Source of the DNA: a virus
Lineage: Duplodnaviria > Caudoviricetes
Virus record (IMG/VR): IMGVR_UViG_3300005612_000017
Span: 1 to 34,540 of that record
Length of the DNA: 34,540 nt
Reading direction: 5' to 3' (one strand)
Part shown: positions 1 through 34,540 of the stretch, in pieces
How positions within the stretch are numbered: position 1 is the stretch's first letter
How the letters are laid out: the number at the start of each line of letters is the position of its first letter
Notes under the pieces: model-generated
Told to the model about the DNA's origin: nothing
The model's input: only the letters and a program-made list of their open reading frames with translations
The model's database searches: none
Program-made: the position numbers and the translations under genes

Positions 1-1
1 A

Positions 2-238
2 GCCAAACCCAGAAGTCGCTTCGCTCCACCCACTCTCGAAGAGGTAAGAAAATATGTGAGAGAGAAAGGCTATAGCATCGACCCGGAGCAATTCTTCGAC
101 TACTACACGGCAAACGGCTGGTTTCAAGGCAAGGCGAAAATAAAAGACTGGAAGGCCTGCGTCAGGACATGGGTTAATCGCGACCAAGCTTTCTTAGCTG
201 CCAAACCCAAGAAAGACCCATTCGCAGGAGCACTATGA
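2..238 (+). CDS. Phage replication initiator/replisome organizer, C-terminal part (truncated by window edge)
   Basis: Frame is open from base 2: AKPRSRFAPPTLEEVRKYV...FFDYYTANGWFQGKAKIKDWKACVRTW, a typical phage Rep C-terminal motif. ATGA overlap with the helicase. Confidence 0.75.
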   Translation, partial: AKPRSRFAPPTLEEVRKYVREKGYSIDPEQFFDYYTANGWFQGKAKIKDWKACVRTWVNRDQAFLAAKPKKDPFAGAL

Positions 239-1134
239 ACAAACTTGAAGGCGTAGATCTGATCGAATACCTGGAGCTCGTGGCTAAGCAGGAGTCCCAA
301 AGCATCCGCCAGCTTTCCGATGCGGTTGACGGGATATGGCAGAGGATGCAGAACGGCCCGCAAACATTCGGCGATCCCATGCCCTGGGAGAAAACGCACA
401 ACAATTTTCGATTTAGACCTTCGGAGGTCACGCTCTGGGGTGGGGTGAACGGCCACGGTAAATCGCTAGTGCTGTCTCAGGTGAGTATCGCGCTCATGCA
501 ACAGAGCCCGATTTGCGTAGCGAGCCTGGAGATGACAATGCCTGCTCTAGGCGAGCGTCTGGTACGTCAAGCGGCCGGTGGACTGTGCGACATTACCGAG
601 ATGGGCCGGATCCTTGCAGCTACCGACGGCAGGTACTGGATCTACGATGAATGTGATTCGGTAGACCGCGAGCGGATCATTGGCATGGCCATCTACGCCA
701 TGAAAGAGCTCGGGTGTGGGCACGTGATCGTCGACAGCTTGGTGAAGTGCGGGATTGGCTCCGATGATTATTCAGGACAAGCCAAGTTCGTGGACAAACT
801 CTGCTGGGTGGCGAAAACCTATGGCGGCCACATCCACCTTGTCCACCATTTACGCAAAGGCGGAAGCGAGAACGAAATACCGGACAAGGTCGCTGTAAAG
901 GGAGCCGGCGAGATAACGGACCTCGTGGATAATCTGGTGCTTGTGTGGCGCAACAAGTCCAAGGAGGACGCTATGCAGGAGGGCGGGGACTACGTGGACG
1001 AAGATCCGGATTGCTTGCTGCTGGTGAAGAAACAACGGCACGGCGAGTGGGAGGGGAAGATTAAGTTGTGGTTCGACGCAAAGTCCCACCAGTTCAAGGC
1101 GAGCGGATTCCAGCCCGTCGAAAAACTGTTATGA
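235..1134 (+). CDS. DnaB/T7 gp4-like SF4 replicative helicase (helicase domain only)
   Basis: Walker A GVNGHGKS, SLEM, Walker B VIVDSL, HIHLVHHLRK, KGAGEITDLVDN, KQRHG. Confidence 0.9.
   Translation: MNKLEGVDLIEYLELVAKQESQSIRQLSDAVDGIWQRMQNGPQTFGDPMPWEKTHNNFRFRPSEVTLWGGVNGHGKSLVLSQVSIALMQQSPICVASLEMTMPALGERLVRQAAGGLCDITEMGRILAATDGRYWIYDECDSVDRERIIGMAIYAMKELGCGHVIVDSLVKCGIGSDDYSGQAKFVDKLCWVAKTYGGHIHLVHHLRKGGSENEIPDKVAVKGAGEITDLVDNLVLVWRNKSKEDAMQEGGDYVDEDPDCLLLVKKQRHGEWEGKIKLWFDAKSHQFKASGFQPVEKLL
1102..1134 (+). repeat. Direct repeat copy 1 (helicase 3' end, SGFQPVEKLL*)
   Basis: agcggattccagcccgtcgaaaaactgttatga; 29/33 identical to 1721-1753. Confidence 0.85.
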
Positions 1135-1688
1135 GGCGGTTTCGTTGCATCGCAATAGACCCGCCCTGGGAATACCCTGAAGGGCTGCAAGGGCGGAAAC
1201 TACCATACGAGACCATGCCAATCTCTCGGATTGCTGAGCTTCCAGTGCCATCGCTGTTGATGCGCGAGGGGTACGTGTTCTTGTGGACAACCAACCGACA
1301 CCTGGAACAGGCGTTTTCGGTTGTGCGCAACTGGGGCTGTACGCCAAGACAAACGCTTACATGGTGCAAGCCACTGGCAGGGGTCGGCCTCGGCGGGATG
1401 TTTATGACTAACACAGAATTTATATTAGTAGGGCAAAACATCGGTGAGCGCAGCCATGCAAGGACGAAAAACACAAAAGGCCATAGAGTTGGAACAGCTT
1501 GGTTTAATTGGCCAGTGGCAGGTAACTCGGAGAAGCCGGAAGAATTTTATCGAATCGTGGAAAAGGTTTGCCTTGGGCCATACCTGGAAATGTTTGCCCG
1601 CGATCGTTCTCCTCTTTTCGGCACAAGGGAAGGCTGGGATGTTTGGGGCGACCAATGCAGGAGCACAATCGATCTACCATGTTGGTAA
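1131..1688 (+). CDS. MT-A70 family N6-adenine methyltransferase
   Basis: IDPPW catalytic motif, FLWTTN, SEKPEEFY, LEMFAR...GWDVWGDQ. Start placed at ATG 1131, overlapping the helicase stop. Confidence 0.9.
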   Translation: MRRFRCIAIDPPWEYPEGLQGRKLPYETMPISRIAELPVPSLLMREGYVFLWTTNRHLEQAFSVVRNWGCTPRQTLTWCKPLAGVGLGGMFMTNTEFILVGQNIGERSHARTKNTKGHRVGTAWFNWPVAGNSEKPEEFYRIVEKVCLGPYLEMFARDRSPLFGTREGWDVWGDQCRSTIDLPCW

Positions 1689-1720
1689 CGAGACTAACTG
1701 CACACACCTATGCACAAACC

Positions 1721-1753
1721 AGCGGATTCCAGCCAATCGAAAAACTCTTATAA
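1721..1753 (+). repeat. Direct repeat copy 2 (orphan copy of helicase 3' end, SGFQPIEKLL*)
   Basis: agcggattccagccaatcgaaaaactcttataa. Confidence 0.85.
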
Positions 1754-1771
1754 CCAACGAGGAATAAAACC

Positions 1772-2242
1772 ATGCCTTCTGTAAATACAGTGCTGTTGAT
1801 CGGCCACCTGGGACAAGATCCTGAGCTTAGCCAGCTCCCGAGCGGCGATGCGGTCGCCAACTTTTCGCTTGCCACTACCGAGAAATGGAAGGCGAAGGAC
1901 GGCACTCCGAAGGAGCTCACCGAGTGGAGCAGAATCGTGGTGTATGGAGCGTCTGCAGAGAAGTATGTGAGCGCCTATCTGAAAAAAGGCGACCTGTGTA
2001 TGGTTCGGGGCAAGCTGAGGACGCGGTCCTGGGAGACCACTAGCGGCGAGAAAAGGTACTCGACGGAAATCATCGCAGACAGATTTGGGGGTGTGCAAGG
2101 GCTAGGAGGAGGCAAGGACCGCCATGAGAGGCATCCAGCGGCCCCACACGGTGCTGATGGGGGTCTGGCAGCACATGGGCAGGGGGCTGGTGCTCCGGCG
2201 GCTCATGGGCGCATAGACTTCGACGATAAACTGCCGTTCTGA
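1772..2242 (+). CDS. ssb: Single-stranded DNA-binding protein
   Basis: SVNTVLLIGHLGQDPE, YLKKG, GKLRTRSW, acidic C-terminus DFDDKLPF; RBS gagga. Confidence 0.95.
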   Translation: MPSVNTVLLIGHLGQDPELSQLPSGDAVANFSLATTEKWKAKDGTPKELTEWSRIVVYGASAEKYVSAYLKKGDLCMVRGKLRTRSWETTSGEKRYSTEIIADRFGGVQGLGGGKDRHERHPAAPHGADGGLAAHGQGAGAPAAHGRIDFDDKLPF

Positions 2243-2245
2243 TCG

Positions 2246-2725
2246 GTGCCTAAGCTCAACTCACCCCAGCACGCCGGCTACCTGGCGGCGATCAAGCAGC
2301 GCAACCGCGCTACTTCGTCGAAGTGGGAGTCACAGTTCGCGCTCCACCTCCATGCCGACGGCATTCCGCCAGGCGCGCGCGAATTCCGCTTCTGTGCCGA
2401 TGCTGTGGGCTGGCTGGATATGGACGCAAAGGAACGCCGGAAGATCCCGCTTCGTCGACTGCTAAGGCGGGCGGGGCTTCGAGACTTCCGCTTCGACTTT
2501 GCTTGGCCGGACAGAAAAATCGCAGTGGAGATCGACGGAGCCATCGCCAAGGGCGGACAGGGCGGACACACCTCCATCAAGGGCTACACCGACGACCGTC
2601 AAAAAGACTGCGAGGCGGCTGTCCTTGGGTGGACCGTGATTCGAGTCACGGGCCAGATGGTTAAAACCGGCTACGCAATCAATGTTTTATCGAGGTTATT
2701 CAAAAGGAGGCGGACAGCCGACTAA
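2246..2725 (+). CDS. PD-(D/E)XK endonuclease (Vsr/DUF559-like, possible resolvase)
   Basis: REFRF...FRFDFAWPDRKIAVEIDG...H...D..K...A..LGWTVIRVT. Confidence 0.8.
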   Translation: MPKLNSPQHAGYLAAIKQRNRATSSKWESQFALHLHADGIPPGAREFRFCADAVGWLDMDAKERRKIPLRRLLRRAGLRDFRFDFAWPDRKIAVEIDGAIAKGGQGGHTSIKGYTDDRQKDCEAAVLGWTVIRVTGQMVKTGYAINVLSRLFKRRRTAD

Positions 2726-2727
2726 AT

Positions 2728-3171
2728 ATGCCAAAACCAAGAAGCCATTACAAAGACGATGAGTTCCTCCCGGACGCTAATCTGACTGTGATCTGCCTGC
2801 TGCAGGACGCCGAAGCGGCGCAGGATATCATCTACCAGGTGCGGTTCGCATGCTGCGGCCTGCTGACGCTCCAGACAAGGCACCAAATCCAACGCAGACT
2901 TTCCAAAGGACGGCAGGCACTACGGAAAAACGAGCTGATCCCCGCTTGCACTTCGTGCGTCAGGGGAAAACAGCGATCTGCTTCCCGCGCAGCGGCTAGG
3001 ACGCGGGCCAGGTTGCAGAAAAAGATAAAACGCGGGAATTCTTTCTCCACGGCGGGAAAGCCGTGGGCTATCTGGATCAAGGCCATGCTTGTGATTGAGA
3101 CAGAAGCGGTGCACCGGTGGGCTCAGAGGCGTGAGGACCGGGTGCTCAGCGGCGAACAGCCGACCTCCTAG
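2728..3171 (+). CDS. Hypothetical basic protein with Cys motifs (CCG, CTSC)
   Basis: Fills the gap between neighbours in operon orientation; no family recognised. Confidence 0.6.
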   Translation: MPKPRSHYKDDEFLPDANLTVICLLQDAEAAQDIIYQVRFACCGLLTLQTRHQIQRRLSKGRQALRKNELIPACTSCVRGKQRSASRAAARTRARLQKKIKRGNSFSTAGKPWAIWIKAMLVIETEAVHRWAQRREDRVLSGEQPTS

Positions 3172-3180
3172 GGGCGCGAG

Positions 3181-3840
3181 ATGCCAAACATAGAGCTATT
3201 CAATGAAGACTGCATGATTGTTATGTCGAGGTATCCAGATAACTATTTTGACTTAGCGTGTGTCGATCCGCCTTATGGGATAGGTGGGAGCGGAAAATCT
3301 AACAAATCGCGTAGTAAATTAGCTGTTGCGAAAGACTACAAGCCATTTTCAGGCGGTGATTTAGACCCACCATCCATAGCGTATTTTTCTGAGCTGCAGC
3401 GGGTGAGTAATAACCAAATTGTGTGGGGCGCCAACCACTTTGTGGACAGAATAGCAAAAGGTTCGCCGTGCTGGCTCGTTTGGGACAAGGAAAACGGGGG
3501 GTCAGATTTTGCTGACTGCGAGTTAGCATGGTCAAGTTTCGCGACCGCTGTCCGCATCTTCCGTTTTAGGTGGAATGGTATGTGGCAAGGAAACATGAAG
3601 AAAAAAGAGTGGCGTATTCACCCCACACAAAAACCCGTCAAACTCTACACCTGGCTTCTGACAAACTACGCCGAACCCGGCCAGCGCATCCTGGACACCC
3701 ACCTAGGCTCAGGATCTAGCGCGATAGCCGCCCACTACTTCGGCGCGGACTTCGTGGGCTGCGAGATCGACGAGGACTACTACCGGGCCGCCTGTGCCAG
3801 GTTCGACGCAGAGACCGCACAACAGGCGCTTGCCATCTAA
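3181..3840 (+). CDS. DNA N6-adenine/N4-cytosine methyltransferase (beta class)
   Basis: VDPPYG, IVWGAN, VWDK, HPTQKP, LDTHLGSGS, GCEIDEDY. Confidence 0.93.
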   Translation: MPNIELFNEDCMIVMSRYPDNYFDLACVDPPYGIGGSGKSNKSRSKLAVAKDYKPFSGGDLDPPSIAYFSELQRVSNNQIVWGANHFVDRIAKGSPCWLVWDKENGGSDFADCELAWSSFATAVRIFRFRWNGMWQGNMKKKEWRIHPTQKPVKLYTWLLTNYAEPGQRILDTHLGSGSSAIAAHYFGADFVGCEIDEDYYRAACARFDAETAQQALAI

Positions 3841-3869
3841 CCCTTCCCCTAGAGGGCCGCGAGGGCCGG

Positions 3870-4055
3870 GTGCTCAGAATGTTCCAGCTAAAAAATCGCG
3901 GCCCCGCTAAGAAAGTCGACTTCCTTAATCGAAATATCCCCGCTTGCCCGATCTGCGGCGAGCAACTGGTCCGCAGCACCCGGTACTACGAGCCGCCCTT
4001 CATCCCCACGCCAGACACCTGCCCCGAGCACGGGCTTCTGCGTCATCGCGCGTGA
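3870..4055 (+). CDS. Small zinc-ribbon protein
   Basis: CPICG...CPEHG; start may be ATG 3879. Confidence 0.45.
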   Translation: MLRMFQLKNRGPAKKVDFLNRNIPACPICGEQLVRSTRYYEPPFIPTPDTCPEHGLLRHRA

Positions 4056-4105
4056 TGTTCGGTGACGTGGTAGAATTCGGCCACATTTCCAAATGAGTCG
4101 AGACA

Positions 4106-4459
4106 ATGCCGAGCGGTGGCCAGAACAAAATCATCCTGACCGATGAGCAGTACGTTCTCGTCGAGAAGTTTGCGGGTTACGGGCTGAACCAGGACAAGAT
4201 CGCCGATGCGATAGGGATTTCTCTTGCAACGTTGAAACGCAATAAGACCGATAATGCAAAATTTGCTGAGCTGTACGCGCGTGGCAAAGCTAAGGCAGAG
4301 GGTAGTGTAGGTTCCTCTCTCTATAGGCGTGCTATAGACGGGGACGTAGGAGCCATCAAGTGGTGGGAACAGACGCGCGCGGGGCGCATGGAAAGATCCC
4401 GCCAGGACGTGACACAGGAGAGCACCCTCGTAGTCAAGGTCGTCCCGCACGCCGAATGA
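4106..4459 (+). CDS. terS: Terminase small subunit
   Basis: HTH-like QDKIADAIGISLATL, RGKAKA..VG.SLYRRAIDGDVGAIKWW; directly upstream of TerL. Confidence 0.8.
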   Translation: MPSGGQNKIILTDEQYVLVEKFAGYGLNQDKIADAIGISLATLKRNKTDNAKFAELYARGKAKAEGSVGSSLYRRAIDGDVGAIKWWEQTRAGRMERSRQDVTQESTLVVKVVPHAE

Positions 4460-4460
4460 C

Positions 4461-5852
4461 ATGAGCGACATTCGATTAGAGATCGAAGTACGGCCCATCT
4501 TTATGCCGCTCTTCGCTCCGGATGTTGCGCGCTTCACAGTGGTTGTTGCCCACCGCCGAGCGGGTAAGACCGTCGCAGCCCTGCAGCGGCTCATTCACGC
4601 CGCCGCAGCTCCTTCTAAACCGAATTGCCGGTATTCCTACATTGCCCCGCTGCGAATGCAGTCGAAGGCCATTGCTTGGGATTATTTGAAAGCCTTTACT
4701 CGGGCGATCCCCGGCCTAAGCATCAATGAATCCGAGCTTCGGGTTGATTTTCCGACTGGCTCCCGCATCCAGCTATTTGGCTCCGATAATCCAGACGCCC
4801 TGAGAGGCGGCTACTGTGACGGGGTAATCCTCGACGAGGTAAGCCAGATGAGCCCAACCACTTGGGCTCATGTGGTTAGGCCGATGCTATCCGACCGGAA
4901 GGGCTGGGCGATGTTCATTGGCACGCCCGCCGGCAAGGGCGCGTTTTTCGAGCTGTGGGAAGAGGCAGAGCGCGCTCCGGGATGGGCGCGGTTTATGTTC
5001 AGGGCCAGCGATACCGGCCTAATCGATGATGAGGAGCTCCAAGCAGCCAGGCGCGAGATGAGTGAATCCGCCTACGCGCAGGAGTTCGATTGTTCTTTTA
5101 CCGCGGCTATCCGCGGCGCGTACTACGGCGACATCCTGGAGCAGGGCGAGCGCGACGGCCGGGTCCTCGCGGTTGATTACGACCCGGCGGTCACGGTTAC
5201 GACTGGCTGGGATATCGGAGTGAGCGACAGCACGGCGATATGGCTCATGATGCCGTACCGGGGCAATGCCTGGGCCGCTATCGACTACTACGAATCCTCG
5301 GGCGTAGGGATTGACTACTACGCCGCGTGGCTTCGGGAGCAGCCTTATAAGTATTTCAAGCACCTCGCGCCCCATGATGTGGCTAATCAGGACTGGAGCG
5401 CAGCGGGCGGCCTCAACCGCGTAGCCATCGCAGAGCAACACGGCATACGGTTCGAGCGGCAGCCACGGCCCAAGGACAGTCGAGAAGTCATGGATGGCAT
5501 CCAGGCAGTGCGCAGCCTGCTTCCGCGTGTGTATTTCCATAGCGACGGCAGCGCCAGGGGCCAGCGCGTGAGCAGGGGCCGATTAGCCTTATCTTTGTAC
5601 CGCGCAGACTACAATGATAAATTAGGCGCATTGAAGGCGAGCCCGGTGCATGACTGGTGCTCGCATGCGGCGGATGCTATGCGGACCTTCGCCACGACAG
5701 CAGAGGAAACAAAGCGTGCAGGATTATCGCGATCTAGCGGGCCAATCAATCGGTCACAACGCAGCGCCAGCGGATCCCGCGGCGGAGCCTTACCACCAAG
5801 GAGCGGAGGCCCAAGCATCAATGACAGACGCCGATCTACTAGCCGCTATTGA
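4461..5852 (+). CDS. terL: Terminase large subunit
   Basis: VAHRRAGKT Walker A, LRG..CDGVILDE Walker B, FIGTPAG, WDIGVSDST nuclease motif, HDWCSHAADAMR. Confidence 0.95.
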   Translation: MSDIRLEIEVRPIFMPLFAPDVARFTVVVAHRRAGKTVAALQRLIHAAAAPSKPNCRYSYIAPLRMQSKAIAWDYLKAFTRAIPGLSINESELRVDFPTGSRIQLFGSDNPDALRGGYCDGVILDEVSQMSPTTWAHVVRPMLSDRKGWAMFIGTPAGKGAFFELWEEAERAPGWARFMFRASDTGLIDDEELQAARREMSESAYAQEFDCSFTAAIRGAYYGDILEQGERDGRVLAVDYDPAVTVTTGWDIGVSDSTAIWLMMPYRGNAWAAIDYYESSGVGIDYYAAWLREQPYKYFKHLAPHDVANQDWSAAGGLNRVAIAEQHGIRFERQPRPKDSREVMDGIQAVRSLLPRVYFHSDGSARGQRVSRGRLALSLYRADYNDKLGALKASPVHDWCSHAADAMRTFATTAEETKRAGLSRSSGPINRSQRSASGSRGGALPPRSGGPSINDRRRSTSRY

Positions 5853-7869
5853 CGAAGAGGTGACATTCGCCCTGGCACGGAACGACGAAGCCAGGGCGGA
5901 GAGGGAACTAGCGCTCAAGTATTTCAACGGAGAGCTTCCGCCGCCGCCGTGCGAGGAAGACCTTGACCAAGGAATGTCCTCCATCGTAAGCACCGACGTC
6001 CAGGATGCCGTTTTCGCGGTCTCGGCTGAAATACTGCCGGCTTTTTCTGGTCCCTCTCCCGTTGAATTCACGCCCTTCAACGAGGAAGACGAGGAGCGTG
6101 CCGAGCTTGAAACCCGAGCGGTCAACCACGTGGCCGGGAAAAGCGGCTCGTACATGGCGATAGGTGCCGCAGTGAAAGACATAATGCTGCACGGCGGGGG
6201 GGCCGTAAAAGTGGCATGGGAAACGCGCACAGCCGTCGAGTACGCTACATCCCAAGGGGTTCCGTTCGAGATGCTGCCCTACGTGCTGGAAGCGGCTCAG
6301 GGTGAGCAGATCGAAATCATCGAAGGGGAGGTGGACGAAGCGCAAGGTTCAGCTGTCCTGACATCCCGGCGCTACCGTGAGAGTTCCAAGCCCAGGCTTG
6401 ATGCCGTCCCGCCGGAGGAACTCCTGGTTTCGGCTGATGCAGCTGGCGCGGATTTAGACAAGGTCCGGTTTAGAGCCCACCTGCGGCCCGTCTCCCGGTC
6501 CGAATTGATCGAGCTCGGCATTGACAGAGAGATGGTTGAGAGCCTATCAGCGACGTCTTCTTTCGAGCGGAGGCTTACCGACAAGACAACCTCTTTCCGC
6601 ACGCTAGAGACCGGACACGAGAGCACGGATTTTATAGACATCTGTGAGAGCTACTACAATATCGACTATGACGGCGATGGCATTGCCGAGCTGCGCAAGG
6701 TGCTAACCGCCGGTGGCAGTAACGGCACCGATGAGCTTCTGAGTAACGAGCCATGGGACGAGCAGCCTTTCTGTGCGGGAGTGGGCTACCTTGGTACCTA
6801 CGACTGGAAAGGGGTGAGTTTGTTCGACCGCCTTCGCGATATCCAGGACAGCAAGACCGACCTGATACGTGATATTAGAAATCAGACGAAGCGCACCATG
6901 AGGCAGACGTGGGGATTAGTGTTGGGCGATGCCAACGAGGACGATGCCCAGACGGCGCAGATGGGAGGTCATGTGCGTTGCCGGACTCCTGGGGGTGTAT
7001 TCCCGATACCTGGCGACGACGTGCCCCAACAAGCTTTTCCGTTGGTTCAATATCTGGATCAGATGAGGAGCGACAAGGGAGGCGGGGCCGTAGATCAAGC
7101 GTCGAGCGCGCAGGCTATAGGGCAGGGTGGCGACTGGAGCATGGAGCGGATGATGTCCGCTATGGAACAGCTCAATGCCTACGTCGCAAAGAACATCTGC
7201 GAGACACTGGTTAAGTCGATGTGGCGGAAGCTGCACCGCCTGTTGAGGCAGTATCAGGAGGACCCAATCACCCTACCGGGCAGCACCGGATGGAGCGAGA
7301 CAAGGGCCGCGGACTGGCCGATGCGCGAAGACCTGGAGATATCAACCGGGATGTCGACAGGTCAAAGGCGAGAGATGGCTGGGGCGCTTAGCGGCGTGGT
7401 CCAAATGCAGAGCACTGATGCAGAGCAAGGGTTAAACGGGATCCTTTTCGATTTGGATGCGCAATATCAAGCTCGCGTGGATCTGGCTCGATTAGCGGGC
7501 CTTGTAAATGCGGAGCAGTATTTCCTAAATCCAAAGTCCGAAGCTTCACAGCAAGCACAACAGGCTCAGCAACAGGCACAGCAACAACAGCAGGCTGAAG
7601 CGCAGCAACAGGCACAGCAATCCATGGAGTTCCAGCACAATCTCATGATGGGCATGGAGTCCATGAAGGCTGAGAGCCGTATCGCCATAGCGCAGATGCA
7701 GGAAGAGGGCAGCCAACAGCGTGCCGAGATGGATCAGATGATTAAGCTTTTCCAGAGCAAGATTGATTTGGCCGAACTCGAGCAGAAGCAGAACAAAGAC
7801 GAAAGCCAGCTTGAAATCGATCGCCTCCAAGCCACCACCGGCGTGGTCACGGCCCTTCGCAGACCATGA
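5821..7869 (+). CDS. Portal protein (P22-like, Gln-rich C-terminal barrel)
   Basis: SSIVSTDVQDAV, IDYDGDGIAELRKV, poly-Q tail, position after TerL. Start moved to ATG 5821 (ggagg upstream). Confidence 0.9.
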   Translation: MTDADLLAAIDEEVTFALARNDEARAERELALKYFNGELPPPPCEEDLDQGMSSIVSTDVQDAVFAVSAEILPAFSGPSPVEFTPFNEEDEERAELETRAVNHVAGKSGSYMAIGAAVKDIMLHGGGAVKVAWETRTAVEYATSQGVPFEMLPYVLEAAQGEQIEIIEGEVDEAQGSAVLTSRRYRESSKPRLDAVPPEELLVSADAAGADLDKVRFRAHLRPVSRSELIELGIDREMVESLSATSSFERRLTDKTTSFRTLETGHESTDFIDICESYYNIDYDGDGIAELRKVLTAGGSNGTDELLSNEPWDEQPFCAGVGYLGTYDWKGVSLFDRLRDIQDSKTDLIRDIRNQTKRTMRQTWGLVLGDANEDDAQTAQMGGHVRCRTPGGVFPIPGDDVPQQAFPLVQYLDQMRSDKGGGAVDQASSAQAIGQGGDWSMERMMSAMEQLNAYVAKNICETLVKSMWRKLHRLLRQYQEDPITLPGSTGWSETRAADWPMREDLEISTGMSTGQRREMAGALSGVVQMQSTDAEQGLNGILFDLDAQYQARVDLARLAGLVNAEQYFLNPKSEASQQAQQAQQQAQQQQQAEAQQQAQQSMEFQHNLMMGMESMKAESRIAIAQMQEEGSQQRAEMDQMIKLFQSKIDLAELEQKQNKDESQLEIDRLQATTGVVTALRRP

Positions 7870-8117
7870 TAAGCGGCAAAGACATAGCAGAATCCGAGGT
7901 CTGGAAATCAGCTACAGCTGCGGTGAGAGCGCGGATACATGATGAGTTCGAGTATGCTATGCCAAGCGATGGCGGCGCGATTCTTGTGAACATGAGCTAT
8001 CGGCTGCAGGCTTTAAACGAAATAAAGAACGAAGTCGAGCGAGAGTTAACATCCGGCTCGATCAACAAGCCAGCCCTCAAACGGGCTGATGCACGTCCCG
8101 CGAGATCGGGAAAATAG
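7866..8117 (+). CDS. Small hypothetical protein between portal and scaffold
   Basis: ATGA-coupled to portal; usual position in such podophages. Confidence 0.7.
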   Translation: MISGKDIAESEVWKSATAAVRARIHDEFEYAMPSDGGAILVNMSYRLQALNEIKNEVERELTSGSINKPALKRADARPARSGK

Positions 8118-8135
8118 ACAACTGGAGCATGAGTA

Positions 8136-9230
8136 ATGCCTGACACACAACTTTCCGAGCGGTTGCATGCGAAACTGGACGCCATGGGAGCCCCTCCGCG
8201 TGAAACCGGTCACGATCCAGTCGAGAGGCTGGAAGATTCGCAAACCGCTGGTAGTGAGAACCTAGACCAGGGAGAAGCGATGTCGGGTCTTGACGACAGT
8301 GCTGGGGAGAACCCGGAAGGCGTTGTCGACACCGAGACCGAGACCGAGGTGGCGGAAACCAGTGGCGAGGTGGCAACTGATGGCAAGAGCCAGACGTTTA
8401 AACCTGCTGAGCTGGCGGAGGCTATCGGATGGGAAGCGAAAGATTTATACGATGACCTGATGGTGCCCGTGGGCAATGACGGGGAGACCCTGAGCCTGGG
8501 TGCAATAAAGGATCGAATGGATACCCTTTCCAATTCCGAAACCGAGGTAAATGAGGCGCGTAGAGAGCTGCAAGCCCGGTTCGAGCAGTTGCATGCACAT
8601 CAGCAGCAGCTGACCGCCGGGTTCGCAGGAGTATCGGAAGAAGTCGGGAATGCGCAGCGAAAGCTTGTGGGTATTGAGGCCCAGTATAGCGCCCAACCCT
8701 GGGAACAGCTAGACGCCGAAAACCCCGGGCAGGCAGCCAATTTGCGTCAGAAATATTCTGCTGCGTACGGTGCTGCAGAGGCGGAGATGCAACAGGCACA
8801 GGCGCACCAGGCACAGGTCCAGACGCAAAGTTATCAGCAGATGGTCACCGCCGAGAACCAGCGGCTGGTTGGTCTGGTTCCTGAGTGGAAGGACATGAAT
8901 CTGTTTCGGACAGAGGAGCCCCAGATTAGCGAGTATCTAATCTCGATGGGTTTCAGGCCCGATCAGCTGCAGGGCATGACGGCAGCGGCTCCGAGAGCAG
9001 TCGCCCGTGATGCGTGGCTGTATCGCCAGCACCTCAAGAAAGTGGCTTCGGCGAAGGGGCAGGTGAGAGCAGCCCCTAAGCCGGTGCTACGCCCTGGAGG
9101 TGGGCCTGGACGTAAGACTATCTCCGATAAACAAACCGATCAACTTGCTGCTCGCGCCCGTGAAACCGGGCGAGCATCCGATAGGCTGGCAGCCGCGCGC
9201 GCCATTGTAGGTACATCCCTTCACAGGTAA
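8136..9230 (+). CDS. Capsid scaffolding protein
   Basis: Acidic disordered N-terminus, coiled coil, W..L...NP motif, basic C-terminus; directly before the capsid gene. Confidence 0.8.
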   Translation: MPDTQLSERLHAKLDAMGAPPRETGHDPVERLEDSQTAGSENLDQGEAMSGLDDSAGENPEGVVDTETETEVAETSGEVATDGKSQTFKPAELAEAIGWEAKDLYDDLMVPVGNDGETLSLGAIKDRMDTLSNSETEVNEARRELQARFEQLHAHQQQLTAGFAGVSEEVGNAQRKLVGIEAQYSAQPWEQLDAENPGQAANLRQKYSAAYGAAEAEMQQAQAHQAQVQTQSYQQMVTAENQRLVGLVPEWKDMNLFRTEEPQISEYLISMGFRPDQLQGMTAAAPRAVARDAWLYRQHLKKVASAKGQVRAAPKPVLRPGGGPGRKTISDKQTDQLAARARETGRASDRLAAARAIVGTSLHR

Positions 9231-9238
9231 TTTTTCCA

Positions 9239-18017: not shown

Positions 18018-18167
18018 ATGCCTAAAAAGATGGAGCGACGACTGAAGAGGGAGGCTAAGAAAAAAGGCTTTTCTCCGGCTCGCACAAGGGCTTATGTCTA
18101 TGGGACCATGCAAGATAAGGGCTGGAGGCCTAAGCCCAAGACTAGAGCCTCCCGCCGGAAGCGTTAG
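18018..18167 (+). CDS. Very basic 49-aa protein
   Basis: My translation: MPKKMERRLKREAKKKGFSPARTRAYVYGTMQDKGWRPKPKTRASRRKR; ggag RBS; not in ORF track. Confidence 0.7.
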   Translation: MPKKMERRLKREAKKKGFSPARTRAYVYGTMQDKGWRPKPKTRASRRKR

Positions 18168-18196
18168 ATCATGAATTTTTAATAGGAGACAAATTT

Positions 18197-18850
18197 ATGT
18201 CAAGTCCTCCCACCATGACCTCGATTCCCCAAATGGATCCAGGGCGTCCATTGAAATCCGTAAACGCTGGCTTCGGTAACGAGTGGTTGATGGAGATCCA
18301 ACGCGCCCTAACCACGCAATTCGCCTCTATTGGCGAGTCGGTGGTAATCGTCTCGGCTGAGGAGCTCAATGCTCTCAAGGACGCCGCCGCCGACAAGACC
18401 ATCGAAGAGCGGCTAACCTCTCTCGAATCAAGCGGATTTAACTACGCACTACCGGCTGAGGCCTTAGACTTAGCTGATCCTTGGTGGAATGCGGGCAACG
18501 ATGTTGTCCTTTACTCGTCCTACTTTATCACTACCACGAGGGCGGCGGTTTCGAATGCGCCTTTTCCCTGGGGCTCAAGCATAACGCCGGGTGACGAGCA
18601 GAACGCCACATTACTGCTGGCTAAGCGCAGCTTTTCCGATTCTGACGACCCTGCTATAGATGAGGTTTGGATTCAGGACATTGTGACGGGACAGATCCGG
18701 CATTGCTACAGGGCGACGGACCGACGCAGTGCAATGACCAACAAGTCGTGGTACGCGATGGAGCAAACCAGCACATCTACCGCGGAAGGGACTAGCGGTA
18801 ACGCGATTGAAACCAGTGTTTGCGGGACGATCGCGCAGCTATGCCCCTAA
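18197..18850 (+). CDS. Tail-region structural protein
   Basis: aggag RBS; position between adaptor and nozzle. Confidence 0.6.
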   Translation: MSSPPTMTSIPQMDPGRPLKSVNAGFGNEWLMEIQRALTTQFASIGESVVIVSAEELNALKDAAADKTIEERLTSLESSGFNYALPAEALDLADPWWNAGNDVVLYSSYFITTTRAAVSNAPFPWGSSITPGDEQNATLLLAKRSFSDSDDPAIDEVWIQDIVTGQIRHCYRATDRRSAMTNKSWYAMEQTSTSTAEGTSGNAIETSVCGTIAQLCP

Positions 18851-20496
18851 TCCGCATTGAAGACTTCGGGAGTTCGGCTTTAAACGTCGATGTGCAGCCT
18901 ACTCTTTTGAAACCAGGGGAGTGGTCGGCCATGACAAACATTGATGTCGAGTCCGGGGACATTCGTTCCGCCTGGGGTGAGTCCATTGTCGAAGCCTCGC
19001 CGCCTTGCGAGCCGCTCTACCAATATCGATTTGAAGGGCTAACTTCGTCCTGGCTCATCATCTCCGATGGAGTCGGTGTCTTCGCGTCGGACGGAAAGTC
19101 GTGGCAAGACATTACGCCCGTTGCTCTGGCGGGGATAGGGACTACATGGCAAGACTTTCACGACGAAGCAACCACTTGGTCCGCGCTGGAAGCTTCCAAT
19201 GTTACCTGGGGTCAACTGGAGGAATCGGAGACGGATCCGGTGCCGTTCGCTGGCCGCGTCTCGTTTTCGACCTTCTTGGGGATCCTGGTAGTAACGCCGG
19301 ATCAGGGTGCGCCGTCTTACTGGCCTTCCGAGGACGGGCGTATGGCCCCGCTGCCTGGATGGGACATTAACAACTGGACAGCTAGCCAGGTGATTGGCTA
19401 CGCCAATTTTTTAGTGGCCCTTGAGTTTGACGATGGCACGATCATCGGCCCTCAGTTTCGGGTAGCCTGGTCGGATGCTGCGGCCGAAGGAGAAATTCCG
19501 CAGTCGTGGGATTTCGCCGATGTCACAGCGCTGGCTGGGTCTGTACAGCTGCGCGATACGGAAGGCAAGCTGACCGTTGCGGAATTGCTGCGGAATGATC
19601 TAATCATCTACAAAGCCGATTCGATCTACAGGATGTTCTTGCGCAACGACACCTCCGTTATGGGCTTCGAGCGTGTGATTTCCGATCACGGCTGTGATTC
19701 GTGGCGCGGAGTGGCGCGGATGGGAGCCGTTCACTTCTTTGCCGATGCTGGTGATATTCGGATCTACGACGGCCAGAATACGCAATCGATAACGACACGC
19801 CGCATTAAGGAGCGGCTTGCGGTTGCCATCGACAACGAAAGCCGGGATATGACTGCCGTTGTGCCTCACCCGGATCGAGAGCAGGTATGGGTCGGCGTTG
19901 TGCCGGCAGGCAGCGACACTTTCGACAACGTGCTTATTTTCAGCTTGGAGCACAACAGCTGGACGCCCAAGAAATATCCGGGCCTCGTGTCCATGTGTAT
20001 GGGACACCTGTCAGTGAGCGGAGGCAGCGGCCGGACCTGGCAGGATCTTCACGACGAAGGTATCACTTGGGCGATGTGGGATGAAACCTGGGGATCGTCT
20101 TTCTACAATCCCTCGGAACGTGGCATCACTATGGCCACTGCCACGACGATTTTCCAGACCGACAAGAGCAACACCGATTTTGAAGGCAACGCGAAGTATT
20201 GCGTAGCAGAGCGCCAGGGATTTCTGCTAGCCGACATGCCGCAGCGCGTGACAGTGAGGCAGGTCTTCCCGGAGATGCAGGGCGACGCGGTGGTCCAAAT
20301 CCAGGTGGGGGCAGTCTGGACTCCCGGCGAAACGGTACGTTGGACAGCGCCGCAGGACTTCCGCGTGGGCGTCGACCGCAAGCTTAACGTTCGGGTCACC
20401 GGGCAGCCTACGGCGCTGCGTATCGTCTCACAACAGGATGCCTCATGGAGGCTAGGAGCCGTTTCGCTCGCATTCTCTGAAGCGGGGCGTCGCTAA
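18841..20496 (+). CDS. Tail nozzle / packaged-DNA stabilization protein (P22 gp10/T7 gp12-like)
   Basis: About 550 aa, beta-rich, RVAWSD, IIYKADSIYRM, HGC, ends GRR; synteny. Start at ATG 18841. Confidence 0.75.
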   Translation: MPLIRIEDFGSSALNVDVQPTLLKPGEWSAMTNIDVESGDIRSAWGESIVEASPPCEPLYQYRFEGLTSSWLIISDGVGVFASDGKSWQDITPVALAGIGTTWQDFHDEATTWSALEASNVTWGQLEESETDPVPFAGRVSFSTFLGILVVTPDQGAPSYWPSEDGRMAPLPGWDINNWTASQVIGYANFLVALEFDDGTIIGPQFRVAWSDAAAEGEIPQSWDFADVTALAGSVQLRDTEGKLTVAELLRNDLIIYKADSIYRMFLRNDTSVMGFERVISDHGCDSWRGVARMGAVHFFADAGDIRIYDGQNTQSITTRRIKERLAVAIDNESRDMTAVVPHPDREQVWVGVVPAGSDTFDNVLIFSLEHNSWTPKKYPGLVSMCMGHLSVSGGSGRTWQDLHDEGITWAMWDETWGSSFYNPSERGITMATATTIFQTDKSNTDFEGNAKYCVAERQGFLLADMPQRVTVRQVFPEMQGDAVVQIQVGAVWTPGETVRWTAPQDFRVGVDRKLNVRVTGQPTALRIVSQQDASWRLGAVSLAFSEAGRR

Positions 20497-22142
20497 TGCC
20501 TGCCTTCACCGGCCAAGACGAGTTCCGACACAAGGAGCTGCCCGCGCTTGGCGGCGAGCTGCGACGCCAGGTGCAGGACGAATTCCGTCATGTGGAGATG
20601 GCCCTGTATAGCGTCTCGACCCAGATCAACGACCTCGACGAATGGACGGAGACGCACGAGAGCGCTTACAACCCGCACGGTAAGGTCACCTGGAAAGGGG
20701 CATGGACCCCAGGCACTTACGAGCTATACGACTTCTCTACGGACGGGGCTTATGCGGGCGTAGCAAACAAGCAGACGACTGACCGGCTCGCGCCGCAGGA
20801 TGCGGGTAGCGCGTTTTTTGTCTACAGCGGCACCGACCCGACCAGCACTATCTCGGCCAAGCAGCTCGTGGTCGGTCAACGCTACACCTGGGAGCAGGCT
20901 AACAAGCTCAATGGGCTGAGACTTTACACGACCGCAGGCAACACGTACCGCGTTTACAGCGTAAGCGATCCGCTGGGCGTGCCAATCCTTAACGAGCTGG
21001 TTTCGCCCTTCATAGCGGACACGACTGAGTGGCTGCCGCTGGCTATCGATCCCATCATTGTTGCCGCCGGGTCGGTCTTTGATCTCTATGCCGCAATCGA
21101 GCAGCCGGCGGTAACTCCCACCGCCTGGACGGCTAACTACGATTACGACACGCCGAACAATCCCGGCGCACCCCCGTCAGGTGTTTGCCAGCACGCCAAC
21201 AACGATCTGGGACAGCTGCATTTCCATAAAACGGACGACGATGGGACCGACCGCGGCGTAGCCCTCCTGGCCCTCACTCCGGGCGACGTGATCGAAGCGT
21301 TGGGGCTACGCTGGGCGATTCAGACCGACCCAGTCGATAACGGGACCTATGTCACGATTGCCGCCGCTCCTGCCGGGCAGGCCAGTCCAGACGGCGTGAC
21401 ACAGTTTAGTTTCGAGACCGTCATGGCTACGCCCATAACGGTCATCCTCGATTCCAATTATTGGCTCGGCGAGGCCCGCGCCTCCGGGCGTTACCAGATC
21501 GACGGCGGAGCATGGGTCGACACAGAGGATCAGTACAACGTCGACATCAATGTCCAACCCGTCACGATTTCGGACGACTGGGACTTGCTTCCGACTGGAG
21601 GGGGCGGCGGGGGCGGCGGAGAGCCCGGCCCGCCGGGGACGACACTTCACGGGGAACTCACCGACACGGACACCGACGGACATCCGGCCTCTGTTATCAC
21701 CGATCTCGATGCAGCTATCGATGCTCGAATTGCTAACGCGCTTAACGACCAATACCCTATCGACTCCATTGTCTATCGACACGATACCGTCAACCCCGGG
21801 ACCTACCTTCCTGGCGTTTGGGCCTCGGTTGGTGCCGGCCGTTTTGTCGTGGGTACAGGCTTGCTGGATTCGACCACGTATTTAGCCGGAACAACCGGCG
21901 GAGATCTCAATCGGCGGGTTTTCCTGACCGAGGCCCAGGGGCCTACTCATAATCATGGGCCGACAGTGGCTAATACCTTTGTCGTTTATGACGGGGAGGG
22001 TGGACAGCTCTTGCCTACTGGAGACGGCGGGACCGCAAATACACGCGCCAGCGCAAGTACAACAGCAAACGCCGGCGACGGGGATGCTCACGAAAATCGG
22101 CCACCGTGGTTGGTATTGACGGTTTGGCGGAGGACGAGCTGA
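20496..22142 (+). CDS. Tail fibre/spike with C-terminal collar-type domain
   Basis: YPIDSIV...NPGTYLPGVW...GRFVVG...LTEAQGPTHNH...AHENRPPWLVLTVWRRT. Confidence 0.75.
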   Translation: MPAFTGQDEFRHKELPALGGELRRQVQDEFRHVEMALYSVSTQINDLDEWTETHESAYNPHGKVTWKGAWTPGTYELYDFSTDGAYAGVANKQTTDRLAPQDAGSAFFVYSGTDPTSTISAKQLVVGQRYTWEQANKLNGLRLYTTAGNTYRVYSVSDPLGVPILNELVSPFIADTTEWLPLAIDPIIVAAGSVFDLYAAIEQPAVTPTAWTANYDYDTPNNPGAPPSGVCQHANNDLGQLHFHKTDDDGTDRGVALLALTPGDVIEALGLRWAIQTDPVDNGTYVTIAAAPAGQASPDGVTQFSFETVMATPITVILDSNYWLGEARASGRYQIDGGAWVDTEDQYNVDINVQPVTISDDWDLLPTGGGGGGGGEPGPPGTTLHGELTDTDTDGHPASVITDLDAAIDARIANALNDQYPIDSIVYRHDTVNPGTYLPGVWASVGAGRFVVGTGLLDSTTYLAGTTGGDLNRRVFLTEAQGPTHNHGPTVANTFVVYDGEGGQLLPTGDGGTANTRASASTTANAGDGDAHENRPPWLVLTVWRRTS

Positions 22143-22178
22143 TACTATGAATATTCCAAAAAAAAGCGGAGATAAAAG

Positions 22179-22874
22179 ATGGTTGAGCTGAAGACTAGAT
22201 CAACTAAGTGTGAACGCTACGAAGCTGGCGATGGTCACCTATGCGGGATCGCTCCTGTGATAATCGCGGCCGCCATTGGTGCTGGAGCCAGTTATCTCTC
22301 GTCTCGAAATCAGGCGAAGGGCCAGGCGGATGCTAACGACGACAATGCCGCAATGTATGACGCGTATCTTGACGCCAACAAGAATGCGGGAATGCCCATA
22401 TGGTCTGACGAACAACAACCTTATGTCTTCGGCGACCGGGTCTACAACCCAATCATGCCGGAGGTGAACCCCGACGCGCAAGCCTGGGGTTACACCGCCG
22501 CAGGAGGCGGAGTGCCGGGAGTTCCTCGGCTGGAAGGCCCGATGTCCCTGTCACAAATACGCGGGCAGCTGCCAGGCGGTAACAACGGACAGTTCGGCCA
22601 GGATATCCAGAACCTCCTTGGGTTTGGACGCACTGCACCTCCCCCTTTGTTTCTGGATCCGACTACCGGAAAGCCGGGACTGATGAACAACCGAAACCCG
22701 ATGGCAAACGCCAATCCGCCACCCGCGGCGATCGGCCCACAAGGACCGCCACAAGGTGGGCCTGATCCCAGGATGGGGCACAGAGGTGACTTCGGTTTCT
22801 CCGATCCATACGAATTTGCGAGACGACAGGAATACGCGGCACGGCAGTCGAATCCTTACGGCGGCATGGGCTAA
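22179..22874 (+). CDS. Internal virion/ejection protein (T7 gp14/P22 gp7-like)
   Basis: CGIAPVIIAAAIGAGASYLSSRNQAK; Gly/Pro-rich. Confidence 0.65.
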   Translation: MVELKTRSTKCERYEAGDGHLCGIAPVIIAAAIGAGASYLSSRNQAKGQADANDDNAAMYDAYLDANKNAGMPIWSDEQQPYVFGDRVYNPIMPEVNPDAQAWGYTAAGGGVPGVPRLEGPMSLSQIRGQLPGGNNGQFGQDIQNLLGFGRTAPPPLFLDPTTGKPGLMNNRNPMANANPPPAAIGPQGPPQGGPDPRMGHRGDFGFSDPYEFARRQEYAARQSNPYGGMG

Positions 22875-22924
22875 AAGGCTTCTTGTCGCCGAAACAACGA
22901 AATTCAGCAAGCGAGCAAAACATC

Positions 22925-24331
22925 ATGGCAAACCCTCCTCCTTACGGCCTCGGTCCTTCCTCATCCGCACAGCTCGACCGCCCCTACCCAGGCAGCAATC
23001 CGTATGCACCGGCGGGCATTACAGATATGACGAGGCAGGGGTGGGCTAGCCAGCTTGAAGGCGTCGCAGGCCAGCAGGCCGCAGCCCAGAAGTATGCTAA
23101 CCAGCTCGGTGGCTTCAATGCCACTAGCAGCGGTGGCGGTAGCGTCAGTGCTGGCCCTGACTTTGTAGCGCAGCAATTCCAAATGCCTGGGATGGACTGG
23201 CTTAATACCAGTCTGCCAAATATTGGTTTCCAGGGTTCACGCGAGCAGATAGCAAAAACGCTAGGGCAATACGGTACAGGTTTGTCGGCGGCTGAGCTGA
23301 ATCAGATCGGGGCTAGCTTTGATCCTTGGAACCCAAAGCTTCGCTCTGAAATTGCTGCAGCAAATACGCAGCTGGGCGACCAGTTTCGCGAGTACACCAT
23401 GCCGGGCCTGAACCGCTCGCTTGCCGGGTCCGGTCCGGGAGCCTACGGCGGCACACGCGCCGGCATTGCGCAGGGACTCGCTACTCAAGGGGCGATGGAT
23501 GCCATCCAGAAGAACACCACCGACATGACCAGCAGGGGCTATGAGGCAGGTCTGGGTCGATACGTTGCAGATCGAGGGACGACCATCCAGGGCTTGCTGC
23601 AGGGGCGTGAGCTGGGCGGCAGACTTGGAATGCAGGGTGCAGGCATGCTAAGCGACCAGCAAATAGCGCGGCTACGGGAAGCCTCTGGCCTACAACAAGC
23701 CGGGTTCCAAACACGCGGTGCGTTGGAACAGGCGTTGATGGGCACGAATGCCGGGATGCTCAATGAAGCGATGGGGGCGAACGCTCGGACACGGGCGGCG
23801 GCCATTAGTGGCAACGCGGGTATCGCTTCCGCCGGCCTTGCCGCGTCGGCGCAAAACAACCGGACAAATATGATGGCACAACAAGCCGCTGCGCAGCTGG
23901 GTATGGACGCTGCAGGGTACGGCACGGAGATGGGCGACCGGATGGAGCGTTTTGGCGGAGTGGAGCAGAGGAATAATCAATACGTACAGGATTGGTATAA
24001 CCAGGGTTACGGGCATGCGTCAGACTATCCCGGCGAGCAGCTGGACGCCTACGGAAGGCGTATCGACAATATAACGCGCCCAGGCAATCAGGGCGGGGTA
24101 GCGCCTCCGGGTGGTGCCTCCCAGCAGATGCCTGCTGGGGGCGATCCTTGGAGCGCAGCAGCGAGGGGTGGGGCAGCAGGGGCAGGGCTATACAACGACT
24201 GGCAGCGCAGCCAAGGCAACCCTTACGGCTACGGCGGTGGTGGTGGCGGCGGCTACGGTGGCTACGGGTCTGGACCCGTTCCTGGGGACGCCTATGGACC
24301 GGCCTATGGCCCTGGTCCGACTTATTACTAA
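22925..24331 (+). CDS. DNA pilot/ejection protein
   Basis: G/A/Q-rich, GAYGGTRAGIAQG motif; start uncertain (TTG 22883 or ATG 22925). Confidence 0.7.
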   Translation: MANPPPYGLGPSSSAQLDRPYPGSNPYAPAGITDMTRQGWASQLEGVAGQQAAAQKYANQLGGFNATSSGGGSVSAGPDFVAQQFQMPGMDWLNTSLPNIGFQGSREQIAKTLGQYGTGLSAAELNQIGASFDPWNPKLRSEIAAANTQLGDQFREYTMPGLNRSLAGSGPGAYGGTRAGIAQGLATQGAMDAIQKNTTDMTSRGYEAGLGRYVADRGTTIQGLLQGRELGGRLGMQGAGMLSDQQIARLREASGLQQAGFQTRGALEQALMGTNAGMLNEAMGANARTRAAAISGNAGIASAGLAASAQNNRTNMMAQQAAAQLGMDAAGYGTEMGDRMERFGGVEQRNNQYVQDWYNQGYGHASDYPGEQLDAYGRRIDNITRPGNQGGVAPPGGASQQMPAGGDPWSAAARGGAAGAGLYNDWQRSQGNPYGYGGGGGGGYGGYGSGPVPGDAYGPAYGPGPTYY

Positions 24332-24364
24332 GCAAGGGGACAGGTTCAAACGGGAGACCATAGT

Positions 24365-25954
24365 ATGAGCGTATCTCGACAAGCGCTTTTGGATTATATT
24401 GGCAATATTGAGTCAGGCGGCAACTATAACGCTATCTATGGCAATGCAGGCAGCAGCCAAGACCTATCTCAGATGAGTCTAAATGAGGTATTACGGCTGC
24501 AAAAGGAGCATGGCAGCAATACTGGCTCTAGTGCTATCGGCAAATACCAGATTATTCAAAACACATTGCGGGGATTGATGCGGGAAAATGGTATTCCCGC
24601 TAGCGAAAAGTTCACTCCTGAGCTACAAGAATTTTTGGGTGCCAAGTTGCTAGAGGGCAGAGGGTATAAAGAATTTGCGGGAGGCACGCTGTCTCCTGAG
24701 AATTTCCAGAACAATCTAGCTAAGGAATGGGCTGCAGTACCTACTACCAGCGGAAGATCGCACTACGCTGGGGACAAAATGGGGAATAAAGCAGGAGTCA
24801 CATCTTTCCAATTTTCGGACGCATTACAAGGTGCTCTGCCTGGTGAGAGAGTAACCGCCCCCGGTTCTGAAGGTTTTCCCACGACTCATCAAGCGCCTGG
24901 ATTTGAAGGGCCGGCTGGGTCTGTACAAGATGTCGTAGCAGCGCGCATGCAGCAAATGATGCAGCCTCAACCGCTGACTACCGCTCAGGCTCTGGAGCGA
25001 GGGCTAACACGGTTTGCCAACGCCTTCAGCAATACGAACACCCCGCTACCTCATGCGCCGCCGCCGGCGATGACGCCTTATCAGCAGCTGACGGCGGAGG
25101 CGAACCTTCACACGCTGGAGCTCAATCGCAGGGAGAGGCAGCGCGAAAGCCAGCAGCAGGCGCGGCAGAACGCCTACAGAGAGAGCCAAGCGAAACAGGC
25201 GGACCTCGCTGGCGATTTTGAGAAAGCGAGTTACTTGCGCGCCGGCATGGGTAGAGAGGAGGAGGAGTTGTTGCCCGCGTCCATGCAAGCGCCTCCTGAA
25301 CTTCACAAGGCGGGCGACCAGTTCTACACCTGGGAGGGGGGGAGGAACGGCGGGCTTGTCCCAGCTCCGGGTTTTCCTGAGCAGGTAGTAGATCCGAACG
25401 AATTGACCGCTACGCAAAAGGCAAGGGCGAACATAGAGCATCAGATAATGGGCCGGTGGAATCAAGAGTCTGGTGGCGTGCGGGAAGCGCTTACCAGATG
25501 GGATTCGGTTAGAGAGTTTAATCCGAAGACAATGGAGGGGGCGGAAGACCTGACCCTGGCCATTGCTTTCAACAAAATGCTTAGCCCGAACTCTTCTGTC
25601 ATGGGTGGCGAGGTAACAACAACGCAGGAAGCTGGCGACAAGCTGGTTGCTCTTCCTTTGTGGATGCGTACCGCACTGAAAGAAGGGCAAATGCTCACCA
25701 CGAAACAGCGCGAGAATATTCTAGGCCGGATGGACAAGCTAGCGCGTAGCCGCTATGAGTCGTTGGCAGACATCAGGTCTAGATATGAAGAGCAGTTTGG
25801 GGTCTACGGCATTGAGCCAAGAATTTATCTAGGTGACGCCAGCCCCTACGGGGAGCGCACCTTATATCCTGATGAGGCGGTTACCCCTTCACCCACTCCA
25901 GGGACTGAATTAGGCGGAGGCTTTACTATATCCTCTCAGTCAGGAGGCTTCTGA
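24365..25954 (+). CDS. Ejection protein with N-terminal lysozyme-like muralytic domain
   Basis: LLDYIGNIESGGNYN, SAIGKYQII, FTPELQE, LAKEWAAVP. Confidence 0.8.
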   Translation: MSVSRQALLDYIGNIESGGNYNAIYGNAGSSQDLSQMSLNEVLRLQKEHGSNTGSSAIGKYQIIQNTLRGLMRENGIPASEKFTPELQEFLGAKLLEGRGYKEFAGGTLSPENFQNNLAKEWAAVPTTSGRSHYAGDKMGNKAGVTSFQFSDALQGALPGERVTAPGSEGFPTTHQAPGFEGPAGSVQDVVAARMQQMMQPQPLTTAQALERGLTRFANAFSNTNTPLPHAPPPAMTPYQQLTAEANLHTLELNRRERQRESQQQARQNAYRESQAKQADLAGDFEKASYLRAGMGREEEELLPASMQAPPELHKAGDQFYTWEGGRNGGLVPAPGFPEQVVDPNELTATQKARANIEHQIMGRWNQESGGVREALTRWDSVREFNPKTMEGAEDLTLAIAFNKMLSPNSSVMGGEVTTTQEAGDKLVALPLWMRTALKEGQMLTTKQRENILGRMDKLARSRYESLADIRSRYEEQFGVYGIEPRIYLGDASPYGERTLYPDEAVTPSPTPGTELGGGFTISSQSGGF

Positions 25955-27664
25955 ATGAGCACGTTTACGGTTGTAGGAACAAACGGGGTGCCTGTACAAG
26001 TGGATGGCCCGGCAGGCAGCACGCAAGAACAGGCGCAAGCGGCTTTTGATCAATATCAACGCCAGCAATGGTCGAACTTGGACCAGCAACAAAAGCTGCA
26101 AGGATATGACCCTCGCAAGCGCATTCTGGAAGACACCTTCAACGAGTCCAATCCGGTCGAACAGTTTGGAATCGGACTGGCGAACAGCGGGCTCGAAACC
26201 TGGGAAGGGGCCAAGCAATTGCTTGGGCTGGAAGGCCCGGAAACCGAGGAACGTTTGCGCGTGGCACGTGATACGCCAACGAGCATTCCCGGTATGGCTG
26301 GATATCTGACTGGAGAGGTTGCGCAGGTTGCTGGCCCTGCCGGAGTATTGGCGAAAGCGTCCAAAGCTCCGGCGCTTGCAGAGGGGGTCGCGTCTACTCT
26401 TCAGGGCGGCCTGAAGGGTGTCCCAGAGGGAGAGAGCGCACTTGCCCACCGGATGACCAATGCCGGCCTGGGGGCCGCTGGTGGGCTAGCTGGAAGGGCC
26501 TTAGGCGGGGTCTCGCCTACGGGGCAAGCTTCCGACTTGATGGCACGGGCGAAGGATCTTGACGTTCCCATGCGGCTAACGCCCGGACAAATGGGCGGCG
26601 ACATCTGGCAGCGTAGCGAGCAAGGATTGGAAGCGCTTCCTATCATAGGGTCGACTATTCGCGCTCACCAGCGGATGGGGTTGCGCGATTGGAACCGGCT
26701 CCTACTCAATGAAGTCAGTCCGGACGGGAACATCGCTGATTACGGGGCGAAAGGATTGCGCGGCGTAAATCGGCAATTTAGCGAAGGCTATGATTCGGTA
26801 ATCGCTGCAGCTCCAGACGTCTTACAACAAACGGAAACGGGCGCGGCAGCTCTTGCCACAGCTGTTGATACATTTCTTCCAAAGCTAAAGCCTGACGCCG
26901 CAACCGAATTTGCAAAACAAGCGAAACGTCTAGCAACCGAGCTGTCCAGTGGATCAATTCCCCGTGAAGCGTTCAAACAGACCAAAGGCGAATTTGACAG
27001 CATGGCGGAAGAGGCCTTCCGCAACGGCGGCGTACTCCTAGGGAAAGCGTACAAGGCTCTTTCCAATACTGTTAGCGCCGTGTTTAAAGAGCACCTACCA
27101 CCGGATGTTGCTGCACGCCTAGACTTGCTCGACTCCAAATACGGCGAATTTCTACCTGTTGTTCGTGCGCAAGCATTGAAAGGCGCAACAAAGGAGGATT
27201 TAATTACTCCGAGCCAGCTCCTGAGCGCTATCCGTGCTGAAGACCCCTCGCTTAGAAAGAAAGGCTTCGCACTTCAGGAGCGCCCCTTGGAAGCAGAAAC
27301 CCTGCAGGCTGAAGAGTCACTTGGCCGTGCAGTTCCAAACATGGGGCCTGGCACCGCAGAAAAGCTTTTCACTGGTGGTGCTTTATATTCCGCTGCGATG
27401 GATCCTGGAACGGCGCTGCCTATTGGTGGGGGTTTGGTGGGCGCATCTGGATTGATGACCGCCGCGGCTCCTGTCCTACGAGGGTCACTCCCTGGGCAAC
27501 GAGCATTCCGCGAAGCGGCAAACTATGTGCCTGGGGTAACATCCCAGCTTGGCGAGGCTGGATTGGGATATCCTTATGGAGAGCGCTCATCTTTAACCGA
27601 TGAGCTGAGGAGCCTTACCCCTGCTAGGCAGGCTAAAATCCTATCGCGGCTACTGGGACGATAG
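25955..27664 (+). CDS. Large ejection/DNA-transfer protein
   Basis: Ala/Gly-rich, LTPGQMGG, hydrophobic C-terminal stretch; synteny. Confidence 0.65.
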   Translation: MSTFTVVGTNGVPVQVDGPAGSTQEQAQAAFDQYQRQQWSNLDQQQKLQGYDPRKRILEDTFNESNPVEQFGIGLANSGLETWEGAKQLLGLEGPETEERLRVARDTPTSIPGMAGYLTGEVAQVAGPAGVLAKASKAPALAEGVASTLQGGLKGVPEGESALAHRMTNAGLGAAGGLAGRALGGVSPTGQASDLMARAKDLDVPMRLTPGQMGGDIWQRSEQGLEALPIIGSTIRAHQRMGLRDWNRLLLNEVSPDGNIADYGAKGLRGVNRQFSEGYDSVIAAAPDVLQQTETGAAALATAVDTFLPKLKPDAATEFAKQAKRLATELSSGSIPREAFKQTKGEFDSMAEEAFRNGGVLLGKAYKALSNTVSAVFKEHLPPDVAARLDLLDSKYGEFLPVVRAQALKGATKEDLITPSQLLSAIRAEDPSLRKKGFALQERPLEAETLQAEESLGRAVPNMGPGTAEKLFTGGALYSAAMDPGTALPIGGGLVGASGLMTAAAPVLRGSLPGQRAFREAANYVPGVTSQLGEAGLGYPYGERSSLTDELRSLTPARQAKILSRLLGR

Positions 27665-27675
27665 GGGAGTCAGTA

Positions 27676-28986
27676 ATGACCGCATACGAAGCAATGGTCG
27701 AATTAGAGCGCAAGCGAGCGGAGCTTGATCACGCCCGCCGCGCACAGACGCCTGGCGCTCCGGAGTACGCGACTGGGGCAATCAACGAGCTTTGGCCCAC
27801 GCCTGCGCATTTTGTCTCCCAGCTTGGCATTCCCGGAGCGTCAGATGTTGCCGAGTACCAGGCGGCGCGTAGCGAGGGCCTAGGTGTTCTGCCTGCGCTG
27901 GGACTTGCCGCGCTACCCTTTGGTATCGGCTACGGCGTGAAGGGCGCTCTGAAGGCCGCAGAGCCCATGCTACGTGGTGGGCCTGAGCTTCCGGGCATCA
28001 ATCCGGAGATGGCCGCGTTACAAGCTGCACTGGGCGGCGATCCTGCCACGCAGACCAGCGCGCTGATGGGGGTGAAGCGCATACCTAAGCTATATCACAG
28101 CGCCCGTGGTGGGCCTGAAGCTATCGAGAGCATTAAGGAGAAAGGATTCACACGCGGGGTGAGTGCTGAAATAAAAACGCCTGGGACATCCTTATCTGAA
28201 GATCCCTACATGAGCGTTAAGTATTTTGCCCCCGGCTCTGCGGACCAGTTTTTTCCCGCAGACACACGTTCACACGAGGACCGCTATTCCACGGTAGCCG
28301 TCGAGCCGAAGGGGTTGCGGGCGCAGGATGTACACAACCTACCGCCGTCTGCCTATTTATCAGGCGACCTACCGAAAGACCCACAAGCTTTCTACCGCAA
28401 GCCAGGGGCTTTCTACCATGAGGCTGAGACATTCGCCCGCCGCGAGCCCGGAACGCTGGAGCACACGCCGCCGCCGCCGCCTGATGTTAGCGTTCGTGAC
28501 TTAACTGCGGAAGAATGGGCCAGGGTGAAAGGGACACAGCGTGCCAACCGACAGTTTGAAGGCGGCGCCAATAGCATCTTTGCTGCGGCGGCTGAGCTTC
28601 GCAGATTCGGCAATCTTCCGGGCAAGGCGGTAGTTGTTGATATGGCCGAGGGGCTAAGAAAGCTTCGCGGCGATAAGGCGACTTTTTCCCGAGCTATGGA
28701 TAGAGTCGCCGCTGGTCTTCGCTCCCTTGATATTTATGGCGATGACCCAGGGCAAGCGATACTACATCAAGTCTATGGTAAGACGAAAACCAGGACGATG
28801 CGAGCGGCAGCTTTCAAAATGGGAACCCTCATGGAGGCGATGAATAGCCGGGGTCTCGCTCCCGACGCGGTCGACAACAGCTACCGTCAATATATCGGCT
28901 TCCGTAACTACCTTTATGATGAGCTGCAAGCGGGGGCTGCTACAGGACGGAAGCCAAAGATGGTTGCGCCAGGGCGCTTGCCGTAA
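27676..28986 (+). CDS. Last virion-module protein with putative ADP-ribosyltransferase-like domain
   Basis: KLYH...SIKEKGF...GTSLSEDP..S..Y...YHEAETF; N-terminal hydrophobic segment. Confidence 0.5.
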   Translation: MTAYEAMVELERKRAELDHARRAQTPGAPEYATGAINELWPTPAHFVSQLGIPGASDVAEYQAARSEGLGVLPALGLAALPFGIGYGVKGALKAAEPMLRGGPELPGINPEMAALQAALGGDPATQTSALMGVKRIPKLYHSARGGPEAIESIKEKGFTRGVSAEIKTPGTSLSEDPYMSVKYFAPGSADQFFPADTRSHEDRYSTVAVEPKGLRAQDVHNLPPSAYLSGDLPKDPQAFYRKPGAFYHEAETFARREPGTLEHTPPPPPDVSVRDLTAEEWARVKGTQRANRQFEGGANSIFAAAAELRRFGNLPGKAVVVDMAEGLRKLRGDKATFSRAMDRVAAGLRSLDIYGDDPGQAILHQVYGKTKTRTMRAAAFKMGTLMEAMNSRGLAPDAVDNSYRQYIGFRNYLYDELQAGAATGRKPKMVAPGRLP

Positions 28987-28987
28987 C

Positions 28988-29040
28988 AAGCCTTCCCAGG
29001 ATGGGCGGGGAGCCAATAACGGCTCCCCCTGGGAAGGCTT
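28988..29040. terminator. Large nested hairpin between the convergent late and early units
   Basis: aagccttcccagg/cctgggaaggctt (13-bp inverted repeat) enclosing ggggagcc-aataac-ggctcccc. Confidence 0.7.
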
Positions 29041-29311
29041 AGTAGTTCTGGTTCCTGATAGCCCGAATCAACTCCCGATGCCGGCGTTCGGTATCCTTCC
29101 GGTTCCGCTCAATCTGGTTCCGTTCGCGGGCTTGGGCTTGGTCTTGCTCGACAAGATGTCCGAGGGAGAACTGGTTGCGCTGTTGTGGGCTGATACCACC
29201 AGCCCAATTAGCGTCATAGCCAGACCCGTAATAAACCGGTGCCGCCACGGACGGCAGTGATGCGAACGCGGCGATCAGCGCGGCGATAACAAGTGCTTTG
29301 TTTGTCTTCAT
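29039..29311 (-). CDS. Exported small protein with signal peptide
   Basis: MKTNKALVIAALIAAFASLPSVAA; gagga RBS. Confidence 0.7.
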   Translation of the reverse strand: MKTNKALVIAALIAAFASLPSVAAPVYYGSGYDANWAGGISPQQRNQFSLGHLVEQDQAQARERNQIERNRKDTERRHRELIRAIRNQNY

Positions 29312-29342
29312 GGTCTAATCCTCTAGTCAGGGTTGTTGGTGT

Positions 29343-29486
29343 TTAGCAGTTTTCCTGCAGGTGGCAGGTGTCGCACCCGTAGCGCGTGCGCTCCTTTGGC
29401 CCGAGTAGACGCTGGCTTCCGAAGCACGAGTAGACTTTCGTGGTCTTCGGCCACAGACGCTCAAGCAGGCTCTTTATCAGCTTCAT
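29343..29486 (-). CDS. 47-aa Cys-rich protein
   Basis: My translation: MKLIKSLLERLWPKTTKVYSCFGSQRLLGPKERTRYGCDTCHLQENC; ATGA overlap with the upstream gene. Confidence 0.55.
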   Translation of the reverse strand: MKLIKSLLERLWPKTTKVYSCFGSQRLLGPKERTRYGCDTCHLQENC

Positions 29487-29710
29487 GACAGCGCCGCCAC
29501 TGCGCCGACCAGTAAGTAGATCGGGGCAAAGAGCACTGCGCAGATTGTCGCTACCGTCGCCGTCGCACAGAGCGCCCCACAGGGCTGTGATGCCTTCCGC
29601 GGCTTCTCCAGGTAGTCCAGTGGCGGGCGGCTCCGAAGCTTGGCGGTGACGGTTGGGCGGAGCCTGGTGCCGTTGCCATGGAGGATTCGTGATTTTGTAT
29701 AGTCAGTCAT
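29483..29710 (-). CDS. Small membrane protein
   Basis: Hydrophobic C-terminus ATICAVLFAPIYLLVGAVAALS; overlaps neighbours. Confidence 0.55.
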   Translation of the reverse strand: MTDYTKSRILHGNGTRLRPTVTAKLRSRPPLDYLEKPRKASQPCGALCATATVATICAVLFAPIYLLVGAVAALS

Positions 29711-29924
29711 GATTATTTTCTTGGTCCTCTCTATGGAATCGGCATTGGTATGTTCCGAGCGGCAGCTTTCGCAGGACGGCCAGGAGCTTCTTCAGCATTT
29801 CCGCCTCCTCGTTGGAGATCCATGCGCGAAAATCCGTTTTTCCTGCCGCGCGCTGGCGTTTCTTGAATTCCCTTTGACGCTGCGCCCCGTCCTTGGGGCT
29901 GGTGTTGTCTGCTTTCATACCCAT
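29703..29924 (-). CDS. Small DNA-binding protein (RHH-like), candidate Aca regulator
   Basis: AQRQREFKKRQRAAG..DFRAWIS.EE..ML; directly downstream of acr-like genes. Confidence 0.55.
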   Translation of the reverse strand: MGMKADNTSPKDGAQRQREFKKRQRAAGKTDFRAWISNEEAEMLKKLLAVLRKLPLGTYQCRFHREDQENNHD

Positions 29925-29955
29925 TGTGTTATTGACTCCGGTTTGATGGCTTCCC

Positions 29956-30153
29956 TCACCGATCTGTCCATTTGTCGTCTTCTTTTACGCTCAGAACTGC
30001 CCCGTTCTCCGCCTCAATTTTCAGAACCGTCCTCCGGAACATCTGGTTCCGAGATGCGGCGCGTTTTGCCGCACTAAGGTTTTTGGCTTCGATGGACTGT
30101 CCGTCTCGGTGGCTTCGTGCGCTCGGTATTTCGCGGATAATGTAGGTTGACAT
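29956..30153 (-). CDS. acrIF9: Anti-CRISPR AcrIF9 homolog
   Basis: Colinear with AcrIF9 as I recall it: YII.E....S.R.G..IEA..LS.AKR.AS..Q.F..TV..IE..NG..L..KED..W. Confidence 0.85.
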   Translation of the reverse strand: MSTYIIREIPSARSHRDGQSIEAKNLSAAKRAASRNQMFRRTVLKIEAENGAVLSVKEDDKWTDR

Positions 30154-30183
30154 CGCGTCGCTGCTCCGGTTGGTTACTTGCGT

Positions 30184-30213
30184 TGCGCCCCGTCCTTGGG
30201 GCTTTTTGTTTTT
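30184..30213 (+). terminator. Antisense-oriented terminator-like hairpin; its 20-bp core is repeated at 29881-29900
   Basis: tgc-gcccc-gtcctt-ggggc-tttttgttttt. Confidence 0.5.
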
Positions 30214-30219
30214 CCTAAT

Positions 30220-30489
30220 TTATGCCGCTGCTGTTTTTGCCATGTTGTAGAGCGGGTGGCATGGGAGCAATCGGACGGTATCGCTTTCAAAGTAGTCCGT
30301 CATGATGTCGCTTCCATTTTCCACTTTCAGCGCGTTAACCATCTCGGCGGGGAATGCGCTCTTTTTGGGCTGGATTTTGATCAATTCGGGGTTGACACCT
30401 TCAATCCATGGCCCTGTCATGACCCGGATTCCGCAGCGCTTTTTGTTGATTGTCAAAGTTGCCCTTTGGCCTTTTCCGCTGATCTTCAT
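30220..30489 (-). CDS. Uncharacterised 89-aa protein, candidate anti-defence protein
   Basis: Lies between two acr homologs with a near-identical leader; motif VENGSDIMTDYFESD.V...P.HPLY. Confidence 0.75.
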   Translation of the reverse strand: MKISGKGQRATLTINKKRCGIRVMTGPWIEGVNPELIKIQPKKSAFPAEMVNALKVENGSDIMTDYFESDTVRLLPCHPLYNMAKTAAA

Positions 30490-30523
30490 TTGGTTTGCTC
30501 CGGTTGGTGTTTCTCTTAACTTG
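30487..30523 (-). repeat. 37-bp leader repeat, copy B
   Basis: caagttaagagaaacaccaaccggagcaaaccaaatg; 35/37 identical to 30762-30798. Confidence 0.9.
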
Positions 30524-30764
30524 CGCGCATTTCATCTGTTACGGCGACCACATTATTTACCGCGATCCATTCGTGGTCCCCTTCTGTCAGGGGTGCGCCG
30601 TCGCAATCCAGAAAACTGGACTCCCCGCCGGATTCTGCGACTCCGTAAACATCCGAGGCGAATTGGTAGCTGGTCCCGTCATCTTCTCCGTTCAGCTCAA
30701 ACCAGTATGTGGTACTCTCGTTTGCCCAATTATTGTCTTTGCTCATATAGGTTGCGGTGGTCAT
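30516..30764 (-). CDS. acrIF18: Anti-CRISPR AcrIF18-like acidic protein
   Basis: Y.SKD.NW....TTYWF..NGE...GV...G...DCDGAP...T..M.A matches AcrIF18 as I recall it; very acidic. Confidence 0.7.
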   Translation of the reverse strand: MTTATYMSKDNNWANESTTYWFELNGEDDGTSYQFASDVYGVAESGGESSFLDCDGAPLTEGDHEWIAVNNVVAVTDEMRAS

Positions 30765-30798
30765 CTGGCTTGCTCCGGTTGGTGTTTCTCTTAACTTG
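30762..30798 (-). repeat. 37-bp leader repeat, copy A (predicted transcription start to ATG)
   Basis: caagttaagagaaacaccaaccggagcaagccagatg. Confidence 0.9.
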
Positions 30799-30804
30799 GA
30801 TACT

Positions 30805-30832
30805 ATTATACAGTGTTACGCGTAACAGTCAA
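30805..30832 (-). promoter_or_regulatory. Near-consensus sigma70 promoter of the acr operon
   Basis: TTGACT-16 nt-TATAAT on the minus strand. Confidence 0.8.
30814..30827. promoter_or_regulatory. Perfect 14-bp palindromic operator in the promoter spacer
   Basis: TGTTACGCGTAACA. Confidence 0.75.
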
Positions 30833-30835
30833 GCT

Positions 30836-31027
30836 TTATCTTGCCTCCAAGCTCCGGTTGTTCCACAAGTCCATTGCCATTGCTAGCGTGATTTCCACTT
30901 GCCGATTATCTTTCGGTTGCGGCGAGGGGCCAAAAACCCCGCATTGCAGGCATTCTGCATACGGCTCGATTCGGTTCGGTTCGCGTAGCCGATTACTGGC
31001 GCAAAACGGGCAAGGTTTGAGTTTCAT
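30836..31027 (-). CDS. Lar-family restriction alleviation protein
   Basis: LKPCPFCA...CLQCG...AMDLWNNR. Confidence 0.8.
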   Translation of the reverse strand: MKLKPCPFCASNRLREPNRIEPYAECLQCGVFGPSPQPKDNRQVEITLAMAMDLWNNRSLEAR

Positions 31028-31029
31028 TG

Positions 31030-32064
31030 CTAGCTTGCCATCGCCACCATTTCCCTCAGCTCCTTCGTCTGATCGTCCGGCAGGGCTGCTTCGGCGATCA
31101 AGTCGCTAAGCACGCCTAACGCCTCCTCGTCGGCGGCTGCGCGGATTTCATCGGCGAATTCAGCGAAGGACTTAGGCTCTGGCGTAGATGCCACCGACTC
31201 CGGCTCGATGACTTCCTCGTGGCTCCCCCGGCGCTTGCGGAATCTACCCGCTTGGGTGACGGACGGTCGGTCGTTTTCATAGCTCCAGCCGTGCTGCTGA
31301 GCGTCGAATTCAGAGCCGTCAACATCGCGCCAGGTCTCGGAATGTCCGCTCCCATTCCATCTGGGCCACTCGCTATTCTCTTTGGCGTCCTCCGCCGGCT
31401 CCTGCGCGTCTTGCTCATGGGAGGGTCGGCTGTCCGCCTCTCCGAGGGCCTTGGCCTTGGTCATGATCGAGGCCGCGCCCCGGGAGGGTGCTTCCTGCTC
31501 GATGACGGTGGCATTTTCATAGATAAAATGGGCGTCATCCTCGTCGCTGATACCCGAGAACCCAAAGGCGTAGCGGATTCCTTCCTTCGCAGTCTTGTGG
31601 CGTAGCATTCTCCTGGTGTGCTGCTTCCACGGCTCGGTGGCTCGGAAGCACTCTTCTAGATATTCCGTGATCACAATCGGGTGTGATCGGTCTTTGCGAT
31701 AGATTGTGCAGGTGCACGACTCAAGCTTTCCGTCCGAGTCGTTACCGTACTCGAAACTCATTCCATCAAATTCCGGGCGTCTTTGGGCGAGATTCAGAAA
31801 GCCGTCGATTCCGACCGTGGGGGTAATGCCACCACCTCGTCCAGGAAAGGCGTGGATCTCCCGAGTAATCGGGTTCAACTGGTATTGCTCCGCTACCATC
31901 AGGAATGCGGCGAGTTGTTCATTAGTCGACTTCCCGCCGGGCATCACAGTCGCCTTGATGGTATCGGCAAAGGCTGTGGGTTCCATGTCGAAACGATTGG
32001 CCATCTTCGCCAGCAGGGACTTTTTTGCCGGGACTTGCTGTAAATCTTTGACTTCGTTACTCAT
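31030..32064 (-). CDS. bet: Single-strand annealing recombinase (lambda Bet/RecT family)
   Basis: FLMVAEQYQLNPITREIHAFP, VGIDGF, CTIYRKDRSHP, PWKQHTRRMLRHK, AFGFSGI.DEDDA. Confidence 0.9.
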   Translation of the reverse strand: MSNEVKDLQQVPAKKSLLAKMANRFDMEPTAFADTIKATVMPGGKSTNEQLAAFLMVAEQYQLNPITREIHAFPGRGGGITPTVGIDGFLNLAQRRPEFDGMSFEYGNDSDGKLESCTCTIYRKDRSHPIVITEYLEECFRATEPWKQHTRRMLRHKTAKEGIRYAFGFSGISDEDDAHFIYENATVIEQEAPSRGAASIMTKAKALGEADSRPSHEQDAQEPAEDAKENSEWPRWNGSGHSETWRDVDGSEFDAQQHGWSYENDRPSVTQAGRFRKRRGSHEEVIEPESVASTPEPKSFAEFADEIRAAADEEALGVLSDLIAEAALPDDQTKELREMVAMAS

Positions 32065-32251
32065 CGTCTTGATTCCTCGTTGTGGTTGGATTGCCGCGCG
32101 CTTTGATCAGTGTGGCCCATTGCTCCTGGCACCGGTGGCAGGTCACATTGTCGATCACGGACGTCAATCGAAGCCCTGCGTCGGCGCGGTCGTGCTCGCC
32201 GCAGAGGGTGATTGTTCCTGAGCCGCTCGGACTGAGCAAGTGCACTACCAT
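32057..32251 (-). CDS. Small Cys/His metal-binding protein
   Basis: H...TLCG...VTCHRC; aggag RBS. Confidence 0.65.
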   Translation of the reverse strand: MVVHLLSPSGSGTITLCGEHDRADAGLRLTSVIDNVTCHRCQEQWATLIKARGNPTTTRNQDDE

Positions 32252-32263
32252 TTTCGTCTCCTA

Positions 32264-32451
32264 CAGGTCTTGAAAGAGATGGCGGTTACTTTTACCGCCA
32301 AGCCAGCTCGCCACACATTTCTGCGGTATCTCCGCGCCAGCCCAGTTGTCCGTACAAGGAAACTGCGGCAGCGTTACCTGACTACCAGGCCACCCGTTCA
32401 CTCAGGGGCGAGCGCCCCACGCCAGTTCTTGAAATAGGTACTTGCTGGCTT
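32264..32451 (-). ncRNA. Candidate multi-hairpin RNA/attenuator in a 280-bp intergenic region
   Basis: Outer helix AAGCCAGC/GCTGGCTT, four inner hairpins, then hairpin TGGCGGT/ACCGCCA plus TCTCTTT. Confidence 0.45.
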
Positions 32452-32498
32452 TCTTCGCTTCCTCGGTCATGCACATTCTCTGACAGCGACATAGTACG

Positions 32499-32526
32499 AT
32501 ATTACCGCAATCCGGCAGGAATGCAA
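32499..32526 (-). promoter_or_regulatory. Possible sigma70 promoter
   Basis: TTGCAT-16 nt-TAATAT. Confidence 0.35.
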
Positions 32527-32532
32527 GTAATT

Positions 32533-33048
32533 TTATACCAGATCCTTACCATGATTCGGATGAAATGAGTATTTCAGATTAGCGGCCTTGCGGGCGGCGA
32601 TGGCGTCTTCGATGTCGGCAAAGCAGCCTAGGTGGAGGAGCTTCCCATGGACTTGAATACTAGCCTGCCATTTTTTGCGGCGCTTAACCCAGTAAACTCC
32701 TGTATAACCGCTTGAATTGTCACGGCGCTTCGGGCAGTTCTGGTTCTGGGTAGTGTCGTCTATGCCGTCACGCAGGTTGGCCCAAGAATTATTCGTTTTA
32801 TCGTGGTCGACGTGGTCAACTTCTTGTTCCGGCCAGCGACCCAGCACCCAAAAAAAAACTAATCGGTGAGCTTTGCAGCGGTGGTTGTCGATACAGATCC
32901 TGATATAGTCGCCGCCTTTGTTGCAACCAGCGACCGAACCCACGCGAGCATGACCTCGATTTACTTTCCAGGTAAAAATTCCGGTTTCCGGATCATAGTC
33001 CAGCAGTTCTCTGACGCGGGAGGCTGTGATAGGATGTGAATCAGACAT
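32533..33048 (-). CDS. HNH homing endonuclease with AP2 domain
   Basis: LDYDPETGIFTW, AHRL, VDHVDHDKTNN..ANLR, NSSGYTGV, WQASI..HLGCF...A.AARKAA. Confidence 0.92.
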   Translation of the reverse strand: MSDSHPITASRVRELLDYDPETGIFTWKVNRGHARVGSVAGCNKGGDYIRICIDNHRCKAHRLVFFWVLGRWPEQEVDHVDHDKTNNSWANLRDGIDDTTQNQNCPKRRDNSSGYTGVYWVKRRKKWQASIQVHGKLLHLGCFADIEDAIAARKAANLKYSFHPNHGKDLV

Positions 33049-33052
33049 GACA

Positions 33053-33898
33053 CTATACCGCCCACCGAGGGAGGCTTAGCGGTTCAATGACATAACAACC
33101 CTCATTCCAATCGTAGCCGTACCCCGGCCAGATCCCCGCCGCTTCGCACTTTGCCCAGATGCTCAATGCGTGTCTGATCGCCACCTCGCCCTTCTGTAGG
33201 TCGTGCTGCGACAGCTCATAGAACGCTGAATCATAAGGCGGTGAGCTTTCCACCACGGCGTGCACAAAGGCTGGCGGTGGCTTCCCGGTAATCAGGGAAT
33301 GCAGGTGCGCATACAGCCACGCCTGGAGATGATAGGAATACCTAGCCGCCGACTTGGCGAATTCAGCCGGCGCAGCTGAAGCGGCAGTTTTTAGATCGAC
33401 AATGACGTTTTGCCCGTCAGGCAGCCAGTCGGCGCGTCCACGGCATAGAACCCCACTGACCGGGTCCACCGCCATCATGGTGACCTCCGCCCTGCCCGCA
33501 CCGAAGATGGCCTCTCCGATTCTTCCCTTACCCGTAAGCACGCTGTCTCTCATGGCTTGCGCTGCGTCATAATCGGCCTGAGAGCAAATCAGCTTCCCAG
33601 CGTTCTCTTTCTCCCACTCGGCGAATGCCGCCTTTCCTGCCTTGGTCCGCCGGTTGATTTTTTCGGGTTCCACGGCGACGTGGTCATCGACAAGTTCGGG
33701 CTGTAAGACAAGCAGGTGTACCAGCGAGCCTAGCGCTTTCGCCGCGCTAGGCTCGTTCTGCGCTTCCCGCATATGCTTGGGGCTGGTCTGCAGAAGCGCC
33801 TTTAGCGCCGTGGACGAAGCCCCCGGCAGCTCAAAATACTGGGCTTCCGGGACTCCCTCTACGAAGCACGGTGTGCGCTGGTCACTGATGATGTTCAT
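33053..33898 (-). CDS. RecE/ExoVIII-like PD-(D/E)XK exonuclease (DUF3799)
   Basis: SSTALK, LGSLVHLLVLQP, CRGRADW, IVDLKT, YHLQAWLY, IWPGY; start at ATG 33898. Confidence 0.9.
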   Translation of the reverse strand: MNIISDQRTPCFVEGVPEAQYFELPGASSTALKALLQTSPKHMREAQNEPSAAKALGSLVHLLVLQPELVDDHVAVEPEKINRRTKAGKAAFAEWEKENAGKLICSQADYDAAQAMRDSVLTGKGRIGEAIFGAGRAEVTMMAVDPVSGVLCRGRADWLPDGQNVIVDLKTAASAAPAEFAKSAARYSYHLQAWLYAHLHSLITGKPPPAFVHAVVESSPPYDSAFYELSQHDLQKGEVAIRHALSIWAKCEAAGIWPGYGYDWNEGCYVIEPLSLPRWAV

Positions 33899-34062
33899 GA
33901 CAGCAGCGCGTTTAAAACAGCTAGGACCCAGAAGGTCCCGCAACCCAGGACGATAGTTAGAGCCAGATAAAACAGAGAGCCTATAAACTCTGCCAGCCCA
34001 CTAATCGGGGGTCTTGGGTGCATCCCAGTCGCCTGGTAATCTCTAATTATTGCTTTGCTCAT
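33895..34062 (-). CDS. 55-aa membrane protein
   Basis: My translation: MSKAIIRDYQATGMHPRPPISGLAEFIGSLFYLALTIVLGCGTFWVLAVLNALLS; ATGA overlaps at both ends. Confidence 0.6.
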   Translation of the reverse strand: MSKAIIRDYQATGMHPRPPISGLAEFIGSLFYLALTIVLGCGTFWVLAVLNALLS

Positions 34063-34304
34063 GACGGATCAGCCTCCTCATATTTGACGATGCAGTAGAT
34101 CGCGAGGCTGTAAGCGTCGGATAGCTGGCGCAGCGCCTTCCGGGCCTCGGCAGGGCGCAGATCGTCCGTGCGGCTAAAGAGTTCTGCTACGGTGCAGCTA
34201 AGCATGAGTTCCTCCTGCTCGTCGCATGCCATCTCCAGGCGCTGATGTTCATCCACCTCGCGCTGATACTCGGCGAGTCCGGGGTGATCTGGTAATTTAT
34301 TCAT
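34059..34304 (-). CDS. Hypothetical 81-aa protein
   Basis: MNKLPDHPGLAEY...; gagg RBS; the Ala/Thr extension in the ORF track is an off-frame reading of the repeat. Confidence 0.6.
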   Translation of the reverse strand: MNKLPDHPGLAEYQREVDEHQRLEMACDEQEELMLSCTVAELFSRTDDLRPAEARKALRQLSDAYSLAIYCIVKYEEADPS

Positions 34305-34540
34305 TTGACGCCTCATGTGGTAGGTCGGCGCTGCCGTAGCCGCTGCCGCTGCCGTAGCCTCTGCCGCTGCCGTTGCCGCTGCCGTTGCCGATGCCGTAGC
34401 CGTAGCCGTAGCCGCTGCCGTAGCCGTCGCCATCGTAGCCGCCGCTGCCGTCGCCGCTGCCGTAGCCGCTGCCATCGTAGCCGCCGCTGCCGCCGTAGCC
34501 GTAGCTGCCGCTGCCGGCGCTGCCGCCGCTGCCGTAGCCG
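34297..34540 (-). CDS. Gly-X (GYGSGDG) repeat protein, C-terminal part (truncated by window edge)
   Basis: GGC alternating with TAC/AGC/GAC/AAC, ending GYGSADLPHEASNE*. Confidence 0.7.
   Translation of the reverse strand, partial: GYGSGGSAGSGSYGYGGSGGYDGSGYGSGDGSGGYDGDGYGSGYGYGYGIGNGSGNGSGRGYGSGSGYGSADLPHEASNE

Follow-up and report, generated by a model that had tools for sequence, protein, structure and literature searches.

The minus strand of an uncultured marine phage genome carries what is probably a swappable cassette of four small genes, in which homologs of the anti-CRISPR proteins AcrIF18 (g1) and AcrIF9 (g3) are accompanied by a further gene (g2) and by a candidate repressor (g4), predicted to act on a palindrome in the cassette's own promoter. 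Observed directly were the gene order, both homologies, a palindrome that sits between the −35 and −10 boxes and travels with the g4 family, and the exchange of cargo among related phages. The window, i.e. the whole stretch of DNA that was analysed, is a complete virus record of 34,540 bases.

A sequence-only reading had placed four small co-oriented genes behind a TTGACT/TATAAT promoter, and this was borne out when the minus-strand ORFs and the promoter were located. The genes are g1 (30516-30764; 82 aa), g2 (30220-30489; 89 aa, basic), g3 (29956-30153; 65 aa) and g4 (29703-29924; 73 aa), all on the minus strand and each preceded by a CCGGAG ribosome-binding site; g4 trails g1 and g3 on the same strand after a 31-nt gap. 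The promoter is of the sigma-70 type (TTGACT-16 nt-TATAAT, 30805-30832, minus strand; 11/12 consensus matches) and is the best of three promoter-like sites in 28500-32500, where shuffles average 1.5 sites; it is conserved over 10 aligned loci, a conservation partly due to selection on the pattern. Directly upstream lies a Lar-family restriction-alleviation gene (30836-31027, minus strand; Pfam PF14354, E 1.4e-9, above the cut-off), which is absent from the syntenic sister phage L039, where RecT runs straight into the promoter. A contig of another study spans 30011-30809 with zero differences, so the order across the repeats of the cassette is not an assembly artefact. As for the operon drawn earlier at 29703-30832, the four genes behind the promoter stand, but the transcript may continue past g4, since the next gene overlaps the g4 stop codon and no terminator-like site was found after g4 before 29256. 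Beyond g4, with no terminator detected, come three more small genes (29039-29710, minus strand), whose products measure 75 aa (hydrophobic at one end), 47 aa and 90 aa (with a signal-peptide-like start); their homologs trail the g4 homolog in L039, so they may share the g4 transcript.

The proposed likeness of g3 to AcrIF9 was confirmed over its full length by a PDB sequence search, in which all five matches at E ≤ 1 (177,635 sequences) were AcrIF9, the best being 6w1x_I (E 2.1e-14, residues 2-62) with about 32 of 62 columns identical as counted by eye. Nine conserved AcrIF9 positions have been described, namely Y5, K31, R32, A34, K36, Q38, W54, K58 and R63 (PMC8034650), as has a clamp formed by F39/F40/H41 (PMC7264359). 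Six of the nine positions are identical in g3 (Y5, K31, R32, A34, Q38 and K58); K36 is changed to R and W54 to V, and R63 falls on a one-residue gap. Compared with AcrIF9 overall (PDB 6W1X/6VQV; PMC7264359, PMC8034650), the likewise basic g3 protein also keeps R17, L27 and F40, and differs by K36R, F39M, H41R, W54V and the R63 gap. The basic DNA-tethering patch (K31, R32, K36, K58, R63) accordingly reads K, R, R, K and a gap with an adjacent K61 (four of five in register), the clamp reads M/F/R, and at the Cas7f/Cas8f interface Y5, R17, Q38 and F40 are kept and F39M, H41R and W54V are changed. Most DNA-tethering residues thus appear to be kept and the Cas7f face to be partly changed, the W54V, clamp and R63 differences all lying at or near functional surfaces. 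Judged by its sequence, g3 is very probably active against some type I-F system. Pfam, PHROGs and NCBIfam named neither g1 nor g3.

AcrIF18 inhibits type I-F (and Serratia type I-E) CRISPR-Cas. A profile of g1 and four database relatives retrieved 15 viral loci, including L032-L036, in which a short AcrIF18 form is followed by a small conserved gene that we take to be Aca5-like; where L034 has this Aca5-type gene, the g1 cassette has a non-HTH gene instead. BLASTP aligned g1 to L034:4001-4210 with 31/63 residues identical (49%; pairwise E 4e-15), the local score of 131 comparing with a mean of 28 and a maximum of 56 in 2000 shuffles. Since the L034 protein is itself identical, as judged by eye, to a published AcrIF18* sequence (PMC7648647, supplementary file 10, row 5), the AcrIF18 likeness proposed for g1 holds. 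Like AcrIF18* of the acrIF18-aca5 loci of Serratia prophages, g1 is the first gene behind its promoter, has the common N-terminal part and TTYWF core, and is acidic (16 D/E versus 2 K/R; the computed pI sits at the method's 4.05 floor, as does that of the reference). It differs by a longer C-terminal part and by an 11-residue insert, which is common to several environmental homologs and absent from the four published rows shown (PMC7648647); the C-terminal third of g1 is also divergent. PDB sequence searches with g1 and its profile gave nothing meaningful. On balance, g1 is somewhat more likely than not to be active as an anti-CRISPR. Elsewhere, at L025:280-1085 (plus strand), an AcrIF18-like domain of the insert-bearing kind is fused to the end of a 172-aa protein and followed by an XRE HTH gene, behind a promoter with its own palindrome, which suggests an acr-aca-like locus.

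The spacer between the −35 and −10 boxes is filled by a perfect 12-bp palindrome, GTTACGCGTAAC (30815-30826, no strand), which the sequence-only reading had missed. It is the only match to GTTACNNGTAAC in the window; perfect 12-mer palindromes number eight there, GTTACGCGTAAC among them, so the weight rests on its position and on its conservation in comparison. A protein-first search with g4 found three non-self cassettes, namely L039/L042/L043 (one phage), L044 and L045, in each of which the g4 homolog is the last of two to three small genes and the cargo differs. The palindrome is present in both of the cassettes whose promoter is on the contig. L039 has the same flanks as the window, a promoter 85% identical, two unrelated cargo genes and a g4 homolog, and its palindrome carries a double change that keeps the symmetry; in L044, which has a different genomic context, the palindrome is identical and a single other cargo gene accompanies the g4 homolog, and the L045 contig, which does not reach the promoter, carries a g4 homolog together with two cargo genes. 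Such compensatory variants include a GGCC core (L039) and a CCGG core (L057).

Promoter-first scans with the four central bases free returned 18 viral and 12 genomic loci, to which a CGCG-fixed scan added four (34 loci), and 1.3 kb at each was searched with a g4 profile made of only the five protein-search sequences. Downstream of G/C-core palindrome promoters, a g4-profile match at E ≤ 0.05 was seen in 9 of 12 cases (one being the window's own copy), compared with 0/18 at E ≤ 1 for non-palindromic look-alike promoters; none of three A/T-core palindrome promoters had a g4-like gene. L047 and L055 gave a match only at E 0.12, and L079 was missed by the profile, though a like protein is visible. 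When the free-core loci were grouped by eye, with the own copy and L053 and L064 (short flanks) dropped, 3/7 palindromic groups were positive versus 0/12 (p = 0.036), or 4/7 when the E 0.12 group was counted (p = 0.009). A search of the open literature for the palindrome string returned only unrelated papers. Its presence in the cassette's own promoter and its co-travel with the g4 family make g4 a likely Aca-type autorepressor, and from these comparisons we expect with good confidence that g4 represses through the palindrome. One positive locus lies in a Methyloprofundus chromosome (L070:2072-2541, minus strand), where the promoter is followed by a 76-aa orphan and the g4-like gene, just ahead of an integrase-like 330-aa ORF; the viral contigs L052 and L063 have promoter and regulator nearly as in L070, with other cargo.

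The earlier designation of g4 as a candidate Aca can be kept in so far as the palindrome travels with its family, but not in the sense of an HTH Aca, and no solved Aca was matched. Pfam and NCBIfam found no HTH family in g4, the PDB gave no match at E ≤ 1 from a library including Aca3 and 7xi5, and the family profile found no Aca at E ≤ 10 in a PDB sequence search. The likenesses that were found are profile matches below cut-off, to UrfF (NCBIfam NF041430, 'plasmid repression protein F'; E 3e-7, 30 bits versus a cut-off of 100), phrog_536 (E 3e-5) and the BacA/YjfI N-terminus (NF050185); UrfF was matched in this way by 12 of 16 g4 family members. For UrfF together with plasmid no paper was found in the open literature, and the available portion of the BacA report (PMC10948618) mentions neither DNA binding nor a palindrome. 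Four relatives of g4 were found among 1.84 billion representatives. The conserved core covers about residues 9-53, with no conserved C-terminal extension. A monomer model of modest confidence (pLDDT 66) shows two helices and no strand, although the stretch between the helices may be a strand; the model had no Foldseek match, and the ESM Atlas led to clusters that are unnamed or called 'Repressor'.

Across 401 class-level and 301 order-level genomes, the g4-type domain was found in 10 distant matches, mostly as the N-terminal domain of longer proteins. In five of these chromosomal homologs the 90 nt upstream contain a related palindrome, which in one case takes the same −35/−10 position; the other five have none. 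The upstream palindromes suggest that the domain likely reads GTTAC/GTAAC-type repeats and that its use is broad, not acr-only. In L082 and L089-L091 the domain forms the N-terminus of YjfI/BacA-like chromosomal proteins, and paired TTACATGTAA-type repeats lie upstream in L090.

Among described Acas, the HTH families (Aca1-12) do not accommodate g4, a predicted DNA-binding protein with no HTH and no known-Aca homology; PMC12658196, in its available part, covers HTH Acas only. Aca13 of Streptococcus elements is a non-HTH protein that uses a helix to bind an inverted repeat located between −35 and −10 (PMC12282945), and g4 resembles it in lacking an HTH and in the position of the palindrome; Aca13 is, however, a Firmicute family, and the g4 profile misses AcrIIA32 (8YE6, which contains Aca13) at E ≤ 10. 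Aca14, an RHH Aca of Pasteurella multocida, resembles g4 in being a small basic non-HTH protein, last in a small anti-defence operon, with a long N-terminal helix and an inverted repeat at the promoter core (PMC13551039). The Aca14 operator is an A/T-rich 8-4-8 repeat overlapping −10 (PMC13551039), whereas the predicted operator of g4, GTTACGCGTAAC, lies between the boxes, a distinction drawn from the published probe/operator description, and the conserved part of the g4 family ends after one C-terminal helix (about 50 aa). The g4 family therefore likely lies outside Aca1-14 (outside Aca14 by description), and its domain also appears to head ordinary chromosomal regulators. Among the matches listed for Aca15/Aca16 and anti-CRISPR in the open literature all were unrelated, and no description of the g4-palindrome regulator-operator pair was found in the open-access papers searched.

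In the proposed mechanism, host sigma-70 polymerase would fire the strong promoter upon DNA entry. In the type I-F Csy complex, the g3 protein would attach to Cas7f and block target pairing, and its basic patch would tether non-specific DNA. AcrIF18* acts before target binding, DNA mimicry having been proposed as unproven (PMC7648647), and the acidic g1 protein may likewise act ahead of the target-DNA binding step, perhaps by mimicking DNA. As g4 accumulated it would dimerise on GTTAC-GC-GTAAC and block polymerase, so that the cassette would be expressed in a short burst. Repeated leaders and a leftover g4 start likely mark recombination points for cargo gain and loss, adjoining the phage's RecT/exonuclease genes.

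These repeats lie on the minus strand. Leader/RBS copy 1 (38 nt, before g1, 30761-30798) and copy 2 (before g2, 30486-30523) are 95% identical, and copy 3 (before g3, 30162-30174) is an exact match to their 13-nt core, which has three exact copies in the window, all inside the cassette. Between g2 and g3, a 23-nt stretch (30181-30203) is 96% identical to the 5' coding stretch of g4 (29878-29900); its frame reads like the g4 N-terminus and then stops, and it has no start codon, as if g3 had been inserted before g4. A GC hairpin within it (30187-30202) is terminator-like on the plus strand; it might also be read as an RNA anti-CRISPR or as a g4 RNA-binding site, but a duplicated g4 start doubling as a plus-strand terminator is the simpler reading. 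Exchange of cargo is also visible between phages, as L039 has flanks, promoter and g4 start in common with the window and no common cargo. In two runs of one study (X7 and X8), contigs join the end of the Lar gene directly to acrIF9, skipping 696 bases, and in other contigs the promoter leads into different DNA that is followed by g4; these contigs are separate and short, so the full order of this co-occurring variant, which is without g1 and g2, is inferred.

We consider it less likely that g4 instead autoregulates early genes of phages and mobile DNA in general, with acr genes as recent incidental cargo; the repression mechanism would then be unchanged, but new anti-CRISPRs could not be traced well through the family. 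When the 17 cargo proteins of other g4-family cassettes were compared with Pfam and PHROGs, none matched an anti-CRISPR family, a null that is weak because these libraries, blind to most Acrs, also miss g1 and g3. Together with the finding of a full AcrIF9 homolog in no other fetched locus, this means that the regulator-acr link rests on one phage lineage. A general role would also fit the presence of the domain at the head of YjfI/BacA-like proteins, the sub-cut-off UrfF matches across the family and the joining of acrIF9 to the Lar gene end in X7/X8 without a g4-type promoter in front. Against it, every cassette found has only small unannotated genes behind a strong promoter, which is the usual anti-defence look, and known Acas too regulate non-acr genes (PMC13551039).

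Divergence of g1 and/or g3 to the point where the target is lost or changed, so that the cassette does not block type I-F in its host, appears improbable. The interface changes W54V, F39M and H41R in g3, the insert and divergent C-terminal third of g1 and the absence of g1 and g2 from the co-occurring variant are what would be expected from such a loss, but an AcrIF9 homolog with only 33% identity still inhibited the P. aeruginosa system (PMC8034650), to be compared with the 32 or so of 62 columns in g3, and both ORFs are intact with strong ribosome-binding sites, g1 having kept its acidity and core motifs. We give very little credence to g4 being a ribbon-helix-helix-type antitoxin with an upstream small gene (e.g. 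g2) as the toxin: weak tblastn matches beside RelE/ParE genes on plasmids (E 0.03-0.3) point to it, as does an Atlas lead (0.89) to a cluster in which 11% of the members are MazE-like, yet neither g1-g3 nor the other cargo matched a toxin family, no conserved C-terminal extension is present in g4, and the partner genes change completely between cassettes, unlike those of a fixed toxin-antitoxin pair.

The remaining cassette gene, g2, belongs to a widespread but uncharacterised phage family, with eight close relatives (52-80%) and a wider family, marked by the motif N..D...DYFE, whose members occur in early regions and inside large proteins. No family member had a convincing Pfam match, PDB sequence searches with g2 and its profile gave nothing meaningful (a profile match to 8ye6 at E 0.074 was rejected as noise), the ESM Atlas gave nothing usable, and no paper on the motif was found in the open literature. 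A g2 model (pLDDT 77) had no fold match in the PDB at E ≤ 0.001, which does not prove a new fold; among viral structures the best match was an uncharacterised phage protein (E 2.4e-3), and VIA gave a best Z of 3.5 over 48,161 chains. Neighbourhoods were compared at 10 of 11 full-length non-self loci, L098 being left out as a near copy. In two of the 10 (L095 and L100) the g2 homolog is followed by one small gene and then a Pfam-confirmed HTH gene, which in L100 has Aca3 (E 7e-4) and 7xi5 as its best PDB matches; L096 has a like layout with an HTH-like gene that lacks a Pfam match, and the remaining seven have no HTH-gene layout. By this guilt by association, g2 is a candidate third counter-defence protein, at somewhat less than even chances. 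A second small family trails g2 homologs (L095:2971-3613, L096:2807-3455 and L094:2962-3419, plus strand), with 62-67 aa, an 'LDR.YLR.CAVYR' motif and no Pfam match, and is a candidate anti-defence gene.

Operons of the acr-aca kind have been described before, and g1 and g3 add members to established Acr families. The novelty lies in the candidate regulator, which links a small DNA-binding domain, widespread but unstudied, and a specific predicted operator of 12 bp to acr homologs. A more ambitious reading, which we offer only tentatively, is that a new Aca family begins with g4, having a minimal non-HTH DNA-binding domain and the operator TTGAC-N-GTTASSSSTAAC-N4-TATAAT and that g2 also represents a new counter-defence family without a solved fold match, g2 being flanked by two acr homologs and preceding Aca-like HTH genes elsewhere. 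With an operator so defined, phages and gammaproteobacterial elements could be mined for new anti-defence genes by the promoter alone. Should g4 act as the predicted repressor, it would be a third non-HTH Aca type and would provide a DNA-level search handle; found under a g4-type regulator were g2 and 17 other cargo proteins, of which 16 have no Pfam family above the cut-off. Specificity could be tested directly with the AcrIF9 variant, whose Cas7f interface is naturally altered, and with the AcrIF18 group that has the long insert.

With regard to the phage itself, Pfam and PHROGs place terminase, portal, scaffold, capsid and ejection genes on the plus strand and exonuclease VIII, HNH, RecT/Bet and Lar genes on the minus strand; it is tailed, and probably short-tailed because ejection-protein genes are present. 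Of 13 listed runs containing sampled words of 29400-31100, the eight with at least half of these words (three possibly the source) are marine sediment or marine metagenomes, and no RNA run was among those listed. In a host search the head genes had no DNA-level match in phage records and RecT matches were below 60% and of mixed taxonomy; g1, g3 and g4 had no match in annotated phages. The last gene of the ejection region (27676-28986, plus strand; 436 aa, no family match) has only its first part in common with L039, whose version has another C-terminal region, which suggests that this part is a swappable injected domain. At the end of the record (34226-34540, minus strand) lies a low-complexity repeat whose frames read Gly/Ser/Tyr-rich or Ala/Thr-rich.

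What the first reader, a model, noticed from the sequence alone, without database searches (positions are those of the whole stretch)
29922..30798. Polarised cassette array: acr genes carry copies of a leader starting at the predicted +1
Seen: a 37-nt leader (CAAGTTAAGAGAAACACCAACCGGAGCAA.CCA.ATG) precedes genes 1 and 2 (35/37 identical). Its 5' edge is 7 nt after TATAAT, at the predicted transcription start, and copy B supplies gene 1's stop codon. A shortened copy (CAAGTAACCAACCGGAGCA, within 30151-30180) precedes acrIF9, and only AACCGGAG remains before aca, so similarity decays with distance from the promoter. Inference: new anti-defence genes are added at the promoter-proximal end as leader-plus-ORF units, reminiscent of integron or CRISPR growth but with no integrase seen. 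The nearby Bet/RecE pair could drive this, and the repeats would also allow precise cassette loss. I know no description of this for acr loci.
Basis: partly seen in the sequence, partly recalled or inferred. Interest (0 to 1): 0.85.

Follow-up and report, generated by a model that had tools for sequence, protein, structure and literature searches.

The report
Stacked anti-CRISPR modules with repeated leaders
A marine phage carries three small genes, two resembling known anti-CRISPR proteins, behind copies of one gene-leader sequence, and related DNA has the same promoter and leader in front of other genes, so the row likely grew by ordinary recombination joining whole promoter-gene-repressor units that were then trimmed, much like gene shuffling already known in T4-type phages.

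Summary
The repeats are real: leaders A and B match 35/37, start 7 nt after TATAAT, and B supplies gene 1's stop. Gene 1 is AcrIF18-like, gene 3 AcrIF9-like, gene 2 unknown; 'aca' fits no known family. Eight other loci carry promoter/operator-leader-cargo-repressor modules with unrelated cargo; one stacks two with the whole promoter repeated, none repeats a promoterless leader. So gene content varies (supported), but the unit is likely the whole module, joined by recombination and trimmed at microhomologies, not a polar leader+ORF cassette: acrIF9 is last here and first in the relative, and leader repeats were not enriched at such loci (2/29 versus 6/128 control windows). No 275-bp deletion or circle, integrase or reverse transcriptase was seen. 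It works like T4-type PeSL shuffling; the scan has noted that principle on other DNA (58 notes). New: a DNA-level account of acr stacking, a likely new repressor-operator family, and untested cargo genes.

The parts
33053..33943 (-). RecE/exonuclease VIII-like gene (candidate partner of Bet; role at this locus untested)
   Evidence: phrog_412 E 7e-73; PF12684
31030..32064 (-). Bet/RecT-like single-strand annealing protein gene
   Evidence: phrog_252 E 1e-58; PF03837
30836..31027 (-). Lar-like restriction-alleviation gene; its 3' end holds a fifth AACCGGAG (30852-30859) at which a relative joins straight to acrIF9
   Evidence: PF14354 E 1e-9; motif count; joint 30157-30854
30805..30832 (-). Predicted sigma-70 promoter (TTGACT-16-TATAAT)
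   Evidence: 11 of 12 consensus bases; conserved in L164, L169, L171, L172, L174, L175
30814..30827 (.). 14-bp palindrome TGTTACGCGTAACA in the promoter spacer; likely operator of the aca-like protein
   Evidence: sequence; a pattern scan for it found an aca-like gene downstream in 6 of 10 non-self hits
30762..30798 (-). Leader copy A, 37 nt including ATG, unstructured, begins 7 nt after the -10 box
30516..30764 (-). Gene 1, 82 aa, AcrIF18-like, full family length; last codons overlap leader B
   Evidence: 48-49% over residues 1-58 to L135-L138, whose protein (L135) is nearly identical to AcrIF18* rows of PMC7648647 supplement file 10; homologues end at the same position
30487..30523 (-). Leader copy B (35/37 to A), no promoter of its own, supplies gene 1's TAA
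30220..30489 (-). Gene 2, 89 aa, family of unknown function; anti-defence candidate by context only
   Evidence: 9 homologues including itself, 18 loci; no Pfam, NCBIfam or PDB match; weak PHROGs of unknown function
30177..30222 (-). Remnant of the 5' end of an aca-like gene (reads SPKDGAQRK then stop), holding a GC hairpin; ends in the CAAG that starts leader C
   Evidence: 27/28 to the L164 aca-like gene, E 4e-7; alignments; hairpin
30151..30180 (-). Leader copy C, diverged (13-nt core shared)
29956..30153 (-). Gene 3, 65 aa, AcrIF9 homologue
   Evidence: PDB 6w1x_I E 2e-14
29936..29943 (-). AACCGGAG before the aca-like gene; may be only a ribosome-binding site
29703..29924 (-). Gene 4, 73 aa, aca-like putative repressor of no named family
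   Evidence: phrog_536 E 3e-5; UrfF E 3e-7, below cut-off; 5 relatives including itself; low-confidence helix-extended-helix model

Best explanation
This is the variable anti-defence operon of a marine phage, and its repeated leaders are likely the scars left when recombination joined whole promoter-operator-leader-cargo-repressor modules in tandem and deletions at short matching sequences then removed the inner promoters and repressor copy. Shown: the repeats, the aca-like remnant before copy C, the same promoter and leader before other ORFs in other DNA, and tandem modules that keep the inner promoter (L174; relative in X7/X8). Inferred: step 1, related phages share promoter/leader and aca-like flanks and swap the cargo between them; step 2, an out-of-register crossover joins the left arm of one parent to the right arm of another, which duplicates the leader by itself; step 3, joins or later deletions at 2-10 nt microhomologies (CAAG at copy C; CA..TAA in register at copy B; AACCGG in the relative) are kept when each ORF stays whole with a ribosome-binding leader under one repressed promoter. 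Bet/RecE as the catalyst is inferred from proximity and from lambda Red work; untested.
For: Remnant matches the L164 aca-like gene 27/28 and its own genome's copy less well (26 vs 23 of 28 in register), and overlaps leader C by CAAG. Gene 1 homologue L126 ends GCA GAA TAA where the window reads GCA AGT TAA, so join B falls in the last codons. Runs X7 and X8 hold contigs that overlap by 30 nt and share depth (16.8/13.6/14.6 and 23.1/22/24, against 7.5 and 5 for the window type) in the order lar, acrIF9, aca', promoter, leader, about 222 unknown nt, aca''. Three other ORF starts follow the leader core and three other sequences precede the promoter. Eight distinct other module loci: 5 single-cargo, L174 with a 91-nt, 86% repeat of promoter+operator+leader, L162 and L165 with two cargos; 14 cargos show no pairwise blastp hit at E 0.01. 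L130 shows the same kind of scar: a 35-nt promoter/leader repeat and a 45-nt remnant of a downstream gene's 5' part. No integrase or reverse transcriptase in the 91% complete record; leaders do not fold. Rad52-like phage recombinases act on short and diverged sequences (PMC3945230, passages).
Against: Copies B and C begin at the same base, at the predicted +1; two independent microhomology joins at one base is a coincidence this model only partly explains (B's overlap is just 2 nt plus an in-register TAA; both are preceded by CG, so they may share one origin). No direct parent of either join was found. The relative's gene order is a path through short contigs of one study (P7), and two of the three new ORF starts rest on single records of depth 2.8-3.9. 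L162 and L165 stack two cargos without a leader repeat, so other routes exist. Homology between the window's aca-like protein and those of L169-L175 rests on alignment (27-39%), not on a tblastn hit.
Confidence: 0.7

Rival explanations
1. One reading: leader+ORF cassettes circularise through the leader repeats and re-enter at the promoter-proximal leader, so the array grows from one end and records the order of gain.
For: A and B are 35/37 identical and flank gene 1 exactly; C is more diverged; B and C start at one base near +1. PeSL mini-circles show that such circles can form (PMC2839356, abstract and discussion). Once A and B exist, exchange through them is plausible.
Against: acrIF9 lies upstream of the promoter-bearing module in the relative; the aca remnant is not expected from leader+ORF units; 0 of 8 other module loci repeat a promoterless leader; the gradient rests on three copies and is broken by the upstream copy in lar.
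Confidence: 0.11
2. The repeats are a selected translation-initiation signal (like mycobacteriophage start-associated sequences), copied locally or kept alike by gene conversion so each early gene is translated strongly; they are not join scars.
For: The leader is A-rich and unstructured; the AACCGGAG core holds the Shine-Dalgarno and recurs in unrelated loci; such start-linked repeats are described (PMC3203893, passages). It probably explains the 8-nt copy before aca.
Against: 37-nt near identity exceeds what a ribosome site needs; leaders differ freely among module loci; it does not explain the aca remnant or the replaced last codon of gene 1.
Confidence: 0.12
3. Copies start at +1 because they came from the transcript: a cDNA of leader+gene made by a host reverse transcriptase was annealed into the locus by Bet.
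For: Two inner copies begin at the predicted start site and lack the promoter.
Against: No reverse transcriptase in the record; other loci duplicate the promoter too (L174, L130) or start the repeat well after +1 (L131); CAAG microhomology explains C without RNA.
Confidence: 0.04
4. The tandem leader is an assembly artefact of a mixed phage population.
For: Several variants coexist in these samples and contigs break at the leader.
Against: Identical sequence in three other assembled contigs (L001, L160, L161); single records with 0 differences span A to acrIF9 in X4 (799 nt, 2024) and X6 (1091 nt, 2017); the repeat is only 38 nt.
Confidence: 0.02

Closest known systems
PeSL (promoter-early stem-loop) cassettes of T4-type phages RB49/phi1 (Arbiol et al. 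2010, PMC2839356; abstract, sections 14 and 21 read)
   Same: A conserved sigma-70 promoter-to-start-codon unit precedes unrelated small ORFs; genes are gained, lost and replaced at it without an integrase; upstream stop codons lie at the unit's edge.
   Different: Here a 35-kb phage, one locus, an operator palindrome and a likely repressor gene belong to the unit; inner copies have lost the promoter; the leader has no stem-loop; no mini-circle shown.
acr-aca operons with shuffled, stacked acr genes (Pinilla-Redondo et al. 2020, PMC7648647, passages and supplement rows; Aca review context in PMC12658196, passages)
   Same: Strong promoter with an inverted repeat, 1-3 small variable genes including AcrIF9- and AcrIF18-like, fixed small regulator last.
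   Different: The regulator matches no named family and shows no helix-turn-helix in a low-confidence model; the passages read describe stacking but no leader repeats or join scars.
Establishment-gene regulatory repeats of conjugative plasmids: EGeRS2/Reg576 of p576 (PMC6294495, PMC8708921, passages); CUP elements of pKM101 (seen only as a reference title, content recalled)
   Same: Repeated promoter-operator units ahead of variable anti-defence genes, shut off by one small repressor.
   Different: Plasmid, several dispersed operons with full promoters; here one phage operon with promoterless inner leaders.
Start-associated sequences (SAS/ESAS) of cluster K mycobacteriophages (PMC3203893, passages)
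   Same: Repeat that includes the ribosome-binding site ahead of unrelated small genes.
   Different: SAS is a 13-bp motif at many sites genome-wide with no evidence of being a join; here 37 nt at two adjacent genes.
Integrons and CRISPR arrays (defining features recalled)
   Same: Row of variable units downstream of one promoter.
   Different: No integrase, no folded attC-like site, no evidence of polar order.

Membership tests
PeSL cassettes | sigma-70-like promoter in the repeated unit | tested here: inconclusive
   Met for copies in other DNA (L174, L164, X8/X12); not met for inner copies B and C
PeSL cassettes | stable stem-loop (terminator) within the unit | tested here: not met
   Leaders A and B fold at -1.1 and -2.3 kcal/mol, z +1.0 and +1.9; the GC hairpin belongs to the aca-like coding sequence; the spacer palindrome is read as an operator, untested
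PeSL cassettes | relatives differ by gain, loss or replacement of ORFs at the unit | tested here: met
PeSL cassettes | mini-circles formed between neighbouring units | tested here: inconclusive
   No joint in 4 of 4 runs laid over the region, but only contigs were available, which drop rare forms
PeSL cassettes | many copies in hyperplastic regions of a T4-type genome | tested here: not met
   34.5-kb record with podovirus-like gene set; 2-3 copies at one locus
acr-aca operon | at least one homologue of a validated Acr | tested here: met
   AcrIF9; AcrIF18-like
acr-aca operon | strong promoter overlapped by an inverted repeat | tested here: met
   (by sequence)
acr-aca operon | last gene belongs to a described (helix-turn-helix) Aca family | tested here: not met
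   No Pfam/NCBIfam hit over cut-off, no PDB sequence or fold hit, model without HTH at pLDDT 67; these libraries may lack some Aca families
acr-aca operon | repressor binds the inverted repeat; cargo inhibits CRISPR-Cas | not testable with these tools
   needs binding and plaque assays
Integron | tyrosine integrase beside the array | tested here: not met
   PF00589 absent in 2 of 2 records searched, one 91% complete
Integron | folded single-strand recombination site (attC) per cassette | tested here: not met
   leaders unstructured as RNA; DNA folding not run
Polar (CRISPR-like) array | distal units shared and in the same order among relatives | tested here: not met
   acrIF9 upstream of the promoter module in X7/X8; wholly different cargo in L162

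The most novel reading that the evidence does not exclude
A family of small marine phage modules (GTTACGCGTAAC operator, leader, cargo, new repressor) acts as a Bet-driven anti-defence cassette system in which joins are targeted to the transcription start (through the open promoter or an RNA-derived template), so new acr genes enter at the promoter end and old ones can drop out as 275-bp circles.
Probability: 0.12. Interest if true: 0.8.

Novelty: new variant of a known kind. Interest (0 to 1): 0.47.

Why it matters
Stacked and shuffled acr genes upstream of a fixed aca are well described, but the passages I read do not say how the stacks form. This locus keeps the scars and its relatives show single, tandem and trimmed states, giving a testable route: module duplication by recombination, then trimming. 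The operator+leader pattern is also a cheap marker for anti-defence candidates: it led to a likely new repressor family and 11 unrelated cargo genes without a confident named-family match in Pfam or PHROGs, plus three further ORF starts. The principle itself (shuffling at repeated regulatory DNA) is known from T4-type phages, which caps the interest.

Tried and rejected
Leader 26-mer in viral contigs: 1 hit, an identical copy. 15-mer scan: 119 loci, scan cut at 53 of 64 parts, nearly all chance; 2 of 118 had ATG plus a -10-like box, L062 being a single leader in another small operon without repeats. tblastn of genes 1 and 3 in GenBank phages: none. aca-like alignment in GTDB genomes: 0 of 24 candidates. 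Gene 3 single-query viral scan: only the identical copy and one 15-residue match. Enrichment of start-anchored leader repeats: 2 of 29 test loci (one is the window) against 6 of 128 control windows at score 12 or more; the test missed L130 and L131 because of its ORF rules, and controls hold near-duplicates. 275-bp deletion or circle: no joint in 4 of 4 runs; contigs only, so not evidence of absence. No RNA holder listed. Operator pattern is not specific: 4 of 6 genome hits had no module, two of them ahead of genes I read as HigBA-like (label recalled). Fold of the aca-like protein: two low-confidence models, no Foldseek match; its fold and dimer state stay open. Atlas search for gene 2: no usable hit. 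Literature: 10 searches found no paper describing leader repeats or join scars in acr operons; the library lacks most subscription papers, and supplements other than parts of PMC7648647 were not read. Scan notes by sequence: none alike.

Full report
Setting. The window is a whole virus record, 34,540 bases, linear, about 91% complete, with terminase, portal, capsid, ejection-type proteins, methyltransferases and a Bet/RecE pair. Runs that hold the locus are marine sediment and marine metagenomes (13 rows, 8 studies). The finding lies on the minus strand directly after bet and a lar-like gene.

Observation. Leaders A (30762-30798) and B (30487-30523) are 35/37 identical and 275 apart, far beyond chance. 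A starts at the 7th base after a near-consensus -10 box. B contains gene 1's stop. C keeps a 13-nt core. The 8-mer AACCGGAG occurs five times, all within 924 bases on one strand, one of them upstream of the promoter in the end of lar, which breaks the claimed gradient; it also contains the Shine-Dalgarno and is used before start codons in L131, L164 and L165. The arrangement is not a misassembly: it is identical in three other assembled contigs and single records without differences cross it in X4 and X6.

Genes. Gene 3 is an AcrIF9 homologue (PDB, E 2e-14). Gene 1 aligns at 48-49% over its first 58 residues with L135-L138; the L135 protein is nearly identical to AcrIF18* sequences listed in the supplement of PMC7648647 (compared by eye). 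Gene 2 has relatives but no named family; several relatives sit first behind a promoter, two before small proteins that look HTH-like to me (label is my reading). Gene 4 matches only a generic regulator profile; its models are low-confidence, helix-extended-helix, without a fold match. I call it aca-like from position and from its link with the palindrome: a scan for operator plus -10 box gave 11 hits, 1 self; 6 of the other 10 have a small basic gene of this kind after the cargo, and two loci found through the protein carry the palindrome.

The missed scar. Between gene 2 and leader C lies a 23-nt copy of aca-like coding DNA. It reads SPKDGAQRK and then stops, matches the aca-like gene of L164 at 27/28, better than the window's own copy (26 against 23 of 28 in register), and the bases upstream resemble a decayed start coupled to gene 2's stop (inference). 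Its last four bases, CAAG, are the first four of leader C. So gene 2 probably once had its own repressor gene, and that module was joined to a leader-acrIF9-aca module at a 4-nt microhomology that happens to be the leader's first bases. For copy B, gene 1 has the family's normal length, and its homologue L126 ends GCA GAA TAA where the window has GCA AGT TAA: the join lies in the last two codons with CA and an in-register TAA shared.

Relatives. I laid 7 of the 13 runs, all as contigs. X7 and X8 (one study) hold, beside the window type, a commoner relative. Three records overlap by 30 nt and share depth; read in order they give lar, acrIF9, a 90% aca', about 100 unknown bases, promoter, leader, about 222 unknown bases, a 96% aca'', gene 5. 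The 696 bases between the AACCGG in lar and the end of leader C are replaced by 8 bases. This order is an inferred path. One search shows the leader core followed by three other sequences, each with an ATG 3-6 bases on (depth 24 and 6.1 for one; 3.9 and 2.8 for the others), and promoter matches ending at 30827, 30833 and 30841 with different upstream DNA. A syntenic phage (L162/L163/L167, bet region 75%) has two unrelated cargos and no leader repeat; L164 has the same promoter, operator and leader (93% over 61 nt) before one other ORF in another context; L165 starts at the leader core and has two cargos without a repeat. L169, L171, L172 and L175 carry a sister leader with one cargo each; L174 repeats promoter, operator and leader (91 nt, 86%) before two cargos. 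None of 14 cargos resembles another by blastp. Thus 0 of 8 other module loci show the window's promoterless leader repeat, 1 of 8 repeats the whole promoter.

Generality. Among 24 other loci of gene 1 or gene 2 homologues (8 near-duplicate or self loci left out), 4 have repeats of 14 nt or more at or near start codons (L127, L130, L131, L145, no matched control). In L131 the repeat begins in gene 1's stop but well after +1; L130 repeats a promoter-leader stretch and holds a 45-nt remnant of a downstream gene. A stricter anchored test gave 2 of 29 against 6 of 128 control windows, so leader repeats are not special to acr loci; the best control (L045) has a 31/32 repeat after a cro-like gene (label is my reading).

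Mechanism. Shown: variable cargo between conserved flanks; single, tandem and trimmed states; scars at microhomologies; no integrase or reverse transcriptase (missing 9% not searched); unstructured leaders. Inferred: out-of-register recombination between relatives that share promoter/leader and repressor gene stacks modules, and trimming leaves leader+ORF. One crossover between a left and a right arm duplicates the leader without any circle, and it has no preferred end. Bet/RecE is a plausible catalyst (PMC3945230, passages) but untested. Against this reading: B and C start at the same base near +1, no direct parent of either join was found, the variant evidence comes from one study, and two loci stack cargo without repeats. 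Once A and B exist, loss or exchange of gene 1 through 37 nt of homology is expected; I saw no such joint in 4 of 4 runs, which contigs cannot exclude.

Comparison. It works like PeSL shuffling (PMC2839356; abstract, sections 14 and 21 read) but is not a PeSL: no stem-loop, inner copies without promoter, not T4-type. It is an acr operon of the usual plan; shuffled clusters of 2-4 acr genes stacked before a fixed aca are described (PMC7648647, passages), and a duplicated acr promoter was suggested for Aca11 (PMC12658196, passage). Repeated promoter-operator units before plasmid establishment genes (PMC6294495, PMC8708921, passages) and SAS repeats (PMC3203893, passages) are looser analogues. 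Ten searches found no account of leader repeats or join scars in acr operons. The scan's own notes list 58 findings on repeat-mediated cassette shuffling in other phages; I had searched PeSL before seeing them and did not test them.

Verdict. Observation confirmed; interpretation partly supported. New variant of a known kind; interest 0.47. Best explanation 0.70; the targeted, polar cassette reading 0.12, worth 0.8 if true.

Noticed in passing
window 30154-30859, runs X7/X8/X12: In the commoner relative the lar-like frame appears to run in frame into acrIF9 (12 bases between the shared AACCGG and the ATG), a possible anti-restriction/anti-CRISPR fusion; not all differences in that contig were shown, so an earlier stop is not excluded.
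   Followed up: partly
window 29884-29899; L162, L164, L165: The GC hairpin in codons SPKDGA of the aca-like gene keeps its third-codon bases in 4 of 4 genes and in the remnant, hinting at an RNA or antisense-terminator role.
   Followed up: partly
window 30814-30827; X8 record 16: The relative's operator palindrome is 22 bp with an 18-nt spacer; the window has lost 2 bases (14-bp perfect palindrome, 16-nt spacer).
   Followed up: no
L169, L171, L172, L174, L175, L162, L164, L165: Eleven unrelated small cargo proteins (53-120 aa) in these modules have no confident named-family match (10 scanned; one PHROG of unknown function): anti-defence candidates.
   Followed up: partly
L173 and L178: The same GTTA(C/G)GCGTAAC palindrome and -10 box lie ahead of genes that read like HigBA toxin-antitoxin pairs (label recalled).
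   Followed up: no
L045 200-485: Unrelated phage: a 32-nt leader beginning near the predicted +1 is repeated (31/32) right after the stop of a cro-like gene; may be an operator copy.
   Followed up: partly
L131 3668-3852: Tandem 47-nt repeats (about 4 copies) overlapping the end of a small regulator gene after an AcrIF18-like gene.
   Followed up: no
window about 13087-13128 and 13441-13482: A 42-nt imperfect repeat 354 apart inside the long tail gene.
   Followed up: no
window 34059-34475 minus strand: ORF with a long Ala/Thr low-complexity N-terminus.
   Followed up: no
window 28988-29040: Perfect 13-bp inverted repeat between the converging late and early regions, a likely terminator.
   Followed up: no

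Follow-up and report, generated by a model that had tools for sequence, protein, structure and literature searches.

The locus studied here raises the question of whether an 89-residue protein, encoded between two homologs of type I-F anti-CRISPR (Acr) proteins, itself counters host defence and, if so, which host component it would bind. The gene lies in a window of 34,540 bases, the whole of a virus record that is estimated to be 91% complete. The plus strand of this window carries the terminase, portal, head and ejection genes, and the minus strand includes a block of exonuclease VIII, Bet/RecT and HNH genes. Acr cassettes contain many unnamed genes, and in the papers cited below the LPD domains of polyvalent proteins are largely without a tested function.

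The target gene and its cassette

The open reading frame proposed in the initial annotation proved to be real (Table 1). In comparisons with five homologous loci, 26 to 34 of its 89 codons differed synonymously, while 25 to 28 were identical, and it is therefore the protein sequence that is conserved. The product is basic (pI 9.47, charge +4.6 at pH 7; median pI of 150 homologs, 8.9), and it had no match in Pfam (E up to 0.1) or NCBIfam. The two conspicuous elements of its sequence are ENGSDIMTDYFESD, which spans residues 57-70, and HPLY, at residues 78-81. Compared with the consensus of 150 aligned family sequences, the target deviates at G59 (5%) and C77. The sequencing runs containing the gene are marine sediment and marine metagenomes, and there was no RNA run among the 14 runs listed as containing it.

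The gene is part of a minus-strand cassette in which a Lar-like gene, a promoter-like site, an AcrIF18-like gene, the target, a GC-rich hairpin, an AcrIF9 homolog and a 73-residue regulator-like gene follow each other in this order. The earlier statement that two Acr homologs flank the target was thus borne out: all five phmmer matches of the downstream gene were AcrIF9, and the upstream gene agrees by eye with AcrIF18* (PMC7648647, supplementary file 10) at about 30-33 of 69 positions, while a PDB search with it returned no Acr match. A leader shared with both flanking genes had also been reported. This holds for the acrIF18-like gene, whose leader is 95% identical to that of the target over 38 nt, whereas the match with the acrIF9 leader is confined to a 13-nt core. 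This core occurs three times in the window, against 0.07 copies expected, and three copies were reached in none of 100 shuffles. An Rfam search of positions 28900-31100 gave no match.

Table 1. Features of the cassette, in positions of the window
Feature	Position	Strand	Basis
Restriction alleviation gene (Lar-like), upstream of the promoter	30836..31027	minus	PF14354, 38.5 bits (cut-off 28.6)
Sigma-70-type promoter-like site	30805..30832	minus	11 of 12 consensus matches (consensus match alone)
Perfect 14-bp palindrome inside the promoter, candidate operator	30814..30827	.	occurs once in the window
Leader of the acrIF18-like gene, repeat family D1	30761..30798	minus	
AcrIF18-like gene, 82 aa, first behind the promoter	30516..30764	minus	ORF, by-eye AcrIF18* comparison
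Leader of the target gene, repeat family D1	30486..30523	minus	
Target gene, 89 aa, ATG start, stand-alone form of an unnamed domain (PHROG 18160/18717)	30220..30489	minus	ORF
Codons N58-D70, motif N-x-S-D-x-x-T-D-Y-F-x-x-D, predicted hairpin with D61-Y66 bridge	30280..30318	minus	alignment, DSSP on model
GC-rich hairpin between target and acrIF9, T-run on the plus strand, opposite to the genes	30187..30202	.	
13-nt leader core before acrIF9	30162..30174	minus	
AcrIF9 homolog, 65 aa, downstream of the target	29956..30153	minus	phmmer E 2.1e-14 to PDB 6w1x
Regulator-like gene, 73 aa, in aca position	29703..29924	minus	phrog_536 E 2.8e-5; UrfF E 3.1e-7, far below the UrfF cut-off

The terminal gene of the cassette, which we take to be of the ribbon-helix-helix (RHH) type, had no match in the PDB, and thus matches no named Aca there. 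Together with the palindrome in the promoter, it is a possible candidate for a new Aca/operator pair; an RHH-type Aca, Aca14, is described in PMC13551039. The GC-rich hairpin between the target and acrIF9 was considered as an operon terminator, but this reading was dropped because the genes and the T-run of the hairpin are on opposite strands. Taken over 23 nt (30181-30203), this hairpin has a 96% copy at 29878-29900, inside the start of the regulator-like ORF, and the two copies may represent a duplication scar or a regulatory site.

Evidence for the modular nature of the cassette was obtained from sequencing reads, which were aligned to the window at 85% likeness; what is seen is therefore a related phage and not a deletion within one strain. 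In a 647-nt contig from run X7, position 30157 was joined to 30854, and the shorter arm of the joint covers 153 letters. Promoter, acrIF18-like gene and target were missing from this contig as one block. Another contig skips positions 29918-30771, and run X7 also contains pieces that match the form seen in the window. The joints lie near the leader copies. A further joint, 30162-30851 in run X5, was too weak to count, with a depth of 2.4 and a shorter arm of 30 letters.

Several other genes in the window deserve mention. A plus-strand gene of 436 residues (27676-28986), located 3' of the ejection genes and without Pfam or PHROG match, possibly encodes an injected protein. Beyond the regulator-like gene, three short minus-strand ORFs of 75, 47 and 90 residues (29039-29710) lack a convincing family match, and the start of the 90-residue ORF resembles a signal peptide. 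The ORF at 34059-34475 has a long Ala/Thr low-complexity N-terminus, and its true start may be further in. Two DNA methyltransferase genes (1068-1688 and 3181-3840) fit a phage that invests in restriction avoidance.

The target belongs to a widespread domain family

A search with the target sequence alone yielded nine proteins. Profile searches yielded 271 homologs among 526 candidates and, in a set of 1.84 billion sequences, 264 representatives (50% identity) at E up to 0.001. PHROG 18160/18717, annotated as having unknown function, represent the same domain. The target matches them weakly, over its C-terminal half (E 4e-6 and 1.2e-5), whereas relatives such as the family protein of locus L067 (P0240, E 2e-28) match them strongly. 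Where family proteins have been given names, these are 'hypothetical' or 'uncharacterized'.

Conservation was assessed in an alignment of 150 sequences, picked from 270 for a length near that of the domain. The most conserved residues were N58 (98%), D61 (92%), D65 (99%), Y66 (95%), F67 (95%) and D70 (95%), H78 was conserved in at least 90% of the sequences, and R73 in 79%. Some family proteins consist of the domain alone, and in others it is part of a polyvalent fusion protein. Fusions with LPD25 scored above the cut-off in four of 18 proteins in one scan, and additionally in protein P0252; these may represent a single event, because the tree places them in one branch. Moreover, the domain was found inside three proteins of 1032-1393 residues. 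The family ORF exceeded 150 residues at 30 of 89 loci (heuristic gene calls), a count that includes LPD25 fusions and these three proteins. The target itself falls in a short stand-alone branch of a quick tree, which comprises 22 of the 89 loci. Members of the family are present in genomes of Alphaproteobacteria, Bacillota and Bacteroidota, in Leptospira plasmids, and in Xylella and Shewanella phages; those in bacterial genomes probably sit in prophages. LPDs have been described as domains of polyvalent proteins that possibly act early in invasion (Iyer et al., PMC5512222).

Neighbourhoods of the family genes

A family ORF was found in 253 of 282 fetched loci (heuristic gene calls). Dereplication (85% identity, at least 500 nt of flank) left 91 loci, or 89 once two members of a second family were removed. 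The neighbourhood analysis proposed in the initial annotation gave a mixed answer. A named acr or aca1 neighbour was detected at three of the 89 loci, namely the window phage (L001), L067 and L054, and none was seen at the other 86. This count is a floor, because Pfam missed both the AcrIF9 homolog and aca1; the neighbour scans with Pfam covered 117 proteins (a selection out of 171 listed ones, plus a few others) and 150 proteins (largely drawn from 220 listed ones). At L067, an aca1 homolog lies directly downstream of the family gene (E 5e-21). At L054 (4587-6445), the family fusion is followed by five co-oriented ORFs, the last of which encodes a 189-residue protein with a C-terminal Aca1 domain (E 2e-15). 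L054 and L067 share one branch of the quick tree, and L001 and L067 never formed one clade in 200 bootstrap trees.

A conserved partner gene did not emerge, as no neighbour family was present in more than four of the 91 loci. Small DNA-binding genes were found downstream at 5 of 89 loci and upstream at 1 of 55, a difference that was not significant (Fisher p 0.41), and the closest relatives of the target (L031, L034, L095) had no recognised anti-defence neighbour. Other neighbours included genes for DUF3560, DUF4942, DUF932, DUF4121 and SprT-like proteins as well as small HTH or RHH genes, a set of genes typically seen in anti-defence regions. When the search was reversed and started from the acrIF9 homolog or the L067 aca1, two loci were returned for each, too few to judge. 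One locus from these searches, L286, contained no family gene.

Some of these loci merit separate note. At L286 (1578-2716), a 284-residue gene that looks DUF932-like by eye lies directly upstream of an aca1 homolog, and at L139 a DUF932 gene is located two genes upstream of the family gene. L067 carries an 85-residue ORF (2516-2773) without Pfam or PHROG match, upstream of the family gene and aca1 and with a similar leader, which makes it an Acr candidate. At L004, L005, L009 and L037, short cassettes, in which the family gene is accompanied by a single small ORF and an HTH gene, run against terminase or NusG-like genes.

The motif recurs in unrelated families

The initial annotation had singled out ENGSDIMTDYFESD...HPLY as a distinctive motif. 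It is indeed present and distinctive, but its core is not specific to the target family: N-x-S-D-x-M-T-D-Y-F also occurs in phrog_10415, in LPD29 and in another unnamed family. Scanning viral contigs for N-x-[ST]-D-x-M-T-D-Y-F gave at least 120 stretches, with an estimated total of about 350, whereas the motif was absent when 1.2 million residues were shuffled five times. When the motif was masked in 119 viral carriers, 51 scored with the target family (family 1), 52 with phrog_10415 (family 2) and 16 with neither, and cross-scores between families 1 and 2 were at most 2.6 bits. Clustering of the masked carriers gave groups of 52, 51, 5, 4 and 2, plus five singles, one of which (L342) looks like a chance motif. 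The LPD29 cut-off was passed by three of ten scanned carriers (L320, L337 and L353), all belonging to the group of five. The group of four (L297, L303, L317 and L325; motif at 901-930) constitutes the unnamed family, with a different sequence frame and no Pfam match at the motif.

The profiles of families 1 and 2 align over 27 columns only, covering the motif and the helix that precedes it (probability 93.8), and these columns could be one inherited piece instead of a product of convergence. In family 2 (96 sequences) the core reads SDIMTDYF, and its S, D, D, Y and F are 97-100% conserved. One of the 96 members matches LPD29 at E 0.09, and LPD29 carriers match phrog_10415 around the motif. Since family 2 and LPD29 may therefore be distant relatives, the number of independent scaffolds is three or four. 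Asp-x-x-Thr-Asp is an ordinary hairpin-turn pattern, so part of the motif's conservation may be structural. In addition, three motif carriers weakly match phrog_1926 ('released from the phage upon host infection'), at E 4e-6 to 0.013.

The family and the shared motif were not found in the literature searched, although the supplements of PMC7913775 and PMC5512222 may record them; PMC7913775 reports 27 tested aca-associated candidates. Text searches for MTDYFE, and for TDYFE together with HPLY, gave no match, and TDYF with phage gave nothing relevant by title or start of abstract. A text search, without alignment, of the PMC7648647 supplements (AcrIE8 and AcrIF15-22; files 3 and 13 excepted) found TDYF 0 times and HPLY in one unrelated match. 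The motif text was likewise absent from the supplements of PMC10810201 and PMC13551039, and from those of PMC7391736 (one file excepted), which may list no sequences.

Predicted structures

The AlphaFold2 model of the target (pLDDT 89.9, pTM 0.73) has a beta-rich N-terminal half and a helix at residues 48-53, followed by the loop 57-70, a strand and a C-terminal helix. Within the loop, bridges are placed at about residues 57, 61 and 66. The motif is presumably exposed, a statement that we qualify because only the secondary-structure string of the model was inspected. For family 2, the model (pLDDT 90.2) has an alpha/beta scaffold, on which the Asp-to-Tyr bridge recurs with a loop of four residues. 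Taken together, the two AlphaFold models predict one and the same hairpin for the motif, although the scaffolds differ.

Fold searches with the target model gave weak matches, which by themselves do not make the modelled fold a new one: the best Foldseek match in the PDB had E 0.41; VIA-align against 48,161 chains reached at best Z 3.8 (rmsd 3.4, 67 aligned), with none at Z 5 or more; and BFVD returned only an uncharacterised phage protein, A0A6J5MXR6 (E 7.4e-3, TM 0.65). For the family 2 model, the best Foldseek match had E 0.52, and the best VIA match was KhpB (Z 5.5, rmsd 3.3, 77 aligned), which is within the range of common arrangements. A feature-based search of the ESM Atlas gave no usable match for P0001 or P0149, the Atlas model of P0001 being poor (pLDDT 0.44).

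Discussion

We infer a role in counter-defence from the contexts of the family, namely the AcrIF9 homolog and the AcrIF18-like and Lar-like genes in the cassette, the aca1 loci and the polyvalent fusions. The target can thus be regarded as a real, unnamed candidate for counter-defence in an acr cassette, and such an association alone is ordinary. What is new, at the level of sequence, is that the motif is not family-specific and links the target family to phrog_10415, LPD29 and another unnamed family. Of the original assignment as an anti-CRISPR or anti-defence protein, the broader part was strengthened by the aca1 genes at L067 and L054 and by the polyvalent fusions, while the specifically anti-CRISPR part is now less supported. 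The likelihoods that we attach to the explanations below are judgements and were not computed.

We tentatively favour a small, basic early protein that would block a widely shared, DNA-handling defence protein other than Cas, through a hairpin held in a conserved pocket. The target would probably be expressed early from the promoter of the anti-CRISPR cassette and would present the predicted acidic-aromatic hairpin N58-D70. This hairpin would insert into the conserved pocket of a DNA-handling defence protein, presumably by one-to-one binding instead of catalysis, and the bound partner would probably be a non-Cas protein. A short motif that is near-invariant while its scaffold changes suggests a binding element for one conserved partner, and its presence in several unrelated phage families suggests that the protein acts against a single host component common to many bacteria, perhaps part of a non-CRISPR defence system. 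Host breadth, basic charge and scarce acr neighbours weigh against a Cas-specific target, while leaving room for Cas.

A true type I anti-CRISPR (I-F, I-E or I-C), with the hairpin bound to a functionally constrained surface by which Cascade or Cas3 handles DNA or the PAM, appears somewhat unlikely to us. The position of the target between two type I-F Acr homologs behind one promoter, its joint absence with the acrIF18-like gene in a related phage, and the family gene directly upstream of aca1 at L067 argue for it. However, named acr or aca1 neighbours are present at only three of 89 loci, albeit with weak detection, and the motif is near-invariant over distant phyla and scaffolds, whereas Cas surfaces diverge. 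Broad cross-subtype Acrs do exist: according to PMC7648647, AcrIF18* blocks both I-F and I-E, and constrained DNA-recognition surfaces are proposed there as broad Acr targets. On the other hand, the DNA mimics discussed in that study have a low pI, as opposed to 9.5 for the target and a family median of 8.9, and non-Acr anti-defence genes also occupy aca operons (PMC13551039). Alternatively, the motif could serve host takeover by binding conserved housekeeping machinery, for example the replication clamp or RNA polymerase, and an early need for the protein would be the sole reason for the gene's place in the cassette. A universal target would account for a motif that is kept across phyla, [MQ]-[TS]-D-Y-F loosely resembles the clamp-binding consensus QL[S/D]LF (PMC3716654), and the N-terminal part of the fusion P0194 weakly matches the processivity factor phrog_947 (E 1.1e-5; its best match is phrog_3007). 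Yet three of the five consensus positions differ in the target, and in the family the first is M in 45%, R in 27% and Q in 13%; moreover, the motif is modelled as a closed hairpin, and the gene occurs in bacterial genomes, probably as part of prophages, and here among anti-defence genes. We consider host takeover unlikely. A predicted complex of the target (alignment A2) with the Escherichia coli beta clamp scored 0.01 against a mark of 0.32, and, as the controls were not folded, this weighs neither way.

It seems improbable that the conserved N, D, D, D, R and H constitute a small catalytic or ligand site for a metal, a nucleotide or an immune signal, in a protein acting alone or as an oligomer. 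This idea draws on the high conservation of N58, D61, D65, D70 and H78 (each at least 90%) and R73, and on the interpretation by Iyer et al. of polar patterns in other LPDs as possibly enzymatic (PMC5512222). However, family 2 lacks conserved equivalents of D70, R73 and H78, so an active site common to both families would rest on the short motif alone. Least probable of all, and very doubtful in our view, is mobile cargo of a function unrelated to defence, captured behind a duplicated leader: the modular cassette with its joints near leader copies fits it, as do the many family loci without recognisable anti-defence neighbours, but three separate acr/aca1 contexts, the polyvalent fusions and the presence of LPD29 in aca4 operons agree in pointing elsewhere.

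Beyond the target itself, N-x-S-D-x-M-T-D-Y-F could be a portable counter-defence hairpin, carried on at least four unrelated scaffolds including LPD29 and plugging one cross-phylum pocket, a proposal that we hold to be possible but doubtful. If it is true, the partner of the 89-residue protein would give a function to all families with the motif. In the target, the motif is seen in a minimal protein that stands alone, and the same motif connects an acr cassette with aca1 loci, with LPD29 and with two more phage families. The sharing of the motif with LPD29 and others raises its value, because one experiment could test several unassigned phage families. Should Cascade be the partner, the target would represent a new and very widespread Acr; if it is not, a conserved weak point would be attacked by phages in many phyla.

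Comparison with known systems

The target fits the gene context of anti-CRISPRs in being small, in belonging to a virus record, in having an AcrIF9 homolog next to it and in sharing a leader. In agreement with the initial annotation, it matched no named Acr within the searches run. AcrIF9 and AcrIF18* are its immediate neighbours and similar in size, and no sequence similarity between them and the target was found; AcrIF9 chains were matched neither by the target nor by its profile at E up to 10, whereas the neighbouring gene matched them at 2e-14. Acidic DNA-mimic Acrs have a low pI and a negative charge, unlike the basic target. The clamp-binding consensus QL[S/D]LF (PMC3716654) agrees with MTDYF of the target at two of five positions.

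Among the other carriers of the motif, phrog_10415 shares the core and the predicted bridge with the target and differs by its alpha/beta scaffold and the lack of an HPLY helix. The LPD29 (PF18847) members L320, L337 and L353 have the same N-x-S-D-x-M-T-D-Y-F motif as the target family, but the target and LPD29 show no profile match, LPD29 had no match among 50 distant relatives of the target, and the groups do not cluster together once the motif is masked. LPD29 has no tested function in the papers cited here. Four LPD29 genes have been reported in aca4 operons, and aca operons also contain non-Acr anti-defence genes (both PMC13551039).

The cassette as a whole differs from known acr-aca operons in that the target matches no named Acr in the libraries searched and its regulator-like gene matches no named Aca in the PDB. 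Nevertheless, it resembles such operons and anti-defence clusters (PMC7648647; PMC13551039) in its strong promoter-like site with a palindrome, its short genes behind shared leaders, its named Acr homologs, its small terminal regulator-like gene and the anti-restriction gene nearby.
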